From a phage: a stretch of 64,000 nt of DNA. A program made the translations under genes and the position numbers. The DNA lies in the NCBI GenBank assembly GCA_029220445.1, contig GCA_029220445.1_3666.1. One strand, written 5' to 3'. Positions within the stretch are counted from its first letter, which is position 1. Each line of letters begins with the position of its first letter. The notes beneath the pieces were generated by a model. That model had not been told where the DNA came from, did no database searches, and worked only from the letters and a program-made list of their open reading frames with translations. Positions 1 to 64,000 of the stretch are shown here, piece by piece.

Positions 1-35
1 ACACGCTGCAAAATTCAAGTAAACTAGACACAAAA

Positions 36-54
36 GGCGGGAATGTTTCCCGCC
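36..54 (+). promoter_or_regulatory. GC-rich 5' leader stem-loop (ggcgggaatgtttcccgcc) of first early cassette
   Basis: Perfect inverted repeat ~20 nt upstream of RBS and ATG at 74; same hairpin plus CA-rich leader recurs before most early ORFs. Confidence 0.5.
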
Positions 55-73
55 AGCACAAAGGAAAAAGATC

Positions 74-478
74 ATGAATAAGAACGTACGCCGCATCATG
101 AACGAGTTGGCAAACGATGAAAAAATTATTGACATGCATTTGATCAACATTTGCCGCCGTTGTGTAACATATAACAACCGCGCCGCAAAAGCGCGTGAGA
201 TGAACGCAAAAGGTACCTTAAAGCCATTCCAGGTGGTGGTAAAGGCCATTAAAGATGTAACTAATACGGCAAACCAGGTACAGGGGAACACCAACGAGAG
301 TACCAATATTGATCCGGCTTACATCATGAAACGGATCCGGACCTGCAAGAACAAAGAGCAAGTGTATAATATCATAGACTGGTTGGATTCTATGGGCGAT
401 GTGGTTTACAATAGGTTTTCTGCAGCTATCGAGATCCAGCTTGACAGGTTGGACGGTAAAGTACTGAAAACTTACTAA
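74..478 (+). CDS. hypothetical early protein (134 aa)
   Basis: ORF preceded by leader hairpin and purine-rich RBS; no recognisable motif. Confidence 0.6.
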   Translation: MNKNVRRIMNELANDEKIIDMHLINICRRCVTYNNRAAKAREMNAKGTLKPFQVVVKAIKDVTNTANQVQGNTNESTNIDPAYIMKRIRTCKNKEQVYNIIDWLDSMGDVVYNRFSAAIEIQLDRLDGKVLKTY

Positions 479-480
479 GT

Positions 481-526
481 TTATTTTTAGATGGCCTTGA
501 CTTCAGGGCCATCAATAAAGTAAACT
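481..526 (+). repeat. conserved intergenic stem-loop element, copy 1 (TTATTTTTAGATGGCCTTGACTTCAGGGCCATCAATAAAGTAAAC)
   Basis: Near-identical copies at 1103-1147 and 4845-4890, stem-conserving variant at 1438-1478; sits directly after a stop codon. Confidence 0.7.
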
Positions 527-559
527 AATCTCAACTAAGCGAAAAAAGGGGGCTTTAAG

Positions 560-679
560 ATGAGCACTACACGCCAATACACAAAGGTAACTATTATCGT
601 TTGCGTTGTCGGTTACATCCTGGCGCAAATGTTAATGAGTAGCGCTAACAGTTTTGCAAAATTTTTCTTAAATTTTTAA
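560..679 (+). CDS. small hydrophobic peptide (39 aa), putative membrane protein
   Basis: ATG 8 nt after AAGGGGG RBS; hydrophobic core; below ORF-track size cutoff; stop overlaps -35 of next promoter. Confidence 0.3.
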   Translation: MSTTRQYTKVTIIVCVVGYILAQMLMSSANSFAKFFLNF

Positions 680-707
680 TTGACAAACTAACTTAGATCG
701 ATATACT
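680..707 (+). promoter_or_regulatory. sigma70-like promoter (TTGACA-N16-TATACT)
   Basis: Hexamers with 16-bp spacer upstream of leader hairpin and ORF at 759. Confidence 0.6.
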
Positions 708-758
708 TAAACACGTAAACGGGAAAACTTCCCAGAGCACACAAAAGGAGAAAACACC

Positions 759-1100
759 ATGACTACTATGACCGCCGCAGAAAAAGCTATGCAGATCGCC
801 GCGCTGAAAAAACAGATCGCAGACCTTGAGAACAAGATCGATAACTTTGAAATCGACGAGGACAAGTACGACGAAAACTATGATGAATGGTTAGACGAGA
901 TCTACGGCGAAATTATGATCGGAAACATTTCTTTTCTTCCGTCGCGTATCCTCAAGGAGCTAGATCCTATCGCTTACCGCTGCGGATTTAGCGACTACAT
1001 CGACAGCCTGGATATTGAGGAAGATGAAGAATACCAGGAACTACAGACAGAGTTAGAAGAAGCAAAAGAAGATCTTGCGGAGCTGGAAGAAAACGAGTAA
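759..1100 (+). CDS. hypothetical acidic early protein (113 aa)
   Basis: ORF with GGAG RBS; strongly acidic C-terminal half. Confidence 0.6.
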   Translation: MTTMTAAEKAMQIAALKKQIADLENKIDNFEIDEDKYDENYDEWLDEIYGEIMIGNISFLPSRILKELDPIAYRCGFSDYIDSLDIEEDEEYQELQTELEEAKEDLAELEENE

Positions 1101-1102
1101 GA

Positions 1103-1147
1103 TTATTTTTAGATGGCCTTGACTCCAGGGCCATCAATAAAGTAAAC
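1103..1147 (+). repeat. conserved intergenic stem-loop element, copy 2
   Basis: Sequence identity to 481-526 and 4845-4890. Confidence 0.7.
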
Positions 1148-1189
1148 TTTATACTGTTAACACTGAACTAATTCAGAGGAGTTAAAACC

Positions 1190-1435
1190 ATGGCAGCACT
1201 AATCACCAAATATTATGCCCCTACCAACACCAAAAGCGCCCGTATCATGGTAAAAGGCTTCGGACGTAAAAAGGTTTACACCTGGGATTATGCCTTAGAC
1301 ACGGAAGACAACTACACCAACGCGATGACCGATTTTATTAATGATCTGAACACGCGGATCTTGACAAATTATAAAATTACCGACATTGCCTATATAGGGG
1401 AAGGCGGGATCTGTTTTGTCGGTATCGTCAAATAA
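1190..1435 (+). CDS. hypothetical early protein (81 aa)
   Basis: ORF with GAGGAG RBS. Confidence 0.55.
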   Translation: MAALITKYYAPTNTKSARIMVKGFGRKKVYTWDYALDTEDNYTNAMTDFINDLNTRILTNYKITDIAYIGEGGICFVGIVK

Positions 1436-1437
1436 GC

Positions 1438-1478
1438 TGTTTTTTCGGTGGTCCTGGTAGCAGGGCCATCTATAAAGA
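1438..1478 (+). repeat. conserved intergenic stem-loop element, variant copy 3 (different loop, compensatory stem)
   Basis: GGTCCTGGTAGCAGGGCC hairpin plus conserved CATCTATAAAG flank; stem preserved while loop differs. Confidence 0.55.
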
Positions 1479-1510
1479 CAGTTTATCAACACAATGAAAG
1501 GAGAAAGTAC

Positions 1511-1858
1511 ATGATCAGCGGGGCAAGTTTTATTATTGGCGCTATTGCTACGGCTTTAATTGTAAACAAGATCCAATCTAAAAACGAAAAAGAGAGCAAC
1601 GCGCTCACAGAATACCCATTTTGGGTATTCAACGACAATGAAGACTACATTATCAAGTACAAGAATGAGAAGGGCGACCAGGTAACACCGCGACCGATCC
1701 CAGCTTACAAGATGCAAGAAACACTATACCGCCTAAAGGCTGGAGGCGCAAAAATCGTAGACTTTTGGGGATATGATTGCAAGGATCAGGAGGTTATAAA
1801 GCGCCGTATCCGGGCTATTCAGGCCAATATTGAAGTTAGCAAGGGGGGGAATATATGA
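1511..1858 (+). CDS. hypothetical membrane protein (115 aa)
   Basis: ATG 1511 preferred over track start 1448 (which lies in the repeat element); GGAG RBS; N-terminal hydrophobic helix. Confidence 0.55.
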   Translation: MISGASFIIGAIATALIVNKIQSKNEKESNALTEYPFWVFNDNEDYIIKYKNEKGDQVTPRPIPAYKMQETLYRLKAGGAKIVDFWGYDCKDQEVIKRRIRAIQANIEVSKGGNI

Positions 1859-2052
1859 AGATTAATTTTGAGAAGATTGTAAAGCGATCTCATGATTCCA
1901 AAGAGCTGCCGGAACGACGCCAGCGTAACAATAAACTGAATAAGCCGAAAAGATTTGGGAAGATCTGGCGAAATCACTATGATCGCAAATTACCCAGCCT
2001 GCTTTTGGAACGTGAACGACAAGCGGAACGATACCGCCACAAAGACAAATAG
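1855..2052 (+). CDS. hypothetical basic protein (65 aa)
   Basis: ATGA start/stop overlap with upstream gene; Arg/Lys-rich. Confidence 0.45.
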   Translation: MKINFEKIVKRSHDSKELPERRQRNNKLNKPKRFGKIWRNHYDRKLPSLLLERERQAERYRHKDK

Positions 2053-2058
2053 CAACCA

Positions 2059-2086
2059 ACGCCCCGCCATTGTGCGGGGTTTTTAT
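2059..2086 (+). terminator. intrinsic terminator (ccccgc-loop-gcgggg + T-run)
   Basis: GC stem-loop followed by TTTTTATTT just after stop at 2052. Confidence 0.7.
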
Positions 2087-2233
2087 TTCTATCCTACGAA
2101 TAGCGCCCATGGTTGGCCCCACAAACGCCACAAAAGCCCCTACCTATGCAATCCCCTTTATTAACCTGAAAACATCACCCAGGGCCGTTTTATGGTGTTA
2201 AAAAATATCATTGACAGTGATTTTATTTAAAGC

Positions 2234-2262
2234 TTGACACCTTGGAATAGTCCGGATATACT
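2234..2262 (+). promoter_or_regulatory. sigma70-like promoter (TTGACA-N17-TATACT)
   Basis: Consensus hexamers upstream of ORF 2298. Confidence 0.65.
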
Positions 2263-2297
2263 AACCACATCAAAGCAAGGAGGAAGGAGTAAACGCC

Positions 2298-2558
2298 ATG
2301 CGTAAATTAAAAAATTTTGATAAAGTTGATGTTGTCCTGAATAATTTTTACTACTGCAATAACAAGGCCATTTGGTGGCGTGATAGTTCCACCGATAAAG
2401 TCAAGGCGCGCTTTCTCCAGGGGCACTGGCAAGGCCGTCCAGTGATTAAAATCATGGGGCAATTGGTAGCGTTTAAAAATTGCCACCGTGTTGATGACGT
2501 TGAAGAGATTTTAAGCATTTTGCGCCACAATAATTTAAAAAATAGTGTTGACAAGTAA
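2298..2558 (+). CDS. hypothetical early protein (86 aa)
   Basis: ORF with AAGGAGG RBS. Confidence 0.6.
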   Translation: MRKLKNFDKVDVVLNNFYYCNNKAIWWRDSSTDKVKARFLQGHWQGRPVIKIMGQLVAFKNCHRVDDVEEILSILRHNNLKNSVDK

Positions 2559-2575
2559 ATCTCGATAAGTATACT
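2548..2575 (+). promoter_or_regulatory. sigma70-like promoter (TTGACA-N16-TATACT), -35 overlaps last codons of upstream ORF
   Basis: Hexamers followed by leader hairpin ggcgggaaaacttcccgcc and RBS. Confidence 0.65.
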
Positions 2576-2632
2576 TAAACATACAGGCGGGAAAACTTCC
2601 CGCCACTAACAAAGAAAACAGGAGAAAATATC

Positions 2633-3256
2633 ATGACCACCGTTAACATTACCACAGGTTGCAATTTATCTTTCGACGTGCTGACCGACGAACAAAAAGA
2701 AAAAGCTATTGAAATGGTCCGCGAAAGAGAAGAACACAGCGGAGAGGATTTTTTCGCAGAAAGTGTAATTGAATATTATAAAGAACAAGTTTTTCCAGAG
2801 TACGGCCTTGAAGATACCGATGTACATTGGTCCGGCTTTTGGTGCCAGGGTGACGGCGCGTCAATCAGTGCTGAAAACGTGGATTTAGAAAAATTCTTGC
2901 GTAAAGTAAAGGCCCTGACCAAGTTCCGATCAATTCGTCACTTGTTCGGCACAATGCACGATGGCGAGTTATCAGCCAGTATTGAACGCGACAAGTACAG
3001 CCGTTACAGCCATGAAAACACTGTAAGCGGATACATTGATACCACCTGGCTAGATCTGACCGCCAAACAAGAAAACAAAGTGGAAGACCTGGAAGAGCTG
3101 ATCACCGAGACGGTACGGGAGCTATCCCGCAAGGTTTACGTAGACCTGGAGGAGGCCTATCTAGAACAGTTCACTACCGAAAACCTGATCGGCCTTATCG
3201 AGGCCAATGATTGGCGGTTTGATGTGGATGAATATGGCGAGATGACTTTTTCATAA
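2633..3256 (+). CDS. hypothetical acidic protein (207 aa)
   Basis: ORF with GGAG RBS; acidic; no confident family assignment. Confidence 0.65.
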   Translation: MTTVNITTGCNLSFDVLTDEQKEKAIEMVREREEHSGEDFFAESVIEYYKEQVFPEYGLEDTDVHWSGFWCQGDGASISAENVDLEKFLRKVKALTKFRSIRHLFGTMHDGELSASIERDKYSRYSHENTVSGYIDTTWLDLTAKQENKVEDLEELITETVRELSRKVYVDLEEAYLEQFTTENLIGLIEANDWRFDVDEYGEMTFS

Positions 3257-3264
3257 ATAAAGTG

Positions 3265-3292
3265 TTGCAATAACCTAAAAACCTGCTATATT
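3265..3292 (+). promoter_or_regulatory. sigma70-like promoter (TTGCAA-N16-TATATT)
   Basis: Hexamers followed by leader hairpin ggggcaagacgcttgcccc. Confidence 0.55.
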
Positions 3293-3345
3293 AAAACTCA
3301 AGGGGCAAGACGCTTGCCCCCACACAAAACAAAGAGGAAAACATT

Positions 3346-3726
3346 ATGAAAAACACTACTAAAGCTATTGACACCGTTATGTTTAACCTGGTTACCTTTC
3401 GCGAGGATATGAAAGATCTTCCACGTGAAACAGTGTGCGATCACATTGAAAACTATCGCAAACTAATCAAAGAGTTACCTTTAAAACGTGACCAGTATGC
3501 GGCTAACGCTATGCTCAACGCCATGATCAAAAAGATGATTCAGTGTGATTTAACCCTGGCCTATGATTATGCAGGTGGTCGTTTTGCAGTATACAATCAG
3601 CCCGTGCCCGGTATGGGCACCACCGAAGAATTGCACGCGTTAAATCTGAAGCAAGATGTATGGGATAACATGCCCCGCGTGGTGGTGTGGGCAGAAAGCG
3701 GAAAGATTTACGGCGACAATTTTTAA
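3346..3726 (+). CDS. hypothetical early protein (126 aa)
   Basis: ORF with AGAGGA RBS. Confidence 0.6.
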   Translation: MKNTTKAIDTVMFNLVTFREDMKDLPRETVCDHIENYRKLIKELPLKRDQYAANAMLNAMIKKMIQCDLTLAYDYAGGRFAVYNQPVPGMGTTEELHALNLKQDVWDNMPRVVVWAESGKIYGDNF

Positions 3727-3790
3727 TCAGGTAACAGGCGGCATATTTGCCGCCTTATTGTTAATCAGAACTGTAAAAGAGGTACATAGA

Positions 3791-4162
3791 ATGGAATTTA
3801 TTATTTTGGCTATATTAGTTGCCTTGTTTAACGCCTGGATCGCTGGCAAGATGGGCAGATCCGCCTTTTTATGGTTTATTATATCTATTTTCCTGGGAGT
3901 GGTTGCAACTATTGTATTGGTTATCCTTGCAATTGTTGACAAGGGGAATAATAGAAAGGGTAAAGTATTTTCAGACCTGTACGACGCTCAAACATTTGTC
4001 AACGCCTACTACAGCGATCTTCCAGTCTCCCTACGTTGCAGCCTTGCACAACAGGTTTTCGATGAAGCTAAAACCAGAGATCACGCCCATGAGATTTGTT
4101 TAACTGAGGCGGATCGCCTATTTGAGAGGAATAGAAAATATGTGGACCAGCCGTTTAAATAA
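3791..4162 (+). CDS. small membrane protein (123 aa, two predicted TM helices)
   Basis: ATG 3791 with AGAGG RBS preferred over overlapping track start 3656; hydrophobic N-terminal 60 aa. Confidence 0.5.
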   Translation: MEFIILAILVALFNAWIAGKMGRSAFLWFIISIFLGVVATIVLVILAIVDKGNNRKGKVFSDLYDAQTFVNAYYSDLPVSLRCSLAQQVFDEAKTRDHAHEICLTEADRLFERNRKYVDQPFK

Positions 4163-4381
4163 TGCCACGTTAATTAATCCCTTTAGTGAAGATTTGAAGC
4201 CAGCCGCCTGGCGCGATGGATTCAATAACGAAAGCTTTATTTTCAGGCCTGATCTTAAGGAATTTTATAACAATGGATCGAACAACGACAGAGATAATTT
4301 TTCTTGTAATGTGCGTGGTGATAATACTCCTGGGGGCCATTGCAAACCACGTCACTGCTAACAGGAGGGAAGGGGGAGACG

Positions 4382-4501
4382 ATGACAACCAAGGATAAGC
4401 CCCGCACCGATAAGGTGCGCCGTGTTATGGTATGGCTTGAGATCATCGCCCTTGAAATATTGTTAGGCGTAGGGATGTACTTTATCGCTGTAAGTAACTG
4501 A
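4382..4501 (+). CDS. small hydrophobic peptide (39 aa)
   Basis: Strong RBS AGGAGGGAAGGGGGAG before ATG 4382; C-terminal TM segment; followed by GC hairpin and T-run. Confidence 0.35.
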   Translation: MTTKDKPRTDKVRRVMVWLEIIALEILLGVGMYFIAVSN

Positions 4502-4558
4502 TAACGGCCCCCAATCCCTGGGGGGCTTAACTTTTTCAAAAATTTTTCTTCCCGGGTG

Positions 4559-4586
4559 TTGCAATCCGGTCCGGAATGTGGATAAT
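4559..4586 (+). promoter_or_regulatory. sigma70-like promoter (TTGCAA-N16-GATAAT)
   Basis: Hexamers upstream of leader hairpin ggggagctaatcccc and ORF 4643. Confidence 0.55.
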
Positions 4587-4642
4587 AACAATCAACGGGG
4601 AGCTAATCCCCACCACCACAAAAACCAGAAAGGAGAAACAAA

Positions 4643-4843
4643 ATGAGCAACAATATCCGCGTTATTAACTTCAAAAAAGAAGAAAAAATTGCCGTGCTGA
4701 TTGACGGTCAAGAAATCTTCAAGGGCGACTATGAAGATCATCAAACGGCGATTAGTATCACTCGCGTGATTGGTTACCATAATTTTTACCCCCAAGGCGC
4801 TGAGGCAGCGGTTAAACGAATCAAAGAGATTGTAGGCCTGTAA
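4643..4843 (+). CDS. hypothetical early protein (66 aa)
   Basis: ORF with AGGAG RBS. Confidence 0.55.
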   Translation: MSNNIRVINFKKEEKIAVLIDGQEIFKGDYEDHQTAISITRVIGYHNFYPQGAEAAVKRIKEIVGL

Positions 4844-4844
4844 A

Positions 4845-4890
4845 ATTTATTTTTAGATGGCCTTGACTCCAGGGCCATCAATAAAGTAAA
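4845..4890 (+). repeat. conserved intergenic stem-loop element, copy 4
   Basis: Identical core to copies at 481 and 1103. Confidence 0.7.
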
Positions 4891-4936
4891 TTTAAACCCT
4901 GTTAAAATACCACGCAGTTAACAAGGAGTGATAGAC

Positions 4937-5236
4937 ATGTTTATCCAGGCTAATAATCTTTATTTCTTTGATGGTCAGATCGTAGATGGTGTGGAAGTGG
5001 AGATCACCGGGTGCCCTGGCGGTCAGGCTATGACTTTTCGGAATAATGCCTTTGATGATTCTCATATCGTTATGAGAATGGAAGTTACGAAGCTGGATGA
5101 CAAGAAAACACTTATTGACTATTCTGTGAAAGATCATCCAGACTACCGCATGATCCATGGTGATTTGTGCACTGTTGACCGTGACAAGGTGGGCGGCATC
5201 GTGATCGCTATTGTGAACGATGTTTTCTCAAACTAA
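4937..5236 (+). CDS. hypothetical early protein (99 aa)
   Basis: ATG 4937 with AAGGAG RBS (track GTG start 4928 lies inside the RBS). Confidence 0.55.
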   Translation: MFIQANNLYFFDGQIVDGVEVEITGCPGGQAMTFRNNAFDDSHIVMRMEVTKLDDKKTLIDYSVKDHPDYRMIHGDLCTVDRDKVGGIVIAIVNDVFSN

Positions 5237-5253
5237 CTTCAGCAGGTGATTTT

Positions 5254-5604
5254 ATGAAAGTCAAACTATATTACCTTAATGAGCTTAACCCCCTTGCCCA
5301 GGTCCGCGCCCTAGCTAATACCTTGATTTGTGAGAAATCTGTATATTGTGTTGAGCTTAACGCCATGCGTGAACGTCTCAAAGGTGGTTACTTTAACATC
5401 CATGCCGCCATCAACGGCCTGAATATGGAATTTATCCGTTTACGTAACAGCCGCCGGAATCTGGCAAGAATGGAACAAGATCCGGCCCACCTTCGTAAGC
5501 TGGTTATTGAAAATCATCTGATGTTTAATGCCGATGGTGATTATTACCATTTTCACCGCAGACGCTGGTACCGTGGCGGCAATACAGACAAGAATGCAAA
5601 ATAA
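5254..5604 (+). CDS. hypothetical early protein (116 aa)
   Basis: ORF closely following previous gene. Confidence 0.55.
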   Translation: MKVKLYYLNELNPLAQVRALANTLICEKSVYCVELNAMRERLKGGYFNIHAAINGLNMEFIRLRNSRRNLARMEQDPAHLRKLVIENHLMFNADGDYYHFHRRRWYRGGNTDKNAK

Positions 5605-5642
5605 GGCCCCTAGCAGGGCCTGCAGCAATATAATCACATAAA

Positions 5643-5675
5643 GGCCATGCAACCGCATGGCCTTTATTATTTTGG
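5643..5675 (+). terminator. intrinsic terminator (ggccatgc-loop-gcatggcc + T-run)
   Basis: 8-bp GC stem followed by TTTATTATTTT. Confidence 0.7.
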
Positions 5676-5722
5676 CGTTACAACGGCATACGAGGCGCTT
5701 AAAAAAATTTTTAAAGAAGTAC

Positions 5723-5750
5723 TTGCATCATTCCCGACAATATGGATAAT
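5723..5750 (+). promoter_or_regulatory. sigma70-like promoter (TTGCAT-N16-GATAAT)
   Basis: Hexamers followed by leader hairpin gggggaggccccc and ORF 5808. Confidence 0.55.
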
Positions 5751-5807
5751 AAGAGTTGTCGAGGGGGAGGCCCCCAATCATTGACCAGATAGATAGGAGT
5801 TAAAATC

Positions 5808-6092
5808 ATGGCTATTGTTACCGCTGGCGATGTAGTAGAAATGGAAGCAAAATACTTAAAAGCGGGTATGCATATCCTACGGAATGATCAAGAGTTATTA
5901 TTAACGATGGTTGACTATAATCCCGGCCAGGATTATCCAAGCATCGACTACTTTTTTGAGTATGTTGATGAAGAGTTAAAAGAGGATGAGGCCTATTGCG
6001 GTGAGTTCTGCAACTTCTTTTGTCCTGATGAGGTTGTAAAGGTTATTTATCAACCTGGCGTAGCTTTCCCGCTGCACGCTATCAATAAATAA
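5808..6092 (+). CDS. hypothetical early protein (94 aa)
   Basis: ORF with AGGAG RBS. Confidence 0.6.
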   Translation: MAIVTAGDVVEMEAKYLKAGMHILRNDQELLLTMVDYNPGQDYPSIDYFFEYVDEELKEDEAYCGEFCNFFCPDEVVKVIYQPGVAFPLHAINK

Positions 6093-6147
6093 ACCTGGCG
6101 GGGCCGAAAAGGCCCCCAATTATGAAAATAAAGAGAGGTAAATCATC

Positions 6148-6381
6148 ATGATGGAACAAATTAAACGCGCTGAGGCTATTAATGGCAATGTGATCTATTT
6201 TGTCAGTAAAAACGAAAAAGGCGTACCATATGCGGCGGTAATAGTACAACCTGACGGCGATTATTGGTTTACTGTGTACGGCGCTTATTCTTTTGGGCGT
6301 CCAGTGCATGATAAAATTTTGAAAGTAGCGAACCCTACCGGGAAGAATATCACAGCAGAAAAATTTTTTGAAAATAGTTGA
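6148..6381 (+). CDS. hypothetical early protein (77 aa)
   Basis: ORF with AGAGAGG RBS; stop codon embedded in next -35. Confidence 0.55.
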   Translation: MMEQIKRAEAINGNVIYFVSKNEKGVPYAAVIVQPDGDYWFTVYGAYSFGRPVHDKILKVANPTGKNITAEKFFENS

Positions 6382-6405
6382 CATGACCGTATAAAACTGT
6401 AATAT
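6378..6405 (+). promoter_or_regulatory. sigma70-like promoter (TTGACA-N16-TAATAT)
   Basis: Hexamers; -35 overlaps TGA stop of upstream ORF. Confidence 0.55.
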
Positions 6406-6456
6406 ATAAATCAAAGGGAGCAACAAGCCCCACCAACCACAAAGAGGATAAAAATC

Positions 6457-6636
6457 ATGGCTATTATTGCAAAGACTGAGATCGTAGGCTTAGATTCTAT
6501 TCTCCTCGCATATGAGGAAGCTATAGAAATGTATGTGGTTTCCTATGGTGAGTATATCCGTGAATATAAATCTATTGATCTGGCTTTTGAATGTTATATT
6601 CGCCAGGTAAATAAAGCATATGATGATTATCGTTAA
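6457..6636 (+). CDS. hypothetical small protein (59 aa)
   Basis: ATG after leader hairpin and AGAGGA RBS; below ORF-track cutoff. Confidence 0.4.
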   Translation: MAIIAKTEIVGLDSILLAYEEAIEMYVVSYGEYIREYKSIDLAFECYIRQVNKAYDDYR

Positions 6637-6642
6637 AATAGT

Positions 6643-6670
6643 TTGACAACAATTACAAATCGGGTAGAAT
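6643..6670 (+). promoter_or_regulatory. sigma70-like promoter (TTGACA-N16-TAGAAT)
   Basis: Hexamers followed by leader hairpin and ORF 6728. Confidence 0.55.
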
Positions 6671-6727
6671 GTATTTCGTAGGGGAGACAAGCGCCCCATT
6701 AAACGCAACAGGAAGAGGATAAACACC

Positions 6728-6973
6728 ATGAAAAGCAATAAAGGTTATAACGGTTACAAAAACAAAACTCATTGGAATGTAAGCCTTTGGATTAATAACG
6801 ATGAGTCATTGTACCGGTTGGCCCAAGGCTTTATTAACGCTAATGCTAATCGTAATGATGCGGCGCGGGATATGATGCTTTTTCTGGAGCTAACCGGACA
6901 AGATAAGACCCCGGACGGCTTCAAGTACAGCACTACGGCGATCCGTTCCGCGATGGTTGGAATGAAACACTAA
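6728..6973 (+). CDS. hypothetical early protein (81 aa)
   Basis: ORF with GGAAGAGGA RBS. Confidence 0.55.
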   Translation: MKSNKGYNGYKNKTHWNVSLWINNDESLYRLAQGFINANANRNDAARDMMLFLELTGQDKTPDGFKYSTTAIRSAMVGMKH

Positions 6974-7050
6974 AATCACATAGCCGCCTTACCCTGGGGC
7001 TGTAGTAGCGGCCCCATGAATAAGGTTACTAACAGAAGAGAATAAACACC

Positions 7051-7155
7051 ATGAAACAGAAATTAATCGATGCAGTGATCTTGGTTATTGCCCTTGATAT
7101 TGGCCTGATTGCAACCATGTCTAATATGATCTTGTCTTCCAACGGTATCGGGTGA
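7051..7155 (+). CDS. small hydrophobic peptide (34 aa)
   Basis: ATG after leader with AGAAGAG RBS; hydrophobic; short. Confidence 0.25.
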   Translation: MKQKLIDAVILVIALDIGLIATMSNMILSSNGIG

Positions 7156-7164
7156 GGTTGGCAA

Positions 7165-7380
7165 ATGATCACTAACAAAACAGGCAAAACGGAATTTTTA
7201 CGCAACTTACAGATCGGCAAGCCTGAGATCTGGTATTGCACTAAAACACCACGTGACGAAATGAAAGACTTCACCGCCACGCTACAACGGGTAAAGATAT
7301 CCATCACGCAGAAAAAGGCCTTGATAGTGGTGGAAGGTGAGATCCCCCAAACCGTTGTTATAGTTGAGCGTACAGCATAG
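7165..7380 (+). CDS. hypothetical early protein (71 aa)
   Basis: ORF immediately downstream of the small peptide. Confidence 0.45.
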   Translation: MITNKTGKTEFLRNLQIGKPEIWYCTKTPRDEMKDFTATLQRVKISITQKKALIVVEGEIPQTVVIVERTA

Positions 7381-7471
7381 TTTAATTTATACCGATACCC
7401 GAAAATTAACCAACAAAGCATAAACAGGCGGTTACCGCCGCCTTAAACGTAGCAGAAAGAGGATAGACACA

Positions 7472-7756
7472 ATGAAAAAGATGATCGCAGTGGTTGCCCT
7501 GGTTGTTGGACTTAATGCGCCTGTAATGGCTAAAGAGCTGGCAAAAGAGGTTGATCTAACGGATATCCATGCCGTCAATCAAATCGGGGTTACTTATCGC
7601 TTATGCCTTGCCGCTAAAACTTTCCAGGACGGCACGACAGAGTACTACGGATTCGAGGGTATCCGGTGCGGTGAGCTTGCTCGCGACCTTAAGGAAGATC
7701 CAGAGCTGGAAGATCTGCCCATCACCGTAAACGGTAAAGCTTACGTAAACCGTTAA
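7472..7756 (+). CDS. secreted/periplasmic protein with N-terminal signal peptide (94 aa)
   Basis: MKKMIAVVALVVGLNAPVMA signal-like N-terminus; AGAGGA RBS. Confidence 0.6.
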   Translation: MKKMIAVVALVVGLNAPVMAKELAKEVDLTDIHAVNQIGVTYRLCLAAKTFQDGTTEYYGFEGIRCGELARDLKEDPELEDLPITVNGKAYVNR

Positions 7757-7758
7757 CC

Positions 7759-7893
7759 ATGAGAAAGATAATCATCACCTTGGGGATTGTGGCGGGATCG
7801 CTGGCGCTCTTTCCCCTTATGGTTAGGTATGTGCTGATCAGTATTGTCCTGGTAGTCAGTGATCTATTGGAAACGGTTGGCACCTTGTTTTAA
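7759..7893 (+). CDS. small membrane peptide (44 aa)
   Basis: ATG 2 nt after upstream stop; hydrophobic throughout. Confidence 0.3.
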   Translation: MRKIIITLGIVAGSLALFPLMVRYVLISIVLVVSDLLETVGTLF

Positions 7894-7906
7894 AGAGCGA
7901 TAAAAA

Positions 7907-8098
7907 ATGAATGTCGAACAAGTTAGAAAGGTATTGGCGGTACTGCGTTATCATAATCATAGAAAGGTCATAGACGATCCTGATTATGTCGATTCAAACC
8001 TGGAAGAGGATACACTACAAGCCATAAGTAACATGCAAGAATTGCTAAAGCGCATGACAGAGAAAAACCGACCGGACTACATAGGCGAAAAAATATAA
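7907..8098 (+). CDS. hypothetical early protein (63 aa)
   Basis: ORF followed by intrinsic terminator. Confidence 0.5.
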   Translation: MNVEQVRKVLAVLRYHNHRKVIDDPDYVDSNLEEDTLQAISNMQELLKRMTEKNRPDYIGEKI

Positions 8099-8112
8099 TA
8101 TTTATAAACTAC

Positions 8113-8144
8113 AAAACAGGGCTTGCAATGGTCCTGTTTTTTGT
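8113..8144 (+). terminator. intrinsic terminator (acaggg-loop-cctgt + TTTTTTG)
   Basis: Stem-loop plus T-run after ORF 7907-8098. Confidence 0.65.
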
Positions 8145-8225
8145 TATACTTATTCCACGGCAGGCACCTGGCGACGGGAGGAGACAATCACCGGGCCTGC
8201 CTGTCATATAAGAACTATAAAAACC

Positions 8226-8254
8226 GTTGACATCTGCCATGGGGTGGGGTAACA
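8226..8254 (+). promoter_or_regulatory. sigma70-like promoter (TTGACA-N17-TAACAT)
   Basis: Hexamers followed by leader hairpin gggcaaaagtgccc. Confidence 0.5.
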
Positions 8255-8309
8255 TTTATCTTGAAGGGGCAAAAGTGCCCACACAACACCCAAGAGAGAG
8301 GAAAACATT

Positions 8310-8582
8310 ATGTCAAGCTGGATTAATCAAGAAGTCGAATCACGTTTTAATGCTATATGGGATCTCATCGAAAAAGAGGACGGAACATCAAGCCCCTACC
8401 TCAACAATTTGGAATTCCATTTTGTGGAAGCGATGAACGCAGAACATGATCACGAAGGTGGCGCGGATGAGTTCGCTAAAGGTTATGGCTTTAACAATGC
8501 CAACGAAATGATCGAGGCGGTAGTACTCCAGGCTGAGGAAGATTATCAATTAAAAACGCTTGAATTCTGCCGCCGTAAGTAA
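8310..8582 (+). CDS. hypothetical early protein (90 aa)
   Basis: ORF with AGAGAGG RBS. Confidence 0.6.
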   Translation: MSSWINQEVESRFNAIWDLIEKEDGTSSPYLNNLEFHFVEAMNAEHDHEGGADEFAKGYGFNNANEMIEAVVLQAEEDYQLKTLEFCRRK

Positions 8583-8642
8583 TAAGATAATGACACGGGC
8601 CAAAAGGCCCACTAATCAGAACCACACAAAGAGAGAAAGAAA

Positions 8643-8861
8643 ATGACAACCCGTAAAATTAAAGTTGTTTGCATTGAATCGACTGGGGGCGCTTTTGTAG
8701 TTGGTCAGGAATATAATGCGGTTTTAATGGGTACGGATTGGAAGGTTAAAGGCCTTAATGGTTACGAGTACGGCACTACTTGCGGCTTGCGTGGTCGAAT
8801 CGGATACGTGAGTTTAGACAATAAAGAAAAATTTGTTTTCGACACCCTTGTGAGTAAATAG
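8643..8861 (+). CDS. hypothetical early protein (72 aa)
   Basis: ORF after leader hairpin gggccaaaaggccc and AGAGAGA RBS. Confidence 0.55.
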   Translation: MTTRKIKVVCIESTGGAFVVGQEYNAVLMGTDWKVKGLNGYEYGTTCGLRGRIGYVSLDNKEKFVFDTLVSK

Positions 8862-8938
8862 CATGAATTGCTAAAGACTGATCTGCGAACTGCTGTATTA
8901 TCAACTAATCAAAACGAACCACATAAAGAGGAAACATC

Positions 8939-9202
8939 ATGAAACGTCTGGATCAGCTTAAATTAGTTCAGTACATGGCCTACAGAATTCTTGAAGTCCA
9001 AAAAGGTAGCAAAAAAGAGGTTTGCGAGAAAGCTTATAAGATCTTTACCCGCAAAAAAGATGACTGGATGCTACGCCAGACCAAAAAGGCTGACATCTTG
9101 GGGTACCTGGAAGAAGAGATCCGCCTTGAAGAGCAAGAAGAGATCCGCCGTAGTGAGGCAGATTATCAGGCAGCTTGGGAAAGCTGGATGAGTAACAAAT
9201 AA
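8939..9202 (+). CDS. hypothetical early protein (87 aa)
   Basis: ORF with AGAGGA RBS; charged, helical-looking. Confidence 0.55.
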   Translation: MKRLDQLKLVQYMAYRILEVQKGSKKEVCEKAYKIFTRKKDDWMLRQTKKADILGYLEEEIRLEEQEEIRRSEADYQAAWESWMSNK

Positions 9203-9269
9203 TACAACAAGTTACATGGTCAGGGGGCAATAAAGCCCCTTGATCGCATAAAAATTATGCCATCCTTGG

Positions 9270-9298
9270 TTGACAAGGATCGGCAGTTTTGCTATATT
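9270..9298 (+). promoter_or_regulatory. sigma70-like promoter (TTGACA-N17-TATATT)
   Basis: Near-consensus hexamers upstream of ORF 9347. Confidence 0.65.
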
Positions 9299-9346
9299 CT
9301 TTTTGAAGGGAAGTTGTAAGAAAATTAACTAAGAGGTAAAAACACC

Positions 9347-9766
9347 ATGAACATTAAATCTAATAATCCGGCATATAGCTTTGATAACGCTTTTTGTCAC
9401 GGTCCGGCGGCGAAAGGATTCGAAATCGATGGTAAACTAATTATTGTCAATGTTGACGGGGAAGAGGTTGCAGTATATCCGGTAGCAGACGTTAAAAGCC
9501 GTTTACAATGCCGCATTGATGTTACCGCCTATCAGCTTGATCCGGTCCGCATAGTTGCCCTGGTCCTGGAGGAAGAAATTAAAGCCATGCATCATAGCAA
9601 CAAGTTTATCGGTGACGCTCAGGATAATATGAAGGTATGCCGCTATAAAGTTAATGAAGTGCTTAAAGAATATGGATTTAAGGATCTGATGATCAAACGT
9701 GATGAAAAATTCCGCTACCGTAACGACCTGGCAAATCGGATTTTTGAAATATACGAATCATTATAA
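9347..9766 (+). CDS. hypothetical early protein (139 aa)
   Basis: ORF with AGAGG RBS; last gene of plus-strand early block. Confidence 0.6.
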   Translation: MNIKSNNPAYSFDNAFCHGPAAKGFEIDGKLIIVNVDGEEVAVYPVADVKSRLQCRIDVTAYQLDPVRIVALVLEEEIKAMHHSNKFIGDAQDNMKVCRYKVNEVLKEYGFKDLMIKRDEKFRYRNDLANRIFEIYESL

Positions 9767-9784
9767 TTTTTTAACTGAATTATC

Positions 9785-9809
9785 AAGGGGCTTAGGCCCC
9801 TTTCTTTTT
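9785..9809 (+). terminator. intrinsic terminator (aggggc-tta-gcccct + T-run)
   Basis: Hairpin plus TTCTTTTTG immediately after ORF 9347-9766. Confidence 0.7.
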
Positions 9810-10399
9810 GTCTGCTCTTCCCCCTACCATAAACGGCCCTACCTGGCAAGTGGAATAATTGACGAGCCATCAATCCCACACACTGTACAAATATACATGT
9901 AAAATAGCTATTGCATAACCTTTCATTGTGTGGTAGCAGGGCTATTTTTACCCGTTTTCCCTTCCAAAATTGCACGTAATGCCGCTATTGCACAAATTTT
10001 AACCTGATGCAGATCTTCAATATCTTGTCAACAAATAAAAATTCTTATAAGTCATACACTTACACCAACACAAAAGCGTTTTCTACGTGAAAAATCGAGT
10101 ATAACTATAGCCGCCAGATCTCAGAATTTACGTACGCTCACCATTCTATAGCCTGCTAAGTATTTATTCCAACCATAGAATAATGGAATAGTCAATACCT
10201 GCATAAAATAATTATTCGTTTAAATTGCATAACATAAATCAGCCAGGGTGTCAACATTTTTCGTAAACAGTCCGAAATTATCGCTGTGAATTATCATAAA
10301 CAGAGAAATCTTTAGTCGTCTAATGTTTACTGTACGTTACTATACTGACTGGAATCATTAGATGACTAAGAGAAAGATAAGAAATAATTAACAATACAA

Positions 10400-11160
10400 T
10401 TATTTTATCTGTAACAATAAGGCAACTATGCAAACGAATGGCATGGCGCGACGGAGTCGCGACATAATATAAAAGCAGTAACCATCACCCCCGTGATAGT
10501 TTGTCTGCAAACTATTAATCAGATCATAGTTGCCTTGTATTTAGTTAATCATGACATAACAAGCAAGGCAACTATAGATCTGCTAATAGTTGCCCTGCTT
10601 TTATATTATGTCACCTATTGTAAACCAGTTAATTGTCAGCTTGTTGGCTGTTAGCTTGTCAATTGTTATCTTGTTAATTGTTTTCATGCAAACGAATGGC
10701 ATGGCTTATCATCTCTGTGTAAACAGTCAATCATGTAAATGATAAGTATGTTAACAGTTATCCATGTAAACTATTAGACATGTAAACTATTGAGAATGTA
10801 AACAGTAAAGGGCGTGAACAGTAAGCGAGGGAATAGTAATAGCGTGAATAGTGACAGCGTAAACAGTCAGGCATGTCAATTAAGTCTAAAGTGTCAAAGG
10901 TGTCATATTATGTCACCAGTATGCCCAGTATGTCAGACAAGTTTTTCTCCTCTTTGTCAAGTGCTGCATGAAAAATTTACAAGCTGGTATGGTAGCATTT
11001 TTGCGGTCCTGTTTACATTCAGTAATGTATGTATAATCCTTGTTGTGTGGGCGCTTAGACGTCTAGACGGTTGGAAGTCCACAGGTCAATATCTAATCTA
11101 TCGGCTGCTAACTATATCCCACACAAATAGTAAGAAATATAATTGTTATGTGTGTAAACA
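10400..11160. repeat. iteron/palindrome array in gene-free region (GGCAACTAT x4 in inverted pairs; 20-bp direct repeat ATGCAAACGAATGGCATGGC x2; ~10 copies of GTAAACAGT/ATGTAAACTATT-type iterons)
   Basis: Direct and inverted repeats read from sequence; no credible ORF; candidate replication origin or regulator-binding array. Confidence 0.6.
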
Positions 11161-11459
11161 GTAACTCATGTTATCAATCCCTGTATGTATCGCCAGTGGT
11201 GCGCATAATGGGTATTATGTTAAATTGCCCGTAATGATAATGGTTCTCACAATGATATGTATTCTCATTCCCCCACACAAAATAGATTGCAAATGTTGTG
11301 CCACTGTGTGAACGGCCTCACCTATTAATTTGCCTCACTGCCTCGATATTTGAGAATTGTTATAAGAATGAGAATGATTCCCATTTCGTCCGCCTGGCAG
11401 CACTCCTGTAGGACAAGCACAAAATCGTGGCATAGCTGGACCTGTTCAGATATTTCTGG

Positions 11460-11700
11460 CTGGCTCTTCAGGTCTGTGTGGGAAAAGCCAACCCCCTCCG
11501 GCGGCGGGGAGGGTGTCAATTAAAAAATTTACGGGGTATATGAAGCGCTCTTCAGGTAAGGCATGTACTATGGGATGAAACCCTCTTCAGGCAATGATAT
11601 TTGTGGGTGTGATATTTGCTGGAAAGCCAGATATGACGGGACTCCCGGCGGGGCAGGGGTAGTACAGACAGGGAAAATATGGGGATGTAGTTGGGTGAAT
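11460..11700. repeat. GC-rich palindromes (ccctccggcggcggggaggg; cccggcggggcagggg) with recurring CTCTTCAGG motif
   Basis: Motif at about 11463, 11547, 11583 and again near 11996; region lacks ORFs. Confidence 0.45.
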
Positions 11701-12355
11701 TGATCGGGCAGGTAGAGTATGGAATATGTTACAAGTATGTTAAATATGGAGGGTGAATATCTGCAGGATTTGTGTGTAAAATCAAAGACTTAAGTAGTGT
11801 TGTGGTATTTTCTATAAATAATTCAAGTTTAATAGGTAATATTTGTCTCTATCCACTTTGTGTGGTAAACAAATTCAAATGAGATTGGTTTACAAGTGTA
11901 TACATAATATACAAATTAAAGATACAAGAAACCCCCCCTCCCCCTTCGGCTACCATTCACCTTTTCCTCTGACTGGTACTTAAACACTTATTCAGACTCT
12001 TCAGGTTATCACCCATATACCATATGGCAGTGACTGGTGTCCTCCGGCCCCTCTTTCGTCACCCGTCCGCTTCGCCATGCTAATGCCATAGCCAAATGTT
12101 CGGTTGTTCACCCTGTTCACTCAGGTGTATCTCCATACCCCTTCAAACCGAAGAGAACAGAAAACCCGAATTACTCGGTAAAAGAAAAGAGAAGAACTTA
12201 ATTTTATCAGGATAGGCAAGAATGTCAAGGCATGACTGCTCACTAAACAAGCAAACAGTCATGTGTGGGAGGTAAGTGATTGTGGTGGTAGGAAATTTAG
12301 TTGAAAGATGTGTTATAGGTGCTTCCAGCACTTTAGCCTGGCAGCTAATTGTGTG

Positions 12356-12571
12356 TCAGTCCAGCGGTTCATCCTCTACTTCACTGAAATCAATGTTCAT
12401 GGTCTCTTCCCAACCATCGATCTCAGCACAAGAGTGGAGTTCTTTAGGGTTTACTCCCAAAGCCTCAGCAACAGAGTCTATATTTAACACCTCTGGCAGG
12501 TATGATTCATCGAATTCAAGGTAAATCAGGCCACGAGTGTTGTCAACTCCACCAAATATTTCTATCTTCAT
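12356..12571 (-). CDS. small acidic protein (72 aa), member of MK[IV][KE]-start acidic family
   Basis: ATG 12571 with AGGAGA RBS (track start 12637 is upstream extension); acidic C-terminus. Confidence 0.45.
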   Translation of the reverse strand: MKIEIFGGVDNTRGLIYLEFDESYLPEVLNIDSVAEALGVNPKELHSCAEIDGWEETMNIDFSEVEDEPLD

Positions 12572-12691
12572 GAAATCTCCTCTGGAAATGAGAGTGTGAA
12601 CAGGGTTTATACGTTCCAATGCACTGGAATTATGCACGTTTGCCTCTTCAGACCATGCTTTAGCATGAGGAACCTGTGTGGGCTCGGTGCT

Positions 12692-13105
12692 TCATAGTCT
12701 ACCACCCCTGAACTCTTCGTGCTCAGGCATAATAGAGAACCAGATATCTACGATGTCTTCCCACGTTAGGTCATCAGCCTCAGGATCTACCTGGAGCGAA
12801 GATGGAGAATCTTCAGAATCGAAGTTTTCCTCTTTCACTGGCTCAGCCAAGGGACATATAGTCACTCCTTTGGATGTCTCTTCAAATGCATGTGTGTTTA
12901 TCATGTTCCACCCGTGAGTATTCCGGCAACAGCCACTATGGACGTAATGATCATCAGGATCACCACCAAAACCTCTGACAATGTTTTCATTGTGTGTCCC
13001 ATATTCTCCAAACGATGTGTGGATACTATCACTGGAGCGGAAATGTGTCAACAGAAACGTCGCGAGGGTTTGGTTAAAATCCGAGCGTATGGTGATTTGG
13101 GTCAA
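12692..13105 (-). CDS. hypothetical protein, start uncertain (up to 137 aa)
   Basis: ORF with acidic C-terminal half; no clear RBS; may start at internal Met (12904). Confidence 0.3.
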   Translation of the reverse strand: MTQITIRSDFNQTLATFLLTHFRSSDSIHTSFGEYGTHNENIVRGFGGDPDDHYVHSGCCRNTHGWNMINTHAFEETSKGVTICPLAEPVKEENFDSEDSPSSLQVDPEADDLTWEDIVDIWFSIMPEHEEFRGGRL

Positions 13106-13264
13106 AACGGACGTGCGTTCTCGCTACGCTCGAAATATAAAGTTGTTTGTAGGAAGCTCTTAAACGCTCTGTAATGAGATTAACTACCCAAGGTATTCAA
13201 TCGTGCACCAGACAAAGAAAAGGACGCCACAGAGCGTCCTAGGTGTCTTAAATTTGATATTTTG

Positions 13265-13564
13265 CTATACCCATGAGGGCTTATCAAGGTTGGAGTAGCT
13301 AAAAGGTGTCAAAAGGTGACTGTCAAAATCTCTCAAACTATCCAGATCTTTTTCCTCGTCCTGGCACCATCTGTGCCTACATTTATTGTTGTAGTGCATA
13401 GAATGCATAGCGTTCTGCAACTTAACAGGTACAAGTGATTCAGGAGTAGATAGTATTGTTGGGTATGCCAGAACCACCTCAAACAGTGGAAACACATCGA
13501 AACTAAAGTCTACCTCTGCAGAGGTTGATGGCATATAGGAGTATTTAGCCGCCTTTGTAGACAT
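13265..13564 (-). CDS. hypothetical protein (99 aa)
   Basis: ATG 13564 with GAGGTGG RBS. Confidence 0.45.
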   Translation of the reverse strand: MSTKAAKYSYMPSTSAEVDFSFDVFPLFEVVLAYPTILSTPESLVPVKLQNAMHSMHYNNKCRHRWCQDEEKDLDSLRDFDSHLLTPFSYSNLDKPSWV

Positions 13565-13572
13565 AATCCACC

Positions 13573-13899
13573 TCACACAGGTTTGATAATACCTTTACCG
13601 AATAACTCTTTGTATCTAATCTTGTCCGGATCCCACTCCTTGATAATTTCGAAGACAATATCCAACCCTGGGATAATCACTTCTCCAGTGTCAAGTTTGG
13701 CAAGAACAAAACCGGAAGGTTGAATGGTTTCCCAGTTGCGACGATTGGAATAGAAGACCTCGAAAATATCACCGACCTTGATCTGTTGATCAAGATGTTC
13801 AAGATTCTCTTTCATATAGACGCAGCGTATTTTTCGTGCAGGCCATAGACCACCTGCATCACGTTCATTCAATTCTTTTACAGTGATCGGTATACCCAT
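13573..13899 (-). CDS. hypothetical protein (108 aa)
   Basis: ORF on minus strand. Confidence 0.5.
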   Translation of the reverse strand: MGIPITVKELNERDAGGLWPARKIRCVYMKENLEHLDQQIKVGDIFEVFYSNRRNWETIQPSGFVLAKLDTGEVIIPGLDIVFEIIKEWDPDKIRYKELFGKGIIKPV

Positions 13900-13920
13900 C
13901 TCAAATCTCCTTCATAGATA

Positions 13921-13950
13921 GTAAAAAGAGGGGCCCAAGCCCCTCTTTGT
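13921..13950 (-). terminator. intrinsic terminator for minus-strand transcripts (agagggg-loop-cccctct + T-run on minus)
   Basis: GC hairpin followed by T-run on minus strand after ORF 13953-14258. Confidence 0.55.
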
Positions 13951-13952
13951 CA

Positions 13953-14258
13953 TTATTCTACAGAGCGTTTGAACAGAATGTCTGCCTCAGACATGTGCTC
14001 AACCTCTTCTTCGATTTTAGCTCGACGTTTTTCAGCCTCATAGCGAATATCGAACTCGGTAGCCACCAGAGATTTGATGAATTTAGGAGAATACAGGTGA
14101 TCCTGCTTCTCAACGAGAATGATATCCTTAATGGCATCTTTCAGATCTTTAATCTGAAGCTGGAGTTCCACCAGTTCTTCGATTGTTTTGCGAAGGCGAT
14201 CACGTTCTGCAGTGTCAGAAGGAAGAGAGGTGAACAGTTCAACTTTAGATTTAGCCAT
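13953..14258 (-). CDS. hypothetical coiled-coil protein (101 aa)
   Basis: ORF; heptad-like charged sequence. Confidence 0.5.
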   Translation of the reverse strand: MAKSKVELFTSLPSDTAERDRLRKTIEELVELQLQIKDLKDAIKDIILVEKQDHLYSPKFIKSLVATEFDIRYEAEKRRAKIEEEVEHMSEADILFKRSVE

Positions 14259-14286
14259 AGTAAGAGTCTCCTTATGTTGTTTTAAA

Positions 14287-14538
14287 TTAACGTTCTACAA
14301 AAATACCGTTCAGTTCAATAACCAAGAATTTCTGGTCTTCACTATCGTCTCGTGCCAGCACCTCACAGACGTATCGGTCATCCCCATCATCATCGCAGTC
14401 AAATACAAGACTGAGGACTTTATCATGATAAACTTTCGCCACTACCGCCTCGTAAGTATTGCCGATTGTGAATCCAAGATAATCTCCAATGCATTTGACA
14501 ACAACATGATCACCAGCATTCAAGTCAATCTTCGTCAT
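14287..14538 (-). CDS. small acidic protein (84 aa)
   Basis: ATG 14538 with AAGGAG RBS; acidic stretch DCDDDGDD. Confidence 0.5.
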   Translation of the reverse strand: MTKIDLNAGDHVVVKCIGDYLGFTIGNTYEAVVAKVYHDKVLSLVFDCDDDGDDRYVCEVLARDDSEDQKFLVIELNGIFVER

Positions 14539-14693
14539 TACTGCGCTCCTTGGGTAATAATACTGTATGTAAAACTTTAACCAGAGATGTGAATAACGCC
14601 CCAAAACACACCGATAGCGCTAAAACAGACAAGGCCATCATTAAAGCTTCAGTAAAATCAGTCACCCCTCACCTCTTGTTAGTCACTATACTG

Positions 14694-14957
14694 TCATTTA
14701 TCCTTGCCGTCAAGAACTTTTTTAAATCTTTCAGGGATATCGCCTGTTCTTAGATAGCTCATGACCTCACAAGGTTCCCACTTAAATTTCTTACAAAGCA
14801 GGGCGGCTGAGATTGTTTCATTGCGAAAAGAAAGGATATTAATATCCCATTCTGAGAACCCCAACTTCCGAAGGGTAGCTACAGAAATCCTCACCGCAAC
14901 CCAGCAGCAAAAACATGCAACAAACGCCACTGCTATAACCCACATCAGGATGTTCAT
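14694..14957 (-). CDS. small membrane protein (87 aa, N-terminal TM helix)
   Basis: Hydrophobic N-terminus WVIAVAFVACFCCWVAV. Confidence 0.45.
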   Translation of the reverse strand: MNILMWVIAVAFVACFCCWVAVRISVATLRKLGFSEWDINILSFRNETISAALLCKKFKWEPCEVMSYLRTGDIPERFKKVLDGKDK

Positions 14958-15046
14958 ACAAGCACCTTACTGAAATACAAGACACAGTGTTAAGGTTACT
15001 GACCAGCAAATAATTAATAGTGCCGTTGCAACCTTGGCAAGATTTA

Positions 15047-15334
15047 TCATAGTGCCTCTAAGATTTCATATCCTTCTGGTCGGAATACAAGCCACTCCGT
15101 GGCTCCGTTTGGTCGATACGCTTTATACAGAACAACCTGATCTCGGCACATGCACATGGCTACATAGTTTTCATCCACACCTGCAGCCTGCATTGCATCT
15201 TCTTCTCCGGCAACCGCCTTGCTTACAACTTCCTTGGTAGGAAGGTGTGCGATCAGCTCGTCACCATCATTAATTCCAAAATGGCTTAGTTCTCCATTGG
15301 TATCTTTAATCTTAATCTTAACCAGATCTTTCAT
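15047..15334 (-). CDS. small acidic protein (95 aa), acidic-family member
   Basis: ORF; MKDLVKIKIK start, ends YEILEAL. Confidence 0.5.
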   Translation of the reverse strand: MKDLVKIKIKDTNGELSHFGINDGDELIAHLPTKEVVSKAVAGEEDAMQAAGVDENYVAMCMCRDQVVLYKAYRPNGATEWLVFRPEGYEILEAL

Positions 15335-15663
15335 TAGTCTTTCTCCAGGTTCAAAGGCCCTAAGATTTCATATGCCAGATTAGAAGCTACCAGAGGATCT
15401 TCTGCATCTTTAGTATTGTACCACCCGTGAATAACCAGAGCCCCACTTTGTTTAATGTCCAACTGGAACTCTTCTGCCGTTTCCTCATCCAGCTCCAAGA
15501 TTTCCATAAGGTATTTGATGTTAGGAAGGTATGCAGCTGTTACAGTTCCCTCCACCAAACCTTCGGGCCAACCTACATCTGGATGACAAGTAGGAACCAG
15601 GTTGGTCAGCTTAATGGTGTACGCTTTTTCTGCACGAGCCTTCAGTAACGGGTCAATCTTCAT
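15334..15663 (-). CDS. hypothetical acidic protein (109 aa)
   Basis: ORF; start/stop overlap with neighbours. Confidence 0.5.
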   Translation of the reverse strand: MKIDPLLKARAEKAYTIKLTNLVPTCHPDVGWPEGLVEGTVTAAYLPNIKYLMEILELDEETAEEFQLDIKQSGALVIHGWYNTKDAEDPLVASNLAYEILGPLNLEKD

Positions 15664-16013
15664 TATTCGTCCTCCTCTTCGGTGCCTGCTTCCAGCAATA
15701 AGTTAAGAATATCTTCTGCACAAGGCTCATAGAACTCTTGGCCTTCATTATCGATGATTTTGTAGTCATCTCCACGAATAATCAGAGGATCACTCTCAAA
15801 ATTATCAAGACCTTTAACAACGACAACACGATCAATTGCCATCATTGTAAGAACTTTATCGACATCTTCCTCTGCTACACCATACTGCAGCAGAATGTCT
15901 TTAGTAGGAGGAACAGCATCCACCACAACACCGTTACCAAAACCTTCCGGGAGTTTAGCTAAAATATCTTCCGGAACCACATTCACATCAAAACCGGTAA
16001 TTTCTACTTTCAT
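15663..16013 (-). CDS. small acidic protein (116 aa), EGFGN-motif family member
   Basis: MKVEITG start; PEGFGNGVVVD motif shared with ORF 16014-16274. Confidence 0.5.
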   Translation of the reverse strand: MKVEITGFDVNVVPEDILAKLPEGFGNGVVVDAVPPTKDILLQYGVAEEDVDKVLTMMAIDRVVVVKGLDNFESDPLIIRGDDYKIIDNEGQEFYEPCAEDILNLLLEAGTEEEDE

Positions 16014-16274
16014 TTACAGCACCTCTTCGTCAACTACTTCATAAAAATGGCCTGGGATTGCAATAGCGTTCTCACCTTCACCTACAAACACAGTTCCGTC
16101 AAGAATCAACATCATAAGAATTTCTGGAATATCCTCTTCCGGAACGTTGCCAAAACCTTTAATCAGCGTGTAGGTTGGAAGATTTACCTCTAAGATGTCA
16201 CCATCTTTAGAGCGGAAATCAACACCATCCTGAATCTCTGCCATTTCAAGGTTTTTCAGTTTAATCTTCATCAA
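16014..16274 (-). CDS. small acidic protein (86 aa), EGFGN-motif family member
   Basis: MKIKL start; KGFGNVPEEDIPEIL motif; ends EVVDEEVL. Confidence 0.5.
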   Translation of the reverse strand: MMKIKLKNLEMAEIQDGVDFRSKDGDILEVNLPTYTLIKGFGNVPEEDIPEILMMLILDGTVFVGEGENAIAIPGHFYEVVDEEVL

Positions 16275-16350
16275 TCAGTCTCCCGTCTTGTTAAGATGAA
16301 GGTATTATTTCACACAGGGTTGGTGTTGTCAACACCTGTGTGCAAGAAAA

Positions 16351-16746
16351 TTACTGAAACAGTGCGGATAAATTACCTTCTGGTGGGAACTTATCTGCCA
16401 AAAACGGTGTTAGCACAGTAGCCTTCTGAAGATCTGGGGTCCACTCGTTGTTCAGAACATCCCAGTAGTACGCAATGTTGCTGTGTGGGTGCCGCATTAC
16501 GAACTTTTTCCCTTCGTAGTCATCTGAAACCTCTACAGAAGAAATAACAACAGAATCTTCAAGGGTTTCTTCATAGAAAGATCCGCCTTCAAATTTCCAA
16601 CGAGATGCAAGAGCCCCTGCCTTGAACGCTGCAGATAACGGACTGTCGGCAAGAACATACATTTCTTGCACTCTGTCGCTGCGATCTTTACTTCTTACGT
16701 TGTACACAGTATCTGAGCTATACTCAACACGGTATAGGCTTACCAT
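16351..16746 (-). CDS. hypothetical protein (131 aa), paralogue of ORF 18553-18951
   Basis: Shared C-terminal block HP-S-YW-WTP with 18553-18951. Confidence 0.5.
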   Translation of the reverse strand: MVSLYRVEYSSDTVYNVRSKDRSDRVQEMYVLADSPLSAAFKAGALASRWKFEGGSFYEETLEDSVVISSVEVSDDYEGKKFVMRHPHSNIAYYWDVLNNEWTPDLQKATVLTPFLADKFPPEGNLSALFQ

Positions 16747-17078
16747 TACCGCACCTCCTCAATAACTTCCACATCTGAACCTACCACAAATGCAAAAGGA
16801 CAGGTTTCATGAAAGACATCCGGATCGCCGCCAAGCTTGCTAACAATTTCTCCACCACTAATAAACACAAGCTCACCGATATTCATCAGATTGCTGAAAT
16901 AGTATCCATAATGATTGAAGAATGCAGCAGGGTCAGGTAGACTAGTAGCCTCAAGTTCTACATCTGTTGAGATTACTTTCTTATCATAACCTCTCGCCTT
17001 CTGAGATGCAAGATCCGCAGAATCTTCAGGCGACCGGAGATGCACAGGAATTGTTTCACCAATAAAGCGTACTTTCAT
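16746..17078 (-). CDS. small acidic protein (110 aa)
   Basis: ATG 17078 (MKVRFIGE) preferred over TTG at 17105; ends VEVIEEVR. Confidence 0.5.
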   Translation of the reverse strand: MKVRFIGETIPVHLRSPEDSADLASQKARGYDKKVISTDVELEATSLPDPAAFFNHYGYYFSNLMNIGELVFISGGEIVSKLGGDPDVFHETCPFAFVVGSDVEVIEEVR

Positions 17079-17082
17079 ATTA

Positions 17083-17346
17083 TCACCCAACAACCATAGC
17101 TTCAAAAGGGGTCATGAACGAATAAACGGCATCATCATCTGCTTCAGGGAATGCTCCCAAAGACTTCATGTCTGAGCCCTTGACAAATACAAGGTTTTGA
17201 TCAAAAGCTTCTTGGGGATCAATCCGATACATATTTCGTAGAATATCGCTTACCTCCTCATCAAGAGGTGAGTATGCTGTGCACGTTTTTCCGATCAAGC
17301 TTTGAGAATCAGGGTATCCACCTGAAGTTTTAAAATAAACAATCAT
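17083..17346 (-). CDS. hypothetical protein (87 aa)
   Basis: ORF on minus strand. Confidence 0.5.
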   Translation of the reverse strand: MIVYFKTSGGYPDSQSLIGKTCTAYSPLDEEVSDILRNMYRIDPQEAFDQNLVFVKGSDMKSLGAFPEADDDAVYSFMTPFEAMVVG

Positions 17347-17437
17347 ATAGTATCACCTCTGGTAAGAGATTGGGATTCCTTTCCCACAAATAATTACAAA
17401 TCTTCCTTATCGAGGAAGTATGCTAATCCAAGCAGGA

Positions 17438-17707
17438 TTATTCCTCTACAATCTCATACACATCAGGAGTTACAATCAACTCTTCTCCGTTACCCGGTGC
17501 AACAAACACCACCAAACCTTCAGGTGTGTGCTTTTTAGCCATCTCGATAACATCTTCGCGCAGAGCTGGCTCCATCAGATCAAAACCTTCACCCAGGGCA
17601 TCACTAACCACCTTCATATAGTCCACTGGTTGTGCTTCAACAATCATGCCTTCAACCAGTCCACAGTTTTTGTCTGCCAGCTCAGTTTTGAATAATTTAA
17701 TTTTCAT
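17438..17707 (-). CDS. small acidic protein (89 aa), acidic-family member
   Basis: MKIKLFK start; GEGFDL motif; ends YEIVEE. Confidence 0.5.
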   Translation of the reverse strand: MKIKLFKTELADKNCGLVEGMIVEAQPVDYMKVVSDALGEGFDLMEPALREDVIEMAKKHTPEGLVVFVAPGNGEELIVTPDVYEIVEE

Positions 17708-17844
17708 TTAGAGGTCTCCTCAATTATTTGATATTAATAGCCGTAACCTAACACATTAACTACAATTGCGATTGCAAACATAATTTCAAAGCATGCAATC
17801 TCTACATTTGGGACTAATTTCTTAATCACACCCATTGTAGCACC

Positions 17845-18162
17845 TCATTCTCCAAAGTCAATCTTTACTTTGCCTTTCCCCTTACCTTTCTTTCCACCAC
17901 ATTTAGCCAGCTGACGTGCTGCAACATCTACCATACGGTCAGTTGCCTCGTAAGCATCACTGCCTTTAGCTTTGGCAATAACTTCTTTTCCAGAATTGTC
18001 AAAAATGAACGCCATAACTTCCTGGTGATCATTTTCAACTTTTACACTCACACGTGCATAGTTGGCAGAGGGGTGCAAACGCTCCAGCTTAGACATTTTG
18101 TGGGAAATGAAAGACACCATACCTTCAGTGATTTCTACGTTGCCAGTGATTTCAATTTGCAT
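17845..18162 (-). CDS. hpf: ribosome hibernation promoting factor / RaiA (YfiA) family homologue (105 aa) with Gly/Lys-rich tail
   Basis: N-terminus MQIEITGNVEITEGM and later KLE, KVE, ARQLAK blocks align with E. coli HPF (MQLNITGNNVEITEAL ... LARQLTK) from memory. Confidence 0.7.
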   Translation of the reverse strand: MQIEITGNVEITEGMVSFISHKMSKLERLHPSANYARVSVKVENDHQEVMAFIFDNSGKEVIAKAKGSDAYEATDRMVDVAARQLAKCGGKKGKGKGKVKIDFGE

Positions 18163-18244
18163 AACGTGTTCCTTTTAAAGAAGAGGGAACCAAACCCTCT
18201 TTGAAAACAATGATACTAAATCTGAAGCGTTGTGTCAACAGTTT

Positions 18245-18535
18245 TTACAGATTGTTGTCGATAGTATTTAAAATATCTACAGCAAGATCTGCCATTTTTC
18301 GAACATACTCTGCAAACTCAACAGGATCCTTGATCAAAGAATTTACAGGGTCGTACCCTAGAGCGTTCAAAATGGCTGCAGCATCTACAACCTTTTCATC
18401 ATTTGCAAAGATCTCTCCGTCAAACTTATAGGTCCATTTTGAGTCAATCTTGGCAGGGCATGGCTGGTCCATGCTTGTTACACCATCGTCTTTAACCTCT
18501 CCTGCGTTATCAATATTCAGAACTAAATCCATCAT
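18245..18535 (-). CDS. hypothetical acidic protein (96 aa)
   Basis: ORF on minus strand. Confidence 0.5.
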   Translation of the reverse strand: MMDLVLNIDNAGEVKDDGVTSMDQPCPAKIDSKWTYKFDGEIFANDEKVVDAAAILNALGYDPVNSLIKDPVEFAEYVRKMADLAVDILNTIDNNL

Positions 18536-18552
18536 AGTGGCACCTCACTGTT

Positions 18553-18951
18553 TCAGTTTAGCTTTTCTTCAACAACCCCATAGCTTGGGACAGAATCAAG
18601 AGCTTTCTGGTTTAAAAGTGGTGTAGCAGAATCTGCAAACGGTGTCCAAGTTTTTGTTCTGGAATTCCAGTAATGCTTCACTCTGGAATCTGGATGCACT
18701 ATAACAAAAACTTTTTCACTTGTCAACACATTAATTTCTTCTACACCCTTGCTGATAATTTCTCCGTCATAGCCCCCAGTCTGGTATCCTTCGTACCAGG
18801 TTCTTGCATAGGCATAGCCAGCCTGCCAGCATGCAGCCTCCTCCGAGGTGGAGACTACGTAGAAGTCCTTCTCAAATTCCGGAATACGCCCTTGCTTTAC
18901 GCTCCAAGCTCCGCGAATTTTCATTGTAACTTTGAACAGTTTATTTTTCAC
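18553..18951 (-). CDS. hypothetical protein (132 aa), paralogue of ORF 16351-16746
   Basis: Shared motif VHPDSRVKHYWNSRTKTWTP vs RHPHSNIAYYWDVLNNEWTP. Confidence 0.5.
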   Translation of the reverse strand: MKNKLFKVTMKIRGAWSVKQGRIPEFEKDFYVVSTSEEAACWQAGYAYARTWYEGYQTGGYDGEIISKGVEEINVLTSEKVFVIVHPDSRVKHYWNSRTKTWTPFADSATPLLNQKALDSVPSYGVVEEKLN

Positions 18952-18963
18952 AACGGTTACCCA

Positions 18964-19218
18964 TCACAGCTCTACAATATCTGCATCTGACCCTACCCCA
19001 AAGGCATAATAGGACTCTTCCCCGAAATAATATTCAGGTGCACCAGCGGTGATCAGGTCTGATCCTAAGATAAACACCACGTTGTGGCCTACATAACTGT
19101 GATGTTGCCGCACAGGATCATCCCACGGCAACCCTTCAAAGTATACCGCAGGGACGACCTTTCCTTTCAGGAAGGATTGCCCCAAGTAGACGTTAGAATC
19201 AAGAATTTTAACCTTCAT
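18964..19218 (-). CDS. small protein (84 aa), MKVK-LDS / GK-V / DL-AGA paralogue family (A1)
   Basis: Aligns by eye with 19208-19435 and 22767-23000. Confidence 0.55.
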   Translation of the reverse strand: MKVKILDSNVYLGQSFLKGKVVPAVYFEGLPWDDPVRQHHSYVGHNVVFILGSDLITAGAPEYYFGEESYYAFGVGSDADIVEL

Positions 19219-19435
19219 GATCGTCCTCCACTATCTCTACATCCTCACCTAGGGCAAAGTTGTAGGTCCACTGACTGTCAAAGCATTCCTGAGATGCACC
19301 AGCGGCAATAAGATCTGCCCCTTTTATTTTTAAAAGGTCAGGGTAATCTTCGTTAGGGACAGCAGTAAACACTTTCCCCACTAAAGGCTCCTGACCAATA
19401 TAGAATCTTGAATCTAAAACTTTAACTTTCATCAA
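19208..19435 (-). CDS. small protein (75 aa), paralogue family A2
   Basis: MMKVKVLDSRFYIGQEPLVGKVFTAV ... DLIAAGAS; overlaps A1 start. Confidence 0.55.
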   Translation of the reverse strand: MMKVKVLDSRFYIGQEPLVGKVFTAVPNEDYPDLLKIKGADLIAAGASQECFDSQWTYNFALGEDVEIVEDDHEG

Positions 19436-19719
19436 CGGTCTCCATCAGGTGGTTGTGGGACGTAAACACTGTTACGAATATCGTCCGCAGTATAGTAATA
19501 AGTGTCTCCAACCCTATCTCTGGCTGCAATGTACTCTGCTATACCAATAAGTGCCATTGATTTGGTGGCGTATCTTCCCCACTCGTTAGCTCCCCAGTAG
19601 AATTTAGACCAATAGGGAATAAGACCGAACAAATATACCTTTTGACGAACTTCCCAGTAAGTGCCTTTCCCGACAAGTTTAAACTCAACTTCACCACTGT
19701 TAATCTTTTTCATTATCAA
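19432..19719 (-). CDS. hypothetical aromatic-rich protein (95 aa)
   Basis: ATGA overlap with neighbours. Confidence 0.5.
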   Translation of the reverse strand: MIMKKINSGEVEFKLVGKGTYWEVRQKVYLFGLIPYWSKFYWGANEWGRYATKSMALIGIAEYIAARDRVGDTYYYTADDIRNSVYVPQPPDGDR

Positions 19720-20012
19720 TCTCCCTCTACCGTGGTCGGATTGTCAGTAAGAAATTGAGCATTAGCTGGAGGCACACCTGACATTTTCCACACGACCATA
19801 AGTTTGTAACCAGGCACTCTATTAAGCGCAGATCGAGTAGAGTTTGTGCACGTATACTTTCGCTTTCCAAACCCGTTCTCCATCATAATCCAGTACCCAG
19901 TATCTTTGTCACCAGGTATTGGTAGACCACCTTCATCAACCCACTGAATGGACCACGGCACGATGGCTACAGCTTTATATTTAAACTTTTTAAACCACTC
20001 AAAAAGTTTCAT
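19716..20012 (-). CDS. hypothetical protein (98 aa)
   Basis: ORF, overlapping start/stop. Confidence 0.5.
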   Translation of the reverse strand: MKLFEWFKKFKYKAVAIVPWSIQWVDEGGLPIPGDKDTGYWIMMENGFGKRKYTCTNSTRSALNRVPGYKLMVVWKMSGVPPANAQFLTDNPTTVEGD

Positions 20013-20197
20013 AATTCAGCCTCGCTTGGCAACTCTTCCACCTTAACATGCCGAAAAGTGTTACCGTAATGGTTGATCCATGACATCAGCTCACTTTCTT
20101 GCTCTTCCTCTGGGATGAACTCTCGAATACTGACAAGTTTTAAGAAAACCCAATCACAATCTGCACCCATTCTACCAGACAGACAATAGTGCTTCAT
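20009..20197 (-). CDS. hypothetical protein (62 aa)
   Basis: ORF, overlapping start/stop. Confidence 0.4.
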   Translation of the reverse strand: MKHYCLSGRMGADCDWVFLKLVSIREFIPEEEQESELMSWINHYGNTFRHVKVEELPSEAEL

Positions 20198-20216
20198 AAA
20201 AACCCTCCATCCTGGT

Positions 20217-20417
20217 TTAGAATACTGCCTCTTTTAATGATCCAAGGAGCAGCAGGTGTGAAATCTGATCCACATCCATGGTAGATTCAATCTCCTCTTT
20301 TTTGAAAGGTTCTCGGCAAAACAGTACTACATTTGGGTTTTCGCTACGCACTATATAATACAGATCGTTCAAATCATTCTCATAGTAGGTATTAAATTTA
20401 AGAATTTTGTCACTCAT
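20217..20417 (-). CDS. hypothetical protein (66 aa)
   Basis: ORF on minus strand. Confidence 0.4.
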   Translation of the reverse strand: MSDKILKFNTYYENDLNDLYYIVRSENPNVVLFCREPFKKEEIESTMDVDQISHLLLLGSLKEAVF

Positions 20418-20701
20418 TTTCTAATCCTCTTCTTAGATTTTTGTGCAGAAACGCTTTCTGCAATACGAGACAGGCGTTCTTCTGAAGCTTTACCTACCCC
20501 AGGTTTCTTGAGCGGGTTATCTTTATGACCGCAATCCAATTGGATGCTAGATACCTCCCCAACCTTGTAAGTCAATTCTAACAAAAGGTTGTCGTCCTTG
20601 TCAAATGTTTTTACGATAAATTTTTTATCGTCCTCCTGAACTTCATACCTAGTACCTGCAGTATACAGCATGGTGCCATCAGTGTAGGATATCCAAATCA
20701 T
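20414..20701 (-). CDS. hypothetical basic-tailed protein (95 aa)
   Basis: ORF, overlapping start/stop. Confidence 0.5.
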   Translation of the reverse strand: MIWISYTDGTMLYTAGTRYEVQEDDKKFIVKTFDKDDNLLLELTYKVGEVSSIQLDCGHKDNPLKKPGVGKASEERLSRIAESVSAQKSKKRIRK

Positions 20702-21045
20702 TGCACCTCCTTCTGCTGCAACAGCATTAACTCTTTGTTGGAAATCTTTACTGCTGTCTTTATTGTTCCATCTTCACGGAACCACGACCAGAATTCTACA
20801 GTGTCACCACTATCAAGCAAGGCATGACCATGGTAAAAATCCTTGTCCTTAGACAGTTTCTCATCTATATCTGCATCGACACACTCGTGATCCATAGCAT
20901 TTTGCCTGAATGCATCGGTTATGCCAATGCATGCCTTGCTCTCAAGACTGGTATATCCGATATCTTTTAATTCAGTTTCCCAAGTCCAGTATCCTACAAA
21001 AGCCACAACAGCTACCCACATTAATATCGATTTAATCTTTGACAT
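20698..21045 (-). CDS. membrane-anchored/secreted protein (115 aa)
   Basis: N-terminal hydrophobic segment ILMWVAVVAFVGYWTW. Confidence 0.5.
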   Translation of the reverse strand: MSKIKSILMWVAVVAFVGYWTWETELKDIGYTSLESKACIGITDAFRQNAMDHECVDADIDEKLSKDKDFYHGHALLDSGDTVEFWSWFREDGTIKTAVKISNKELMLLQQKEVQ

Positions 21046-21105
21046 TCTCTCTACCTCTTTCTTAATTTGTTTAATTATGGCACATCCTTTGTGCCTTGTT
21101 GCACA

Positions 21106-21567
21106 CTACTTAAACAACAGTTCAAAATAGTGCAAAATTAACAGAAGTTGAATTACGCCTAGCACAACAGCAAGTATGTTAATCTTAGAATCAAAAAACT
21201 TCTTAACTTTTACCCTAAAAGGTTCCTTAATGTCCTTTACGATCCTATCTATAGATGACCTCATATCCCTGATTACCATCCTGAACATTAAAGACGGATG
21301 ATCCCTCTCTGTAACGGAATCGAAAACATACTCTCTTTGATCACAAGGGCCGCCAGCTCTGCGTATTAACCTCTCCACAGAGACCTCGTACGACACACCT
21401 GTAACGTAATCATCTATGACAAGGAGTGACGGGTCTTTATCGTCCAAGGGTATCAAAGTTATCTTTCCAGATTTTGTTAAAATTTCTCCTTTTTCAAGTA
21501 AGGTGTACCAATGCTCTCTGCCAAGACTGTTGAGGCACGTTTTTACATATTTAACAAACATCGTCAC
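21106..21567 (-). CDS. tail-anchored membrane protein (153 aa)
   Basis: C-terminal hydrophobic helix ILAVVLGVIQLLLILHYF. Confidence 0.5.
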   Translation of the reverse strand: MTMFVKYVKTCLNSLGREHWYTLLEKGEILTKSGKITLIPLDDKDPSLLVIDDYVTGVSYEVSVERLIRRAGGPCDQREYVFDSVTERDHPSLMFRMVIRDMRSSIDRIVKDIKEPFRVKVKKFFDSKINILAVVLGVIQLLLILHYFELLFK

Positions 21568-21749
21568 CCCTCATCGCACGTCTGATATAACCACTCTATA
21601 AAATCTTGATACCATTCGCCCTCTGAGCGCTCCGTAGGCCAATAATCTTCACCCTCTCGTGCATTAAAATCTGAGTATTCAACTTTCCACTCCTTTACCA
21701 GCTCGTGGAGAAGGTTTTCAGCCTGCTCTAAAGATTTATTTTTTGCCAT
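21564..21749 (-). CDS. hypothetical acidic protein (61 aa)
   Basis: ATG 21749 with AAAAAGGAGACAGCA RBS (track start 21767 is an extension). Confidence 0.45.
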   Translation of the reverse strand: MAKNKSLEQAENLLHELVKEWKVEYSDFNAREGEDYWPTERSEGEWYQDFIEWLYQTCDEG

Positions 21750-21968
21750 TGCTGTCTCCTTTTTCAAGATAGTTATACATCAGAACTGCACCACCTAAGA
21801 TGGCTACCAGTAACAATACCCCAGATAGCATCTCAATAAACATGGCTTGAAACACTGGAAGGTCTCCCTAAATTAACGCACCATTTTAAATACATGCTCT
21901 TTTCCCATAAAGGTGCCTGGCTAAGATCTGCGTAGAACGCAATCTCTTTAAGAACAGTATAAACAGTT

Positions 21969-22205
21969 TTAGGTGCGGTCTCCATCCCTACTCTCCTTTT
22001 TCTCCTTACGGATATTCTTGTAGTAATCAACTAGGCACATTATTACAATGAAGATAACAATAGGCCAAAAAGGTGCAGCAGTGATGATGGTGATAAAATC
22101 ATCAAACTCCACCTTTCGTCTAGCTAAGATGCATACACCTGTCAAGAATACCGCTGTTATAACGGCTATTACCAGGTAACCTATTAGCACAGCATTTATA
22201 CTCAT
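21969..22205 (-). CDS. small membrane protein (78 aa, two TM helices); holin-like topology but unassigned
   Basis: Two hydrophobic helices, charged C-terminal tail. Confidence 0.45.
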   Translation of the reverse strand: MSINAVLIGYLVIAVITAVFLTGVCILARRKVEFDDFITIITAAPFWPIVIFIVIMCLVDYYKNIRKEKKESRDGDRT

Positions 22206-22236
22206 TAGTCCTCCCTTTTGTAGGTTAAATTATATA

Positions 22237-22770
22237 CTACAGATGGTTGCTTATGGTGTCAAGAAAATTATCTCGTTCTTTCTCGGAGTTTTCACGGGTG
22301 TAGCTGAAAAACATATCTAGAATAACCTTATTGATATATTCCAGCTCCTCTGTGTTCAGGTACTTAGCAGGATCTACAATGACATCCCAAATATCATACA
22401 GACCACACTCATGATATCCATAACGCCACTCAATTGTCAAGCTGAGCGGCAAATCTTTACCGTCACAAACAACCTTCCATCTACATATGTTGGTATCTGG
22501 GCGTATCTGTGCACGGTATACCTGTACAAAATCCAATTTGAATTTGAGGTATTCGTCATGCAATTTAAGCACAAAGCTCTCGATTTGTGGAGACACTTTT
22601 GCAGCAAACTGTGCGTATTTGTATTTGCACTGGATGATCTTTCTGCGTTTTGCAGTTAAATTTTTTGCCGCCAGTTGTTCTTCAGTGTATCTCCACCTAC
22701 GATCAACAAACGCAACAGGGTCTTTGTCCCCATAGAGGTCTTCCCAGTTAATCAGAAGCATACCTGTCAC
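22237..22770 (-). CDS. hypothetical protein (177 aa)
   Basis: ORF on minus strand. Confidence 0.55.
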   Translation of the reverse strand: MTGMLLINWEDLYGDKDPVAFVDRRWRYTEEQLAAKNLTAKRRKIIQCKYKYAQFAAKVSPQIESFVLKLHDEYLKFKLDFVQVYRAQIRPDTNICRWKVVCDGKDLPLSLTIEWRYGYHECGLYDIWDVIVDPAKYLNTEELEYINKVILDMFFSYTRENSEKERDNFLDTISNHL

Positions 22771-23000
22771 TCCTCCACAACTTCAAGGCCTTTACCGCCT
22801 CGCTCTGGCAGATTACTTAAAGATAGGTAATACATATAATCAGGAGAGATCCTGCCAGACTCTGCACCTGCAGATAGTAAATCTTTTCCCTTAACCATGA
22901 CAACATTATCGTTTGCAGATAGTCGTTTTGCTTCCACAATTTTACCAACGCAGTCAACCAAGGAAGGGTACCCTAAATCTGTAAGAAATTTAACTTTCAT
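22767..23000 (-). CDS. small protein (77 aa), paralogue family A3
   Basis: MKVKFLTDLGYPSLVDCVGKIVEA ... DLLSAGAES; ends LEVVEE. Confidence 0.55.
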   Translation of the reverse strand: MKVKFLTDLGYPSLVDCVGKIVEAKRLSANDNVVMVKGKDLLSAGAESGRISPDYMYYLSLSNLPERGGKGLEVVEE

Positions 23001-23039
23001 GCTACCTCCTACTTCTACCGTCCCTGGTAAGATAAATTA

Positions 23040-23438
23040 TTACTGAACAAAGCGCGGAGCTGGGAAGGATAACTCTTCTAAAGAGAAGATTTCATTCCCC
23101 ACAATCCATGTTGCAGGATCATCTGGGTTGACTGGATAGATAATCATCACCTCGTCAGTGTTACATACCCGCTTTTTACCTGTGGAGTCATCAGCAACCA
23201 GCATGCGCGGTTCTTCAGAAATGCACAGGTAGCCTCCTCGGCCCACTGTTCCTTCCACAGGGTCTTGCCCTTTGATCACGATGATTATCTTCTCTCCTGA
23301 GGCGATATTACCTTGCACACTCACCGTTTGACCAACCTTGGATGTGCCAATCTTAGTGACTTCGAACATTACATCCCTAATTACTGTTGCATAATCGCCA
23401 GACACTTTCTTACCTTCTTTAGTGATCTCAATCTTCAT
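23040..23438 (-). CDS. hypothetical protein (132 aa), MKIEIT start
   Basis: ORF on minus strand. Confidence 0.55.
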   Translation of the reverse strand: MKIEITKEGKKVSGDYATVIRDVMFEVTKIGTSKVGQTVSVQGNIASGEKIIIVIKGQDPVEGTVGRGGYLCISEEPRMLVADDSTGKKRVCNTDEVMIIYPVNPDDPATWIVGNEIFSLEELSFPAPRFVQ

Positions 23439-23707
23439 ACACTGGGCTCCTTAAATGAATCTATGTAATCAATTAAATCCCAAGCATCCCTATGACCTGT
23501 CAGAGGGTATACTTCTCCAAGAGGGATCATAGCAATAAGTCTATCAAAAACCCAATCTGGACGCAACATTTTATGGTGATACTCCCACTCACCTTCTACA
23601 GACTTTTTCTGAGTGATCAGGATCTCTGTGTAGTGTTTCGCCTGTCTTGAGTAGATTGAGAATGACTTGTACATAAATGGCCCCCTCTTGTTGAAAACAA
23701 AATACAC
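23435..23707 (-). CDS. hypothetical protein (90 aa)
   Basis: ORF, overlapping start/stop. Confidence 0.5.
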   Translation of the reverse strand: MYFVFNKRGPFMYKSFSIYSRQAKHYTEILITQKKSVEGEWEYHHKMLRPDWVFDRLIAMIPLGEVYPLTGHRDAWDLIDYIDSFKEPSV

Positions 23708-23709
23708 TA

Positions 23710-24024
23710 CTACCAGGTCACTGTCAAGTAGGCAACTGTGTTATTTTTCTCCGGAGAGATGCCAACAACATCCACCTGCAGGCCTCCTGCCCTCAAATCC
23801 CCAACAATGTGTGGGAAGTAGTCTGAGAGATGCGAGGGTAGATTTATCGAAAATCCGCATCCCAGAAAGCCTGCTAACGCTTTATTTTGTATCTCCCCTA
23901 CAATCGCATCATAAATGGAGTTAAGCTCGTCAGGGAGCGTTACAGGACGTTTTAGCGCTAACTGGTGTAATTTGTCCTTAGCACTCATTTTCATTTCAGG
24001 TCTACCTCTGGTGGTGCCAACCAC
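23710..24024 (-). CDS. hypothetical protein (104 aa)
   Basis: ORF; overlaps downstream methyltransferase start by ~30 nt. Confidence 0.45.
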   Translation of the reverse strand: MVGTTRGRPEMKMSAKDKLHQLALKRPVTLPDELNSIYDAIVGEIQNKALAGFLGCGFSINLPSHLSDYFPHIVGDLRAGGLQVDVVGISPEKNNTVAYLTVTW

Positions 24025-24524
24025 ATAAATGGCGGCAAGCCTAAACGGTTTTTCTTATCCCACACAAAATATGCATATGCTTGCCCGTCAGTTCTACCAT
24101 TTGATTGAAATGACGGACGCTTAGATATTGTGATCACAGTGGTAGGTGCATTATCAAGCCACCATTCAAATCTGGCTTTGCTTTCCAGAAAATTAAGACG
24201 TAAAAGCATAATAACTACGTCAGCATCTTTCAACGCCTTGTCTACAAACTCACGAGCTAAGCTGTATGGTGGGTTGGTGATAATACAGTCAACATGGTTG
24301 TATTCTGTATTCAGATAGTCAACACCTTCTTGGATTTCTCCCCATGCAGATCCTAACGGCATACGGGAGTAGAACACACCTGAGGCACTATTCCTGCAAG
24401 GCTCTAAGTAGGTCCAGTCTTCTGGGAACGGAATAAGGTCATACAGCCCTTCTGCACACCACTCCGGTGTCACATACTCATCGTAGGCGTTACGTTGTTC
24501 ATCAGGTTTTCTAGCACAAGTCAT
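23991..24524 (-). CDS. DNA N6-adenine methyltransferase-like (177 aa)
   Basis: Catalytic NPPY motif (CIITNPPYSL) and upstream EPCRNSASGVF SAM-binding-like block; same motif order as the MTase at 39340-40158. Confidence 0.6.
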   Translation of the reverse strand: MTCARKPDEQRNAYDEYVTPEWCAEGLYDLIPFPEDWTYLEPCRNSASGVFYSRMPLGSAWGEIQEGVDYLNTEYNHVDCIITNPPYSLAREFVDKALKDADVVIMLLRLNFLESKARFEWWLDNAPTTVITISKRPSFQSNGRTDGQAYAYFVWDKKNRLGLPPFMWLAPPEVDLK

Positions 24525-24539
24525 GCAAATCTCCAGATC

Positions 24540-24568
24540 ATAAAAGCCCTCCGAAGAGGGCTTTAGAA
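24540..24568 (-). terminator. intrinsic terminator for minus-strand transcripts (agccctc-ttcg-gagggct + T-run)
   Basis: Perfect hairpin with T-run on minus strand after ClpP-like gene. Confidence 0.6.
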
Positions 24569-24575
24569 TTAATGT

Positions 24576-25625
24576 TTAAACTTCTTCGACAATTCCTGCA
24601 CCCAGGATTTTTTCATTGAGCTCTTTTGCTGTTTTAATAATATTATCTACCAGACGCTTGCGAGTCTTATCTTTCACCTTAACCTCTTCACCGCCGTTCA
24701 GAGTAGTCTTCAATTGAGACAGAATATCCTGAAGTTCAACGACAGAGAATCTCTGCAGATCTTCTGAAGTAATCTCACCCAGGGCAATTCGGACGGTCTC
24801 GCCACTTTCCATCTGCAGATTCAGGAACACAGTGTGAACATCACCTTTCGAACCACCCGCTTTTGCAGATTCAACAGCATGAACTAACTCATCTAAAGAT
24901 GTGCACTGGTGAATCTCCGGAAGACCTGCTTCACCTAACACGCCTTCTTCATCACCTTTTGCCAGAAGCTTTTTCGGTTTTTGTCCGTTCTGGATGCGTT
25001 GTATGTTGCCTTCATCCAGAATAATAGCTCCAGTGCGTGCTGCCAGCTCTTCTCCGTCCAACCACACTTCGCCACCAGCTGTGATGGATGCGATCTCATC
25101 TTCTGTCAGCACCCCACCGTAGTATTTTTCGATTAAGCGTTCGAAATGTTTTTTCCAGTAGCTGACCTGAGTATTCATGTTCACACCGTTACCATAAGTG
25201 CCACCTTGGTAGTAGTGGAACATAAACTCTGTGTCCGGAGCCACAGTGCGTTCTTTGCAACCCAGCCATAAGATTGTTCCCGCAGAGCAGCACATCCCTT
25301 CAGCATGTGCAACAACGCTTGCCTGAGACTCGCGGAATGCCTGCAGATAAGCCATTGCAATGTTCACGCAACCCCCAGGACTATTGATGATCACCCGAAT
25401 GCTTTCTTCCGGCTGAGCCATACGGATCGTCTGCAGACGAGACATATGATCTTGTAAGTCTTCCAAATCGTCGATATAAAGAACGTGGTCAACAACTGGT
25501 GTTGGGTAGCTGTATGTTTCCATAATACCACCCGGCATACCGAACATTTTATTACTCATAGGTTCGAAACCGTTCTGTTTTTCTTTCATGCCGTGTACCA
25601 TGGTGCTACGAGGTGTTAAATTCAT
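24576..25625 (-). CDS. ClpP/S14-S49-like serine peptidase with ~130-aa C-terminal extension (349 aa)
   Basis: INSPGG, GMCCSAG (Ser position) and MFHYYQGG (His position) match ClpP-fold motifs. Confidence 0.65.
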   Translation of the reverse strand: MNLTPRSTMVHGMKEKQNGFEPMSNKMFGMPGGIMETYSYPTPVVDHVLYIDDLEDLQDHMSRLQTIRMAQPEESIRVIINSPGGCVNIAMAYLQAFRESQASVVAHAEGMCCSAGTILWLGCKERTVAPDTEFMFHYYQGGTYGNGVNMNTQVSYWKKHFERLIEKYYGGVLTEDEIASITAGGEVWLDGEELAARTGAIILDEGNIQRIQNGQKPKKLLAKGDEEGVLGEAGLPEIHQCTSLDELVHAVESAKAGGSKGDVHTVFLNLQMESGETVRIALGEITSEDLQRFSVVELQDILSQLKTTLNGGEEVKVKDKTRKRLVDNIIKTAKELNEKILGAGIVEEV

Positions 25626-25685
25626 GAGAAATCCTTAATATTGGAAGTTGAAAGCTATTTATTTAAACCTGATTCACATTTACCT

Positions 25686-25997
25686 TTATTTAGCAATCAC
25701 TATAGAGTACTTACGATTGTCAGAAGCATCGCAGCTCAATGATTGCCAGTCTACCACATACCACGTATCATTGTCAACAATCACTTTATCGCCTGTTCTG
25801 TAGCAGGTGCTGCTTTCAATAATCCGAGACTCGATAAAGAATCTGTGTCGGCGCTCACGTAGCAACGCTAAGTTGATTATATTGCCACCACTGTCCTTGA
25901 TCCATACATTCTTGGATCCTTTATATGCCAGAATTGTCTCGCCGTTATAGACAAACAGGCAGTATATTTTATTTAGTTTCTCTTGTATTGTGGCCAT
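25686..25997 (-). CDS. hypothetical protein (103 aa)
   Basis: ORF on minus strand. Confidence 0.5.
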   Translation of the reverse strand: MATIQEKLNKIYCLFVYNGETILAYKGSKNVWIKDSGGNIINLALLRERRHRFFIESRIIESSTCYRTGDKVIVDNDTWYVVDWQSLSCDASDNRKYSIVIAK

Positions 25998-26100
25998 ACT
26001 ATCTCCTTCTCCTTGTCTTGTCCGATAATAATATCTAAAGCTTACCTGTTTGTCAACAACTGTTTTAGATATTTAAGGGTGGAATAACCACCCTTCTGTA

Positions 26101-26889
26101 TTACTCGGAAACAGGGGTCCAAATATGATTTGCACGATCCTCTATAAGATTGAGAGCAATCTGACGACCCAACCCGGAACGAACGACATCGTCTGGACTA
26201 TCAAAGCTGATCATTCCAACCTCGGGATCTGGATGACGAGTAAAGAAATCCGTCACCCATGCAAGGCCAGATTTACCAGGGATGTCACGTTGGCTATTAT
26301 CGCCCATAATTACAAGGGTGGCCTGATCAGAGATCCTTGTGATAATTGACAACATTTCTTCAGGGTTAGTTTGCTGTGCCTCGTCAATCAGGACAAAGCA
26401 TCGCTCATCGAAACTACGACCACGAATGCTTTCAACCTCACAAATCTCGATACGGCTGTTCTGACCGTCTCCCAGCATTGCGGCAAAAGCACCTTTGCCA
26501 ACACGACGACAAATCGTGTCCATCATGCTTCGAAGATAGGGCCACAGTTTCTGCATTGCATTTCCAGGTTTAAATCCTGAAGTCTTTCCTGTCTGAACGT
26601 AAGGACGTGCAACAATGATCTTATCAATCTCGTTCTTACGCAGAAGATCACCTGCATATGCAGATGCCATGAATGTCTTACCGGATCCAAACACACCGTT
26701 TACAATAATAATCTTACGTGACCCTAGATAATCAAGATACTTTTGCTGCTTCTTATTCATTGGTCTGAGAGCTGGAGCGGTGTGCTCTCTTTCGTCAGCA
26801 AATTTCTCAGCAGCCTTACGCAGGCGATCAGATTTGCGAGCCTCTCTAGCCTCATCACGCATGCGTTTTGTTTCTTTAGCTCGACCCAT
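26101..26889 (-). CDS. phoH: PhoH-like ATPase (262 aa)
   Basis: Walker A GVFGSGKTF, IIVARPYVQTGKTSGFKPG and LIDEAQ...MGDNSQRD blocks typical of PhoH family. Confidence 0.75.
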   Translation of the reverse strand: MGRAKETKRMRDEAREARKSDRLRKAAEKFADEREHTAPALRPMNKKQQKYLDYLGSRKIIIVNGVFGSGKTFMASAYAGDLLRKNEIDKIIVARPYVQTGKTSGFKPGNAMQKLWPYLRSMMDTICRRVGKGAFAAMLGDGQNSRIEICEVESIRGRSFDERCFVLIDEAQQTNPEEMLSIITRISDQATLVIMGDNSQRDIPGKSGLAWVTDFFTRHPDPEVGMISFDSPDDVVRSGLGRQIALNLIEDRANHIWTPVSE

Positions 26890-26927
26890 GTTGGTACTCC
26901 TTTCAGATTGAGATGTGCCAAGTACTT

Positions 26928-27278
26928 TTACTGCAACAGTTTTTCAATAGCCGCTTCCATGCTGCTTGCAACAGCCTGAACTCGGATATTCATCTCTTCT
27001 TGGTGGATCAGCTCCTTAAGCTCTTTAATGGTAAATTCTTTAGAGAAACCTTCCACCATAATCTTGTGCAAGGCTTCTTGCGTGTCTACTTGCAAGAACT
27101 TTTCCAGTTTGTTGGCAGAGGCTTCTAAATCAGCCCGAATACGAGGGTCATCTGTGCGATTCAGCATTAGACGTAAGCCATCGAGATTAGTAGAAATAGC
27201 GTCTGCATGTTGAGTAACTAACCGTGGCAAAATGAGATCTACAAACTTATTAGCCAAATCGATACGTTCTTGTGTCAC
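26928..27278 (-). CDS. hypothetical helical protein (116 aa), GTG start
   Basis: GTG start overlaps stop of upstream small basic ORF. Confidence 0.5.
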   Translation of the reverse strand: MTQERIDLANKFVDLILPRLVTQHADAISTNLDGLRLMLNRTDDPRIRADLEASANKLEKFLQVDTQEALHKIMVEGFSKEFTIKELKELIHQEEMNIRVQAVASSMEAAIEKLLQ

Positions 27279-27388
27279 TGTTGCACCCCCTCTTCATCCT
27301 CATGATATTTCTTTTCGCGCTTGTGTTTTTTCTTAAGCTCAAGCGCAATCTCTTTTTTGTACGCCTTCTTCAAGGCTTTTTTAGCCAT
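27275..27388 (-). CDS. small lysine-rich protein (37 aa)
   Basis: Strong AGGAGG RBS 7 nt before ATG 27388; below ORF-track cutoff. Confidence 0.4.
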   Translation of the reverse strand: MAKKALKKAYKKEIALELKKKHKREKKYHEDEEGVQQ

Positions 27389-27450
27389 TTGGCACCTCCT
27401 CTGCTTTCATTACGCTAATTATAACCAACTTAACAAAGCTTTGTCAACAA

Positions 27451-27924
27451 TTAGTCAACCTGAACCCAACCATCTGCTGCCTTTTTAAACATTCTTTGGT
27501 TATCACTACCTCTGAAGGGTTTTTTGGTGGGGTTATCTTTTTCGTACTTACCATCCATAATGTAATCGACACTATCTTTAATGTAATCGGGAACCTCTTC
27601 AAACAAATACCCTGTGTACACCCAGATAGTTTTTGTGTTGCCGAAGTGTTCACGGATAGCGCGAATGATCGAGTACATACCATCAATATTGTAAGGCGCT
27701 AAAGGTTCGCCACCGCATAATGTAACGCCAGTAATGTGTTTCGGCTCTATAGAGTGAAGTATGCTCTCAATAGTGTCATTTGTTAACGGTTCCCCTTTAG
27801 CTGGTGACCAAACACTTTTGTTTTGGCAACCGACGCAGTGATGTGGGCAACCAGAACAGAACACCGTTGTCCTAATGCCTGGGCCGTCAACCATGCTACA
27901 CTCTATAATATTAACAACATTCAT
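27451..27924 (-). CDS. nrdG: anaerobic ribonucleotide reductase activating protein (radical SAM)
   Basis: N-terminus DGPGIRTTVFCSGCPHHCVGC with Cys cluster; 157 aa; next to nrdD. Confidence 0.8.
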   Translation of the reverse strand: MNVVNIIECSMVDGPGIRTTVFCSGCPHHCVGCQNKSVWSPAKGEPLTNDTIESILHSIEPKHITGVTLCGGEPLAPYNIDGMYSIIRAIREHFGNTKTIWVYTGYLFEEVPDYIKDSVDYIMDGKYEKDNPTKKPFRGSDNQRMFKKAADGWVQVD

Positions 27925-28157
27925 TCCTTATCCTCTTTTAGGTAAGGATATTCAGGCCCACAATAAGCTCTATCCAAGAAAACAGCTTCTTCCCCTCTGG
28001 AATCAGTAGATCTATAATACCCATCACCATGGTAACTAACGAACCAGTGGCACCCATCATCGCTTTCTACTGTTGTGGCTCTGTCCGAATGAAAGATAAT
28101 TTCGTAATCCTTACCGAATGTAAACCATCTGTTAGCTTTTACACAGACACCTATCAT
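27921..28157 (-). CDS. hypothetical protein (78 aa)
   Basis: ORF between homing-endonuclease-like gene and nrdG. Confidence 0.45.
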   Translation of the reverse strand: MIGVCVKANRWFTFGKDYEIIFHSDRATTVESDDGCHWFVSYHGDGYYRSTDSRGEEAVFLDRAYCGPEYPYLKEDKE

Positions 28158-28477
28158 AAGGAACCTCTCTTCTGTGATGTGCTTCTATTCAAGATAAACC
28201 TATAAAAGTCCATTTGATGAAGCCGTATAACTTTTTATACTTACGCTTCAGTGCTAACAATTTTATCTTGATTTTCTTGATAGATTTCCGCATTTCGACC
28301 CCTTATGCTTATAAGTACTCCGCATCGCATTCAGGGCAATGACAAATAAAATCGTCCAGTGCCTTGCACCAACGAAGATTGCAACGACAACCACACTTGC
28401 AAATTTTATAAATACCTGATGACATACTGCACCTCCTTAGTTAATAGCATGTTTAAGATATGCATATCTTTCTACAA

Positions 28478-29605
28478 TCATTTACCACAAATCTTCTTGT
28501 ATACCTCTTCTACCGTGTCAAACACTTCAGGCCTGTAGTAGAAAAACTCAGTGCTACCGTCAAATTTTACAGGAAAGTTTATTTTATACTTGCTGAAGGC
28601 CTTATGCACAGATTTTTCTAAATCTGCCATGTTTTGAGTTGATCCTTCCCACGTTTTCGCCAGGTAGAGATCATAAATACCTGCCCCTGCCCTTTTGGCA
28701 CTTTTCAATATCCTATCTTTTCTCTCTTCGACACTGACGCTAATACCGATCTTCATAAGTGTTGGTACTTCTAAGTCATCAACCATAATGTAAAGTTTGC
28801 CGTGATTGTACGATAAAAAGCCGTAGTTAGCACATCTAGGGCACCCATGTCCTTGCTTGAGCCTAATAGGAGCAGGAGACCATTCATAATCACAAATCTT
28901 ACATCTACATAATACTTTTGCACTACCGTTTTTAATTTTTCCAAGCACTTTAATACTTGGATTGACAACCTTTATATGCCCTACCCATTCCACATGGGAT
29001 CTCTTTGCATTGCCTTTACATCTAGGACACCCATGCCCTCGTTTAAGATGGGATGGTCTTGCTAGCCATTCATGACTGCAAATTTTGCATCGTGCCAATA
29101 CTGGTGTATCGCTATTTTTAACTCTTTCTACTATTTCAATATATGTATTTTTCTTCGTTATGTCCTCGACCCACTCGGTATGGGCTATAGCTCTGCTTTG
29201 TGCGAATTTTAGCTTGCCGCATCTAGGGCACCCATGTCCTTGTTTAAGAAGATAAGGCATTGCTGACCATTCATGACTGCAAATTTTGCAGCGGCACGGC
29301 ACTTTTGTTCTGCAGCTTATTATTTCTCCAATCACTTCGACATAAGGATTGACCTCTTGGATAACATTCAACCACTCCTTGTGTGGTATAATGTGGCTTT
29401 GTGCCATTTTTAGCTTTCCACATTCCCGGCAGCCTCGTCCTGCAAGGTGTTGGTGGGTAGCTTGTTCAAATTCTCCATGATATGGGCAGATAATTATAAC
29501 CTTGGTGCAGGCATTTACATACTCAACCTTAGAGTAATCATACTTATCTCCATGAACTGCTTTTGCCTTCTTTATAAACTCATCTGTTGTAAGTTTTCTG
29601 GACAC
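28478..29605 (-). CDS. putative free-standing homing endonuclease-like protein: four tandem zinc-ribbon repeats plus C-terminal GIY-YIG-like (T5orf172-type) domain
   Basis: Repeats CPYHGEF...GRGCRECGK / CKICSHEW...GHGCPRCGK x3; C-terminal GKLYIM...KIGIS...R block; inserted between nrdD and nrdG. Confidence 0.6.
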   Translation of the reverse strand: MSRKLTTDEFIKKAKAVHGDKYDYSKVEYVNACTKVIIICPYHGEFEQATHQHLAGRGCRECGKLKMAQSHIIPHKEWLNVIQEVNPYVEVIGEIISCRTKVPCRCKICSHEWSAMPYLLKQGHGCPRCGKLKFAQSRAIAHTEWVEDITKKNTYIEIVERVKNSDTPVLARCKICSHEWLARPSHLKRGHGCPRCKGNAKRSHVEWVGHIKVVNPSIKVLGKIKNGSAKVLCRCKICDYEWSPAPIRLKQGHGCPRCANYGFLSYNHGKLYIMVDDLEVPTLMKIGISVSVEERKDRILKSAKRAGAGIYDLYLAKTWEGSTQNMADLEKSVHKAFSKYKINFPVKFDGSTEFFYYRPEVFDTVEEVYKKICGK

Positions 29606-29671
29606 TGCTGAACCTTCTTAGCTCTAATCTTTGAACTAAGTGTGCCACATCCTTGTGGCTTTTGTCAAGTA

Positions 29672-31795
29672 TCAGCAACCACAACTTCCGTAGTGCTTAA
29701 CCCGTTCTATAACTTCCGCTTGCTTACCTTTATTGTAAGGACGGGAGTTAGGACTGGAAAGGTATCCAGACACTCTTCGGATCACTGAGATATATTGTTC
29801 ATCGTGGCATCCGCACGCAGGGCAGCAGAACCCTTTAGCTGTTGCACTGAACTCACCAGAGAAACCACACTTGAGACATTTATCCACAGGTTGGTTAATA
29901 CCAAAATACATAATGTGTTTATACCCGAAGTCAACAAGAGCCTCTAAAGCATCAAGGTTGTTTTTCAGGTTAGGTGTCTCTACGTATCCGATGTTGCCAC
30001 CGGAGGAGATCATAGCAAAACCTTCCTCATACTCCCACTTATCAAAAGGAGAGCTATTGATCCATACTGGCTGATGGAAACTGTTGGTGAGATATTCATG
30101 CTCGTGCTTTAACACTTCTGGATATTCACGATCCAGACAGGTTGCAGCTTTATAGCATAGACTCTCAGAAGGAGTGCCGTACAAGCTAAATGCTAGTCTA
30201 CTTTCCTTCTTGTATCGCTCACAAGCATCTCTCATGTGCTGAAGGATTCCAAGAGCTAAAGCCTTGTCACCTTCTCTGCCCAAAATCTGACAGGTTTCAT
30301 ACACACCAATGTACCCAATGCTGATGGAAGCGTACCCGTCATAGAAGAGTTTATCAATACTCTCTTCAGGGTCCAGGCGAGCAAGAGCGCCTTCACACCA
30401 CATGATAGGGTTCTGCCCTGCCTTTGTCCCTTTTAGACGATTAACCCTTACAAGGTGAGCCTCGTATGCAAGATCCAGGTATTCGTCAAGAACTGCAAAG
30501 AAATCAACACCTTCCGTTTTAGCTTTTGCCGCAATCATTGGCAGGTTAAGGCTAACAACGCCTAAGTTAAATCTGCCAAGGTATTTCTCCTCGCCTGTTT
30601 CCAAGTCATTGTATTTGCTAAGAAAACTCCGGCAACCCATGCTCGTTACTTTACCATCTGTCGAGCCTGTCACTTTACGATTTAGTGGAACAGAAACAAA
30701 GTCAGGATAAATCCGCTCTGCAGAGCATTCCAGAGCTAATCGTTTCAAATCATAGTTAGGATCTCCAGGGTTCATGTTGACACCCTCTTCTAGGAAGAAC
30801 AACACTTTAGGGAACACAGGTGTGATACGTTCTTCACCAAGACCCATTTTGTGGACTTTCAAGTAGTTTTTGGTAATCATTCTACCAAAGACTGAGGTGT
30901 CCAGACCTAAACTTAATGTGATGAATGGGGTTTGCCCGTTGACAGAAGTTAACGTATTGATTTGATAGAGCAAAGTCTGCATGCTGTCAAATACGTCTTT
31001 ATCTGTCATCTGCATTGCAACAGTCTCAGCATCTGGCAACCAATGTTCCTGGCAAAATTTAAGGTTCTTCTCATAAGTCGCCTCAGCATACTGTGCCAGA
31101 TAATGATCAATATGGCTCATAGTCTGACCCCCATATTGAGCACTAGCTACCGCACTAGAGATTTGGCTAAGGATTGTTGTTGCAACCCCTATTGACTTCG
31201 GCTTACTGACATGGGCGTTACCAATGTTGAATCCGTTTTCCAACATATCTGGATAATTTACCAAACAACAGTTTGTTAACGGACTGATCAAGTAGTCAAG
31301 ATCATGCACATGGATGAAGCCTTTATTGTGCTCTTCTGAGACACGGTCTGGCAGGATCTGTGTTGATGCAAGGTGTTTGCTAAGGATGCCTGCAAGCAGG
31401 TCACGATGAGTGTGTACATGATTGGTAGGCTTATTTGCGTTTTCTTTTGTAAATTCATCACAAGTTCGATCCAAGAAGCCACTAATATCTGCAAGCAGTT
31501 TTCCACCTGCCTCTCTGTTATTATCTCTTGTCTGTCTATACTGGATGTATTCTCTGGCTGCACATTTTAAACCCATATCCATAAGAGCATCTTCAACAAG
31601 GATATGGATATTTTTTACAGAGATCGTGCACTGGTCGGTTGGTAGATTGTTAGCAACAACTTCATTAACCGCACAAGCGATCCGGTAAGCTTCTTCTTCA
31701 GTATGTCCAGACTCAAGTAAGGCGGACTCTGCCGCCTTGATCACCTTAATTCCGTTATAGACCTCTTCTCTACCGTCCCGTTTTACAACTTTCAC
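29672..31795 (-). CDS. nrdD: anaerobic ribonucleoside-triphosphate reductase (class III)
   Basis: 707 aa; C-terminal glycyl-radical motif RVSGY and Cys cluster; adjacent nrdG. Confidence 0.9.
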   Translation of the reverse strand: MKVVKRDGREEVYNGIKVIKAAESALLESGHTEEEAYRIACAVNEVVANNLPTDQCTISVKNIHILVEDALMDMGLKCAAREYIQYRQTRDNNREAGGKLLADISGFLDRTCDEFTKENANKPTNHVHTHRDLLAGILSKHLASTQILPDRVSEEHNKGFIHVHDLDYLISPLTNCCLVNYPDMLENGFNIGNAHVSKPKSIGVATTILSQISSAVASAQYGGQTMSHIDHYLAQYAEATYEKNLKFCQEHWLPDAETVAMQMTDKDVFDSMQTLLYQINTLTSVNGQTPFITLSLGLDTSVFGRMITKNYLKVHKMGLGEERITPVFPKVLFFLEEGVNMNPGDPNYDLKRLALECSAERIYPDFVSVPLNRKVTGSTDGKVTSMGCRSFLSKYNDLETGEEKYLGRFNLGVVSLNLPMIAAKAKTEGVDFFAVLDEYLDLAYEAHLVRVNRLKGTKAGQNPIMWCEGALARLDPEESIDKLFYDGYASISIGYIGVYETCQILGREGDKALALGILQHMRDACERYKKESRLAFSLYGTPSESLCYKAATCLDREYPEVLKHEHEYLTNSFHQPVWINSSPFDKWEYEEGFAMISSGGNIGYVETPNLKNNLDALEALVDFGYKHIMYFGINQPVDKCLKCGFSGEFSATAKGFCCPACGCHDEQYISVIRRVSGYLSSPNSRPYNKGKQAEVIERVKHYGSCGC

Positions 31796-32070
31796 TTTTT
31801 CTCTCCAAAACCATTCTTAACAAAAGAGATGAAATCGTCGGCACCGCCTATATGGACACTTTCAAGATTGCTTTCTAAGAAGATCTGCGGCAACGTTCTG
31901 GGTACGATTGGACTGCACTTCTCAATAAGCTCTTCTTTTGTGTAACCCTCGCCAAGTGTCTTATATACAAAAGGCAGACCTTTACTGACTGCAAATTCTT
32001 TTGCTCTTACACAATGTGGGCAGTTATCTTTACCGTAAATAATAAAGAAAAAAGATTTTTCACAGCTCAT
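31792..32070 (-). CDS. glutaredoxin/thioredoxin-like redoxin (92 aa)
   Basis: CPHC active-site motif in IYGKDNCPHCVRAK; between nrdB and nrdD. Confidence 0.7.
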   Translation of the reverse strand: MSCEKSFFFIIYGKDNCPHCVRAKEFAVSKGLPFVYKTLGEGYTKEELIEKCSPIVPRTLPQIFLESNLESVHIGGADDFISFVKNGFGEKK

Positions 32071-32073
32071 GTA

Positions 32074-33162
32074 TTAAAACTCCCAAATTTCTTCTTCAGC
32101 GTCATTAACAGTTGTGTTGACGCGGTAGTCAGTGTTCGACATTTCTTGGTTCGCCGTCTGTTGCAATGAAGGTTTCATCCACACCTGCATAAACGGTAGA
32201 GGGTCCTTTGTTGGCGGCACAAAGTCTTTGTCGATGCCGTAGTAATCATAAATCGGTGAGCAGTTATAGTCAACCCATTCTTTAAGCAACGGTGAGTTAA
32301 GACCTATAATCGCTCTTCCTTCGCTGAAAATATAGTCACTCCAACCGTACTCTTTGGTTCGTACTTCATCAAGAATCTCTTTTAACTCCCCTTTTATCTC
32401 AAGGAAGCTTTTCTCCCATGCTGGATCATTAAGCAGGATATCAATGATGGCAAAATCACCTTTCGAGTGTAGCATTTCGTCAAGCATGATTTTTTGAACA
32501 AGCTGCGCCACCTGAACAAAAATACCCTGTTCAGCTACTGCGAAAGTGCATGCAAAACTTGCAATAAACTCAATACTTTCCAGAGCTAAAAGTGCAAAAA
32601 GCGCTCTAAGAATGCATTTCCGCACAATATCTTCTTCAACACTAGAAGGATCCAGTCGGTATTTTGCACCAATAACCTCAAGCTCTTGCATGTACTTGAC
32701 AATAACGCCAGATCTGCTCAGAACGTTTTGGTTTTCCTGAATCTCTTCTATAATCTCACGGGCATTGGGGAGGCATTGTCTAACAATCTCTGAGTAAGTT
32801 AGTGCGTGAAGAACTTCAATCTCTGACTGTTTCATCAATAGAGTGAAAAGCTCACTATTAGTGATGAATGGTGAAAAGAGGCAGATGATCGATCTTGCCG
32901 CAACGCTATCAGCCTCCCATTGCCACATCAAGGTCTGCACCATTACATCATAAGTTGACTTGGAGCATGTTACAAAATCTGAAATAGATTGCGACAAATC
33001 CACTTCATCCTCTGCCCAGTCTTGTTCTTTTTGTTTTTTGTACAGTTCGAACAGTTGTGGATATTTTTTGTTGATAGAGTCGTACATACCCATTTGCTGT
33101 CCCAGAAACAGCGGATAGTCACCAGTTTTATGAGCGGTGTTCTCAGCATTAAATACAGCCAT
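32074..33162 (-). CDS. nrdB: ribonucleotide reductase class Ia small subunit
   Basis: Di-iron/tyrosyl-radical family by context and length; ATG 33162 with GAGGTAG RBS preferred over track start 33222; directly downstream of nrdA. Confidence 0.85.
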   Translation of the reverse strand: MAVFNAENTAHKTGDYPLFLGQQMGMYDSINKKYPQLFELYKKQKEQDWAEDEVDLSQSISDFVTCSKSTYDVMVQTLMWQWEADSVAARSIICLFSPFITNSELFTLLMKQSEIEVLHALTYSEIVRQCLPNAREIIEEIQENQNVLSRSGVIVKYMQELEVIGAKYRLDPSSVEEDIVRKCILRALFALLALESIEFIASFACTFAVAEQGIFVQVAQLVQKIMLDEMLHSKGDFAIIDILLNDPAWEKSFLEIKGELKEILDEVRTKEYGWSDYIFSEGRAIIGLNSPLLKEWVDYNCSPIYDYYGIDKDFVPPTKDPLPFMQVWMKPSLQQTANQEMSNTDYRVNTTVNDAEEEIWEF

Positions 33163-33200
33163 TATTCTACCTCTAAAATGGGGCCGAAGCCCCTTTAAAA

Positions 33201-35516
33201 TTATAGTGCACAGCTTTCGCAATACGGATCTTCAACTGAACTATCTGCAATCAAAGGATAGTTCTTTCTGGTTTCATCTTCAGCCTGTTTCTTGGCATGA
33301 AGTTCCTCTGCCAAGGAGTCACCCGCACCAACCCTGGAGTTTAAATAATACCATGTCTTCATTCCGAATTTAGTGGCACGGATAAGGTACCCTAGCTGCT
33401 CCTTCATTGAAATTTTACCATCTTTCAACTTGGTGTAGTCTATGTATAAATCCGCGCTGATTGCCTGACCTGTAAATTTTTGAATCACAGCATACATATC
33501 GATCATGTCGTTAGTATCAACGTCCCAAGCCGAGGTGTAATACTCTTTCAACTCATCATAGTCAGGAACGATAAACAGCACCTGCCCTTGTGGCGACTTT
33601 TTAAAGATAATGTGCTCACGGACAGGATAAACCCCGTTAGTGGTGTTTGTTGCCAGCGAAGAGCTTTCATTAGGCATATATGCTTCAAGAACGCTATTAC
33701 GTAGCCCACCATTTTCAATGATTTCTTTACGTAACCCTTCCCAATCCTGTTTAAGAGAAGGATCTTTCACCACGCTATCGACCTCTTTGTTATAGGTGTC
33801 GATTGGTAACCAACCCTCCGGGTATTTTGTTTTATGCATCCACTCACAGACACCACGCTCTTTTGCCAATCGTAAACTTGCCTTATGCAAACTGTAGCTG
33901 TGAAGTTCTGCAAGATCGTGAACAAGCTGTTTACTTTCAGGAGATCCGTAAGTAACCTTGTGGCTGGCAATAAAATGTGCAACATTGGTAAGGCCAACTC
34001 CGATGGATCTGCGTTTTTTAACAGTGCTCTCCATATTTTCATACGGATATGTCATGATTTCCATAACATTGTCAATCATAAGCACCGTGTAATATGCAAC
34101 ATCCTCATACTCCTCTGGGGTAACCCTTCCGGCTACAAGGGATGACAGGAAGCACAATGCAACTTCGCCATCATCAACATCGTGCTTGAAGATATTACGC
34201 ATATCTGAATAGCCTTTTGTCGGGAGGGCTATTTCTGCACACAGGTTACTTGAATAGATCACATCTTTAAAAGGTGTATGTCTATTCATCTCATCTGTCC
34301 AATATACGTACAGTCTTCCCACCTCGGTACGCTGCGTGATCAGCTCAACAGCAAGATCTCTAGCTCGGATCCATGTTTTAGGAATACTGTCATCTTTAGC
34401 GATACGATCAACCTCTGCATCAAACTCCTCCATAGACATGGTGAAGATACCCTCATGCAGTTGAGGAGCGTGCTTATAAGAAACAAGCATCCAATCTAAA
34501 TTCTTAGCCACACGGTTGATAAACGACCTATTAATACCGATGGAGTAGTCCATGGTGTTGATTCTTTTTGAAGCAACAGTCATAGGGTTTCTCAAACGGA
34601 TTAGCTCATCAATCTGCGGGTCCAGTGCAAGGAATGATACTGTTGCAGAACCGCCACGTGATTGTTGTCTGTTCTCCTTAACACCAGCATCAATACCTCG
34701 ATAATATGGAATCTTACCCATATGTTTAATAGTGTTACCACGAACACCATCGCCTGCAGATCTTGAGGATAAGTAGTAGCCGATACCTGCTTGGTTAACC
34801 GTCATTGTGTACGCAACTTCACGTGCCACACCAATAGATTTTGCTGTATCGTCAGCTTTTATTACACAACAAGATGCATACCCTGTCTTACCTGTGCGCA
34901 GCCCGTTTAAGTACGGTGTCGGGGCATTGATCTTTAAGTCGGACAGATAAGTGTATAATTTTACAACATCGTTGATACGACGTTCTTTCGGCATATTCTT
35001 CATGACAGCCATTGCTATCCCCATAAACATCATCTGGGGAGATTCAAACAAGGTGTCTTTAAGAGTATCCTTGATCCCGTATTTGTCGCGAAACTGTTTA
35101 AGGACTGCATAGCCATAACCGAGATCTTTACTGTGGTCAATAACAGCGTCTAAAGTGTTTAGCTCGGTAAAGCTATAACCCATATCCTCCCAATAACCTT
35201 TCTCAACCATGTCATTGTAAAATGATGGTAAGGAAGGGATCTTTGTAAACCCTCCAAAAGCCTCTTTATAGATCTGACCAATAAGAACACGACCAGCCAT
35301 ACGGGAATGTGCTTCGTCTTTACGGCTAACACAAGAGTCTATAATAGCTTGGTTAACTTCTTTGGTTGTACATCCATCATACAACCGCTTGTAGGCATCC
35401 AGTGCAATATGTGACCAATTGCCGTTACCGTCGTCACCGAAAATAGCTGCCTTATTTAAACGTTCTGGATCGAATGCCACTTCACATCCGTTGCTTTTAA
35501 TTACCTTGGTGATCAA
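33201..35516 (-). CDS. nrdA: ribonucleotide reductase class Ia large subunit
   Basis: 771 aa; N-terminal ATP-cone; conserved RNR alpha blocks (LNSRVGAG, NLCAEI). Confidence 0.9.
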   Translation of the reverse strand: MITKVIKSNGCEVAFDPERLNKAAIFGDDGNGNWSHIALDAYKRLYDGCTTKEVNQAIIDSCVSRKDEAHSRMAGRVLIGQIYKEAFGGFTKIPSLPSFYNDMVEKGYWEDMGYSFTELNTLDAVIDHSKDLGYGYAVLKQFRDKYGIKDTLKDTLFESPQMMFMGIAMAVMKNMPKERRINDVVKLYTYLSDLKINAPTPYLNGLRTGKTGYASCCVIKADDTAKSIGVAREVAYTMTVNQAGIGYYLSSRSAGDGVRGNTIKHMGKIPYYRGIDAGVKENRQQSRGGSATVSFLALDPQIDELIRLRNPMTVASKRINTMDYSIGINRSFINRVAKNLDWMLVSYKHAPQLHEGIFTMSMEEFDAEVDRIAKDDSIPKTWIRARDLAVELITQRTEVGRLYVYWTDEMNRHTPFKDVIYSSNLCAEIALPTKGYSDMRNIFKHDVDDGEVALCFLSSLVAGRVTPEEYEDVAYYTVLMIDNVMEIMTYPYENMESTVKKRRSIGVGLTNVAHFIASHKVTYGSPESKQLVHDLAELHSYSLHKASLRLAKERGVCEWMHKTKYPEGWLPIDTYNKEVDSVVKDPSLKQDWEGLRKEIIENGGLRNSVLEAYMPNESSSLATNTTNGVYPVREHIIFKKSPQGQVLFIVPDYDELKEYYTSAWDVDTNDMIDMYAVIQKFTGQAISADLYIDYTKLKDGKISMKEQLGYLIRATKFGMKTWYYLNSRVGAGDSLAEELHAKKQAEDETRKNYPLIADSSVEDPYCESCAL

Positions 35517-35743
35517 TTTGCTTCCTCCACTTCATTAACGTATTTATCAAGGCAGGTATCAGTATCTTGCTGGATAAAGGTATCCTCTTCTACAGAGATA
35601 TTTATAATTTTACCTGTATACTCGTCATAATAAACATCATCATACATTTTAATATCGTTTGTCAGGCCGTTGAACCAAAGCCAACCAACATACTCTGCCC
35701 GACTTGCAAAACCAAGATCCTTCCACTTGGAGTTATGACTCAT
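35513..35743 (-). CDS. hypothetical protein (76 aa)
   Basis: ATG 35743 with AAGGTGG RBS preferred over overlapping track start 35821. Confidence 0.4.
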   Translation of the reverse strand: MSHNSKWKDLGFASRAEYVGWLWFNGLTNDIKMYDDVYYDEYTGKIINISVEEDTFIQQDTDTCLDKYVNEVEEAN

Positions 35744-35753
35744 CTTCACCACC

Positions 35754-36215
35754 TTAGCTTTCAATACCGAATAATTTTTCCAGGCGATGCAGATCTTCAA
35801 AATTGAAAGGTTCATCAACAATATGAATATCTTCAGCCTTTTCAGATTGTTTTGTATACTTTCTTACATTAACACGATCCTCTACAGGGATATCATACGG
35901 AAGATCTTGAACAAGCATTGCCTCACCGGGTGCTTTATCTACATCTAAAATATCTACACCGTTATACATTTGCGGGTATCTAAAGTCTGCACGCATGACA
36001 CCAGCAAATACATCTGCCTTTCGATAATGTGTTGGCTTATTTTTGCATCGAACGTTTTTTCCACGAAGAACATCAATACTTTTTAAATCAAACCCTACGG
36101 CAAAGAGTGCAGCTCGGAGACCGTTTCGTGTGCGAACGTTAAACCCGGGAACGGTAGATAGGAAATCCAAAGTAACTGAAATAAATGTCTTTTTAGGAAT
36201 CATAACATTACTCAT
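35754..36215 (-). CDS. hypothetical protein (153 aa)
   Basis: ATG 36215 with GGAGA RBS; track start 36254 lacks RBS. Confidence 0.5.
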   Translation of the reverse strand: MSNVMIPKKTFISVTLDFLSTVPGFNVRTRNGLRAALFAVGFDLKSIDVLRGKNVRCKNKPTHYRKADVFAGVMRADFRYPQMYNGVDILDVDKAPGEAMLVQDLPYDIPVEDRVNVRKYTKQSEKAEDIHIVDEPFNFEDLHRLEKLFGIES

Positions 36216-36313
36216 ATCTGTCTCCATTTCTGGCTCACTAACAAAGTGAGCCATTATTATAGATTATCTGATACTATTAGTCAACACAAAAGTTACCTAT
36301 CGCTGTGATAGGA

Positions 36314-37297
36314 TTAACCTTTCACGAAGTGGTTATTAAGCAGTTGTCTGTGCTGAACCCACCCACAAAAGTTGGCAGACCAGAATTTACCATCACGGTC
36401 TTGATGGGTTACACCTTCCTGCCAAGTACTGATGTCTTGTGTGATTTCACATGAAGACAGGTAGTAGTTTAAACGTTCCATTGCGTTATCGTGATCCATA
36501 GGTGTTGCCTGGTGCTCGTAAGGGCTTGCATGAATACGATCCCCACCAATCAATTTTTTAGCCACACTGTCTGCCTTTTCAAACGTGCTGTCAATATTTC
36601 GATAAGATACTTGTGCACAGCAACTAGCACTGATAGACAGAGCTTCTTTAGTATCGAGAATGCAGAGCTTTCCTTCTGTGTCACGCACAGCGTAGTTAAA
36701 CTCTCCGTCCAAATAAACGTGCTCTACATATGGGGTGTGCCATTGACCCGGTTTAAGGATTTCAGGAGTGCTATTCCCAAGAGCCTCCCACATACAATTA
36801 GCCAACATCTGAATCGTAGGATCCGCATCGTGCCAGCAACGGAGGTGGAAAAAATTGTTCCACTCGGTGCTTGTTACAACTGTTTTCATGCGCTGAAAAG
36901 GCTCCACTAAGCGGTTACATACTTGCTTATGGTAACCAGCAAGTGCGAACTTCTCTGCATGCCAAGCGGCGTTTTTTGCAGCCTCTTTCCAAAACTCTTC
37001 AGGAGTTAGCTCCATGTCAGTGTACTCTACACGGATCTTTTGATCGTGTTCCCCACCATCCTCCATTCCTCGCTTATTTACACCGAAGCGAACTGGCATT
37101 GCCGGATTCTCCACAATCTGTTGCAGCATCTTGCCGACAGGTACTGCACGGGAAGACATGGCGTTTCGGCTGAACACTCGGTGCGTCATAAGCTCTGAGT
37201 GAATAATTCGAGGATACTCTAGTTCAAAAGTGGTGATACGCTTACCTTTCTCGGAAATGCTGTCAGCAATAATCTTTGCAGTGCACAGTTTTAGCAT
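36314..37297 (-). CDS. thyX: flavin-dependent thymidylate synthase
   Basis: ThyX signature HR-x7-S (THRVFSRNAMSS); 327 aa. Confidence 0.8.
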   Translation of the reverse strand: MLKLCTAKIIADSISEKGKRITTFELEYPRIIHSELMTHRVFSRNAMSSRAVPVGKMLQQIVENPAMPVRFGVNKRGMEDGGEHDQKIRVEYTDMELTPEEFWKEAAKNAAWHAEKFALAGYHKQVCNRLVEPFQRMKTVVTSTEWNNFFHLRCWHDADPTIQMLANCMWEALGNSTPEILKPGQWHTPYVEHVYLDGEFNYAVRDTEGKLCILDTKEALSISASCCAQVSYRNIDSTFEKADSVAKKLIGGDRIHASPYEHQATPMDHDNAMERLNYYLSSCEITQDISTWQEGVTHQDRDGKFWSANFCGWVQHRQLLNNHFVKG

Positions 37298-37497
37298 TAT
37301 TTAGCTCTCCTTGTTTTAATTTTGGAAATTTCGTCTGGGTTTATGTTGGCCTTAAATGCAAGGTATCTGTTGAACATGTCAGAGCACATATCTTGGGTGA
37401 TCCTAGAGGCATACACTAGCTTACCTCCCAGATCATACACCTCTAGCCAGTCACCGTATCTGACTACAGGATCGCCACCTTTAGAACATCTGCCCAT
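37297..37497 (-). CDS. hypothetical protein (66 aa)
   Basis: ORF with stop/start overlap to thyX. Confidence 0.45.
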   Translation of the reverse strand: MGRCSKGGDPVVRYGDWLEVYDLGGKLVYASRITQDMCSDMFNRYLAFKANINPDEISKIKTRRAK

Positions 37498-37498
37498 T

Positions 37499-38092
37499 TC
37501 AAATACCTTCTAAAAACTTTCCTATTTTATACCAGCTATTAGCGGTATAGTCAACACTGACCTTTAACTCCTCGAATTGCTCATAAGGCGTATCTTTTAG
37601 GATTTTAATAACTTCAGGTCGTGAAGCGAATTGGTTCAGGTATTCATGCCTGTCATCAATTATAACATCTACAGCCACATTTCCTTTGAAATGTGTGGCG
37701 TAGAAGCCGTGGCCCTGGGTGTGATCGTCCAGATCCATAAAATCACTGGTCCAACGCTTTAAGAACCTTGATTTAGATGCAAGGTGGCCTTTCTTGCATA
37801 CCGAGATAAATGCAAGCTTGTGACCACGAGCCACCAAATCTTTCATAACCTCAATAGCCCCCTCTTCAGGCTTAAGGAAGTCGTAGAGGAACGGGTCACT
37901 CCAGAAATCAAAAGGCCCTATGATGTTTTCTTTGGGGCGATCAGGCCAATACTTCGACAGATCGTAATACATTAGCCCATTAGAAGGTTTAGCGACTGTC
38001 TTACTGGCTGGACCATACAAACGCTCCAACCACTCCCACCATGCTGTTCCTGAATCTACCAGTGTCAAATCTACATCAATTCCGATTAACAT
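37499..38092 (-). CDS. HAD-superfamily phosphatase, 5'(3')-deoxyribonucleotidase-like (197 aa)
   Basis: HAD motif I DxDxT (IGIDVDLTLVDS); nucleotide-metabolism neighbourhood. Confidence 0.5.
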   Translation of the reverse strand: MLIGIDVDLTLVDSGTAWWEWLERLYGPASKTVAKPSNGLMYYDLSKYWPDRPKENIIGPFDFWSDPFLYDFLKPEEGAIEVMKDLVARGHKLAFISVCKKGHLASKSRFLKRWTSDFMDLDDHTQGHGFYATHFKGNVAVDVIIDDRHEYLNQFASRPEVIKILKDTPYEQFEELKVSVDYTANSWYKIGKFLEGI

Positions 38093-38700
38093 TCTTCTTG
38101 GGCCTCTTTAGCATCAATATACTTGCACACAATCTCCGATGCACACTCCCAAGGTGCACCTTCAGGGTTTACAACATCAAACTCAACCCCTTTTATTCCG
38201 TTCTTTTCCAGACTTAGATAGGTTCTGGAATCATTTCCCCAGTCATATCCTACACGGTGAATACGGAACAACAACAGATCTCCACCTGTGCTGTATGCGT
38301 ACTCGCTAAGGCATGCCAGCTCCTCTTTGAATCCACCATCGGAGTAAACAATAACCCCTTTACTTTCAGGAAAATCTTTCTTCAAAGATGCGACTGCGGC
38401 TTTACCGAAAGCATCTTCACCAAAGATAGGTTTAATCAGATTTTCACTACAATGGATCATCCATTTTCGCGGAGAAACATGCTTGCCGTCTATCATTAAG
38501 AAAGGGCAAGGCTCTTCTTTGTAGTGGCGGTCATAAAGTGCATTCCAGAGTTGAGGAGTTACACCAGCTGCCTTAATTGCCACACTGAAGAGCATTTCCT
38601 TAACCTCACGGTGGTGTGAGTTAGGAATAGCTTCCAACAAGAGATCTGCAATGTGATCCTTACCACTGCTGGGTGGGGCGTTAAGAACAATAATATCCAT
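38086..38700 (-). CDS. P-loop deoxynucleoside monophosphate kinase-like (204 aa)
   Basis: P-loop variant NAPPSSGKD resembling T4 gp1-type SGKD kinases. Confidence 0.55.
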   Translation of the reverse strand: MDIIVLNAPPSSGKDHIADLLLEAIPNSHHREVKEMLFSVAIKAAGVTPQLWNALYDRHYKEEPCPFLMIDGKHVSPRKWMIHCSENLIKPIFGEDAFGKAAVASLKKDFPESKGVIVYSDGGFKEELACLSEYAYSTGGDLLLFRIHRVGYDWGNDSRTYLSLEKNGIKGVEFDVVNPEGAPWECASEIVCKYIDAKEAQEEC

Positions 38701-38903
38701 TAAAAACCTCCGTGGTATTCTTCAACTGCATCAATAATACTTTTACACTTATCTACCAGCTCGTTAGCCACTACAGCATCGTCTTCCCAAACAGCCTCCT
38801 CAATCTGATCAAGCAATGATCGCATCTTACTCATCATTTCTGGGATAAAGTTTTCTGAAAAGCTGTCTGGAATTGTTAACTCTAGTGTCATTTCGGTCTC
38901 CAA
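38700..38903 (-). CDS. hypothetical acidic protein (67 aa)
   Basis: ORF with overlapping stop/start. Confidence 0.45.
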   Translation of the reverse strand: METEMTLELTIPDSFSENFIPEMMSKMRSLLDQIEEAVWEDDAVVANELVDKCKSIIDAVEEYHGGF

Positions 38904-38918
38904 TCATACTATGCGTTA

Positions 38919-39377
38919 TTAGAAGTTTGTTTTTACACGTCCCTTCTCATCAACCTCGTTGTTAGCTAAAAGCGTTACAAAGTCTGTGAAACGAACATGA
39001 AGAACCCTTTTCTTATCAAGGTATCCTAAAGCCACCCCTGAGAAATTTAGCATCAAAGGGGCTAAAGAAGCTCTGGCACTGAAATGCTGTTGTTCTACCC
39101 TTCCAACACCCTTAGTGTAGGATGGGTTAAGATTGTAAGTTCTGAATCCCAGTTTTGTTGGAGCTTTAGAATTAAAAACGACTTTATAGCGTTTCTTACT
39201 CAACTTATGCTCCAGGATAAGCATTCCCTTATCACCTTTGATAAGTTGAAAATCTGTAAAGTGCTCTTTTAAGACGAAAGGTAGTGCCAGTCCCATCGCC
39301 TGTCCTCTTTGTACCGCTGTCTCACCAAAAGCTTTTGCATCAGTAAGTTCTTTGGTCAAGTCTATGCTTTTGATCAT
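38919..39377 (-). CDS. hypothetical protein (152 aa)
   Basis: ORF on minus strand. Confidence 0.5.
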   Translation of the reverse strand: MIKSIDLTKELTDAKAFGETAVQRGQAMGLALPFVLKEHFTDFQLIKGDKGMLILEHKLSKKRYKVVFNSKAPTKLGFRTYNLNPSYTKGVGRVEQQHFSARASLAPLMLNFSGVALGYLDKKRVLHVRFTDFVTLLANNEVDEKGRVKTNF

Positions 39378-40158
39378 ACCTGGTCTCCAAAATGTATTGT
39401 AGTTCTTTCTTACCTATACTCTTCATTCCAGCAGTCTTACCTGCTTCTTCTTGAAAAGAAGAATAGCATTCAGCAAACACTCTGTCAACACCGTTAACTA
39501 AAGATTTTATGAAATATGTTGATTCTTCAGATTTTGGGTCATCATCCCCCAATACTTTTCCAGCATTATACCCAACACGTCTTACACAGAAGTCGTAGTC
39601 ATCTGGTGTGCTAAAAGAAAATAACTTATTCTCTCCAATCTCTACAGGATCCCTATTGCACGCCTTTTTCTCCCAAATTTGGAAAACACATGGCACGTCA
39701 TAAGGTTTGCCATTAAGTAAAAACGAATTCTTAGGGCACCTTTCGCTGTAGACAAGGTGCATCGACATGTCCAGTTTGTTTGCAAAAAATATTTTTTCAA
39801 ATGTCCGTGGCAAGATGAAGGCTATAGCCCCTCCAAGCTCTAGCAATGATGCACAATGGTTAAAGAATTTGCAAGCTAAGGATGAATTCTTGCCAAATGG
39901 TGGGTTACCTATGAAGACATCTGCCTTGGGATGCACCTCCAAGAAGTTTGCCTGAATGCACGGTGTTGGTCCTTCAAATTCAGGATCTGGTACTAAATCG
40001 TACGACAGTATCTCTGAAAATAGTTTTGAAAAAGAACCCCTTCCAGCAGAAGGCTCAACGTATGCACAATTCCCATACTTATCTTTTACTTTACCAACAA
40101 GATATTCTGCATACTCAGGGTTTGTGTAATATTTGTCGTTGGACTCTTTCTTACTCAA
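39340..40158 (-). CDS. DNA N6-adenine methyltransferase (272 aa)
   Basis: SAM-binding motif VEPSAGRGSF and catalytic FIGNPPFGK. Confidence 0.7.
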   Translation of the reverse strand: MSKKESNDKYYTNPEYAEYLVGKVKDKYGNCAYVEPSAGRGSFSKLFSEILSYDLVPDPEFEGPTPCIQANFLEVHPKADVFIGNPPFGKNSSLACKFFNHCASLLELGGAIAFILPRTFEKIFFANKLDMSMHLVYSERCPKNSFLLNGKPYDVPCVFQIWEKKACNRDPVEIGENKLFSFSTPDDYDFCVRRVGYNAGKVLGDDDPKSEESTYFIKSLVNGVDRVFAECYSSFQEEAGKTAGMKSIGKKELQYILETRYDQKHRLDQRTY

Positions 40159-40167
40159 AGTGCCTCC

Positions 40168-40196
40168 AAAAGGAAAAGGGAGGCTTGCGCCTCCCT
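40168..40196 (-). terminator. intrinsic terminator for minus-strand transcripts (gggaggc-ttgc-gcctccc + T-run)
   Basis: Perfect hairpin followed by TTTTCCTTTT on minus strand. Confidence 0.6.
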
Positions 40197-40203
40197 ATAC
40201 TTG

Positions 40204-41187
40204 TTAGATTATCTGAATCAGGGTGTTTTTCATCTCTTCTCTGGTACGGATGTTGTTACGATCACGAACAACAGATCCACAACCTTCACAGCGGTATGTT
40301 TTAAATGCACTCAGCTGAGTATATGCCAAAGCTTCTTCCTCGTGAAGGTGTTCTCCACCACAGCGTGGGCAACGAACCTTTGGCTCCTCGTCCTGGTAGT
40401 ACAATGACATGTTTGGGTGCTGCTTAGCAAACGGGCGAGCCAGCAAATACAGTCCTTCCAGAGACAGGATATCACCAACATTATACTCACGCATCTGTTT
40501 AAATGCCTCAAGATCACCATGGACACACTTGATCCACATTTCAAATGTGTGATCAATCAGTTTCTGTCGGGCCAGTTGGAAGTATTTGCATGCATACTCC
40601 AAAGTGTTTGCATTCAAACGAAATGCCTTTTTGATCATTTTAAGGGTGTCAACATCTTTGTAGGGGCTTGTTGGAGGCAACCCGTGAAATGCAAATCGTT
40701 GGTTGGCCCACCCGCAGTCAAAACCTGAATTGTGGGCTACTGCGACATCGCATTTATCCAGATAATACCACAAATCCTGAATCAATTCGAGATCATTGTG
40801 AATATCCTCATCCCACATTTTGTAATCAGGAAGAGCGCAGTCAACCACACTAGGACTGTCTAACCACTTACCTGCGAAAGTTAGCATGTAGGGCATAATT
40901 TCAATACCGCAGGTTTGAATGTTGGTCTTATAGTGCCCAAAGAACCAGCCGTTTGTTGGAGATGTCTCTGTATCATACACCCAAACTTTAGCACCTTTGT
41001 GCTCTTCAAGGAAGCGCTCCGTTGCTTCTCCTACAATCTCTGACATATTCTCTTGTGCACGTTTAAGCTGTAGTCGGATCCAGCTCTCACGTGACTCACG
41101 GCCTAAAAATTCACGAGCAATTTGTCTATTAGTGTATCCCTGTTGCTTTAGTGTTAAAATTTGCTCAAGAGTTAACTTTGTCATCAT
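40204..41187 (-). CDS. DEDD-type 3'-5' exonuclease-like protein with N-terminal HTH and C-terminal zinc ribbon (327 aa)
   Basis: Exo I-like YDTET, Exo II-like AHNSGFD, HTH LKQQGYTNRQIAREF, CPRCGG...CEGCG. Confidence 0.55.
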   Translation of the reverse strand: MMTKLTLEQILTLKQQGYTNRQIAREFLGRESRESWIRLQLKRAQENMSEIVGEATERFLEEHKGAKVWVYDTETSPTNGWFFGHYKTNIQTCGIEIMPYMLTFAGKWLDSPSVVDCALPDYKMWDEDIHNDLELIQDLWYYLDKCDVAVAHNSGFDCGWANQRFAFHGLPPTSPYKDVDTLKMIKKAFRLNANTLEYACKYFQLARQKLIDHTFEMWIKCVHGDLEAFKQMREYNVGDILSLEGLYLLARPFAKQHPNMSLYYQDEEPKVRCPRCGGEHLHEEEALAYTQLSAFKTYRCEGCGSVVRDRNNIRTREEMKNTLIQII

Positions 41188-41199
41188 CGTTAAGATTCC

Positions 41200-41421
41200 T
41201 TAGTAAAACTGAAGAATGTCTTTTAAAGCGAAGTCACGATATTCGCCCTTGTCTACATCGAAGGCACGCATCAACCACTGCTCTTCTTTATGATACTCTG
41301 TAGAGCCAAACCATAAATTAGGCTCAGTAACGCAGCGATCTGCAACAACACCTTTCCAGTTACGGTATTTCATCCTGATCAGAACTGAATCGCAAGGATT
41401 GAATACCTTTTTCATCCCCAT
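41200..41421 (-). CDS. hypothetical protein (73 aa)
   Basis: ORF; overlaps 3' end of upstream gene, start uncertain. Confidence 0.4.
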   Translation of the reverse strand: MGMKKVFNPCDSVLIRMKYRNWKGVVADRCVTEPNLWFGSTEYHKEEQWLMRAFDVDKGEYRDFALKDILQFY

Positions 41422-41965
41422 AGAAATCTCTCTCCTCAGTTTTCTTTATAAACTCCTGCATGTAGAACTCAATAGCCTCATGCTTGGTGCACTCCGGATT
41501 AATGACAAGATTGAGATCTGATTCTGCTCGTGCAATGATCGTAGCTTTAGAGCATCTCCTCAAGAACTTTGTCATATCATCTCTGTAGTTTTTGTGGAGC
41601 GGGAAGTCGCTGTAGTCTTTCTCCAAATAGTCAGCCATCCGGCGCAACGCCTCTGATAAACTGCAATCTGTATACTCGTTACAGTATTTCATCCAGTATT
41701 TAAGCACATACCCCTCAAAGGTATTAGTGCATTGGGACAAAACACCCCTGCAACGACCAGTCAGATGGTCATGATCCAAACAAGGCTTACGAAGTGGCTC
41801 GCACAAGATAGGATCAAGACCATCCTGCTCCTCTGACAATTCTTTTCGAAAGTTGGCTATGTCCTTAGAATCTTTTAACCACCCGTTATGAACGGGGGCT
41901 TTGACAGCTTTCTTTCTTATTTTACGCTTTGCGATAATCCCTCCAGATGCGCCCTGCCTATCCAA
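41360..41965 (-). CDS. T4 endonuclease VII-like junction-resolving nuclease (start uncertain)
   Basis: CLDHDHLTGRCRGVLSQCTNTFEG matches EndoVII H-N-H-like core (HLDHDH...G.VRGLLC..CN..EG). Confidence 0.55.
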   Translation of the reverse strand: MDRQGASGGIIAKRKIRKKAVKAPVHNGWLKDSKDIANFRKELSEEQDGLDPILCEPLRKPCLDHDHLTGRCRGVLSQCTNTFEGYVLKYWMKYCNEYTDCSLSEALRRMADYLEKDYSDFPLHKNYRDDMTKFLRRCSKATIIARAESDLNLVINPECTKHEAIEFYMQEFIKKTEERDFYGDEKGIQSLRFSSDQDEIP

Positions 41966-42546
41966 TAAGCATCTGCGAGATCGGCCTTACCTTGTACCAA
42001 ATTGATCCCATCTAGGAACCCAGGTTCAGATACTTCGCAGGCCTTAACCATCAACTTTTTATCCATCGTAACAGGTTTCTTCACAGTATGCTCTTTACCT
42101 GTCTTTTTGTCAAGCTTTTTCTTCTCCTCGAAAGCAAGTTCCTCAGGAAGATGACCACGAGCAAACTTTTTGGCAGTTGTTGGTGTCACTGTGTGGACCT
42201 TAAACAGGCCGTCATTTTCACAATCAGCTAAGGCATCCCAAAGCATAACTTCAAGACCGTAAAACAACCCAGCCAGTTCACGTGTGGCATCCCCGCGTGA
42301 TCCAAAGGAAAGCCCTTCCATAACTACAGTGTCAACGCCGTGCGTGTGGATATAATATCTGACCTGTTTGCAGATCCAGTCAATACGCTCAGCAGCTGTT
42401 GCAAAAGAAACCGTCCCTGGTTTCTTCTCTTTTGCAGATGAGCTTTGAGTTCGTAACACAACCTTATGAACAGGCTTTCCATCGTCCCATACAACGCAAG
42501 CTGTGTGTGTCAACGACTGGTCTATGGATAATAGACGCTCTCTCAT
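41917..42546 (-). CDS. RuvC-like Holliday junction resolvase (209 aa)
   Basis: LSIDQSLTHTA (Asp motif), VVMEG (Glu), ADLADAYWI (D..D) in RuvC order. Confidence 0.6.
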   Translation of the reverse strand: MRERLLSIDQSLTHTACVVWDDGKPVHKVVLRTQSSSAKEKKPGTVSFATAAERIDWICKQVRYYIHTHGVDTVVMEGLSFGSRGDATRELAGLFYGLEVMLWDALADCENDGLFKVHTVTPTTAKKFARGHLPEELAFEEKKKLDKKTGKEHTVKKPVTMDKKLMVKACEVSEPGFLDGINLVQGKADLADAYWIGRAHLEGLSQSVK

Positions 42547-42878
42547 GCTTCCTCATCCTCCTCTCCTTCATCAGGAGCATAAGCCTTATCTTTGAACAAT
42601 ACGAGAGAGCAAAGCTTAACATCTGTTTCCACACTGGTGAACATGCATAACCGCTCGCCCTCAATCAGCTCACAATCCTCTTTTAAAACAGCAGACCATA
42701 CACGGTCATCTGCGTAATCATCCGTGTACAGGATGTATGAAATGGTGTCATCTTCATACAACCGCCACATACCTGTGGCAACAACGAATGTATTTTTTGT
42801 TTTAAGTGTCCCTGTTGTGTGATCATCCTCAAAAACAGCTTCCATAATTGCGTTATCTACAGAATTTTTAGTCATCAA
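42543..42878 (-). CDS. hypothetical protein (111 aa)
   Basis: ORF with overlapping stop/start. Confidence 0.5.
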   Translation of the reverse strand: MMTKNSVDNAIMEAVFEDDHTTGTLKTKNTFVVATGMWRLYEDDTISYILYTDDYADDRVWSAVLKEDCELIEGERLCMFTSVETDVKLCSLVLFKDKAYAPDEGEEDEEA

Positions 42879-44014
42879 ATTGCTCCAACATTTCTAAGAA
42901 CGTTAACAAGTTTTGTTTGATCATTGAATGTTCGCTTCATATACAAACAGTCAAAAATTATACTCATCCATTGACCTACGGAGATTCTACGATCAATACC
43001 ATTGAAGTCAGTATACTTAACAACACCTTTCGGGAACCACTTCTTGTACTGATCAATAATAGCCACCCACATCTCCTTTGGAGTGCTGCACTGAGACAGT
43101 AGGTAGAATGCTGAGGCATCTCCGAACTTACCCTTACCGATAAGTCCTTGATACGGCTTGATGTTGTCAGCAGAGTCACCACACAGCATTTGGTATCCGA
43201 AGAACAGCATTCCGTAACCACCAACCTCTCCATTAGGCTTCATGAAGATGTTCCCCATACCGTTATCGATCAGCATAGGGGTTTCCCTTACAAAATCTCC
43301 CTTATCGTTTCGCATGGGATCGAACACAAGCCCCGGTAGTGTTCTTTGGTCCTTATCAATAGAGATAATAAACTTGTTGAACTTACCTGTTTTTTGGTAG
43401 TGGTTCCAACCTTCAAATTGCTGGATAGCTAACCAGTCATCAGCCTCGATACCGTTGATCACTTGAGCATTATACTGCTTTTGGAGATACTGTCTTGCAT
43501 CTTCAAGCAGCAGTGGTCGAAGAGTATTGTTACGGTTGGCTTTATATCTTTCCGGCATGGGAAGATCTAGTCTGAAATTACCTGTGCCTCCAAGTACCCC
43601 CACGCACCGATCTTCCGGAATACCGAGATAATTAAGGACTGCATTAGCTTTACACTTAATTGTGTGCAAGCAATTCTCTACAGGATCAGGGGTTTGGATA
43701 TCCAAGACATCGAAATCTTCTCGTGTCCACGGAATAAACTCCTTGCCAGCCTTTTTACATGCAGCTTCACGGTTGGTATTCTCAGCTTTTAACCAACCAC
43801 CAACGGTGTTCTTCTGCCGCCCCCAGAACTCTGTTCGTGTTTTAAACATCTTCTTACGTCCGGAGGCTTTGTGTGTTACCTCAATTGTCCTTTTTTCACA
43901 ACTTGCTGCAGCTTGATATGCAACCTGATCGAAGTCATAATAAACTATAGCGTCAGGTTCAAGAAGATCAGCCAGACAATCTATGGACTCAATAAGTGGA
44001 TATTCTCTACTCAA
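42875..44014 (-). CDS. 5'-3' exonuclease / flap endonuclease (FEN, RNase H-like)
   Basis: GIEADDWLA and H3TH-like LCGDSADNIKPYQGLIGKGK motifs. Confidence 0.7.
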   Translation of the reverse strand: MSREYPLIESIDCLADLLEPDAIVYYDFDQVAYQAAASCEKRTIEVTHKASGRKKMFKTRTEFWGRQKNTVGGWLKAENTNREAACKKAGKEFIPWTREDFDVLDIQTPDPVENCLHTIKCKANAVLNYLGIPEDRCVGVLGGTGNFRLDLPMPERYKANRNNTLRPLLLEDARQYLQKQYNAQVINGIEADDWLAIQQFEGWNHYQKTGKFNKFIISIDKDQRTLPGLVFDPMRNDKGDFVRETPMLIDNGMGNIFMKPNGEVGGYGMLFFGYQMLCGDSADNIKPYQGLIGKGKFGDASAFYLLSQCSTPKEMWVAIIDQYKKWFPKGVVKYTDFNGIDRRISVGQWMSIIFDCLYMKRTFNDQTKLVNVLRNVGAI

Positions 44015-44315
44015 AGACCCTCCTGTTAGTTATTCTGCAAGATGGTTGGATGCTGTAATGGAATGCATCATCACTTTCTGCAATAAGTGACTCAACATCC
44101 CAATACTTTTCAAAAAGGAACGGATTAGAACCCCAGTGATGAGTTATTTTCATCAAGGAGTCTGGTATCAGATAACCAGAGATCTTAACTACATCGCCAG
44201 GTTGAATTGTGTTTTCATGAAGGTTGCTTGCCTTCTTCAGGATCATACCTTTATGATTCTCGTTTGCATACAACTGGACAATATCTTTATCTTCAACAAT
44301 AAAAATTTTAAGCAT
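44007..44315 (-). CDS. hypothetical protein (102 aa)
   Basis: ORF on minus strand. Confidence 0.5.
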   Translation of the reverse strand: MLKIFIVEDKDIVQLYANENHKGMILKKASNLHENTIQPGDVVKISGYLIPDSLMKITHHWGSNPFLFEKYWDVESLIAESDDAFHYSIQPSCRITNRRVFE

Positions 44316-44374
44316 ATCTAGTTCTCCTGGTTTATAAATATCTGAACGATAATATCAGATTAATAACACTTTTG

Positions 44375-44668
44375 TCAAGACTTTTTAGTCTTTCTTGGAG
44401 AGCTTTTTGTTGATCTTTTCCTTTTGTGGTAGATTCCAAGTGCAGCGTTTTCTTGGGCGCACGTTTTAACAGTTCTCAGACAAGAACTTTCAGCTTTAGG
44501 CAGGTTTAACTCCCACCAACCAAGCCAGTAAAGTTCTGATTCAGACAACTGCTCAGATTCAGCCTTCCGATACAAGGTTCGCATACCTCTGATGATATCG
44601 TCCAGAGGTGTATCGAATACAAAAGCTGTCTTATCGAATTTCTCTTTTACAGGTCTCTTAGCCATCAA
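44375..44668 (-). CDS. hypothetical basic protein (97 aa)
   Basis: ORF; Lys/Arg/Ser-rich C-terminus. Confidence 0.45.
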   Translation of the reverse strand: MMAKRPVKEKFDKTAFVFDTPLDDIIRGMRTLYRKAESEQLSESELYWLGWWELNLPKAESSCLRTVKTCAQENAALGIYHKRKRSTKSSPRKTKKS

Positions 44669-45122
44669 GGTAACCCTCTATCCACGAAAAGTCAGTCTTC
44701 CATTCTGGAACTTTACTAAGCTCACGCCACTCTGCAAAGCAGTCTCGGTAATACGCCTCTGCCATACCTTTGGTGATCTTATTCACCTTAGCCAACTGAT
44801 TAACTGCCTGAGCATACTTTCCACGGATATTTGCTAACCCAGGATGCACCGATGTGTGACAATCTGGGCACAACGCTATCAGTCCGACAAGCCGGATCAC
44901 TCCCTCTTCGAAAGTGTAAAGTTCATGGCACTCCACTGGATGTTTGCTACCTTTACCGCCGCACACCTCACAAGTGTAGTTGGCTTCTCTATAGCACTTC
45001 TTACGGATCTTATCCCACTCACTCTTCTTCACAGCGTTTCGGAGGTTATTATACCAAGCTGTTTCTGGGATCAATTGCACAATAAGCCTGCGTTCAGACT
45101 TCATTAAACGTCCGTCTTCCAC
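44658..45122 (-). CDS. zinc-binding protein, HNH-like Cys/His pattern (154 aa)
   Basis: CEVCGG...ECHE...CPDCH...VH spacing resembles His-Me finger; not confirmed. Confidence 0.45.
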   Translation of the reverse strand: MEDGRLMKSERRLIVQLIPETAWYNNLRNAVKKSEWDKIRKKCYREANYTCEVCGGKGSKHPVECHELYTFEEGVIRLVGLIALCPDCHTSVHPGLANIRGKYAQAVNQLAKVNKITKGMAEAYYRDCFAEWRELSKVPEWKTDFSWIEGYLDG

Positions 45123-45131
45123 GTATCCTCC

Positions 45132-45338
45132 TCATTCAAAGAAATGGGTGCGAGGGCAGGAACCTGCCTCACCTTGTTTCACAAGTTCGTAGAGCTCACC
45201 TTGGCTTGTCTCATAAAGGCAAATACGTTTACCATTGTCCCGATATACATCGACAAGATACGCTGTTTCACCTGCAAACACGACACCACAGGCCAGACAT
45301 GCTGCCATGAACAAAATTGCCAACAGAAAATCTTTCAT
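45132..45338 (-). CDS. small secreted protein or lipoprotein (68 aa)
   Basis: Signal-like N-terminus LLAILFMAACLACGVVFA; directly downstream of endolysin. Confidence 0.5.
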   Translation of the reverse strand: MKDFLLAILFMAACLACGVVFAGETAYLVDVYRDNGKRICLYETSQGELYELVKQGEAGSCPRTHFFE

Positions 45339-45401
45339 GGTTAAACCCTCCTAAACATTTTATGAGGTAAAAATACCACGTCCGTGTGGTTATGTCAATG
45401 A

Positions 45402-45872
45402 TCAATCAAGGACAACACCGCCTGCCTTTTTAAACACCTCGATCAACTTCTCAATCTTCTGTTCATGCTGACCATATCCAGCACCAGGTAACGAAGCCCA
45501 GCGGGAACGGCATTTATGGATAGCCTCGTGGATACGCCCTTCGTCAATGTCAGCGAGAGCCTTGCACTCACGGATCAGTTGCAACGCAATCTTGTCCTGA
45601 CTGGCAGGGCCAAAATCTGGTAATCCTAACTGTTTCATATAGTGTTTAGCAAACTTCTCCAAAACCTGGTAACGCCCAGCAGCGGAGGAGGTAAGTTTAG
45701 CATTTAGCTTAACGTAAACACCGGGGTGCTTGCTGTAATCGCTGAACAGCTTGCCGCCGACTATGACATCGTACCCCCGATCCTTGGTAGGTTGTCTACC
45801 ATTATCTGTGCCTTCCGAATATGCGATCATATCCAAGAAAGCTTTTCGTTGAACATTTTTATCAAGTTTCAT
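45402..45872 (-). CDS. endolysin, lambda R-like lytic transglycosylase/lysozyme (156 aa)
   Basis: QRKAFLDMIAYSEGTDNGRQ...GYDVIVGG...WASLPGAGYGQ blocks match lambda R from memory. Confidence 0.85.
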   Translation of the reverse strand: MKLDKNVQRKAFLDMIAYSEGTDNGRQPTKDRGYDVIVGGKLFSDYSKHPGVYVKLNAKLTSSAAGRYQVLEKFAKHYMKQLGLPDFGPASQDKIALQLIRECKALADIDEGRIHEAIHKCRSRWASLPGAGYGQHEQKIEKLIEVFKKAGGVVLD

Positions 45873-45995
45873 TTTTCATACTCTCCAGTTTACTCATAAC
45901 TAACCCGATCAACAACACTGCATAGTGTGGTTATGTAGGTGCCAATTGAAAACCATCATTCAATTGGTTACCGTTACCTACTAGACCTTCCTACA

Positions 45996-47261
45996 TTATT
46001 CCAGCACCTCCCAAGTTTCTGGATTAAGATTGCGGAATGCGATACCCACAGGGAATTGAGGCACACCGTCCACCGTACGCTGTTGGAATTTTATCGTGAT
46101 AAATTTGCCAACATATGAGCAGCATTTTTCGTAGTTCCTTACGGCAAAAGTGCCTTTCATTTTGCATTTGCATTGTGTCCCATCTTTCTCTTCGCAGATA
46201 AGAACACCTTCCCCGTTTTTATCTTTTTCAACACCGATCACTTTTGCTTCAACATCGGTGAACAGTTTCCACTTGAGCAGATCAGTAGAGCGTTGACCGT
46301 ATTCGTAGGTGCCACGGAAGTTACGAATAATAGATCCTTCATAACCTTCCTGCATGTACTGTCCGATGGAGTTGCGAACCTCTTCCTCGTTGTAGGCGAT
46401 CTTGAAAGGAACACCCTCGACGTTGGTGAGATGGTTAACTTCACAATAATCAATAACTTCCTGAAGATTTGTGGCCCGATCTTCCCAGCGATGGATGCAA
46501 TCAGGAACATCGAACACCATCAGTTTCAGGTCATAAGAGCAGTAACCTCCATACCGATCAGAATCACGGACAGGTTCTTCATAAACCGGATGATCAACCT
46601 TGTTGAAGTCTTTCCATGTCTCCTCTCCGGCCTTGATCGCTTTCTCACGGCGTTTTATGTCTGCCATGAAATCCTTATCAATTTCTTTCTCAATGTCTTC
46701 CAGACTACGCCATTTCTTAACGAGGGAGGTTATTTTCTGCAACGGTAAACCGTGAATGTAGAACTCCCCATCAAATTCATCAAAGCCTGTTTCTTCATGC
46801 AGGTCTTGTAGCTCACGGAGGATGTTACCTTTCGGCTCATACACTTTGTTACCGCGAGAGATGAATTTAGGTACACCGTCTACGAATTTGACAAAGCAAC
46901 GGTTCCCGTCAAGTTTGTGTTGCAGGTGGCATGGATACACAATAGCGTGTGGTTTTTTCGAAGCATCTTGCGCCAGCATAGGTGAAATGTCAATGGCCTC
47001 AAGGTCTTCGACATTTTCTTTGTAACCCAGCCGGACTTGCTTTTCCCATTTAGACTGCGCCTCTAAAACAGCTTGTTCTTCTGCTGTAGTTTCGTTGGAT
47101 CGCCCGATGTTTTTGGCTTCACATTTTGTGGTTTTTGATTGTACAGCGCCACCAACCCTGCCGAACACAACAATAACCTCGTTGCCGCTTGTATCTACTT
47201 TCCACATCTGGATGGACCCGTCTTTATTGCGAGCATAAAGTGTTGTTTTGAATTGATGCAT
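45996..47261 (-). CDS. ATP-dependent DNA ligase (421 aa)
   Basis: Motif I KLDGNR, motif IV EGSIIRN, motif V LLKWK. Confidence 0.7.
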   Translation of the reverse strand: MHQFKTTLYARNKDGSIQMWKVDTSGNEVIVVFGRVGGAVQSKTTKCEAKNIGRSNETTAEEQAVLEAQSKWEKQVRLGYKENVEDLEAIDISPMLAQDASKKPHAIVYPCHLQHKLDGNRCFVKFVDGVPKFISRGNKVYEPKGNILRELQDLHEETGFDEFDGEFYIHGLPLQKITSLVKKWRSLEDIEKEIDKDFMADIKRREKAIKAGEETWKDFNKVDHPVYEEPVRDSDRYGGYCSYDLKLMVFDVPDCIHRWEDRATNLQEVIDYCEVNHLTNVEGVPFKIAYNEEEVRNSIGQYMQEGYEGSIIRNFRGTYEYGQRSTDLLKWKLFTDVEAKVIGVEKDKNGEGVLICEEKDGTQCKCKMKGTFAVRNYEKCCSYVGKFITIKFQQRTVDGVPQFPVGIAFRNLNPETWEVLE

Positions 47262-47530
47262 TACTCTACCTCTTCCTTAAAAATTTTAAACATCTCTTCT
47301 TTACTCATTACCAACCAGTCACCCATAAAATCAACAAGCCAATCACCCTGGTACAAGACTAGGTTACCAAACGGCTCTACAAGCTCACACATACGACGAA
47401 GATCTCTGGTCCGAACAGGTGACGATGTAAACACACCTGTATCAATCCACCGTTGCAGATCAGATACTGATGAAGAGCTTCCGTCAAACTGGTGTGCTTC
47501 TACAGGTTTAGCAAGATTAAATAACGGCAT
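47261..47530 (-). CDS. hypothetical protein (89 aa)
   Basis: ORF with stop/start overlap to ligase. Confidence 0.45.
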   Translation of the reverse strand: MPLFNLAKPVEAHQFDGSSSSVSDLQRWIDTGVFTSSPVRTRDLRRMCELVEPFGNLVLYQGDWLVDFMGDWLVMSKEEMFKIFKEEVE

Positions 47531-47825
47531 TGCAGTCCTCCTTCTCTAATAGGTCTTTTATCGGGTAAACAAGCAGGTGTGGATCGTAATAATTTATAGT
47601 TTTATTCTGCCACACTATGAACTTAATTACAACTAAATTTACCACATCTTTATCTCCATGTAGTCCAACACACAGATTTGTCCATATTTTGTGGTTGAAT
47701 ACTTTGCTGTCGATGTAGATCTTAGTGTCAAACTTATCCTCTATCCTACCTATAAATTTAACCAATTCTTTCATCTGATCTCCAAACACAGCATCGTTTT
47801 CAAGATCTCTGGAGTGCTTGTACAT
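47517..47825 (-). CDS. hypothetical protein (102 aa)
   Basis: ORF on minus strand. Confidence 0.45.
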   Translation of the reverse strand: MYKHSRDLENDAVFGDQMKELVKFIGRIEDKFDTKIYIDSKVFNHKIWTNLCVGLHGDKDVVNLVVIKFIVWQNKTINYYDPHLLVYPIKDLLEKEDCNAVI

Positions 47826-47888
47826 AACTTTCTACCTCACTTGCATACTTTCCGAAACAAGTAAAGCCGGGTAATCCCGGCTATGTTG

Positions 47889-48602
47889 TTAAATATACTC
47901 TGTTACATCCTTGAAGCTCGAAGGCTTCATAATCTTACCTTTATTGTCAAGGAATATGATAACTTTATTACCGTTGTAGAATTCTTCCTTGGCAACAAAA
48001 CCTTCATATCGACCATCAAAGCGTCGTTCAAGATCTTTAATCTCCAACTCGATTAGTTGTTCAGCAGGCATATCTGCACTGGCACCGTGTGAATACCGTA
48101 GATGGTTGACCCGTGCAAACTTGCTGTCATTCGATTTGAGAACCTTACGCATCATCCCGCACACATCGCCGCGAAGCTGGAACAGCAAAGCTGTTGACAA
48201 CTCTGCTAAGCGGTAAGCAGACGCTCTTTGCTTAGAGGTGTTTTTCGCAGCGATCAGTGTATCATAGAACTCGCCGATCTTGAACTTAATACCTCGCGGA
48301 TTATCAAACAGGTTTGACCACTTTTCGTGATTATCATTAACAAGATAAGCGGCATAACTTGTGACAACGTGAAGATCGCAGGCCTCTTTTAGCAGGTGAT
48401 CTCCACCATCACCTTTCTCCAGCTCTTCCAAAACCTCATTGAACTCTTCCTCAATGAAGCTAAGCTGTAATTCGAATGGTGTGTATGATTTTTTCACTTT
48501 AGCTGCCACACGGTTCCAGTTTTCCACCCAATTGGCAGACCAAAGGTAGTTTTCAGGCTGAGACAGTTTTTCCAGGTTGTCGATCAGTTTAGTATTCAGC
48601 AT
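47889..48602 (-). CDS. MazG-like nucleotide pyrophosphohydrolase (237 aa), tentative
   Basis: EExxE ... ExxD pattern (FIEEEFNEVLEELEKGD...LKEACDL). Confidence 0.4.
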   Translation of the reverse strand: MLNTKLIDNLEKLSQPENYLWSANWVENWNRVAAKVKKSYTPFELQLSFIEEEFNEVLEELEKGDGGDHLLKEACDLHVVTSYAAYLVNDNHEKWSNLFDNPRGIKFKIGEFYDTLIAAKNTSKQRASAYRLAELSTALLFQLRGDVCGMMRKVLKSNDSKFARVNHLRYSHGASADMPAEQLIELEIKDLERRFDGRYEGFVAKEEFYNGNKVIIFLDNKGKIMKPSSFKDVTEYI

Positions 48603-48615
48603 TAAAGGTCTCCTT

Positions 48616-49377
48616 TTAAAGTTCCATAAAGTTTTCTACAGTTTCAATAAATGCTTTATCAGAGAAAGCGTCAACAGCACCGTTAAACCATACAGGGATC
48701 CCGCGATCCTCATATTGATAAAGGTCGCTACGTGAAATGCCACTTCCATCTGCACTCTGCGAATCATACTTGTTTACAATCAGCAGTTTTGTTCCTTTAC
48801 AAGTAGCAGGAAACAATTCCCAGTTAAAATTAATAACTGTGTTAGAACAACCCACTAGGATCACCATATCATTGCTGGTGAGAGATGTCAACAGGTCATA
48901 CATGTCTGTATACTTAGGAGCAACCTCACCGAAGAACACTACATTGGGCTTAACCCAAGTATACTTGCCTGTATCTACCTCCGTGTATCCGATATTTTTA
49001 ATTACATCATTACCTTCAGCATCTTCGTAGGTGATTTCAGGCAAATACCCGTGGACATGTAAAATATCTTCATGTTTTACACCAGCACGCTCCAGCAAAT
49101 CATCTACATTGGTGGTAAGGTTGATCACACGACCAGACCAGCGGGAATACCACTCAGCGATCCGAAGATGTGCAAGGTTAGGATCAACACTGCCCAGAGC
49201 TACACGACGTGCATTGTAAAAGTCATGCACCTTATAGTAGTTCTTGGCAAAGGTGTGGATGTTGCACACCTCATCGATGCTGAAATTCTCCCACATTGCA
49301 GTGCTACCAGATCGGAAGGTGGGAATACCAGATTCTGCGCTCAAACCAGCACCAGAAATAACAATAAGTCGTCGCAT
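48616..49377 (-). CDS. Sir2-family (sirtuin-like) NAD-dependent enzyme lacking the canonical Cys4 zinc ribbon (253 aa)
   Basis: GAGLSAESGIPTFR, FYNARR, TTNVDDLLERAG, HVHG, VVFFGE, ILVGCS in sirtuin order; no CxxC pairs between HG and VVFFGE. Confidence 0.7.
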   Translation of the reverse strand: MRRLIVISGAGLSAESGIPTFRSGSTAMWENFSIDEVCNIHTFAKNYYKVHDFYNARRVALGSVDPNLAHLRIAEWYSRWSGRVINLTTNVDDLLERAGVKHEDILHVHGYLPEITYEDAEGNDVIKNIGYTEVDTGKYTWVKPNVVFFGEVAPKYTDMYDLLTSLTSNDMVILVGCSNTVINFNWELFPATCKGTKLLIVNKYDSQSADGSGISRSDLYQYEDRGIPVWFNGAVDAFSDKAFIETVENFMEL

Positions 49378-49385
49378 AAATGTCC

Positions 49386-49736
49386 TTAGTAGATGTTTTG
49401 TTTGATCTCTATTCCAAACTTCTTGAATGAGTCAGCAGCAAGCATAAATTTACGAGCTGCCGATGGATTAGAAGTATGCACGAAAATAATCACGTTGTCA
49501 ATAAGTGGTGGCTTTCCGAATACAAGTTTCTCCTCTAGCGCAGAGAAGCAGTCGTACCCTTCAAGAACTTCACCTAGATCATTGTCAAAATACCATTCAG
49601 ATACGCGTCTGTAGAGCTTTCTCTTATCATTAAGAAAATCCATAAATTCAGAAGAATTCTTTAGCCACAGAGCGTCTGGGAGTCCATAATCTGACGGATC
49701 TCTAAAATCATCAAGCCACACAATCCACTTCTTCAT
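49386..49736 (-). CDS. hypothetical protein (116 aa)
   Basis: ATG 49736 with GAGGA RBS; IVWLDDFRDP ... FDNDLGE motifs, no family assigned. Confidence 0.5.
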   Translation of the reverse strand: MKKWIVWLDDFRDPSDYGLPDALWLKNSSEFMDFLNDKRKLYRRVSEWYFDNDLGEVLEGYDCFSALEEKLVFGKPPLIDNVIIFVHTSNPSAARKFMLAADSFKKFGIEIKQNIY

Positions 49737-50668
49737 TGCATATAGTCCTCGTTGTGGAAATAGCAGTCCAGTATCTCGCGACGCTCCTGCTCTAATAAGC
49801 AATTCCACACATCTTCTGTATAGTTGCTACGAATAAATTTTACCATACCGTAAAACTCCTCGTCAACACGTTTAAAAATATCGTCATCCCAAATCTTCCA
49901 TGCTTTACCTCTCATTACGGCCTTCCGTGCCAAATAGTATGGAGACTTGATCTTCAGCTGCAGGTCATAAGGGCAGTAAGGCTTACGGATCATATACCCT
50001 TCGCCCCTTGTTTCTGCAGCTAATTCTTTTGCATAGCTGAACGGGATTTCACGCACAGTGTGAGGACGTTTTGCACCAAGGTATTTGGCAATCCCATCTA
50101 AAGCTGCTTCTGGTAGCATTATTCCAGAATCATTATATCTGCAACCTATCAAATATGCGCCATGGTCTTCTTGAACAATATGCGGATCTGAAGGGTGACA
50201 AATTTCAAACATGAATGTCATGTTTTCATTGCCCATAACCTTCTTGATAAGATCTAAATTACCACATTGCTCTTGGATGGTTTCCTTTGCAAGGTTACAA
50301 TATGGAGAATCAAGAGACCCGGTTGTTGAGAACAATAGTTCACCTTTATGAGATGATACCACACCGAGGAATCCGTTCTTTTTCTCTACCGCAGTAACAA
50401 GTTTACTGTCCGGTAGGTTGGTGGAGTTTTCTCCTAAGTTGAATACTTTTGTGAAAGGCCATGCCACAACATTCCCCTCATTGCCAACAACAATACCTCG
50501 GCACTCCAGTAAACGCGGAGACAAATGCCACAGATTGTTGTAGAATACTTTTCTGGCATATTTATAGATCTTTAATCCAAGATCTGGATAATACCGACTG
50601 GTTACAAGACCTTTGTCTACTAGGTCATCTGCATTAAAATACTTCATCATACGTTCCTCATTTGTCAT
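49733..50668 (-). CDS. polynucleotide ligase of the covalent nucleotidyltransferase family, probable RNA ligase (311 aa)
   Basis: Motif I EKKNGF, motif IV EGYMIRK, motif V LQLKIK; divergent from kinase/phosphatase genes. Confidence 0.5.
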   Translation of the reverse strand: MTNEERMMKYFNADDLVDKGLVTSRYYPDLGLKIYKYARKVFYNNLWHLSPRLLECRGIVVGNEGNVVAWPFTKVFNLGENSTNLPDSKLVTAVEKKNGFLGVVSSHKGELLFSTTGSLDSPYCNLAKETIQEQCGNLDLIKKVMGNENMTFMFEICHPSDPHIVQEDHGAYLIGCRYNDSGIMLPEAALDGIAKYLGAKRPHTVREIPFSYAKELAAETRGEGYMIRKPYCPYDLQLKIKSPYYLARKAVMRGKAWKIWDDDIFKRVDEEFYGMVKFIRSNYTEDVWNCLLEQERREILDCYFHNEDYMQ

Positions 50669-50768
50669 TTTGTCAGTCTATCCTGCCACACAAATAACCT
50701 AGTGTCAACACTTGAAATTAACAAAACAGTTAGGTATACTATCATTAAAATTAAAACGGAGGATTGCT

Positions 50769-51179
50769 ATGTCTAAAATGCTATATATCGTGCGTGGTCT
50801 GCCAGGGTCTGGCAAATCAACACTGGCAAATGCGCTATCTTTAGAAGGTCTGTATCCACATTTTGAGAACGACATGTTCTGGTATGACGATGACGGCAAT
50901 TACAACTGGGATGCAAGTAAAGTAACACTCGCAGCAAAATGGTGCAAAGATAACGTAGAAGATATGATGAGTATGGGATACGACCGTATCGTGGTAAGTA
51001 ATACGTTTACAAAAGAAAAACATGTGCAGGAATATGTTGACATGGCAATCAGTCATGGGTATAGTTATACCGTGATCGTGGTTGAAAACCGCCACGGTAA
51101 TAAAAGCATTCATGATGTTCCAGACAAGGTTGTGGATCGTATGGAACGCCAGCTTAAAAACTGCATTAAACTTAAATGA
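50769..51179 (+). CDS. polynucleotide 5'-kinase-like P-loop kinase (137 aa)
   Basis: Walker A GLPGSGKST and VVSNTFT block resemble T4 Pnk kinase domain; ATG 50769 with GGAGG RBS. Confidence 0.6.
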   Translation: MSKMLYIVRGLPGSGKSTLANALSLEGLYPHFENDMFWYDDDGNYNWDASKVTLAAKWCKDNVEDMMSMGYDRIVVSNTFTKEKHVQEYVDMAISHGYSYTVIVVENRHGNKSIHDVPDKVVDRMERQLKNCIKLK

Positions 51180-51186
51180 GGAATGT

Positions 51187-51741
51187 ATGAAATACTTTGT
51201 AACAAGCGACACACACTTTCTCCACCAGCGGGTCATGGAGTTTGATTCATGTCAAAAACACAGATCTCAGTATGATCACAATCTTGACAGTATGAATGCG
51301 GGAATCATCGCCGAGTGGAACTCTGTTGTGTCACCTGCAGACACTGTGTTCCACTTGGGAGATATTGCGTGCACTAATGATAAGAATATCAACAAATTAC
51401 TTCCAGATATTCTAGATATGTTGAACGGACATATTATTCTTGTTCGTGGCAACCATGACACAAGGACGACTGTCAGAATTATGAAAGAGTTCTATCACGA
51501 GGTTGTAGATTATTACGAGCTTCGCCACAACAAGAATTTGATCTGTATGAGCCATTACCAATTTGCAAAGTGGAACAGAAAGCCTCACGGATCAGTCCAA
51601 CTGTTCGGTCATGCTCACGGAACCACACAACAGTTGTTTGGCAGGCAGCTTGATGTCGGTTGGGATGTGTGGGGGAGACTCTTACCATTAGAAGAGGCAT
51701 ACCGTACTGCAATGAGTTTTGATATTGACAGCAGGGAGTAA
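51187..51741 (+). CDS. calcineurin-like metallophosphoesterase (185 aa)
   Basis: SDTHF, GD, GNHD, GHAHG motifs; ATG 51187 with GAGGA RBS. Confidence 0.65.
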   Translation: MKYFVTSDTHFLHQRVMEFDSCQKHRSQYDHNLDSMNAGIIAEWNSVVSPADTVFHLGDIACTNDKNINKLLPDILDMLNGHIILVRGNHDTRTTVRIMKEFYHEVVDYYELRHNKNLICMSHYQFAKWNRKPHGSVQLFGHAHGTTQQLFGRQLDVGWDVWGRLLPLEEAYRTAMSFDIDSRE

Positions 51742-51788
51742 TCCCTGCTATTTTAAAGAAAATTGCCACACAAGGAGAATCAGGAGAT

Positions 51789-52139
51789 ATGAAAGATGGG
51801 GATAAGCTGCTATATCTTAAAGTCCCCCTTGAAATACTGTCTATGTCAAAAGTTTTGAATGACACAACTGGGGAGGTTGTTGTTCTTGACTTGTATGACA
51901 AGATCGTATACTGCTACCTGCACAACTGGTATAAACTTGGAGGAAATTCACGCTTCACACCCAGCACAAGGAAAATTGCAGCAGATGTTGGGATAAAGAA
52001 AACAAAAGCAGCAGCGTGCGTTAAAACTTTAGAATGTGCAGGATTGGTTGAAACATCCACACAGGGGAGAGGTAAAAGATGCACATTTTCCAAAGTTTTG
52101 CCACCAGAAAAAGTTATTCGAATGTCAACAACTGGTTAG
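51789..52139 (+). CDS. helix-turn-helix DNA-binding protein (116 aa)
   Basis: STRKIAADVGIKKTKAAACVKTLECAGLVE HTH/winged-helix-like segment; upstream of palindromic operator array. Confidence 0.55.
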   Translation: MKDGDKLLYLKVPLEILSMSKVLNDTTGEVVVLDLYDKIVYCYLHNWYKLGGNSRFTPSTRKIAADVGIKKTKAAACVKTLECAGLVETSTQGRGKRCTFSKVLPPEKVIRMSTTG

Positions 52140-52213
52140 ACCAGTAAAAACTTAAATATCTGTACTATAAGGATTCGTATGTTTTATGTTCGCTCTGGAA
52201 CAGAGGTTAGTAA

Positions 52214-52297
52214 CTGTCCGTGATACGGACACTACTGTCCGTCACGCGGACACATCTGCCCGTAATACGGACACTAACTGTCCGTGATACGGACACA
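52214..52297. promoter_or_regulatory. array of four palindromic operator-like sites (GTCCGTnAnACGGAC) at ~21-22 bp spacing
   Basis: Four tandem copies read from sequence, each an inverted repeat; followed by AT-rich inverted repeats to ~52440. Confidence 0.65.
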
Positions 52298-52439
52298 TAA
52301 AGAATATAACTAAAATAACTAAATAATAAAAAATAAAAGATCTAGTACTTATGGTACTAAAGTACATATACTTAACTTATGTAGAATATACTAGATCCTA
52401 AGTACCATGTTTTAAATTTATTACTTACTGTAGGTAGTG

Positions 52440-52740
52440 TCGGCCCTTCATTGGCACTCGCCTACGAGGGGCGAGATGCCGGGCCTCCGTAGTGCACACA
52501 TGCAGGTCTGTTAACATGTGTGGGAGCGAAGCGATAGCGCAGGCCAAAGGCCGAGCACTAATGTGGACCACCGACGAAAGCTTGCCAGCGCCGTAAGGAG
52601 TCGGTTGAGAGCCTCCCGCGCGAGTTTGGATAAAGTTTATGTGTGGAAACGGACAATGAGGCCCCTAAATCGCTCCACAGCCATATAAACTATACCAAGT
52701 AAGGCAATCGCACCAGTTTGATAGAAAAGCTCGTTACAAA
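52440..52740 (+). ncRNA. GC-rich, ORF-free island with multiple hairpins; candidate structured RNA or structured 5' leader of ORF 52783
   Basis: Local GC well above neighbouring sequence; stems cacacatg/catgtgtg, ctcgcc/ggcgag, ggcc-aaa-ggcc; no ORF of 60 aa or more on plus strand. Confidence 0.3.
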
Positions 52741-52782
52741 GCGATACAGTGAGTTTTTCTATAACTTGAAGAGGAGGCAGCT

Positions 52783-53361
52783 ATGAGTCCACGCAAAGAT
52801 GACCGTGAAAAGATTGCAAAACGTTATCAGAATGAAGAACAGATGGAGAAAACTTTCAAGTGGAAGCCAGGTTTCCAGCGTAATCATTCTAACGCTCGTG
52901 ATCGTAAGCATCCGGATAAGTGGTTAACACCGCCAAATGATGGCATGCAGGTTGGTGATGAGAAGGAGCTGTCACCTGGAAAAGATGGCAACTACATTCG
53001 CACTAAGGAAGCAGGTCCAAAGGATGACAGCTATCTTGTAGATAAGGTTCTTGATGGTATTGATGTAGATGTTGACACTGCACGAAACCTTTTTCTTGGT
53101 TGGTATCGTACAGGGTTTTTCGACATCAAGGCGATTCGTCGTGTTTGTGATATTAAAAAGTCTGCCTATGATGATGACTCTCTACATCGCACTCTGAGAC
53201 AATACTCAGAGAGATACGGTCATCCAGTTATCACTCTTGACGATATTAACGAAGTGATGTATCATGCAGAGGTTGTTGCAGGTAGATTCGGTGATGCATA
53301 TCTCGGTATTCTTTCTGCAAAAGATGAGGTGATGTTAAATAAAATTTACTATGAACGCTGA
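52783..53361 (+). CDS. hypothetical protein (192 aa)
   Basis: ORF with GAGGAGG RBS. Confidence 0.55.
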   Translation: MSPRKDDREKIAKRYQNEEQMEKTFKWKPGFQRNHSNARDRKHPDKWLTPPNDGMQVGDEKELSPGKDGNYIRTKEAGPKDDSYLVDKVLDGIDVDVDTARNLFLGWYRTGFFDIKAIRRVCDIKKSAYDDDSLHRTLRQYSERYGHPVITLDDINEVMYHAEVVAGRFGDAYLGILSAKDEVMLNKIYYER

Positions 53362-53560
53362 GGAGCGCTTAATGAACAACCCGGTAGCAAAGAACTGTAA
53401 TAAGTTCAACAAGTCTGCAATTCACACTGACAGGAAAAAGAGCTGGTCTCCTGACATTGACGAGGAGCTTGAGAGTTACTTTGAAGACCTGGTCACTAAT
53501 GCAGATGAGGTTGCGATTAAAGAATACGCAGACAGGAAGGATAAGGCCGGAATCTGTTGA
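53351..53560 (+). CDS. hypothetical protein (69 aa)
   Basis: Start overlaps upstream stop; TGA stop embedded in next -35. Confidence 0.45.
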   Translation: MNAEERLMNNPVAKNCNKFNKSAIHTDRKKSWSPDIDEELESYFEDLVTNADEVAIKEYADRKDKAGIC

Positions 53561-53585
53561 CAAAAATAGTGTTACCTGATAAGAT
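53557..53585 (+). promoter_or_regulatory. sigma70-like promoter (TTGACA-N17-TAAGAT)
   Basis: Hexamers upstream of ORF 53637. Confidence 0.55.
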
Positions 53586-53636
53586 CTGCAATATGATGTG
53601 ATGCAATTTTAACTTACGAGGTCTACAGGTAATGCT

Positions 53637-53879
53637 ATGTTTAAGGTTAAGCTCGTTTTTCGTTCCATGAATGAGGATTATTTAGAAGATGAAGGTGAAT
53701 TTCGTGCACTGGATGATGCAATAGATTTTGCCAACGACTTAGCTTGTATGAATACAGGTTATGGGCTATGTTGTTGGGATGGTGGTGTTCAGATCGGTGA
53801 TAGCAAGATCTTCTACTTCTACCCTGAGCCTGATAACAAACAAATTAAGTATGTTTTATTTATTTGTGCTTTACAATGA
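53637..53879 (+). CDS. hypothetical protein (80 aa)
   Basis: ORF downstream of promoter. Confidence 0.5.
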   Translation: MFKVKLVFRSMNEDYLEDEGEFRALDDAIDFANDLACMNTGYGLCCWDGGVQIGDSKIFYFYPEPDNKQIKYVLFICALQ

Positions 53880-53939
53880 GGTTGTTTTCGTGTATCATGA
53901 TTAATATCCAATTTAAAGATGAATTTGATGGCTTTATCT

Positions 53940-54165
53940 CTGGATGCTTTGAAACAGGGTTCGGAGAAGGCTGAGTTCCCCTTAGAGGGCTTGATAGTGC
54001 ACCACACTTAAAATGGTAGGGGCAGCCAGCACATGACGATGTGACCCCAGCCAACCTGTAACAAGGTCGAGCCGAAGCGCGGGTAATAGGCCTCTGGTAA
54101 CCCACTTGTTGGGTCTTGCTGGTCCAGGACGCTGGACAAGTCGCAGGGAATACCACCCTGCGGCG
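53940..54165 (+). ncRNA. GC-rich, ORF-free island with nested hairpins (two GACG-loop hairpins); candidate structured RNA
   Basis: Stems cacat-gacg-atgtg, gtccag-gacg-ctggac, caggg-aatacca-ccctg and long-range ggctg/cagcc pairing; preceded by TTTACA-N17-TATCAT promoter-like sequence. Confidence 0.3.
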
Positions 54166-54168
54166 AAC

Positions 54169-54197
54169 TTGACAATCAGTATTTGCTATGATAAAAT
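54169..54197 (+). promoter_or_regulatory. sigma70-like promoter (TTGACA-N17-TAAAAT)
   Basis: Hexamers upstream of ORF 54226. Confidence 0.6.
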
Positions 54198-54225
54198 CCA
54201 CCTATCACGTGATAATGGAGGAAAC

Positions 54226-54564
54226 ATGGCGGATACAACTAAAAAGCGTCGCCGTAGAGGCAGACCTCTGAAAGAGGAGTCCAACGCCATTCAGCTAGAG
54301 AAGAACATCCTTGATATGAAGGAATCTTTTATAGCGATGGTTCCAGAAGCTCACAAAGTTTTAAGAGAGCTGATGTTGGACCCGAAAACCAAACAAAATA
54401 TTCGTCAAAGCATTGCAGAGTATGTTCTTGATAAGGCAGACCGAATGCAGGAAGAATATGATGAGATGTTTGGTGAAGAGGAAGAGGTGGTAGTGGAAGA
54501 GGCTGAAAAACCAGCACCTTTTATGCCATTTACTACAGAAATACAGCCTGTTAGCAATAGCTAA
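54226..54564 (+). CDS. DNA-binding-like protein with basic N-terminus and acidic C-terminus (112 aa); candidate small terminase subunit
   Basis: ATG 54226 with GGAGG RBS; KKRRRRGRP N-terminus; TerS call is from position and composition only. Confidence 0.45.
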   Translation: MADTTKKRRRRGRPLKEESNAIQLEKNILDMKESFIAMVPEAHKVLRELMLDPKTKQNIRQSIAEYVLDKADRMQEEYDEMFGEEEEVVVEEAEKPAPFMPFTTEIQPVSNS

Positions 54565-54660
54565 AATATTTTCTTGACAAACTTTGCTTAACAGTGTAAT
54601 ATTGTAAACATGGTCTCCCACCTTTTCTGGCGGCTAAGGTGTAAAAGAAAGCCACCCAGT

Positions 54661-54735
54661 GCCCTGTTAGCTTAGTGGATAAAGCAGCGGCCTTCTAAGC
54701 CGTTGACACTGGTTCGAGTCCAGTACGGGGTGCCA
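54661..54735 (+). tRNA. tRNA-Arg (anticodon UCU)
   Basis: Manual cloverleaf: acceptor gccctgt/acggggt, anticodon loop cttctaa, T-loop ttcgagt, CCA encoded. Confidence 0.8.
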
Positions 54736-54739
54736 AATT

Positions 54740-54826
54740 GGGGAGTTATCCCGTAGAGGTAGCGGTGTAGACTGTAAATCTATTGTCATTGCGACTCGGG
54801 TGGTTCGACTCCACCACTCCCCACCA
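54740..54826 (+). tRNA. tRNA-Tyr (anticodon GUA), type II with long variable arm
   Basis: Acceptor ggggagt/actcccc, anticodon loop ctgtaaa, T-arm ggtgg-ttcgact-ccacc, CCA encoded. Confidence 0.7.
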
Positions 54827-54940
54827 AATTTATATTTTTAGATGCATAAATAATACAGATAATGGCATTGATATTTATCGTCGTTTATACTAGTCACTAA
54901 CTGCTCGAAAATCAGTGTCATTATCAGTATAATTTATAAA

Positions 54941-55031
54941 GGAGGGTAGGGAGCAATGGTGCTCAAGCGGTCTTGAAAACCGTCCCGTTGAGGATGACTC
55001 GATGATGGTTCGATTCCATTACTCTCCGCCA
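54941..55031 (+). tRNA. tRNA-Ser (anticodon UGA), type II with long variable arm
   Basis: Acceptor ggagggt/actctcc, anticodon loop cttgaaa, T-loop ttcgatt, CCA encoded; position 8 is A (unusual). Confidence 0.65.
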
Positions 55032-55129
55032 CATTGTTGACCTTGTAATTAAGCGAAAGCCGGAAGCAGAACCGGATTATCAAATGTTACAGTCGTCATC
55101 GCCGACTAGCAACATGGTCAACATACTGA

Positions 55130-55226
55130 GCTAGGTAAGCCCTTTGGCAAGGGCGAGGATTTTTAATCCTGAAAATAGACGAGGTAGTCGTTGAATACAT
55201 AGGTGGTTCGATTCCATCACCTAGCA
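55130..55226 (+). tRNA. atypical tRNA-like element (97 nt): normal acceptor, D and T arms, 4-bp anticodon stem with loop tttttaa (UUU, Lys-like) and ~30-nt extra arm; may be a pseudogene
   Basis: Acceptor gctaggt/acctagc perfect; D arm gccc-tttggcaa-gggc; T arm ggtgg-ttcgatt-ccatc; no CCA. Confidence 0.35.
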
Positions 55227-55233
55227 CCTTTTT

Positions 55234-55309
55234 GCTGATGTAGCACAATCGGTAGTGCAATTGATTTGTAATCAATAGGTTGTAGGTTCAAGTCCTGCCA
55301 TCAGCACCA
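55234..55309 (+). tRNA. tRNA-Thr (anticodon UGU)
   Basis: Acceptor gctgatg/catcagc, D stem gcac/gtgc, anticodon arm attga-tttgtaa-tcaat, CCA encoded. Confidence 0.8.
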
Positions 55310-55310
55310 A

Positions 55311-55385
55311 GGCCCTGTAGCTGGAAGGTTCAAGCAAGCGACTCATAATCGCCAGACGGTGGTTCAATTCCACCCAGGGCCACCA
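55311..55385 (+). tRNA. tRNA-Met (anticodon CAU; elongator, or Ile2 if lysidine-modified)
   Basis: Acceptor ggccctg/cagggcc with G1-C72, anticodon loop ctcataa, T arm ggtgg-ttcaatt-ccacc, CCA encoded. Confidence 0.7.
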
Positions 55386-55396
55386 AATAGTAAATA

Positions 55397-55473
55397 CTCC
55401 GCGTAGCTCAGCTTGGTAGAGCGCCTGATTTGGGATCAGGAGGTCGAGTGTTCGAATCACTCCGTGGAGACCA
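55397..55473 (+). tRNA. tRNA-Pro (anticodon UGG)
   Basis: Acceptor ctccgcg/cgtggag (C1-G72 as in tRNA-Pro), anticodon arm cctga-tttggga-tcagg, T-loop ttcgaat, CCA encoded. Confidence 0.8.
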
Positions 55474-55519
55474 CTTTCAGTTATACTTTAAACATATACA
55501 AACAAAAGGAACCTTTAAA

Positions 55520-55789
55520 ATGTATACACTTAAAATTGTAGAGCGTGTAAATCCAACTCATACCGTAGATTTTCGTGACGATTTCAATCCTCTGGCTGTA
55601 AATCTTCGAGAGTCATATCATGAACTCAGCTGCGATGCAGTGGTGGTCTTTTTTGAAGACAACTCTGAAGGGGCGGTAGCTTGTGTTGTTGATAGTGAGC
55701 AGAAGTTTTATATTTACAGAGATGTAGATGCATACTTGATGAATGAAAATGCAGTTACTGTTAGAATCATCCACCGAGTGCCTCGATAA
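55520..55789 (+). CDS. hypothetical protein (90 aa)
   Basis: ATG 55520 with AAAGGA RBS just after tRNA cluster (track start 55430 lies inside tRNA-Pro). Confidence 0.5.
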   Translation: MYTLKIVERVNPTHTVDFRDDFNPLAVNLRESYHELSCDAVVVFFEDNSEGAVACVVDSEQKFYIYRDVDAYLMNENAVTVRIIHRVPR

Positions 55790-55842
55790 GTATTAGTCTC
55801 CTTTTAGTTAGTTTCGATCTATTTAGGTTACTCAATTTTAAC

Positions 55843-55877
55843 CCGCCCCGTTAGCTGTATAGCTGCGGGGTTTTTTC
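55843..55877 (+). terminator. intrinsic terminator (ccccg-loop-cgggg + TTTTTT)
   Basis: GC stem and T-run after ORF 55520-55789. Confidence 0.65.
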
Positions 55878-55894
55878 GTTTCTGGAGCCTTAAA

Positions 55895-56293
55895 ATGATT
55901 TCAGTTTTAACATGGCTGAGTAGGTATAGAGGGATCATAAAAGGTTTAGTTTTTGCAGCTGCGATAGGTACAGCTTATCTTGGAGCCGTGTATTGGTTTA
56001 ACTCTAAGCTTAATGATGCCTACCAAGAAGGTGTGTCAGCAACAGAGTTAAAGTGGGAACGGATCCTTGATCAGCAACAAAAGCAGGCCGACAAAATTAA
56101 AATGGGCCACGCAGAGGAGGTTAAAAACCTTGAAAAATCCCTTTCTGACCTGCAGGATAAATTAAATATGGCTGAGAAGGCAGGTAAAGAAAAGCAGATT
56201 ATTTACCTCCAATCACCTGAGGGTAAGAAGTCAACACTCCCTGATCAGCTTATAGATATTTATAATGAGAGTATTAATCAGGAGGGTCGATGA
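55895..56293 (+). CDS. inner-membrane spanin component, Rz-like (132 aa)
   Basis: N-terminal TM helix then charged coiled-coil periplasmic domain; ATGA overlap with lipoprotein gene. Confidence 0.55.
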   Translation: MISVLTWLSRYRGIIKGLVFAAAIGTAYLGAVYWFNSKLNDAYQEGVSATELKWERILDQQQKQADKIKMGHAEEVKNLEKSLSDLQDKLNMAEKAGKEKQIIYLQSPEGKKSTLPDQLIDIYNESINQEGR

Positions 56294-56577
56294 GAGTTGC
56301 TGCACTGTTTATTGTGTGCTTGTTATTGTGTGGGTGTGCAACCAGCGTTGAGAGAGAATACAAGATTGACCCTCCAGATGTAGGAAGGTTGATTGTTAAA
56401 CCCCCGGAAGGTGCCATGAAACCACCTGCTAAAGCTATACCTTTAAAGAAAGGTGCGCCAGATGCGGTGAATTCTGGCATTATGAGGGATAATAATCTGT
56501 CTTGTAGCAATGATAGAGCTAAATTGATCATTTTGCAAGACTATATTAGAACACTGTTTCCAAAGGAGAGAGGTTAA
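56290..56577 (+). CDS. outer-membrane lipoprotein spanin component, Rz1-like (95 aa)
   Basis: Signal peptide with lipobox LLCGC; proline-rich mature region. Confidence 0.6.
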   Translation: MRVAALFIVCLLLCGCATSVEREYKIDPPDVGRLIVKPPEGAMKPPAKAIPLKKGAPDAVNSGIMRDNNLSCSNDRAKLIILQDYIRTLFPKERG

Positions 56578-58124
56578 TGTCTAAGATTTACGGACCGTGT
56601 TCTGAAAAGCAGAAGATGATCCTAGAAAACGATGCAGATATTTTGGTAATCGGCGGTGCCGCAGGGTCTGGCAAGTCGTTCCTCTTGCAGTTGATGCCGC
56701 TTAAAATTATTGATGACCCCCACAGCTCTGTGGTTATGTTCCGAAGAACAACCCCGCAGTTGGAAGGTGAGGGTGGACTATGGCCTAAAGCAGTAGCTAT
56801 TTATAGTGATCTGCCTGAAAACATTAAGCCAAAGTTTAGAGAGAAGGATCATAAGTTCATTTTTCCACGGTTTGATCCGAGCACTGGCAAGTGGGATAGA
56901 AGCAAAAAGGGAGCTGTTGTAAAATACTGCCACATGGAGTATGTACAAGATAAGCTTAACCATCAGGGGCTTGAGTACACCATGGTTTGCTTCGATGAGG
57001 GCACGCAGTTCGAATGGGAGCAGATAGACTATCTGATGTCTCGTCTGCGATCTCAGTCAAAGTATCCATCAAGAATGGTTATCAGCTGTAACCCCGATTC
57101 AGAACACATGCTTGCCAAACTGGTTAGATGGTGGTTGGACGATGAAGGGTATCCAGATCCGGAGAAATGCGGTAAGAAAAGATATTTTATCCGACGCGAC
57201 GGTGAATTTATATGGGGAGACTCTAAAGAAGAGTTGATAGAGAAATACACCACGGTTAACGGACTGGGTGTGGAGATCAAGCCAAGACCGTTGTCATTCT
57301 CGTTTATAGGCGCAACAATATTCGATAATCCTGTCTGCTTAAGAGACAACCCAGAATACCTTGCTTTCCTTGAAGGTCTGCCGGAACTGGAAAAAGCTCA
57401 ACTTCTTCATGGTAACTGGTTTGCAAAGCCTGAGGGTGCAAACTATTTTCAAAGATCTTTCCTTCGTGATGCCGATAGAGTACCCCTTGGATCAGTATCT
57501 TGCAGGGCATGGGATAAGGCAGGAACCGAGAGAACTTCCGGTAATAAATTTCCTGACTTTACCGCCAGTATTAAGGTAAGTAAAGATAGCGACGGCTTTT
57601 ATTACCTGTCCGGTGATTATTGTCCTGAGAACGTGGATGACGGGAGGTATTCCACAGGTCTGGAAGGCAAGTTCTGTAAAAAGGCTGGTGAACGAGATGT
57701 GATCATCAGGAAACAGGCGCAGTTTGATGGTGATGATTGCATAATCGTATTCTCTGTGGACCCTGGTCAGGCAGGTAAGAGTGAGTTCTTAACCTCATCC
57801 AGATCCTTGCTCGCCGAAGGGTTCAGGGTTGAAGAAGACCCAATGCCTTCCAACAAATCTAAACTGACAAGGTTCTCACCTTTTGCCAATCTTGCACAAC
57901 AAGGAATGGTGAGGATTGTAAAATCCAGTTTCCATCCTGATACTCTGGAAGCATTTCTGACTGAACTTGAAAAATTCAACGGGGAAAGATCAACATTTAA
58001 CAGAAAAGACGACTGGGCAGACTGTGTAGCTTCTGCGATTAATTTCCTGGAGAAAGAGGAGGTAGCACTTCCTTGTGTGATTCCATCAATCTCATCACCT
58101 TCTATGTTCAAGCGTTTTATCTAA
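56577..58124 (+). CDS. terminase large subunit (515 aa)
   Basis: N-terminal Walker A ILVIGGAAGSGKSF, Walker B-like MVCFDEG, C-terminal nuclease-like region; precedes portal gene. Confidence 0.85.
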   Translation: MSKIYGPCSEKQKMILENDADILVIGGAAGSGKSFLLQLMPLKIIDDPHSSVVMFRRTTPQLEGEGGLWPKAVAIYSDLPENIKPKFREKDHKFIFPRFDPSTGKWDRSKKGAVVKYCHMEYVQDKLNHQGLEYTMVCFDEGTQFEWEQIDYLMSRLRSQSKYPSRMVISCNPDSEHMLAKLVRWWLDDEGYPDPEKCGKKRYFIRRDGEFIWGDSKEELIEKYTTVNGLGVEIKPRPLSFSFIGATIFDNPVCLRDNPEYLAFLEGLPELEKAQLLHGNWFAKPEGANYFQRSFLRDADRVPLGSVSCRAWDKAGTERTSGNKFPDFTASIKVSKDSDGFYYLSGDYCPENVDDGRYSTGLEGKFCKKAGERDVIIRKQAQFDGDDCIIVFSVDPGQAGKSEFLTSSRSLLAEGFRVEEDPMPSNKSKLTRFSPFANLAQQGMVRIVKSSFHPDTLEAFLTELEKFNGERSTFNRKDDWADCVASAINFLEKEEVALPCVIPSISSPSMFKRFI

Positions 58125-58226
58125 GTGTTGCCAATCTTAATTAGATGTGGTAGAATAGAGTAATCGGAGATACTAGCCCTCTAACACGAGGGCTATTTTG
58201 TTATACTGTTTTGAGGGGTAAAGCTT

Positions 58227-59783
58227 GTGTCCAAAAAGAACCGCAGGAAACACAACGCCACAGCCAAAACTGTGAATAAATCTGGGAACGCAGGCGCACC
58301 AACTCATAATGTTCGTATGAGTGAGATCGGTTCTGGCGCACTTTCCCAAATTATGGCAGAATCGCAATCTATGATGGTTGAGGAATTGCGTTGGCCTCAG
58401 CTGATTGCCACAGTGGAGACTATGAAATGTGATTCCACAGTTGCTACTGCCTTAGATACAAAATATGTTTTCATCACGAAAGCATTCAATGATTTTAAGA
58501 TCCTTTATAATGTTAAAAGTGAAGACTCTAAGAAAGCTGCTGAGCTTATAGAGTATTCTTTGCGTAATTTGGCAAACCAACAAACTCTTCGAGATATTGC
58601 AAGAAGCGCAGCTACCTTTAACGAGTATGGTTTTTCACTGTTTGAGAAAGTATACCGCAGAGAGAAAGAAGGTAAATATGCCGGGATGCTTCTTATTGAT
58701 AAAATTGCATTCCGACCTCAGGCCAGTTTGTCCAGATCAGAGCCGTTTGTCTTTGACAAGAATAGTAGAACACTGACAGGTATTTATCAGTCACCTAATG
58801 CATTTCTAAACACTCAGAATGCACGCTGGGCTGGACCTCTTGCTGCAATGCCTTCAAAAGGCTTTAATGAGCCTGAAATTTTCATCCCTGCTAAAAAGCT
58901 TATGCTCATGACCCTGTCAGGAACAGAATCTAACCCTGCAGGTGTGTCACCGATGATAGGTTGCTACAGATCTTTCCGTGAGAAAGTTCTGATTGAAAAC
59001 CTTGAGGTTGTTGGCTGTTCCAAAGACCTTGGTGGTGTGCTTGAGCTGAAAATTCCTTCCAATATTTTGAACAAGGCCAGCATTGACCCGAATTCAATGG
59101 AAGGGAGAATGGTTGCAGACCTTATGCTTGACGCAGCAAACGCCCATAGTGGTGAGCAAAGTTTCTTTATACTTCCGTCTGATAGAGATAAGTCTGGTAA
59201 AGAGCTTTACTCCATGACCCTGAAGGGGGTTGACGGTATGGGTAAGCAATATTCCACTAAAGATTTGATCGATGCCCGTAAGAAGGCGATTCTTGACCGT
59301 TTCGGTGCTGGCTTTATTAACCTCGGTAACGATAACGTTGGATCCTTCTCTCTGTCTGAGTCAAAACAGTCTATCCATGGTCATTTTGTTCAGCGTGATA
59401 TAGATATTATCACTGAAGCCTTCAATAAGGATCTTATTCCACAGCTTCTGGCATTGAATGGTATCATCCTTGAAGATGATGATATGCCTAAACTGAAACC
59501 TGGTCTGATTGAAGAGGTGGACATGGAGAGCTTCTCCAAGTTTGTCCAGAGGATCGGTGCTGTAGGTTACTTGCCAAAAACTCCTGCAGTAATTAATAAG
59601 ATTCTTGAAGTAGGCGGGTTTGATGAAAGATTTGACGAGGACATGGATCAGGAAGAGCTGATGAAGCTCTTGGGCCAGGACATCAGTAGGGCTGGTGATG
59701 GAATGGCTGCAGGATCCACTGGTAACGGCACTTCTAAGATGTCATCAACCAGAGATAATTCCATATCCAACATGGAAAATTAA
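58227..59783 (+). CDS. portal protein (518 aa), GTG start
   Basis: Size and position between terminase and head-assembly genes; GAGGGG RBS before GTG 58227. Confidence 0.7.
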   Translation: MSKKNRRKHNATAKTVNKSGNAGAPTHNVRMSEIGSGALSQIMAESQSMMVEELRWPQLIATVETMKCDSTVATALDTKYVFITKAFNDFKILYNVKSEDSKKAAELIEYSLRNLANQQTLRDIARSAATFNEYGFSLFEKVYRREKEGKYAGMLLIDKIAFRPQASLSRSEPFVFDKNSRTLTGIYQSPNAFLNTQNARWAGPLAAMPSKGFNEPEIFIPAKKLMLMTLSGTESNPAGVSPMIGCYRSFREKVLIENLEVVGCSKDLGGVLELKIPSNILNKASIDPNSMEGRMVADLMLDAANAHSGEQSFFILPSDRDKSGKELYSMTLKGVDGMGKQYSTKDLIDARKKAILDRFGAGFINLGNDNVGSFSLSESKQSIHGHFVQRDIDIITEAFNKDLIPQLLALNGIILEDDDMPKLKPGLIEEVDMESFSKFVQRIGAVGYLPKTPAVINKILEVGGFDERFDEDMDQEELMKLLGQDISRAGDGMAAGSTGNGTSKMSSTRDNSISNMEN

Positions 59784-59850
59784 AAATTATCAACACAGGG
59801 GGTTGCAAAACCTCCTTTGGCGTGATAAAATAATCCACATGGGGAATAAT

Positions 59851-60270
59851 ATGCCACAGGAAGAAATGATTTCCTACGAAATCATCTACGAGCCTGACAC
59901 TAAAGATGCTCACGGTGAGTGGATGAGTAAAGACACCATCAAAAAGGCTAAAGATAACTGGGACGCAGCATACGCCGCAGGCCTAGTTTCTGAGAACCTT
60001 TTCCACTTGACCTCTACAGATGCTTTCACCATTGAAAAAACGTGGATTCAAGAAGAGTTTGATGTTGTAGTAATTGGCACTGAGCAGGTCATCAAGGCTG
60101 GCTCTTGGGTTGCTAAAGTTAAATACCATAATCCTGAACTATGGGAAGCTAAGAAGGCTGGCATTGTTGGTGGCCTAAGCATTCAGGCAACAGGTAATGT
60201 TGATGAAGAAACTGGTGAAATTACCAACGTAAACTTCGGGATCAGTGTTGTAGAAGAGGGCAATGAATAA
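59851..60270 (+). CDS. candidate prohead protease, HK97-type (140 aa), tentative
   Basis: DAHGEWMSKDTI resembles the D-x-H-G-D block of S78 proteases; position between portal and scaffold; ATG 59851 preferred over track start 59695. Confidence 0.35.
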   Translation: MPQEEMISYEIIYEPDTKDAHGEWMSKDTIKKAKDNWDAAYAAGLVSENLFHLTSTDAFTIEKTWIQEEFDVVVIGTEQVIKAGSWVAKVKYHNPELWEAKKAGIVGGLSIQATGNVDEETGEITNVNFGISVVEEGNE

Positions 60271-61247
60271 TGTCTGAAAAAACGATTACTATTAAAGAGA
60301 AGGGGATTGCCCTGTGCCACAAGGCGCAAGGCTATAGCGCTAACAATAGACCTGTATCTCTTTTGATGAAGAGTGATCTTAAGCCTGAGCAGTTAACAGA
60401 CGATATTGTTAAGGCACTTCGCCAAGTTACTGTGGAGCTTAGTTTTGAAGAATACCTGCGTCGTTTCTTCGATATGTGGTATGATGATGCTAAAGCACTT
60501 GCACACATGCTTGGTTTTGAGATTGAAGAGGAGGCTTGGGCTAAAGAGCATCCTGATTGGGAATGGGCGCAAGCTGACGCAGAGTCTTGTATTGCATGGC
60601 TGGAAGAGCGTTGTGATAACGTGACCATTCATAAGGCTGCAAAAGAAGGCAAGCAGCTTAGTGTGGTAGATCAGTACAGCCTGTTAAAAACACAACAGAT
60701 TTTTGAACAAGTAACCGCTGATCTCTTCGATAAAGAAGGGAACCTGATCAAGGCGGTACAGGAACCTGCTGAGGTGGATAAAACTACCGAGGTGGATGAT
60801 GTTGCAAAATCCGCAAATACCGAGGAGAATCCGGTGGACGTAACCAAAACTAAAGAGTATCTGGATCTGCTGAAGCAAGTAGAAGAGCTGAAAGCAACCC
60901 AGAGTAAAGCTGAAGAAATCATCAAGGCCCAGGTTGAAGTTGAAAAAGCTAAAATGCTGACTAAGGCTCAAGCTTTAAGCTTTGTTGGTGAAGAAGATCA
61001 CGCAACCCTGGTTGACTTCATGCTGGAAAAAGCTAACGAACCTATCGTAGCTATGCTGGAGAAAGCTCAAGCAAAAATTGAAGAGCTGGAAGCAGAGGTG
61101 CATAAAACTAAAGAAGAGTTTGCCACCACTGAACATGGTAATGATGGCGAACCTGTTGTGGATGATATTGCAAAATCCGCAGAAGAAATTCTTGCTGAAA
61201 ACGTTGCAAAAGCACTTGCTCGTGCACGTGCAGAATCTAACAAATAA
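60270..61247 (+). CDS. putative scaffolding protein (325 aa)
   Basis: Acidic, helical/coiled-coil composition; immediately upstream of decoration and capsid genes. Confidence 0.5.
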   Translation: MSEKTITIKEKGIALCHKAQGYSANNRPVSLLMKSDLKPEQLTDDIVKALRQVTVELSFEEYLRRFFDMWYDDAKALAHMLGFEIEEEAWAKEHPDWEWAQADAESCIAWLEERCDNVTIHKAAKEGKQLSVVDQYSLLKTQQIFEQVTADLFDKEGNLIKAVQEPAEVDKTTEVDDVAKSANTEENPVDVTKTKEYLDLLKQVEELKATQSKAEEIIKAQVEVEKAKMLTKAQALSFVGEEDHATLVDFMLEKANEPIVAMLEKAQAKIEELEAEVHKTKEEFATTEHGNDGEPVVDDIAKSAEEILAENVAKALARARAESNK

Positions 61248-61267
61248 GACATTAACGGGGGAAATAA

Positions 61268-61657
61268 ATGATTACCGCTCAATATTCTGATATCGTGCTC
61301 GGCAAAGTTGATTCTAGCGATGCTGGCTACAATTTTAAAGAGATGGAAATTACACTGACAGAGCACCATCATGCTGGTACTGTTGTAACAAAAACTGGCA
61401 CTATCGCTAACGATGATGGCTCAGACGTTTATGGCGTTCTCGTAGACCGAGCTCTGGTAAAAGATGCAGGAAAAGTTCATCTCGCTGAGCCTCTGCAAAC
61501 AGGTCAGAAATATAAACTGGTTGTTGCAGTTCATGGTGTTACCTTTGCAAAAGATAAGCTGCTGGGGTCTAACGGTGAAGCAGCTAAGCAGGCTGTTCTT
61601 GAAAAGCTGGAAGCTCTGGGTAACAAAGTTCACGTCCAGACTCTTGGTGAAGAGTAA
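61268..61657 (+). CDS. putative head decoration protein (129 aa)
   Basis: Small protein directly upstream of major capsid gene (lambda D-E-like order); AGGGGGA RBS. Confidence 0.4.
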   Translation: MITAQYSDIVLGKVDSSDAGYNFKEMEITLTEHHHAGTVVTKTGTIANDDGSDVYGVLVDRALVKDAGKVHLAEPLQTGQKYKLVVAVHGVTFAKDKLLGSNGEAAKQAVLEKLEALGNKVHVQTLGEE

Positions 61658-61705
61658 GTCCTAAATTGTTCGGGAAAATATTTAAGTTTTACTTTGGAGA
61701 AATAA

Positions 61706-62713
61706 ATGATTACTCGTAAAGATGAATTTGGCATTGTTGATTTAGGTGCTACTCTGGACCTTGTTCCGCGTCAATTCCGCCTGATTACTGGTATGGATCT
61801 GTTCGAAACTCGTCTCGGCACCTCAACAATTGCTCAGATCGAGCGTGTTGATGAAGTTGTAACAGACATTCCGGCACGCCGTCGTGGTGGTGAGCGTAAC
61901 TACGTTGGTAATGAACGTGCTCAGGTTAAAAACCTGAACATCCCGTTCTTCCCTCTGGATAAAGGCATCACTGCTGCAGATGTTCAGAACTTCCGTCGTT
62001 ACTTCACTCCTGATGCTCCGAAAACTGTTCAGGACGTAGTAACCCGCGTTGTTCGCCGTATCCGTGTTTCCCATGAAGCACTGCGTGAGAAAGCGCTGTT
62101 CCAGGCTATTCTGGGTAAATCCTATGCACCTGGTGACGCTACCTGCCAGTATGACTACTACACTCTGTGGGGTGTGGATCAGAAGTCTGTTGAGATTGAC
62201 CCTGCAAAAGCAGATCAGGACCCCATGGAGGTTCTGGAAGAAGCTCGTCTGCACATCGCACTGCAAGCTGGTGATAACGCAGCTGGCTATCGCATCGTAG
62301 CCCTGTGCTCACCGGAGTTCTTCAGTGCTGTTACCCATCACCCGCTGGTAGAACTGGCATACACCTATTACGGCTCTGCTCAGGAACCTCTGCGTCGCCG
62401 TCTGGGTGCGGGTGGTCAAGACAGCGTATACCGTGTGTTTGAGCATAAAGGTATCACCTTTATCGAAGATATCTCTGGCAATATTCCTAAGAAAGAGGCT
62501 CGCATCCTGCCGATGGGTATTGATCAGATGTTCCAGCTGCACTTTGCTCCGGCAGACGATGTTAACGAAGCAAACACTCCAGCACAGGAACTGTATATGT
62601 GGTATAAACACTCTGCATACCTGCGTGAAGAGAAGATTGAATCTGAAACTTCCATGCTGGCAGTTAACACCCGTCCAGAGCTGGTTGTTAAAGCAACTCT
62701 GAAAAGTGAATAA
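61706..62713 (+). CDS. major capsid protein (335 aa)
   Basis: Size, position after portal/scaffold/decoration genes, strong RBS and downstream terminator. Confidence 0.75.
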   Translation: MITRKDEFGIVDLGATLDLVPRQFRLITGMDLFETRLGTSTIAQIERVDEVVTDIPARRRGGERNYVGNERAQVKNLNIPFFPLDKGITAADVQNFRRYFTPDAPKTVQDVVTRVVRRIRVSHEALREKALFQAILGKSYAPGDATCQYDYYTLWGVDQKSVEIDPAKADQDPMEVLEEARLHIALQAGDNAAGYRIVALCSPEFFSAVTHHPLVELAYTYYGSAQEPLRRRLGAGGQDSVYRVFEHKGITFIEDISGNIPKKEARILPMGIDQMFQLHFAPADDVNEANTPAQELYMWYKHSAYLREEKIESETSMLAVNTRPELVVKATLKSE

Positions 62714-62737
62714 TCACTAAGGTGATTCATCCCATAT

Positions 62738-62768
62738 GGGGAGGGGGTTCTCCCCTCCCCTTTTTATT
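62738..62768 (+). terminator. intrinsic terminator (ggggaggggg-ttct-cccctcccc + TTTTTATTT)
   Basis: Strong GC hairpin and T-run right after capsid gene. Confidence 0.8.
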
Positions 62769-62793
62769 TATTAGGGTTTAACAGGAGTGTCCC

Positions 62794-63621
62794 GTGAAGA
62801 GAGCTGTATATCCAGTCGAGTATGATCCTCTATTAAGAGTTTTCAACAATCAGTTAAGTTTTTATCAATTTTTATCACAATACAATCCAGAAATCAATGT
62901 TGGTTTATCAGCCCTGCTGCCACCAACAGAATTCGTTATTGGCAGTGTTCACTATCCGTGCAGAACGATTGTAGACTTCTTCGAGAAGATTGCAAAACAC
63001 ACAGGCCTGCCAATTGATACTGGTATCTCAACTATTCGTATGGGTGTTATTCTTCTGTTCTTCACAGAGAACCTTGATGAAAGCACTTTAACACTGCAAA
63101 GCGGTGATGTCAATATCACACTCACCCCGTCAGTGTTTAAAGAGGTAGATGCGGCTTTCCAAGTTTCCGTGGCAGAGGGCCATCTATGGGACCCTGTAGG
63201 GATGCCTAAAAAAGTGACCATAAACGATGAGCAATGCAACATTGTTTATGAAGAAGATACCCAAACTTTCACCATTGAGTGGCCTAAGAAACGTTCTCAG
63301 GTTGTAAATCTTGGACTGGTCTCTACGATAGCTCCACCGCCTGAACCAGAGCCGGAGCCACCTGTAGGTCCTACTGAACCTGGTGGTGACGGTGAAGTTA
63401 CTGTAGCAGATCCGCAAGATGTGACTGTATCCTCTTCCTCATTTGTAGCCGTTGAGAATAAGGATGAAATCCTTAAACAGGCCGCAGATCTTAACAACGA
63501 AGATGACAAAAGTGGTTCAAAAGATGCACTCCAAACCTTCGCTAAAGAGTACGGTGTTACCTTAAGTAAGGCAAAAACTTTCCAAAATATGATGAAAGAT
63601 TTTGAGGCTGCACTGGCATAA
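62794..63621 (+). CDS. hypothetical structural protein with Pro/Glu-rich linker (275 aa), GTG start
   Basis: AGGAG RBS before GTG 62794; PPPEPEPEPPVGPTEPGG linker; in late structural block. Confidence 0.55.
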   Translation: MKRAVYPVEYDPLLRVFNNQLSFYQFLSQYNPEINVGLSALLPPTEFVIGSVHYPCRTIVDFFEKIAKHTGLPIDTGISTIRMGVILLFFTENLDESTLTLQSGDVNITLTPSVFKEVDAAFQVSVAEGHLWDPVGMPKKVTINDEQCNIVYEEDTQTFTIEWPKKRSQVVNLGLVSTIAPPPEPEPEPPVGPTEPGGDGEVTVADPQDVTVSSSSFVAVENKDEILKQAADLNNEDDKSGSKDALQTFAKEYGVTLSKAKTFQNMMKDFEAALA

Positions 63622-63628
63622 TTTTGTT

Positions 63629-63668
63629 AAGGCCCCTTCCAAATCAGGAATGGGGCTTTATTTTTACG
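63629..63668 (+). terminator. intrinsic terminator (ggcccc...ggggc + TTTATTTTT)
   Basis: Hairpin with T-run after ORF 62794-63621. Confidence 0.6.
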
Positions 63669-63680
63669 AGGTATTTTCAA

Positions 63681-64000
63681 ATGGCATGGTATGAAGATGA
63701 AGAGATTATCCCGTCACCGCCTAACCATGATGGTGTAGTCGATACCCCAGAAGAACCACCAAAAGAAGATCCTGTGCCTCCGGAACCTGATCCAGACCAA
63801 CCTCTTATTGATATTATGAGGTTATTGCTTGGCAATGTTGATGAGGAAACTCTCCCTGATGAGGTAATTAAAACATTCCTTGACATGGAGAAGTTGAAAC
63901 TAAATTATCCGGCAGATCCTGATAAGCTACCGCTGCTTAAGTACAATGTTCTTGTGCAACTTGTGCGGTGGCTGATGATGCAGGAAGTGTCCAGTGGTAA
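63681..64000 (+). CDS. hypothetical protein, 3'-truncated by window end
   Basis: ATG 63681 opens a frame that runs to the window edge; Pro/Glu-rich N-terminus. Confidence 0.45.
   Translation, partial: MAWYEDEEIIPSPPNHDGVVDTPEEPPKEDPVPPEPDPDQPLIDIMRLLLGNVDEETLPDEVIKTFLDMEKLKLNYPADPDKLPLLKYNVLVQLVRWLMMQEVSSG

What the first reader, a model, noticed from the sequence alone, without database searches (positions are those of the whole stretch)
52440..52780. GC-rich, ORF-free structured island upstream of ORF 52783
About 300 nt of markedly GC-rich sequence with several strong hairpins and no plus-strand ORF sits between an AT-rich region and the RBS of ORF 52783. Sharp compositional contrast plus dense secondary structure points to a structured non-coding RNA or a long regulatory 5' leader. 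I could not match it to RNase P, tmRNA, hammerhead or other motifs by eye.
Basis: seen in the sequence. Interest (0 to 1): 0.6.

Follow-up and report, generated by a model that had tools for sequence, protein, structure and literature searches.

The report
Conserved structured element beside phage origin
The GC-rich island is a real, conserved, folded non-coding element in no known RNA family; it sits next to a probable replication origin in rV5-like coliphages and recurs in small capsid-encoding E. coli plasmids, but its function is still unproven.

Summary
The window is an rV5-like Vequintavirus. The island is real. Positions 52440-52660 are 57.9% G+C, in the top 0.05% of windows. The stretch just before it is 24% G+C.

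It contains a 56-aa GTG ORF annotated as rV5 gp074. That ORF has no coding signature and a premature stop in a relative.

Single-sequence folding is unremarkable (z = -1.4 to -2.1), and Rfam has no match. The evidence for structure comes from homologues. The island recurs, with insertions of whole hairpins, in the non-coding region of about 13.5-kb circular E. coli "plasmids". These encode a capsid protein, a tape measure protein, a Dit-like tail protein and an O-like Rep.

Between the phage and plasmid versions, stems are kept by compensatory changes, for example ACCGAC/GUCGGU versus GCUGCC/GGCAGC. A 25-nt apical loop is nearly invariant, and G:U pairs place the fold on the + strand.

In every carrier the island starts right after a winged-helix Rep-like gene, that carrier's own iterons and an AT-rich stretch. 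In the plasmids a sigma-70 promoter lies downstream of it, so there it is not a 5' leader.

Best reading: a new origin-adjacent structured RNA. The same strand acting as single-stranded DNA is less likely. Function is unproven.

The parts
51789..52139 (+). Context: 116-aa winged-helix protein (rV5 gp075), a putative replication initiator or DNA-binding regulator.
   Evidence: PHROG 12838 'replication initiation protein' at E = 4e-79, with weaker hits to phrogs 8102, 428 and 270. Pfam HTH_36 scores 26.4 bits against a cut-off of 25. RefSeq names it 'replication initiation protein'. In relative L003/L005 it is replaced by an unrelated 143-aa winged-helix protein.
52211..52296 (.). Context: four iterons of 21-22 bp, each holding the palindrome TGTCCGTNANNCGGACA. 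Start-to-start spacing is 21, 21 and 22 bp.
   Evidence: L003 has a different repeat family, and the plasmids have two further unrelated ones.
52297..52438 (.). Context: AT-rich stretch (24% G+C) between the iterons and the island. It is a candidate DNA-unwinding region.
   Evidence: It is not homologous between the window and L003, and homology resumes exactly at 52439/52440.
52441..52487 (+). Helix Ha, the 5' hairpin: GGCCC-UUCAUU-GGCA-CUCGCC-loop-GGCGAG-A-UGCC-GGGCC.
   Evidence: Folds at -28 kcal/mol. Plasmid L008 keeps it through two double changes: GGCA/UGCC becomes GUCA/UGAC, and CUCGCC/GGCGAG becomes CUCUCC/GGAGAG. Other plasmids carry a different G/C-rich hairpin at this position.
52495..52522 (+). 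Helix P2, the variable hairpin closed by CACACAUG/CAUGUGUG. Most relatives carry an 18-nt longer version.
   Evidence: The short allele is in the window and rV5, and the long allele in most other phages; both fold as a hairpin closed by CACACA/UGUGUG. In the plasmids this position holds one to three extra hairpin modules.
52518..52622 (+). Core domain, closed by GUGUGGGAG (52518-52526) pairing with CUCCCGCGC (52613-52621). Inside are Hb (52531-52540) and a phage-only hairpin GGCC-AAA-GGCC (52542-52552). Hd is ACCGAC (52570-75) paired with GUCGGU (52600-05), topped by the near-invariant loop GAAAGCUUGCCAGCGCCGNAAGGA (52576-52599).
   Evidence: 90.3% of cells are paired, against 31-41% when partners are slid. 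Six pairs change on both sides, and three pairs of Hd show A:U/G:U/G:C, C:G/U:A and A:U/C:G exchanges. The covariance model R1 finds exactly one copy per element: window 121.7 bits, plasmids 100-110 bits, divergent L013 45 bits.
52640..52646 (+). Second copy of the UGUGUGG motif. The phage has 2 copies and the plasmid versions have 3-5, each followed by two or three small hairpins.
   Evidence: family D2.
52662..52670 (+). Motif CCCCUAAAU, conserved between phages and plasmids. UAAA is invariant; L003 ends in C.
52672..52681 (+). Helix Hf: GCU-CCAC-AGC.
   Evidence: It reads GUC-AUCU-GAC in L003 and GGCC-UUCU-GGCU in the plasmids. Pair 22:27 is U:A in 7 sequences and C:G in 5; pair 21:28 is C:G in 13 and U:A in 1.
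52683..52695 (+). Helix He: AUAUA-AAC-UAUAC. It occurs only in the phage versions.
   Evidence: It reads GUGUG-AAC-UACAC in L015 and AUGCA-AAC-UGCAC in L003. Three pairs change on both sides. The rival long-range pairing I7 is broken in L015.
52721..52762 (+). Helix Hg, the 3' hairpin: AUAGAAAAGCUC...GAGUUUUUCUAU. It is the last part shared with the plasmids and ends 8 nt before the Shine-Dalgarno sequence of ORF 52783.
   Evidence: (I8, 12 nt, 92% complementary). The plasmid counterpart is CUCUAAAUCG-CGUUAGAAU-CGAUUUUAGAG, with the same CGUUA loop start.
52518..52688 (+). The annotated ORF (rV5 gp074, 56 aa, GTG start), judged spurious.
   Evidence: Variable sites by codon position are 14/18/14. 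L003 has a stop at codon 42. There are no PHROG or Pfam hits.

Best explanation
The island is a new family of conserved, multi-hairpin, non-coding element that folds on the + strand. It spans about 52440-52765: roughly 325 nt here, and about 450-650 nt in the plasmid versions.

It forms the constant right-hand part of a three-part module: a winged-helix Rep-like protein, that protein's own iterons, and an AT-rich stretch, followed by the structured element. rV5-like phages share this module with a family of about 13.5-kb capsid-encoding E. coli plasmids.

My most likely reading is that it is transcribed rightwards, like every neighbouring gene, and acts as a structured RNA tied to the adjacent origin. 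It could be the primer, R-loop or loading region where DNA synthesis starts after the initiator opens the AT-rich stretch. Alternatively it could be a platform that recruits a replisome or host factor through the invariant 25-nt three-way-junction loop and the repeated single-stranded UGUGUGG motifs.

Shown: non-coding, conserved, covarying, strand-specific, and always next to iterons.
Inferred: that these modules are origins, that the acting molecule is RNA, and the role in replication.
For: 1. Homology outside the phage genus, with structure-preserving changes.
- The plasmid versions keep the stems by double substitutions and insert whole hairpins.
- Across the core domain, 90% of cells are paired against 31-41% in slid controls, and no shuffle of 500 reaches the observed covariation score.
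- Hf and He show the same pattern. Ha, P2 and Hg are kept as hairpins.

2. Strand specificity. There are invariant U:G pairs in the closing helix, and G:U intermediates in Hd, Hb and Hf. These would be A-C mismatches on the minus strand.

3. RNA-like details. The apical GNRA loop alternates GUAA and GGAA. The plasmid modules contain cUUCGg loops.

4. Constant position. The element begins right after the AT-rich stretch in carriers with four unrelated iteron families and three unrelated winged-helix proteins that give replication-initiator hits.

5. For the plasmids, this is the only Rep-like gene and iteron array on the replicon.

6. It is not a leader and not coding.

7. It was present in 119 of the 120 rV5-like records that carry ORF 52783.
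Against: - No sigma-70 promoter or intrinsic terminator brackets the island, and there are no transcript data.
- The folded strand could equally be displaced single-stranded DNA.
- That the Rep/iteron modules are origins is inferred from weak profile hits and architecture only. The rV5 paper could not locate an origin.
- Other Vequintavirinae genera lack the module at the syntenic place, so it may be accessory rather than the phage's main origin.
- Phage-to-phage conservation of the island is no higher than that of the flanking genes.
- Covariation rests on few independent lineages: about 6 phage types and 7 plasmid types. Parts of the fold remain ambiguous, namely whether UGUGUG pairs with CACACA in P2 or with GCGC in the outer closing helix, and whether the long-range GGGCCUC/GAGGCCC pairing exists.
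Confidence: 0.45

Rival explanations
1. A single-stranded DNA structure of the origin. After the initiator melts the AT-rich stretch, the displaced + strand folds into these hairpins. They then serve as a single-strand initiation or primosome-assembly signal for a host or phage primase, or stabilise the open complex. This would resemble ssiA/ssiB in RSF1010 oriV, or the G-site downstream of R1 oriR (my own knowledge of those systems).
For: It shares the positional evidence of the best explanation: iterons, then AT-rich stretch, then element, in all carriers. The fold is strand-specific. No promoter or terminator flanks the island. The phage sequence contains GCGAAGC (52527-52533), a motif I recall as an unusually stable DNA mini-hairpin.
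Against: At 325-650 nt the element is several times longer than known single-strand initiation signals. It has invariant U:G pairs inside helices, GNRA and cUUCGg loops, and variable-length helices, which are typical of RNA. The GCGAAGC motif is lost in L015 and in the plasmids.
Confidence: 0.18
2. A trans-acting structured RNA unrelated to replication. It could be a decoy or sponge for a host protein or defence nuclease through its repeated UGUGUGG and loop motifs, or a large phage RNA of the GOLLD/ROOL kind. Phage and plasmids would both carry it because they face the same host.
For: The architecture is modular, with 2-5 repeats of a single-stranded motif between hairpins. The apical loop is invariant. 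The neighbourhood is an RNA-centred early region with RNA ligase, kinase, phosphoesterase and a tRNA cluster. As I recall, a Vequintavirinae-related phage, PhiTE, uses an RNA mimic (pseudo-ToxI) against an abortive-infection system.
Against: This does not explain why the element always abuts iterons and an AT-rich stretch across four different iteron types. There are no tandem identical repeats of the ToxI type. No own promoter or terminator was found.
Confidence: 0.17
3. A packaging (pac) signal read as DNA. The plasmids would be satellites that copy the helper phage's pac site, and ORF 52783 might be the unidentified small terminase.
For: Only two other, much shorter matches (56 nt and 24 nt) join the plasmid and this 64-kb window, so the island is the only extended shared sequence; satellites classically share the helper's packaging site, as P4 shares cos with P2 (my own knowledge). 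rV5-like phages package by the headful/pac route, and no pac site or small terminase is annotated. The late operon with the large terminase starts about 3 kb downstream. The plasmids encode a capsid protein and tail parts but no terminase or portal.
Against: A double-stranded protein-binding site gives no reason for compensatory changes in hairpin stems, G:U asymmetry or insertion of whole hairpins. ORF 52783 has no detectable terminase similarity, and its AlphaFold model was too poor to test (pLDDT 48.7).
Confidence: 0.08
4. A cis-regulatory 5' leader controlling translation or stability of ORF 52783.
For: The island runs up to 8 nt before the Shine-Dalgarno sequence. It lies on the same strand as the gene. 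The 3' hairpin Hg is highly conserved among phages.
Against: The plasmid homologues have no ORF 52783 homologue, and sigma-70 promoters sit between the element and the next gene. A 50%-identical homologue of ORF 52783 has no upstream island. Hg does not cover the Shine-Dalgarno sequence.
Confidence: 0.07
5. A protein-coding gene (rV5 gp074, 56 aa), or a functionless remnant.
For: The ORF is annotated in rV5 and many relatives. It is intact in most close relatives.
Against: There is no excess of third-position variation (14/18/14). L003 has a premature stop. The plasmid homologues have 4-5-nt indels. No family hits were found. Covariation argues against a functionless remnant.
Confidence: 0.03

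Closest known systems
ColE1-type RNA II primer precursor, and the R-loop origins of phage T4 (oriF/oriG) and T7
   Same: A long, highly structured transcript next to the point where DNA synthesis starts. It acts in cis, and its fold rather than a protein product is under selection.
   Different: Those origins have no initiator protein or iterons, and their promoter is well defined. Here no promoter was found, there is no sequence or Rfam similarity, and the element lies on the far side of an iteron and AT-rich module.
Single-strand initiation signals beside iteron origins (RSF1010 ssiA/ssiB, the R1/R100 G-site, the phage G4 complementary-strand origin)
   Same: The order iterons, AT-rich stretch, then strand-specific hairpins. 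Function depends on one strand only.
   Different: Known signals are about 40-140 nt with one to three hairpins. This element is 325-650 nt with at least seven helices, RNA-type loops and an invariant 25-nt junction loop. No sequence similarity was tested or is known.
Large phage-associated RNAs of unknown function (GOLLD, ROOL)
   Same: Several hundred nucleotides long, many helices, carried by phages near tRNA genes, with no known function.
   Different: No match to their Rfam models. This element is much narrower in distribution, covering one phage genus and one plasmid family. It is coupled to iterons.
Cis sites shared by satellite and helper phage (the P4/P2 cos site)
   Same: The only extended sequence common to a small capsid-related element and a large phage.
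   Different: cos and pac sites are read as double-stranded DNA and show no stem covariation. That the plasmids are satellites of rV5-like phages is itself untested.
ToxI / pseudo-ToxI antitoxin RNA (type III toxin-antitoxin systems; phage PhiTE)
   Same: A non-coding RNA carried by a related large myovirus and by plasmids, with a repeated-motif architecture.
   Different: ToxI consists of near-identical 36-nt tandem repeats next to a toxN gene. Here there are no tandem repeats in the island and no toxin gene.

Membership tests
Any Rfam 15 family (RNase P, tmRNA, 6S, SRP, riboswitches, ribozymes, group I/II introns, C4/CI RNA, GOLLD, ROOL, Y RNA and others) | A covariance-model score at or above the family's gathering threshold. 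| tested here: not met
   Only tRNAs reach threshold in the window. With permissive filters on 52100-54300, the best hit is rli43 at 26.5 bits against a threshold of 100, and it lies mostly upstream of the island (52222-52478). The plasmid homologue also gives nothing.
tRNA / tmRNA | A cloverleaf or tRNA-like domain detected by ARAGORN. | tested here: not met
   ARAGORN finds genes only at 54661-55473.
Protein-coding gene (rV5 gp074) | An ORF kept intact in relatives, with variation concentrated at third codon positions. | tested here: not met
   Variable sites by codon position are 14/18/14. L003 has a stop at codon 42. The plasmid homologues carry frame-breaking indels.
Structured non-coding element (generic) | Base pairs maintained by compensatory substitutions in independent lineages. 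| tested here: met
   In the core, six pairs change on both sides, 90% of cells are paired against 31-41% in slid controls, and no shuffle of 500 reaches the covariation score. Hf and He have five pairs changing on both sides.
Iteron-type replication origin module | Direct repeats at helical spacing next to an AT-rich stretch and a gene for the cognate initiator. | tested here: inconclusive
   The window has four 21-22-bp repeats, a 24% G+C stretch and a winged-helix protein with replication-initiator profile hits. The same layout occurs in L003 and the plasmids. Origin activity itself was not tested.
ColE1-type primer RNA | A defined promoter a few hundred nucleotides upstream of the origin, and an RNase H-processed RNA-DNA hybrid at the start site. 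| tested here: not met
   No promoter-like site was found at 52300-52440. Hybrid formation cannot be tested here.
Single-strand initiation signal (G4, phiX or RSF1010 types) | Priming by primase or a primosome on the folded single DNA strand. | not testable with these tools
   Only the architecture is comparable. The element is longer than known examples.
Type III antitoxin RNA (ToxI-like) | Tandem near-identical repeats of about 35-45 nt next to a toxN-like gene. | tested here: not met
   Tandem repeats occur only in the iterons and the AT-rich region, and none in 52440-52780. There is no toxin gene nearby.
5' leader / cis-regulator of ORF 52783 | Co-occurrence with the regulated gene, and a position inside its transcript. 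| tested here: not met
   The plasmid copies lack the gene and lie upstream of promoters. The L004 homologue of the gene lacks the element.
pac site with an adjacent small terminase | A terminase small-subunit fold or family in the adjacent gene, and packaging series starting here. | tested here: inconclusive
   ORF 52783 gives no family or PDB hit. Its AlphaFold model was unusable at pLDDT 48.7. No read-start data are available.

The most novel reading that the evidence does not exclude
The about 13.5-kb circular E. coli 'plasmids' are an undescribed family of plasmid-borne satellites of virulent rV5-like phages. They carry a capsid protein, a tape measure protein, Dit-like and neck proteins, but no terminase or portal. 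The shared structured RNA would be the handle through which they plug into the helper. It could be a cis-acting RNA that recruits the helper's replication machinery, or, like phi29 pRNA, its packaging machinery. That would make it an RNA-based rather than protein- or DNA-site-based link between satellite and helper.
Probability: 0.15. Interest if true: 0.85.

Novelty: new variant of a known kind. Interest (0 to 1): 0.62.

Why it matters
If the reading holds, three things follow.

1. **A new RNA family.** It would add a covariation-supported structured RNA family that is absent from Rfam. The family is present in nearly every sequenced rV5-like coliphage, a genus widely used in phage therapy and O157 biocontrol. 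It would also correct a spurious gene call (gp074) that has been copied into about 100 genome records.

2. **A candidate origin.** It points to the first candidate replication-origin module in this genus, whose origin the rV5 genome paper could not find. The design is unusual: interchangeable initiator and iteron cassettes joined to one constant structured element.

3. **A phage-plasmid link.** It ties these virulent phages to a small family of capsid-encoding plasmids that nobody seems to have described. That makes a possible new satellite-helper system directly testable.

Tried and rejected
**Known RNA families.** Rfam at gathering and permissive thresholds gave nothing on the window, the plasmid homologue or the second ORF-poor region.

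**Single-sequence folding.** It was not significant, and both strands fold alike.

**Searches for more relatives**
- 'Distant' blastn against phages found only the genus itself, at 87-100% identity.
- A protein search with ORF 52783 was also genus-restricted. Its 50%-identical relative has no island.
- Exact-pattern scans of the viral collection returned one chance hit in an actinophage tail gene, then nothing for the plasmid-type 3' motif. A degenerate gapped pattern gave 33 loci, none confirmed by the covariance model.
- A species-representative genome scan gave only chance matches in Collinsella and others, with no flanking similarity.
- Other Vequintavirinae genera and phi92 were checked at the syntenic place. 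The module is absent and the model finds nothing.

**Pairings considered and dropped**
- A long-range helix GGGCCUC/GAGGCCC, supported only by one-sided changes.
- The palindrome GUGGACCAC as a hairpin or kissing site. Its covariation rests on L003 alone and overlaps Hd.
- The 13-nt inverted repeat I7, which is broken in L015.
- The RNAalifold consensus of the phage-only set, which gave implausible long-range pairs.

**The small-terminase idea.** ORF 52783 has no family or PDB hits, and its AlphaFold model had pLDDT 48.7. No fold search was run.

**Literature.** Searches for an rV5 satellite, origin, non-coding RNA or transcriptome found nothing relevant.

**The Alma phage copy (L016).** It was left out of the codon-position count because it has homopolymer indels that also split the neighbouring gene.

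Full report
**What the window is.** Megablast of 52100-53400 finds 120 phage records at 90-99.7% identity. All are rV5-like myoviruses of the genus Vequintavirus, including 18 records labelled 'Campylobacter phage'. In the rV5 RefSeq record the neighbourhood reads as follows:
- RNA ligase 1
- a kinase-like ATPase
- a phosphoesterase
- a 116-aa 'replication initiation protein' (gp075)
- a 56-aa hypothetical protein (gp074)
- a 192-aa hypothetical protein (gp073, which is ORF 52783)
- small genes and then a tRNA cluster

**Checking the observation.**
- The compositional island is real. Positions 52440-52660 are 57.9% G+C, against a window mean of 42.5%. Only 0.05% of 221-nt windows reach this value, and the 150 nt before it are 24% G+C.
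- The last 120 nt before the ribosome-binding site are of average composition.
- The statement that there is no plus-strand ORF is not literally true. A GTG-initiated 56-aa ORF lies at 52518-52688 and is the annotated gp074.
- The predicted structure of the single sequence is not remarkable. The z-score is -2.05 for 52430-52785 and -1.43 for 52439-52700, and the minus strand gives -2.06.
- On the window alone, therefore, the case for a structured RNA would be weak.

**No known family, and not a gene.**
- Rfam gives only the tRNAs at gathering threshold and nothing credible with permissive settings. ARAGORN finds nothing in the island.
- For the gp074 frame, the variable sites among ten phage copies fall 14/18/14 on codon positions 1/2/3. 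Nearly every substitution changes the amino acid, and relative L003 has a stop at codon 42.
- The ORF has no PHROG or Pfam match.

**Relatives within the phages.**
- The island is found in 119 records, all in the genus, at 87-100% identity. Most carry an 18-nt longer allele in one hairpin.
- A more distant relative from IMG/VR and Logan (L003/L005) has 83% amino-acid identity in ORF 52783. In it, the winged-helix gene, the repeats and the AT-rich stretch are replaced by unrelated sequence with its own repeats. Homology resumes exactly at GTCGGCCC, position 52439/52440.
- Identity of the island between these two phages is 69-90% per 60 nt, similar to the flanking genes. Phage-to-phage conservation alone therefore says little.
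- A 50%-identical homologue of ORF 52783 in another contig has no upstream island.
- Other Vequintavirinae genera and phi92 lack the whole module after the phosphoesterase gene.

**The key result: homologues on small plasmids.**
- A 'distant' blastn against complete E. coli genomes hit four small plasmids, in stretches with no annotation. PLSDB and a metagenome scan added more.
- The carriers are NZ_CP020521, NZ_CP035869, CP148565, CP134895, NZ_CP178698, NZ_CP043822 (assembled as a trimer) and two metagenome contigs of 13.9 and 15.5 kb.
- These circular elements of 13.2-13.7 kb encode the following:
  - an HK97-type major capsid protein
  - a tape measure protein
  - a Dit-like tail protein
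  - a neck/tail-completion protein
  - two helix-turn-helix proteins
  - a 303-aa winged-helix protein with weak matches to lambda-O-like replication initiators
- They have no terminase or portal.
- Their capsid protein is only about 22% identical to those of 140-150-kb myoviruses.
- The homologous element lies in a 2-3-kb gene-free stretch, directly after the plasmid's own iteron arrays and a short AT-rich segment. It lies upstream of the strong sigma-70 promoters that precede the next operon.
- Only two other, much shorter matches (56 nt and 24 nt) join the plasmid and this 64-kb window, so the island is the only extended shared sequence.

**Evidence for a fold.** Aligning phage and plasmid versions shows blocks of near identity separated by insertions that are themselves hairpins.

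| Helix (window coordinates) | How it varies |
|---|---|
| Hd (52570-75 with 52600-05) | ACCGAC/GUCGGU in phages, GCUGCC/GGCAGC in plasmids, UCCGGAU/AUCCGGA in the most divergent plasmid L013. Three pairs switch between A:U, G:U, G:C or C:G and U:A. |
| Loop on Hd (52576-52599) | GAAAGCUUGCCAGCGCCGNAAGGA is invariant except for L013 and for N, which keeps a GNRA loop (GUAA or GGAA). |
| Closing helix GUGUGGGAG/CUCCCGCGC | Contains two invariant U:G pairs. It becomes GGAAGA/UCUUCC in L003. |
| Ha (5' hairpin) | Kept in plasmid L008 through two double changes. |
| Hf (52672-81) | GCU/AGC in the window, GUC/GAC in L003, GGCC/GGCU in the plasmids. |
| He (52683-95) | Covaries among the phages. |
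| Hg (3' hairpin, 52721-62) | Has a plasmid counterpart with a different stem sequence and the same CGUUA loop start. |

- Across the core, 90.3% of cells are paired, against 31-41% when partners are slid by 1-3 columns. Six pairs change on both sides, and no shuffle of 500 reaches the observed covariation score.
- G:U pairs in several helices would be A-C mismatches on the other strand, so the fold belongs to the + strand.
- A covariance model of the core finds exactly one copy per element. It finds none in the rest of the window, in the other genera or in 32 loci fetched with a loose pattern.
- The number of independent lineages is small, so these figures show that a structure is conserved but do not fix every helix.
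- I could not decide whether UGUGUG pairs with CACACA (hairpin P2) or with GCGC (the outer part of the closing helix).

**Architecture.**
- The motif UGUGUGG(G) occurs twice in the phage element, at 52517 and 52640, and three to five times in the plasmid versions. Each copy is followed by two or three short hairpins, some capped by cUUCGg.
- The plasmid versions thus look like the phage version with extra modules.

**Position.** In every carrier the element starts immediately after an AT-rich stretch that follows an array of direct repeats.

| Carrier | Repeat family |
|---|---|
| Window | Four 21-22-bp repeats with the core TGTCCGTNANNCGGACA, at 52211-52296 |
| L003 | GATACATATTTGCATCAG-type repeats |
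| Plasmids | CGGTAAATATTTCC-type repeats |
| Plasmids | TATCAACATATCAATNTGATATA-type repeats |

- Each repeat family comes with a different winged-helix protein giving replication-initiator profile hits.
- For the plasmids, this is the only plausible origin on the replicon.
- This constant coupling to interchangeable initiator and iteron cassettes is the main reason I tie the element to replication.

**What I conclude, and how sure I am.**
- Shown: the island is a conserved, non-coding, strand-specific folded element of a new family, shared by one phage genus and one plasmid family, and always next to an iteron and AT-rich module.
- Inferred: that these modules are origins, that the acting molecule is an RNA transcribed with the surrounding rightward genes, and that it works in cis at the origin as a primer, R-loop or loading region or as a recruiting platform.
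- I give this reading 0.45.
- The same strand acting as single-stranded DNA fits the position equally well, but fits the length and the RNA-type loops less well (0.18).
- A trans-acting RNA unrelated to replication (0.17) does not explain the coupling to iterons.
- A pac site copied by satellite plasmids (0.08) is attractive for three reasons:
  - the island is the only extended shared sequence
  - the phages package by the headful route
  - no small terminase is annotated

  But stem covariation is not expected of a double-stranded site.
- The 5' leader reading (0.07) and the coding or remnant reading (0.03) are contradicted by the plasmid context and by the codon analysis.

**Comparison with known systems.**
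- By architecture it most resembles two things. One is origin-linked structured transcripts such as ColE1 RNA II and the T4/T7 R-loop origins. The other is single-strand initiation signals placed after iterons and an AT-rich stretch, as in RSF1010 ssiA/ssiB and the R1 G-site.
- It is a member of none of these. There is no sequence or model similarity, no defined promoter, and a much larger and differently built fold.
- I therefore rate it a new variant of a known kind, not a member of a described family.

**Limits.**
- No transcript data, no functional data and few independent lineages.
- The fold is only partly resolved.
- The nature of the 13.5-kb plasmids was inferred from gene content alone.

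Noticed in passing
L010 (NZ_CP020521.1, whole record); also L009, L011-L014, L028, L030: A family of circular E. coli 'plasmids' of 13.2-13.7 kb, found in 4 of 5426 complete genomes plus PLSDB and metagenome records. They encode a major capsid protein, a tape measure protein, a Dit-like tail protein, a neck/tail-completion protein and an O-like Rep. They have no terminase or portal, and 2-3 kb of each is gene-free. They look like a phage satellite or mini phage-plasmid. I found no description of them in the literature searched.
   Followed up: partly
window 10700-13400: A second ORF-poor region of about 2.6 kb, unannotated in rV5. It has its own repeats (GTAAACAGT....CATGTAAAC, five or more copies at 10719-11175) and six + strand TGTGTGG motifs at 11044-13016. 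CCCACACAAATAG occurs twice, and a near-identical motif precedes the island homologue in the plasmids. Hairpins at 12320-12350 resemble plasmid modules. There is a strong sigma-70 promoter on the minus strand (12228 to 12201). Rfam gives no hit. This may be a second locus of the same modular kind.
   Followed up: partly
window 53900-54165: A second GC-rich (51.5%), gene-free island lies between a promoter-like site (TTTACA-17-TATCAT, 53870-53898) and a near-consensus promoter (TTGACA-17-TAAAAT, 54169-54197). It is 95-97% identical in the divergent relative L005. Its fold z-score is -2.2. There is no Rfam match and no E. coli match.
   Followed up: partly
window 55130-55228: An odd 99-nt tRNA-like gene sits inside the tRNA cluster at 54661-55473. 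ARAGORN calls a 4-base anticodon, Rfam scores it only 35.5 bits, and one relative annotates it as tRNA-Lys.
   Followed up: no
window 52492-52510 versus relatives (e.g. L002 3392-3427): The window and rV5 carry an 18-nt deletion between the direct repeats GTGCACACA and GTGCATACA, relative to most genus members. The hairpin is kept in both alleles.
   Followed up: yes
search result (records MG0656xx): Eighteen INPHARED records named 'Campylobacter phage' are rV5-like coliphage genomes at 96-99.7% identity to this window. They are probably mislabelled or contaminants.
   Followed up: no
L071 (MZ501093.1 1-3113), about 3 kb downstream of the island in genome order: The late operon starts with spanins and a large terminase interrupted by a homing endonuclease. 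No small terminase is annotated in these phages. ORF 52783 (192 aa, genus-restricted, no family hits) was considered as a candidate but could not be tested.
   Followed up: partly
window 12829-12884 versus L010 10882-10937: A 56-nt stretch, 82% identical (18 aa at 61% identity), is shared between the plasmid Rep gene and a 137-aa minus-strand ORF (12692-13105) in the phage's second ORF-poor region.
   Followed up: partly

Follow-up and report, generated by a model that had tools for sequence, protein, structure and literature searches.

Introduction

Two stable RNAs of phage T4, species 1 and 2 (rnaC and rnaD), are encoded in the T4 tRNA region, and their function is unknown (PMC9697503). They resemble the element reported here in being small non-tRNA phage RNAs that are tied to tRNA genes and transcribed with them. 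However, they are not homologous to it: our covariance model (R1) found nothing in the T4 tRNA/rnaC-rnaD region L080 at E ≤ 1, the T4 copy of the core family described below lies about 5-8 kb away, and this family is found in several phage groups that are unrelated to one another. Structured ncRNAs tied to phage tRNA clusters also include ROOL and GOLLD, which are 500-800 nt long and occur mostly in Firmicutes and other phyla, whereas our family has a 45-nt core, a whole RNA of about 100-260 nt and no Rfam match. The put RNAs of phage HK022 are cis-acting antiterminator RNAs. Likened by description only, they too are compact multi-hairpin phage RNAs lying shortly after promoters and before long operons; several copies of the core family, however, precede terminators and new promoters, and the family is absent from E. 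coli prophages.

In 2012 Blower et al. reportedly described pseudo-ToxI, an RNA antitoxin mimic of Pectobacterium phage phiTE, a relative of rV5. This ncRNA, encoded by a large virulent phage of enterobacteria, targets a host protein in trans and offers a precedent for an RNA decoy, by functional analogy only. ToxI-type antitoxins consist of tandem ~36-nt repeats that are processed by the toxin, whereas the core element is single-copy, has no tandem repeat and shows no sequence resemblance to them. A search for tandem repeats in 53800-54300 of our DNA found none, so that the direct repeats, ~36-45 nt per unit, expected of a type III antitoxin RNA are absent. With tRNAs (RF00005) the element shares the tRNA-operon setting, and the module of one class (class C) has a long terminal stem that closes it as an acceptor stem would. 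It differs from them in its three-way rather than four-way junction, in a hairpin of 4 bp and 6 nt rather than 5 bp and 7 nt, and in having no T-loop. ARAGORN and RF00005 called the neighbouring tRNAs and never the element, and no tmRNA model matched, so that a tRNA or tmRNA identity was discarded.

When the whole window (the complete 64,000-nt stretch of phage DNA analysed here) was searched with the 4,227 covariance models of Rfam 15 at gathering thresholds, only tRNAs were found. At E ≤ 10, nothing was found on the island over 53500-54700, and nothing on the element in searches of the T4 copy and of the Phapecoctavirus array. No description of the element turned up in the literature searched, which was covered incompletely and included a search with the literal core sequence; it seems unlikely that the motif has already been noted somewhere. 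The element region between denV and vs.8 is not mentioned in the T4 transcriptome paper (PMC9697503).

Results

Location and features of the island

The window came from an rV5-like myovirus (Vequintavirus); positions 53600-54600 matched many rV5-type records at 99-100% identity. Several of these records carry the label 'Campylobacter phage'. A preliminary description of the DNA had marked 53940-54165 as a GC-rich structured island next to a tRNA cluster. The composition bore this out, with a GC content of 0.55-0.57 across 53950-54150 and of 0.31-0.45 (about 0.40) in the flanks on both sides. The surrounding region was of early type, made up of small ORFs that are each preceded by a separate sigma-70-like promoter, and a cluster of seven tRNA genes at 54661-55473 began ~500 nt downstream of the island, in agreement with the claimed proximity. 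The promoter-like sequence described ahead of the island was also located and was kept in nine rV5-like sequences. The island was rightly said to end just before the promoter of ORF 54226, which marks its 3' limit, and both of the predicted hairpins with GACG tetraloops were present. The features are as follows; class letters refer to the phage groups listed under Distribution across phages.

53870-53898, plus strand: sigma-70-like promoter TTTACA-N17-TATCAT (10/12 match; predicted start near 53905)
53905-53977, plus strand: 5' leader specific to rV5-like phages and missing from class A', overlapping the small ORFs 53864-53974 and 53919-54011
53978-54018, plus strand: 5' module common to class A', CCCCUUAGAGGGCUUGAUAGUGCACCACACU..AAAAUGGUAGG, nearly invariant in the alignment of A and A', with a predicted hairpin AGUG-CACCA-CACU at 53996-54008
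54019-54048, plus strand: helix P1, GGGG (54019-54022) with CCCC (54045-54048), enclosing GACG hairpin 1 and covarying between A and A'
54030-54043, plus strand: GACG hairpin 1, CACAU-GACG-AUGUG, inside P1 and covarying between A and A'
54050-54091, plus strand: conserved core (match to R1 at 54042-54100, 58.7 bits, E 1e-18)
54050-54053 with U54087, G54089, G54090 and C54091, plus strand: closing helix of the core, formed by GCCA, with A54088 bulged
54054-54067, plus strand: Pa hairpin of the core, ACCU-GUAACA-AGGU
54068-54070, plus strand: junction CGA of the core
54071-54080, plus strand: Pb mini-hairpin of the core, GC-CGAAGC-GC
54081-54086, plus strand: junction GGGUAA of the core
54092-54121, plus strand: variable 3' linker CUCUGGUAACCCACUUGUUGGGUCUUGCUG, from sequence inspection; 10 nt of it are missing in one variant (L066)
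54122-54137, plus strand: GACG hairpin 2, GUCCAG-GACG-CUGGAC, from folding prediction
54140-54164, plus strand: terminal 9-bp hairpin GUCGCAGGG-AAUACCA-CCCUGCGGC without a U-tract, from folding prediction
54169-54197, plus strand: promoter of the next unit, TTGACA-N17-TAAAAT (11/12 match, TG extension), serving ORF 54226-54564 (ATG at 54226)

The terminal hairpin was not called as a terminator, and the island had no terminator of its own. The preliminary description erred in naming minus-strand frames as the only ORFs through the island: two short plus-strand ORFs of 30-36 aa (53864-53974 and 53919-54011) overlap the 5' leader, and ORF 54226 has a TTG-started extension that begins at 54106. 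None of the plus-strand ORFs over the island was kept as an ORF in related classes; in class A' the small leader ORFs of rV5 lack a start codon.

The strong structure attributed to the island was not seen in its folding energy. The MFE z-score was -1.70 for 281 nt and -0.83 for 193 nt, with 13 and 41 of 200 shuffles, respectively, folding as well. Because the folding energy was no better than that of shuffled sequence, the case for structure in the island is comparative and not energetic, and it was the covarying helices described next that upheld the claim.

Conserved core and its covariation

Degenerate pattern scans of IMG/VR and metagenome contigs, together with annotated records, gave more than 60 distinct copies of a short element in the middle of the island. 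With covariance model R1, 82 copies were retrieved, 61 of them distinct; they scored 33-75 bits, and each locus gave a single match except one duplicated T4-like contig (L097). The consensus common to all copies was NNA-ACCUGUARNAAGGUCNNGC-(loop)-GCGGUAA-UNN, also written YYA-ACCUGUARNAAGGUCNNGC-N6-GCGGUAA-URR, a core of ~45 nt that occupies 54051-54091 in the window. The window element carried all that defines the family, namely the core consensus, a closing helix of GCCA with U-GGC, and a preceding hairpin at 54030-54043.

Among the 61 distinct sequences, the bases directly 5' and 3' of the core block paired and covaried. The innermost closing pair was AU in 32, UA in 10, UG in 8, CG in 7 and GC in 3, with one non-pair, and the next pairs of the helix alternated between CG, UG and UA and then between CG and GC. 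Overall, 93.8% of cells were paired and the covariation score was 0.185, against 0.062 in shuffles (0/500). Within the core, Pa is a 4-bp ACCU/AGGU hairpin with a 6-nt loop (ACCU-GUAAYA-AGGU), and Pb is a GC...GC mini-hairpin with a freely varying loop. Both were invariant in typical copies and therefore uninformative on their own. In the 177-kb T4-like contig L097, however, the element is present twice in tandem; in the diverged second copy (33 bits) Pa has changed from ACCU/AGGU to GCCU/AGGC and Pb from GC/GC to UC/GA, so that both helices are compensated. Since Pa and Pb were kept by compensatory changes there, the core is a three-way junction. Its most conserved letters were the junction strands C-R-A and GGUAA and the loop of Pa.

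A hairpin of unrelated sequence preceded the core in all 19 of 19 representatives, and the summed score exceeded that of all 300 shuffles. Its stems included CACAU/AUGUG, CUACG/CGUAG, CCUCAUG/UAUGAGG, UGAAUG/CAUUCA, UGAGUG/CACUCA, UGUGUAU/AUACACA and UGAGGG/CCCUCG, among others. In the window this is GACG hairpin 1, which covaries by class (CACAU/AUGUG in A, CUACG/CGUAG in A'); compensation within a class was also seen, one variant (L059) having CCUUAU/AUAAGG in place of CCUCAU/AUGAGG. In the classes with a longer linker, the 5' hairpin is nested in a further covarying helix, which reads GGGG/CCCC in rV5, GGAAC/GUUCC in A', GGGAA/UUCCC in T4 and AAAGG/CCUUU or AAAGC/GCUUU in B'.

The functional centre of the island is the three-way-junction core between the two GACG hairpins, and everything outside the core and the preceding hairpin, the GACG hairpins included, is lineage-specific decoration. 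GACG hairpin 2 has an A-to-G change in two variants (L007 and L047) that keeps the pair as U-G, and class A' has GCUGG-GGACGGA-CCAGC at the same position; the terminal hairpin has a C-to-U change in L051, again with the pair kept as U-G. The twin GACG hairpins on which the preliminary description had centred are peripheral and confined to the rV5-like classes A and A', and the central core had escaped it.

Some predicted pairings were discarded. A helix proposed by RNAalifold for classes A and A' (GGCUUG/CGAGCC) was broken by natural variants without compensation. Pseudoknots, either of the 5' loop with the 3' tail or of CUGUA with UACAG/UUACA, did not rise above shuffles and were absent from L102, L095 and L104. 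Pseudoknot covariation looked suggestive in classes C, D and A' and in L017. A candidate pseudoknot between CUGG in the 3' linker and CCAG in the 5' domain had no statistical support.

Distribution across phages

A sensitive BLAST search with the island returned 119 rV5-like records, as expected, and in addition ~460 T4-like records that shared 44 nt (about 54047-54090 of the window) at 86-88% identity on the gene strand. With the T4 element as query, 1,114 phage records were matched. The core was present in about 1,000 T4-like phages on the transcribed strand, and its nucleotide identity among unrelated phages was 88-95%. The copies were grouped as follows.

Class A: rV5-like phages
Class A': uncultured rV5 relatives of 117-140 kb, none of them in the phage collection searched
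Classes B and B': six or more genera of Tevenvirinae, in each case directly 5' of a vs.8 homologue, the upstream gene being variable
Class C: Phapecoctavirus and contigs of 46-70 kb, within tRNA arrays
Class D: Kagunavirus-like siphoviruses, e.g. phage Ivi
Singletons: L017, L018, L020, L022, L040, L095, L102 and L104

No copy was found in 5,426 complete E. coli genomes, prophages included. The single 'plasmid' match was a 137.6-kb record that covered the whole query at 94% identity. Pattern matches in bacterial genomes (n = 16, against a chance estimate of ~17) lacked the other half of the motif, scored 10-22 bits and were rejected. The other GC-rich island of the window (52430-52690) was considered as a homologue and dismissed; R1 found nothing there, and that island was confined to rV5-likes. 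The flanks of the element showed no shared homology between phage families. Most of the Ivi element was covered by just four records, other Kagunavirus-type records matching the downstream half only, so that the RNA gene behaves as an accessory module.

Comparative folding with related phages and an Rfam search had been suggested at the outset as checks. The first found conserved structure that extends past related phages, and the second found no Rfam family at the island.

Genomic context and transcription units

In at least nine independent lineages, the element and tRNA genes shared a strand and were no more than about 1 kb apart. The neighbouring protein genes belonged to PHROGs without an assigned function that were unrelated between lineages, and there was no candidate for a partner protein next door. 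What followed the element likewise varied by lineage: vs.8, phrog_3330, tRNAs, a 630-aa structural-like protein, or small ORFs after a new promoter. Vs.8 was not similar to the 192-aa ORF of rV5, and vs.8 homologues were found only in T4-likes.

The RNA is transcribed in the direction of the early genes around it. In rV5 and class A' it has its own near-consensus promoters, 155 and 87 nt, respectively, upstream of the core, that of class A' being TTGACA-N17-TATACT. In both, the promoter of the next gene lies 57-82 nt downstream of the core with no terminator between, and tRNA-Arg and tRNA-Tyr are encoded just downstream of the element. In T4 the element has the orientation of the genes, with denV on one side and vs.8 on the other. 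Because no terminator follows the element in rV5, class A' and T4-likes, it could be a mere part of a longer mRNA in these phages.

In the other lineages the RNA is a member of a tRNA operon or a small gene bounded by terminators. In phiWec190 (class C) the element stands between tRNA-Thr and tRNA-Gly. Intrinsic terminators follow the core after 27-60 nt in L017 and L042, and in L042 a fresh promoter for the next genes comes after the terminator. In Ivi and L105 the element is bracketed by the endolysin terminator and a terminator of its own, followed by a new promoter for the next genes. In L102 the last tRNA of a 10-tRNA array is followed 33 nt later by the element, which is then terminated, an arrangement that gives a minimal RNA of roughly 100-125 nt.

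Coding potential and strand

The reference T4 record annotates the N-terminus of Vs.8 over the core. However, of 36 distinct T4-like variants, 27 had an in-frame stop that cut the core off from the vs.8 start, and in the remaining ones the stop was mostly the core's own UAA; the conserved starts of vs.8 read MRTFLTGPYLS or MKYLTPIYLT. A protein-coding origin, whether as the N-terminal part of Vs.8 or as the small ORFs of rV5, was rejected, no ORF being conserved across homologues. The helices contain G-U pairs, which are workable on the transcribed strand only. The preliminary suggestion of a small structured RNA was thus supported by a core that reaches beyond related phages, covarying helices, placement on the transcribed strand, non-coding character and linkage to tRNA genes.

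Comparison with host RNAs

Mimicry of, or antisense pairing to, the E. coli rrnH operon (16S, 23S, 5S and three tRNAs) was discarded: no window reached 12/14 identity except one chance-level match, and duplex energies with rrnH were within or marginally beyond the range of shuffles. The match of GCGGUAAU to the 530 loop of 16S rRNA is an 8-mer at chance level. A CsrA sponge was also rejected, the rV5 element having 5 GGA in 262 nt, which is about chance level. A CsrA-like look was confined to the 3' hairpins of T4-likes.

Discussion

The island is, with high confidence, the rV5-type member of a real, conserved and previously unannotated family of structured ncRNAs in virulent phages of Enterobacterales. 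For its role we propose that an accessory stable RNA would act in trans, its invariant junction docking a conserved host factor. This factor would most plausibly be a protein that works in tRNA or RNA metabolism, or a defence nuclease directed at tRNA or other RNA, and would be sequestered or redirected during infection. The trans-acting mechanism is offered tentatively, at somewhat under an even chance; the explanation as a whole, when the new family and the mechanism are graded together in one blended estimate, stands about evenly balanced. The same 45 nt were kept despite unrelated neighbour genes in phages whose hosts are all Enterobacterales, so that the simplest source of the constraint would be contact with a host component that is itself conserved. 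Action in trans is favoured because stand-alone copies bounded by terminators exist. The absence from E. coli genomes and the restriction of vs.8 to T4-likes also back an accessory, trans-acting character.

The RNA might instead act in cis on the transcript that carries it, as a processing or stability signal, as a put-like antitermination RNA for early operons and tRNA arrays, or, in T4-likes, as the leader of vs.8. In at least six genera of T4-likes the element keeps strictly to the position directly 5' of vs.8, behind a variable upstream gene; this is what is expected of a cis-acting leader and counts against the trans reading. In T4-likes the stretch from the core to the ribosome-binding site of vs.8 also contains a conserved hairpin whose loop includes GGA. 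Elsewhere, the element lies just past a promoter in classes A and A' and within tRNA arrays in Phapecoctavirus and class C, where its flanks contain a repeated UGCUCUUU, which we take to resemble the rrn boxA. However, the downstream genes are unrelated across lineages, an intrinsic terminator follows the element in L017, L042, L102 and Ivi (with a fresh promoter after it in Ivi and L042), and an invariant junction of ~45 nt far exceeds the needs of known processing sites. We hold a cis-acting role to be unlikely, though by no means negligible.

In a more specific form of the trans-acting proposal, the RNA would be a mobile, RNA-only gene for counter-defence or host takeover, its junction serving as a decoy or inhibitor of a conserved enterobacterial tRNA-directed enzyme or immune nuclease. 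Such a decoy would explain why the same 45 nt occur in unrelated virulent phages, their placement with tRNA genes and their patchy presence among close relatives; in this specific form the proposal has a low probability. The Pa hairpin displays CUGUAR, presumably the letters of positions 32-37 of the tRNA-Tyr anticodon loop. The link of these letters to a decoy is speculative, and a 4-bp stem with a 6-nt loop is not a canonical anticodon arm.

A riboswitch-like sensor, in which the invariant junction would be the ligand pocket and the flanking helices and terminators the expression platform, is improbable. The architecture of invariant junction nucleotides and covarying helices is typical of aptamers, the element occupies a 5'-UTR position in T4-likes, and terminators lie 27-60 nt downstream in L017 and L042. 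However, the downstream genes lack the common function that the placement of a riboswitch would lead one to expect, and in tRNA arrays the element stands between tRNA genes with no terminator. In rV5 and class A' a separate promoter precedes the next gene, a search for an alternative anti-terminator pairing found none, and no Rfam riboswitch matched.

The strict conservation of the junction amid freely varying helices is also the signature of small ribozymes, and the scattered contexts include tRNA arrays in need of processing; a new small ribozyme, for example a self-cleaving one, might cut polycistronic early or tRNA transcripts. Yet searches of Rfam 15 as permissive as E ≤ 10 showed no resemblance to any ribozyme family, no position could be named as a conserved candidate for cleavage, and the stand-alone copies bounded by terminators (Ivi and L042) have nothing to process. 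Judged on its sequence features, such a ribozyme appears very improbable.

It is least credible of all, and hardly to be expected, that the element is not a functional RNA and is instead a DNA-level site (for protein binding, homing or recombination) or a short coding segment spread by recombination among co-infecting phages: unrelated phages agree in the core to an unusual degree (88-95% nucleotide identity), an ORF for an HNH-type endonuclease follows the element in L022 and the Vs.8 N-terminus overlies it in the reference T4 annotation, but the flanking helices covary with strand-specific G-U pairs, the core of the diverged L097 copy contains compensatory changes, the element is on the transcribed strand in every case, reading frames are broken in 27 of the 36 T4-like variants, and the flanks have no homology able to support recombination between phage families.

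If the proposal of a new ncRNA family with a trans-acting role is true, T4 and more than 1,000 sequenced coliphages carry a conserved structured RNA that annotation has so far missed; an N-terminal extension of vs.8 masks it in the T4 reference record. A covariance model that annotators can use would stop spurious ORF calls over the region. Myovirus and siphovirus lineages with nothing else in common near the element have retained a 45-nt junction almost without change, which points to one molecular interaction with the host that is under strong constraint, and identification of the partner could reveal a new RNA-based mechanism of host takeover or anti-defence, or a new class of ribozyme or riboswitch.

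Neighboring features in the window

Three further features of the window lie near the conserved structured RNA (the element), and were recorded as follows.

52205-52300: series of four hairpin-like repeats in tandem, with the pattern GUCCGUnnnnCGGACAC
52430-52690: GC-rich intergenic island (GC 0.52-0.60), separate from the element
55130-55228: 99-nt "tRNA-???" with a 4-base anticodon, called by ARAGORN

The repeats at 52205-52300 were followed directly by a very AT-rich stretch (52300-52420), and they look like an operator or terminator array. The island at 52430-52690 is presumably the first GC-rich island of the preliminary description. Sensitive BLAST matched it only in the 119 rV5-like records, with 85-99.7% identity. 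Because it was matched neither in the Rfam search nor in the search with CM R1, the covariance model built for the element, the island is judged not to be a paralogue of the element. The gene at 55130-55228 scored 35.5 bits with the Rfam tRNA model and its counterpart in phage Gotham was annotated as tRNA-Lys-TTT; a possible reading is an unusual tRNA or one that carries an insert.

The best database matches to the whole window (100% identity) were records MG0656xx, named "Campylobacter phage C15/A12a/A116...". These records are ordinary rV5-like coliphage genomes; therefore, their host labels look doubtful.

Copies in T4-like phages

In T4-like phages, the gene directly 3' of the element is vs.8, and the following features were located around it.

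L002 (T4 OL964735) 2491-2601 and T4 reference AF158101 64859-64896: vs.8 reading frame annotated upstream across the RNA core
L097 (177.6-kb T4-like contig) 5087-5255, minus strand: two tandem copies of the element upstream of vs.8
L002 2563-2585 and L077 ~480-540: conserved hairpin 3' of the core, ahead of the vs.8 ribosome-binding site

When 36 T4-like variants were compared, the true start of vs.8 was placed at MRTFLTGPYLS, approximately 60-70 nt downstream of the core, indicating that the annotated N-terminal extension over the core is probably spurious. The second copy in L097 was diverged (33 bits with CM R1) and carried compensatory changes in both inner helices. The loop of the hairpin preceding vs.8 contained GGA, while its stem was variable (GCCA/UGGC, GCC/GGC or GGCAU/AUGCC); L077 additionally carried AGCA-AGGA-UGCU. 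We take both the GGA-loop hairpins and this L077 motif to resemble CsrA binding sites.

Distribution and flanking repeats in other lineages

Among phage Ivi (L072 2940-3170) and its relatives, most of the length of the Ivi element was covered by only 4 phage records, and other Kagunavirus-type records matched it only in the segment downstream of the core, a presence/absence polymorphism of the kind usual for accessory "moron" genes. Directly 3' of the element in a 75-kb contig was a Cys/His-rich reading frame that, judged by its sequence, looks like a candidate HNH-type homing endonuclease.

L022, +209..+746 after the core: 179-aa ORF, Cys/His-rich
L073 1860-2380, and L005, L009, L014, L015, L019, L039 and L048: loci with repeated flanking stems

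In the latter loci (Phapecoctavirus and 46-70-kb contigs), repeated stems AAGAGCAYUG...CAGUGCUCUU, then UCCGUUGUG, flanked the element as well as further short, structured inserts. UGCUCUUU is similar to the rrn boxA antitermination signal. The repeated stems together with UCCGUUGUG may punctuate phage tRNA arrays for processing or antitermination.

Follow-up and report, generated by a model that had tools for sequence, protein, structure and literature searches.

A putative tRNA-shaped small RNA gene with a remodelled lower half, conserved among rV5-like phages

In the tRNA cluster of an rV5-type phage, flanked by tRNA-Ser and tRNA-Thr, lies a 97-nt element (55130-55226, plus strand) that raises the question of whether it is a tRNA at all and, if it is not, what kind of RNA the phage encodes there. 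The element was located by inspection of a 64,000-nucleotide stretch of DNA (the window), and its position and limits were as a sequence-only reading of the window had placed them. That reading had left three answers side by side: a functional but unusual tRNA, a decaying pseudogene, or a tRNA-derived regulatory RNA. GenBank records label the element as tRNA-Lys (in BASEL phages), tRNA-OTHER (Asp|Gly), tRNA-Stop(tta) or tRNA-sup(tca) (in the Hena1 record), and the rV5 paper leaves it out. No description of the element or of a family to which it belongs was found in the literature searched.

Locus and architecture of the element

A promoter-like site upstream of tRNA-Arg is annotated as P(tRNA) in the rV5 record, and it is likely the start of the tRNA operon containing the element. 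All six neighbouring tRNAs encode CCA, so that the element is the sole gene of the operon without it, and none of the eight flanking ORFs encodes a tRNA-handling enzyme. The parts of the locus are as follows.

54574..54602, plus strand: sigma-70-type promoter-like site TTGACA-17-TAATAT, upstream of tRNA-Arg; a consensus match only
55130..55136, plus strand: acceptor stem, 5' strand GCUAGGU, forming 7 perfect pairs with 55219-55225
55137..55138, plus strand: linker A8 A9, with an invariant A in place of the canonical U8
55139..55154, plus strand: D arm GCCC-UUUGGCAA-GGGC; 3 of its 4 stem pairs changed on both sides among homologues
55155..55155, plus strand: invariant G at position 26, between the D arm and hairpin 1; entropy 0 in 32 members
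55156..55170, plus strand: hairpin 1, AGGA-UUUUUAA-UCCU, the analogue of the anticodon arm; 4 bp, where canonical tRNAs have 5 bp
55171..55177, plus strand: 5' junction strand GAAAAUA; GAAAA is identical in 32 of 32 members
55178..55192, plus strand: hairpin 2 (extra arm), GACGA-GGUAG-UCGUU; formed in every member
55193..55201, plus strand: 3' junction strand GAAUACAUA, containing AAUACAUA, which is invariant in all members
55202..55218, plus strand: T arm GGUGG-UUCGAUU-CCAUC, canonical; the C at 55209 is C56
55219..55225, plus strand: acceptor stem, 3' strand ACCUAGC, pairing with 55130-55136
55226..55229, plus strand: discriminator A73, then CCU; CCA is not encoded

The perfect acceptor stem, the 4-bp anticodon stem with its UUU-bearing loop and the lack of an encoded CCA had all been noted from the sequence and were confirmed. 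The extra region, put at about 30 nt, measures 31 nt (55171-55201) and resolves into a 5-bp hairpin with 7 unpaired conserved bases before it and 9 after it; the region is neither a canonical variable region of 4-5 nt nor a class II variable arm, which is joined by 1-2 unpaired bases. The D and T arms had both been called canonical, which holds for the T arm only. In the D arm, invariant U14 together with A8 replaces the canonical A14 and U8, and RNAalifold added 14:21 and 15:20, two invariant pairs that lengthen the stem to 6 bp and leave a 4-nt loop, UGGC, resembling tRNA-Sec and allo-tRNAs; these two added pairs are not proven because neither ever varies. The D-arm G at 55147 partners C56 of the T loop to form the elbow.

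The minimum-free-energy fold is the cloverleaf plus extra hairpin (-34.2 kcal/mol, z-score -3.3, with as good a fold in 0 of 200 shuffles), and RNAalifold recovered the same fold independently from the alignment. The Rfam tRNA model (RF00005) matched with 35.5 bits, above its gathering score of 29, while reading 26 nt of the variable region as inserted and deleting position 27. ARAGORN assigned nearly identical limits (55130-55228) rather than a standard tRNA with other boundaries, and reported 'tRNA-???' with a 4-base anticodon, 'atcc'. Neither this anticodon (with the label 'Asp|Gly') nor 'Stop(tta)' is supported by any consistent stem register, and in the window hairpin UUA cannot be set at 34-36 in any register that keeps the stem paired. 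ARAGORN in tRNA and tmRNA mode found no tmRNA, and in Rfam only the tRNA and tRNA-Sec models matched, with no match to tmRNA, hammerhead, other ribozymes or YrlA.

A family with a constant core and a variable tip

Comparison with related phage clusters, which the sequence-only reading had proposed as a check, revealed 32 distinct homologues, spread over five Vequintavirinae genera and uncultured relatives. A model built from the family scored these homologues at 86-128 bits and ordinary tRNAs at no more than 29 bits. Pairing was found in 99% of the 704 stem cells of the 32 homologues, versus 30-46% when the 3' partners were slid, and the covariation score was 0.484 against at most 0.098 for the slid controls. 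Changes on both sides were seen in 12 of the 22 pairs, including the D-loop/T-loop elbow pair (columns 18:90), which is G:C in 23 members, U:A in nine and unpaired in none. The acceptor stem, with both-side changes in 4 of its 7 pairs, the T stem and the G19:C56 elbow have the canonical tRNA form and are 100% paired throughout; the acceptor/T-stem branch is 7/5 in all members, and the T loop reads UUCRANY. Hairpin 2 is 15 nt here and 22-26 nt, of unrelated sequence, in other genera. Its helix is 90.5% paired in Seuna/Mydovirus, with both-side changes in 4 of 6 pairs, and rV5 and Av-05 differ in it by a single A:U to G:C switch. The GAAAA strand was absent from all of the search patterns used to collect homologues; AAUACAUA sat in the metagenome search pattern, so its invariance is independent only for the members found by BLAST.

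These comparative data support the cloverleaf and extra hairpin far beyond chance. Because compensatory changes have preserved the structure across five phage genera, the element is not a decaying pseudogene. It appears instead to be a real, evolutionarily conserved tRNA-shaped RNA gene throughout the rV5-like phages, and its homologues would form a conserved Vequintavirinae family of tRNA-shaped small RNA genes, previously undescribed as far as we found. Homologues are always part of a tRNA array, with 2-7 nt between them and an adjacent tRNA. The arrays of relatives also hold several further irregular tRNA-shaped genes, and added hairpins were seen on their otherwise canonical tRNA-Asn, tRNA-Glu and tRNA-Lys.

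The structure is divided into two halves that have changed very differently. The upper half is that of a normal tRNA (7-bp acceptor, 5-bp T stem, T loop and elbow pair) and is the best-conserved paired portion of the element. The lower half is remodelled, with a four-pair anticodon-like hairpin, a large extra domain and a D arm that is possibly 6 bp with a 4-nt loop. Across the family, the extra domain is 31 to 40 nt long and consists of a variable hairpin between the invariant strands GAAAA and AAUACAUA, with about 13-16 invariant unpaired bases in the junction. Entropy is 0 for both strands, 0.96 bits per column for the loop of hairpin 1 and 1.05 bits for the discriminator. Hairpin 1 occurs as 4 bp with 7 nt, 4 bp with 8 nt or 5 bp with 5-6 nt, and its loop as UUUUUAA, UUUAUAA, YAUCAAA or the 8-nt CCAUCCAG. 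Clades B-D have A33, loops of 6 or 8 nt occur in clade B, and UCA stands at the anticodon position in clades C and D only, together with A33. Most relatives have U as the discriminator and a few have C, A being confined to the rV5 type, and the 3' tail is CCA, CCU, CAU or ACA. In nine genomes the adjacent tRNA-Thr kept YUUGUAA, A73 and CCA unchanged, while the loop of the element in the same genomes was UUUUUAA, UUUAUAA, CCAUCCAG, CCAGCCAG, CCCUCCAG or CAUCAAA.

Since the loop, discriminator and 3' tail are free to change, the common role of the family is not the decoding of one fixed codon. Anticodon, discriminator and CCA are not conserved among orthologues, and the family is not an ordinary tRNA orthologue group. 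Of the two answers left, a functional unusual tRNA is conceivable for the rV5-type copy, given its features described below, and the frozen core and changing tip of the family are best fitted by a tRNA-derived (regulatory) RNA. The element is a natural example in which the upper half of a tRNA was frozen, the lower half rebuilt and the 'anticodon' released from constraint.

Several other roles were considered and rejected. An antisense regulator acting through the invariant strands is not supported, as their reverse complements occur at chance frequency in the window: TATGTATT was found twice on the plus strand and three times on the minus strand (one of these three being the element's own complement) with about 2.1 expected per strand, and other genera do not keep the ATGTAT at the start of the downstream ORF. 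Kissing between the loops of hairpins 1 and 2 (UCCA/UGGA; GCCA/UGGC in 4MG) had a P of about 0.5 against shuffled controls and is absent from clades A, C and D. The conserved blocks do not resemble promoter hexamers, and the D arm with the U-rich stretch behind it scores as terminator-like in the rV5 type only. Mimicry of a host-encoded RNA was rejected after BLAST searches of 5,426 E. coli genomes and 72,556 plasmids gave no match. A scan of bacterial genomes with a loose pattern returned chance matches only, none of which passed a stricter motif screen, and two enterobacterial loci from that scan did not match the family model.

The lysine link and rival readings

The identity set of E. coli LysRS comprises a UUU anticodon, a U33...A37 loop and A73. 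Hairpin 1 of the window copy, taken as its loop and two closing pairs (positions 30-40), shares 10 of its 11 positions with E. coli tRNA-Lys(UUU), and positions 36-41 read UAAUCC, compared with UAAUCA in the AriB site. The window copy has the marks of tRNA-Lys(UUU) (U33, UUU, A37, A38, A73), as no other clade does, and UUU is combined with A73 only in rV5-type phages. These phages carry six tRNAs, none of them another tRNA-Lys, and among the relatives examined they alone lack a separate tRNA-Lys(UUU); Av-05, PVP-SE1 and two uncultured relatives each have their own tRNA-Lys(UUU) and an element with a non-Lys loop, a complementary distribution that spans few independent lineages.

We hypothesize that the element is a remodelled tRNA-shaped RNA that either stands in for host tRNA-Lys or acts as a decoy of it, a reading to which we assign a probability of about 0.45. 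The RNA would be transcribed together with the tRNA operon. Its 5' end would be freed by RNase P at G1 (55130), the expected cleavage site, and its 3' end would be finished by exonucleases and the CCA-adding enzyme, like those of the CCA-less T4 tRNAs; trimming of the U and addition of one A would turn the tail into ACCA. A stable L-shaped RNA would then accumulate, in which hairpin 1 of the rV5 type presents a near-exact tRNA-Lys(UUU) loop (U33, UUU, A37, A38, A31:U39) along with a derived A73. Because that loop and A73 coincide with the lack of a tRNA-Lys(UUU) gene of the phage's own, the most likely arena would be the conflict over host tRNA-Lys(UUU), a target cut by PrrC, PARIS/AriB and a bacterial Schlafen. 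Phage tRNAs neutralise PARIS and retron effectors (PMC11464382, PMC12409363), and competitive inhibition by viral tRNAs was raised as a possibility by the authors of PMC12409363. The element could act there in one of two ways. As a substitute, it would resist the nuclease and be chargeable by LysRS; as a look-alike, it would compete with the host tRNA and keep the nuclease occupied.

Each branch has a weakness. Efficient decoding by a substitute is argued against by an anticodon stem of only 4 bp, by A8/U14, by a 31-nt junction domain that has no precedent and by the lack of CCA, and a turnover enzyme would be poorly blocked by a plain substrate acting as a decoy. In phage V18, the 5' half of the element is deleted along with tRNA-Tyr and tRNA-Ser, and the continued propagation of this phage counts against the proposed role. 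C40 and C41 are invariant family-wide, so the C41 that resembles a PARIS-resistance feature is ancestral and not an rV5 adaptation. In the sister lineage Av-05/TH18, the loop differs by one base (UAU) and the discriminator is U73 or C73, a set that fits no E. coli identity set; as the structure is kept there regardless, the function shared within the rV5/Av-05 clade is not lysine-specific.

The element might alternatively be an odd but working tRNA-Lys(UUU), which is what annotations based on tRNAscan make of it, charged by LysRS and reading AAA/AAG for codon supply, with its extra domain tolerated and no part in defence. We think this unlikely. In its favour are the 7-nt loop (U32, U33, UUU, A37, A38) plus A73, the 7/5 branch with an intact elbow, and the lack of any other tRNA-Lys in rV5-type phages. 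The annotation as tRNA-Lys in BASEL phages and the hairpins borne by decoding tRNAs of relatives, including tRNA-Asn, whose synthetase is of class IIb as is that of tRNA-Lys, also speak for it. It has to accommodate, however, an anticodon stem of 4 and not 5 pairs (with position 27 missing in the Rfam alignment), A8/U14 in place of U8/A14, a 31-nt junction domain that has 16 invariant unpaired bases and is unlike any class II arm, the status of sole operon gene lacking CCA, and homologues with 6- or 8-nt loops or A33 and varying discriminators. Av-05, which differs solely by U35A, has lost the main LysRS determinant and kept the RNA. Moreover, tRNA-Lys is abundant in E. coli, which makes codon supply a weak motive.

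Equally doubtful to us is a tRNA mimic that has a structural or regulatory role instead of decoding and that would function through its conserved core, made up of the upper half plus the GAAAA/AAUACAUA junction, with no relation to lysine. Such an RNA could, for example, bind a host or phage protein that reads tRNA shape (in processing, modification or as a 3'-tail-directed enzyme), with the Lys-like loop of rV5 being incidental. Across five genera it is indeed the core, and not the loop, that is invariant, and in the diverged clades ARAGORN makes no call for the element. Precedents are the T4 species 1 RNA, which lies in a tRNA cluster and has a T arm, and the inactive allo-tRNA(UAU), for which Mukai et al. 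(PMC5389517) proposed a non-translational role. The flanking ORFs offer no tRNA-handling partner, though, and no bacterial or plasmid homologue to imitate was found; this reading also leaves unexplained why UUU and A73 occur jointly exactly where the tRNA-Lys gene is missing.

A bolder reading, which we regard as a long shot, is that the whole family is an anti-defence RNA chassis: a constant, nuclease-refractory body, formed by the upper half together with the invariant junction and the extra hairpin, whose tip is swapped by lineage and which acts as a competitive inhibitor and not as a decoder. Each tip would mimic a host tRNA attacked by the local defence nucleases or toxins: E. coli rV5 phages would carry Lys-UUU, Salmonella/Klebsiella phages a Gly-UCC-like NCCA loop and Erwinia phages UCA. 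If this is true, then together with the hairpin-bearing tRNA-Asn, tRNA-Glu and tRNA-Lys it would mean that the Vequintavirinae systematically 'armour' or counterfeit tRNAs.

It is improbable that the element acts only in cis, as a relic tRNA whose acceptor and T arm serve as RNase P/3'-processing punctuation or as a transcript stabiliser while the mature RNA has no function. Its constant placement in tRNA arrays a few nucleotides from a neighbour, its best-conserved upper half, the presence of other irregular tRNA-shaped genes in these arrays and the survival of V18 would all be expected of punctuation; the invariant unpaired junction bases, the covarying hairpins 1 and 2 and the preserved elbow pair would not, and the neighbouring tRNAs have processing determinants of their own.

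The least credible reading is an allo-tRNA-like suppressor, charged independently of its anticodon through the long extra arm (by SerRS) or the acceptor end, which would cause misincorporation at AAA/AAG here, at AUA in Av-05 and at UGA in Erwinia phages. E. coli tRNA-Ser has G2:C71, whereas C2:G71 is invariant in the family; the branch is 7/5 and neither 8/4 nor 9/3; clades B-D have A33, with the irregular loops of clade B; 7 and 9 unpaired bases part the extra hairpin from the junction; and the window copy has A73 without CCA. On its side are the freely varying anticodon, an allo-tRNA hallmark, the Hena1 label tRNA-sup(tca) and the Sec/allo-like D arm, long extra arm and U73 of most clades, Mukai et al. 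(PMC5389517) having treated G73 or U73 with a long V arm as SerRS marks. The tRNA-Sec model (RF01852) is the best Rfam match in the diverged clades C and D, at 36-41 bits, which is under its gathering score of 47.

Comparison with known systems

Well over 200 sequenced phage genomes hold the gene, either unannotated or under four incompatible labels, and many of these are candidates for therapy or biocontrol; a definition of the family would resolve the annotation conflict between Lys, Asp|Gly, Stop and sup. As these are virulent phages of well-studied hosts, the element is directly testable. Among phage RNAs, a similar setting is that of the T4 species 1 and 2 RNAs (rnaC and rnaD), which are stable small RNAs encoded in a phage tRNA cluster; in rnaC a terminal stem closes a canonical T arm. 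They differ in being 119-139 nt long without a cloverleaf D arm or anticodon-like arm, and homology was rejected, with the family model giving 6.7 bits on rnaC with filters off. The tRNA-Other of Bacillus cereus is an aminoacylatable tRNA-like small RNA that is not an ordinary elongator and is charged by a LysRS1/LysRS2 complex. Compared by description, it resembles our element in being small and tRNA-like, but it is bacterial and has no extra domain. This RNA is mentioned in PMC5389517. The pseudo-ToxI of phage PhiTE is, like the element, a non-coding RNA of an rV5-like phage, and it provides a precedent for RNA mimicry, as it disarms an abortive-infection nuclease by mimicking a host RNA (PMC3475682); in contrast to the element, it is a repeat-derived pseudoknot antitoxin mimic at another locus and is not tRNA-shaped.

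Phage T5 tRNA-Lys(UUU) is similar to the window copy in its UUU loop, A73 and an anticodon stem that differs from the host at the AriB site, with C41 in both. The T5 molecule is a canonical 76-nt tRNA that resists cleavage, rescues infection and neutralises PARIS (PMC11464382, PMC12409363), whereas the element is 97 nt, irregular and known from sequence, and its C41 is ancestral to a mostly non-Lys-like family. If the lysine link holds, the defeat of tRNA-cutting immunity (PARIS, retron Eco7, PrrC, Schlafen) by phage tRNAs would extend to non-canonical RNAs, raising the question of whether such RNAs are substitutes or decoys.

Bacterial tRNA-Sec (RF01852) has an extra arm and a 6-bp/4-nt D arm with which the fold of the element is compatible, its model having aligned the D arm as 6/4 in one relative, and its CUUCAAA loop can be set against the YAUCAAA of clades C and D. 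It is, however, an 8/5 molecule with G73, U33 and UCA, compared with 7/5, A/U/C73 and A33 in the element family and UUU in the window copy. Allo-tRNAs and selC* tRNA-Cys (PMC5389517) likewise combine a long, tetraloop-capped D stem of the tRNA-Sec kind with a long extra arm, and in allo-tRNAs, as in the element family, U73 is common and the anticodon varies freely among relatives. UAU is the commonest anticodon of allo-tRNAs, some members are translation-inactive and were proposed to be regulatory RNAs, and irregular tRNAs also occur in polycistrons (PMC5389517). Their branch is 8/4 or 9/3 with a longer anticodon stem, unlike the 7/5 branch and 4-bp stem of the element family, in which the eighth acceptor pair would be A8 opposite C65 and the extra hairpin is set apart by invariant single strands. 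The hosts differ too, with allo-tRNAs found in Acidobacteria, Clostridia and Deltaproteobacteria and the element family in virulent enterobacterial phages. The family is in this sense a 7/5 counterpart of the allo-tRNAs, and is of interest for tRNA engineering.

A tRNA-shaped gene within the tRNA cluster

Over 54600-55520, the sequence matches Escherichia phage FFH2 at 100% identity, and rV5 and many other Vequintavirus genomes at 99.5-99.9%. The + strand tRNA cluster, with its tRNAs as called by ARAGORN, and the promoter-like site ahead of it are listed below.

54574-54602: sigma-70-like promoter (the site annotated P(tRNA) in the rV5 record)
54661-54735, +: tRNA-Arg(tct)
54740-54826, +: tRNA-Tyr(gta)
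54941-55031, +: tRNA-Ser(tga)
55130-55228, +: the element, a 97-nt tRNA-shaped gene (55130-55226), called as "tRNA-???" with a 4-base anticodon in the ARAGORN check
55234-55309, +: tRNA-Thr(tgt)
55311-55385, +: tRNA Met/Ile2(cat)
55397-55473, +: tRNA-Pro(tgg)

Upstream of the cluster are small ORFs of unassigned function, and downstream are an unassigned ORF, spanins and the large terminase; no tRNA-related gene was found among these flanking ORFs. The CAU tRNA is annotated as tRNA-Met in the rV5 and Murica records, versus tRNA-Ile (AUA, lysidine-modified) in the BASEL phages. Between tRNA-Tyr and tRNA-Ser, an AT-rich spacer of 114 nt (54827-54940) has a predicted fold with one long hairpin (-26.2 kcal/mol, z -4.45) and contains a promoter-like TCGAAA-17-TATAAT (54905-54933) just 5' of tRNA-Ser. 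A second spacer, the 98 nt that separate tRNA-Ser from the element (55032-55129), is closed by UGUUGACC/GGUCAACA and has two internal hairpins (-25.8 kcal/mol, z -2.6); it could represent a further small RNA or an intermediate of processing. Approximately 18 GenBank records titled "Campylobacter phage" (MG065635-MG065690) have 99-100% identity to E. coli rV5-type phages at this locus, which suggests that their hosts were mislabelled or that the data set contains coliphage contamination.

The 5' part of the element reads GCUAGGU AA GCCC-UUUGGCAA-GGGC G AGGA-UUUUUAA-UCCU GAAAAUA and its 3' part GACGA-GGUAG-UCGUU GAAUACAUA GGUGG-UUCGAUU-CCAUC ACCUAGC A CCU. The sequence-only reading had described a tRNA-like element by its stems, loop tttttaa and lack of CCA, and that description holds: the features are seen in the sequence, the element reaches 35.5 bits with the Rfam tRNA model, whose gathering score is 29 (with position 27 deleted and 26 nt inserted in the variable region), and the minimum-free-energy structure is a cloverleaf with an extra hairpin (z-score -3.3). 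CCA is encoded in all six neighbouring tRNAs, and the element ends in ACCU instead. A five-U run follows the element (55229-55233). Within the element, the D-arm hairpin together with the GAGGAUUUUU behind it (55139-55164) has an intrinsic-terminator-like score, a feature restricted to the rV5 type.

The same 97-100 nt are handled in at least five ways across GenBank records: tRNA-Lys (AAA) in BASEL phages, tRNA-OTHER "Asp|Gly" in Murica, tRNA-Stop(tta) in JLBYU08, tRNA-sup(tca) for the homologue in Erwinia phage Hena1, and unannotated in the rV5 record (the rV5 paper lists six tRNAs). The element is widespread yet misannotated, and any function is putative.

A conserved, covarying family

Low-stringency BLAST located diverged copies in Avunavirus (Av-05, ~93% identity), Seunavirus (PVP-SE1, 4MG, KE22, EspYZU15 and SSE121; 72-77% identity), Mydovirus (KB57, Mydo, DP and KPP-1) and Henunavirus (Hena1 and pEp_SNUABM_01), and uncultured clades came from pattern scans of IMG/VR and metagenomes. 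With a covariance model based on 15 variants, members scored 86-128 bits and ordinary tRNAs 29 bits or less, with the gap between empty; this left 32 distinct family sequences. Comparison with relatives, which the sequence-only reading had proposed for related phages, yielded 32 homologues whose stems covary.

In the members-only alignment, standard pairs occupy 99.0% of 704 stem cells, against 83% in column shuffles and 30-46% when the 3' partners were slid; these cells count sequences rather than independent events, and the family comprises ~4-5 deep lineages. Both sides have changed in 12 of the 22 stem pairs, and the covariation score is 0.484 versus at most 0.098 in the slid controls. The elbow pair (D-loop G 55147 with T-loop C 55209) is G:C in 23 members, U:A in nine and unpaired in none. 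RNAalifold, run independently, returned the same cloverleaf with the D stem lengthened to 6 bp around a 4-nt loop. Hairpin 2, the extra arm, is present in every member with unrelated sequences; among seven Seuna/Mydovirus types, four of its six outer pairs changed on both sides and 90.5% of cells are paired. These data show a conserved tRNA look-alike, L-shaped and rebuilt in its lower half, and the decaying pseudogene considered earlier gives way to a conserved covarying family of greater interest than a stray pseudo-tRNA.

The adjacent tRNA-Thr(UGU) served as an internal control in the same nine genomes. In 9/9 it kept loop YUUGUAA, A73 and CCA while its stems drifted. The element has the opposite pattern: its loop is UUUUUAA in rV5, UUUAUAA in Av-05, CCAUCCAG, CCAGCCAG or CCCUCCAG (8 nt; or 5 bp + 6 nt) in other members and YAUCAAA, with A at position 33, elsewhere; its discriminator (position 73) varies among A, U and C; and CCU, CAU, ACA and CCA all occur as its tail. 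Entropy averages 0.96 bits per column in the loop and 1.05 bits at the discriminator, and is 0 at G26, GAAAA and AAUACAUA. The GAAAA invariance is unbiased because this block was absent from every search pattern; AAUACAUA belonged to the metagenome pattern, and only among BLAST-found members is its invariance independent. The shared function of the family is thus shown not to be decoding of a fixed codon.

Lysine features of the rV5 copy

The rV5 copy (SPECIFICALLY) resembles tRNA-Lys. U35 and A73, which in E. coli rank as the two strongest identity elements for LysRS, are both specific to the rV5 type (Av-05 has A35; all other clades have U or C at 73). At 10 of 11 positions, the stretch 30-40 (GA-UUUUUAA-UC) agrees with E. 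coli tRNA-Lys(UUU) (GA-CUUUUAA-UC; PMC11464382). This copy bears the lysine marks. The tRNA repertoires are complementary: a canonical tRNA-Lys(UUU) is present in Av-05, whose element is UAU/U73, and in two uncultured relatives; PVP-SE1 has an 86-nt tRNA-Lys(UUU) whose D loop contains an inserted hairpin; and rV5-type phages have six tRNAs and, the element aside, no Lys gene.

We infer that the element is co-transcribed with the tRNA operon, cut by RNase P at G1, trimmed at its 3' end before addition of A or CCA, and accumulated as a stable RNA. Host tRNA-Lys(UUU) is a cleavage target of PrrC, PARIS and a bacterial Schlafen. Our favored reading, with a probability of about 45%, is that the rV5-type element acts in conflict over this tRNA, either as a chargeable, nuclease-refractory RNA that would replace it or as a decoy that would compete with it. 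The joint occurrence of UUU with A73 and the absence of a tRNA-Lys gene speak for charging; the 4-bp anticodon stem, A8/U14, the junction domain and the lack of CCA speak against efficient decoding. AriB, the nuclease of PARIS, recognises U36AAUCA41, with its cut falling between positions 40 and 41; A41C is strongly inhibitory, and the resistant T5 tRNA-Lys reads UAAACC (PMC12409363). The element has UAAUCC at these positions. Since C40 and C41 are invariant family-wide, its C41 counts as inherited and not as an adaptation of rV5.

That the element is a plain, if odd, tRNA-Lys with no role in defence is unlikely. A core-dependent mimic unrelated to lysine is similarly improbable. A cis-acting processing relic is very doubtful. 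In phage V18 (L008 ~651-746), a deletion has removed tRNA-Ser and left a chimeric tRNA-like remnant in which the 5' half of tRNA-Tyr, ending after the anticodon arm, runs into the 3' half of the element, starting at hairpin 2; the element is therefore dispensable in the laboratory.

Irregular tRNAs in relatives and known kinds

The same phages have otherwise canonical tRNA-Asn(GUU) (4-5-bp variable arm, 85-91 nt) and tRNA-Glu(UUC) (88-89 nt) with added variable-arm hairpins. These genes and the PVP-SE1 tRNA-Lys(UUU) with its D-loop hairpin, which ARAGORN labels "???", lie at L194 7933-8017 and 8079-8164 (PVP-SE1), L195 4636-4726 (Av-05), L156 10932-11019 and L187 5859-5947 (L numbers label comparison sequences). 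All are normally short types, and in each the anticodon stem has 5 bp, the 7-nt loop has U33, and CCA is retained. Added hairpins on decoding tRNAs are thus tolerated, or even favoured, in this subfamily, and might hinder nucleases, since Asn-GUU and Lys-UUU are PARIS targets.

Seuna/Mydoviruses have a tRNA-shaped gene between tRNA-Thr and the element (L006 619-694, L007 618-694, L010 551-626, L011 551-625), with "anticodon" loops ACGAUUC, AAGAUUC or ACGAUUA (no U33, U at 37), ACAGAUCC (8 nt) or ACGAUA (6 nt), labelled Ile(gat), ???(agat) or ???(ga) by ARAGORN; it may be a second non-decoding tRNA-like gene. In uncultured clade D, a ~135-nt tRNA-shaped gene without an ARAGORN call adjoins the 5' side of the element (L156 ~7815-7948; same place in L178, L183 and L184), with acceptor GAUGCGU/ACGCAUC, a class II type D arm, a T arm, A73, CCA and a ~65-nt central insert that differs from contig to contig. 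Contigs of uncultured clade C have an ARAGORN "tRNA-Pyl" with anticodon CUA, of amber-suppressor type (L167 7862-7934, L187 2791-2865).

BLAST found no sequence similar to the element in 5,426 E. coli genomes or 72,556 plasmids, and no published description in the literature searched. ARAGORN did not call the element at all in diverged clades, where the best Rfam clan match was tRNA-Sec (36-41 bits, below the gathering score of 47); tRNA-Sec identity is ruled out by the 7/5 branch (7-bp acceptor, 5-bp T stem), discriminator and score. T4 rnaC similarly has a T arm and a terminal stem and lies within a tRNA cluster, but homology is ruled out at 6.7 bits. The family is like allo-tRNAs and selC* tRNAs, groups that include translation-inactive members, in its predicted Sec-like D arm, long arm, U73 and unconstrained anticodon, but has neither their 8/4 or 9/3 branch nor their longer anticodon stem (Mukai et al., PMC5389517); an allo-tRNA-like suppressor charged independently of its anticodon is very improbable. 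The element is a new structural variant among non-canonical tRNAs and tRNA-like RNAs.
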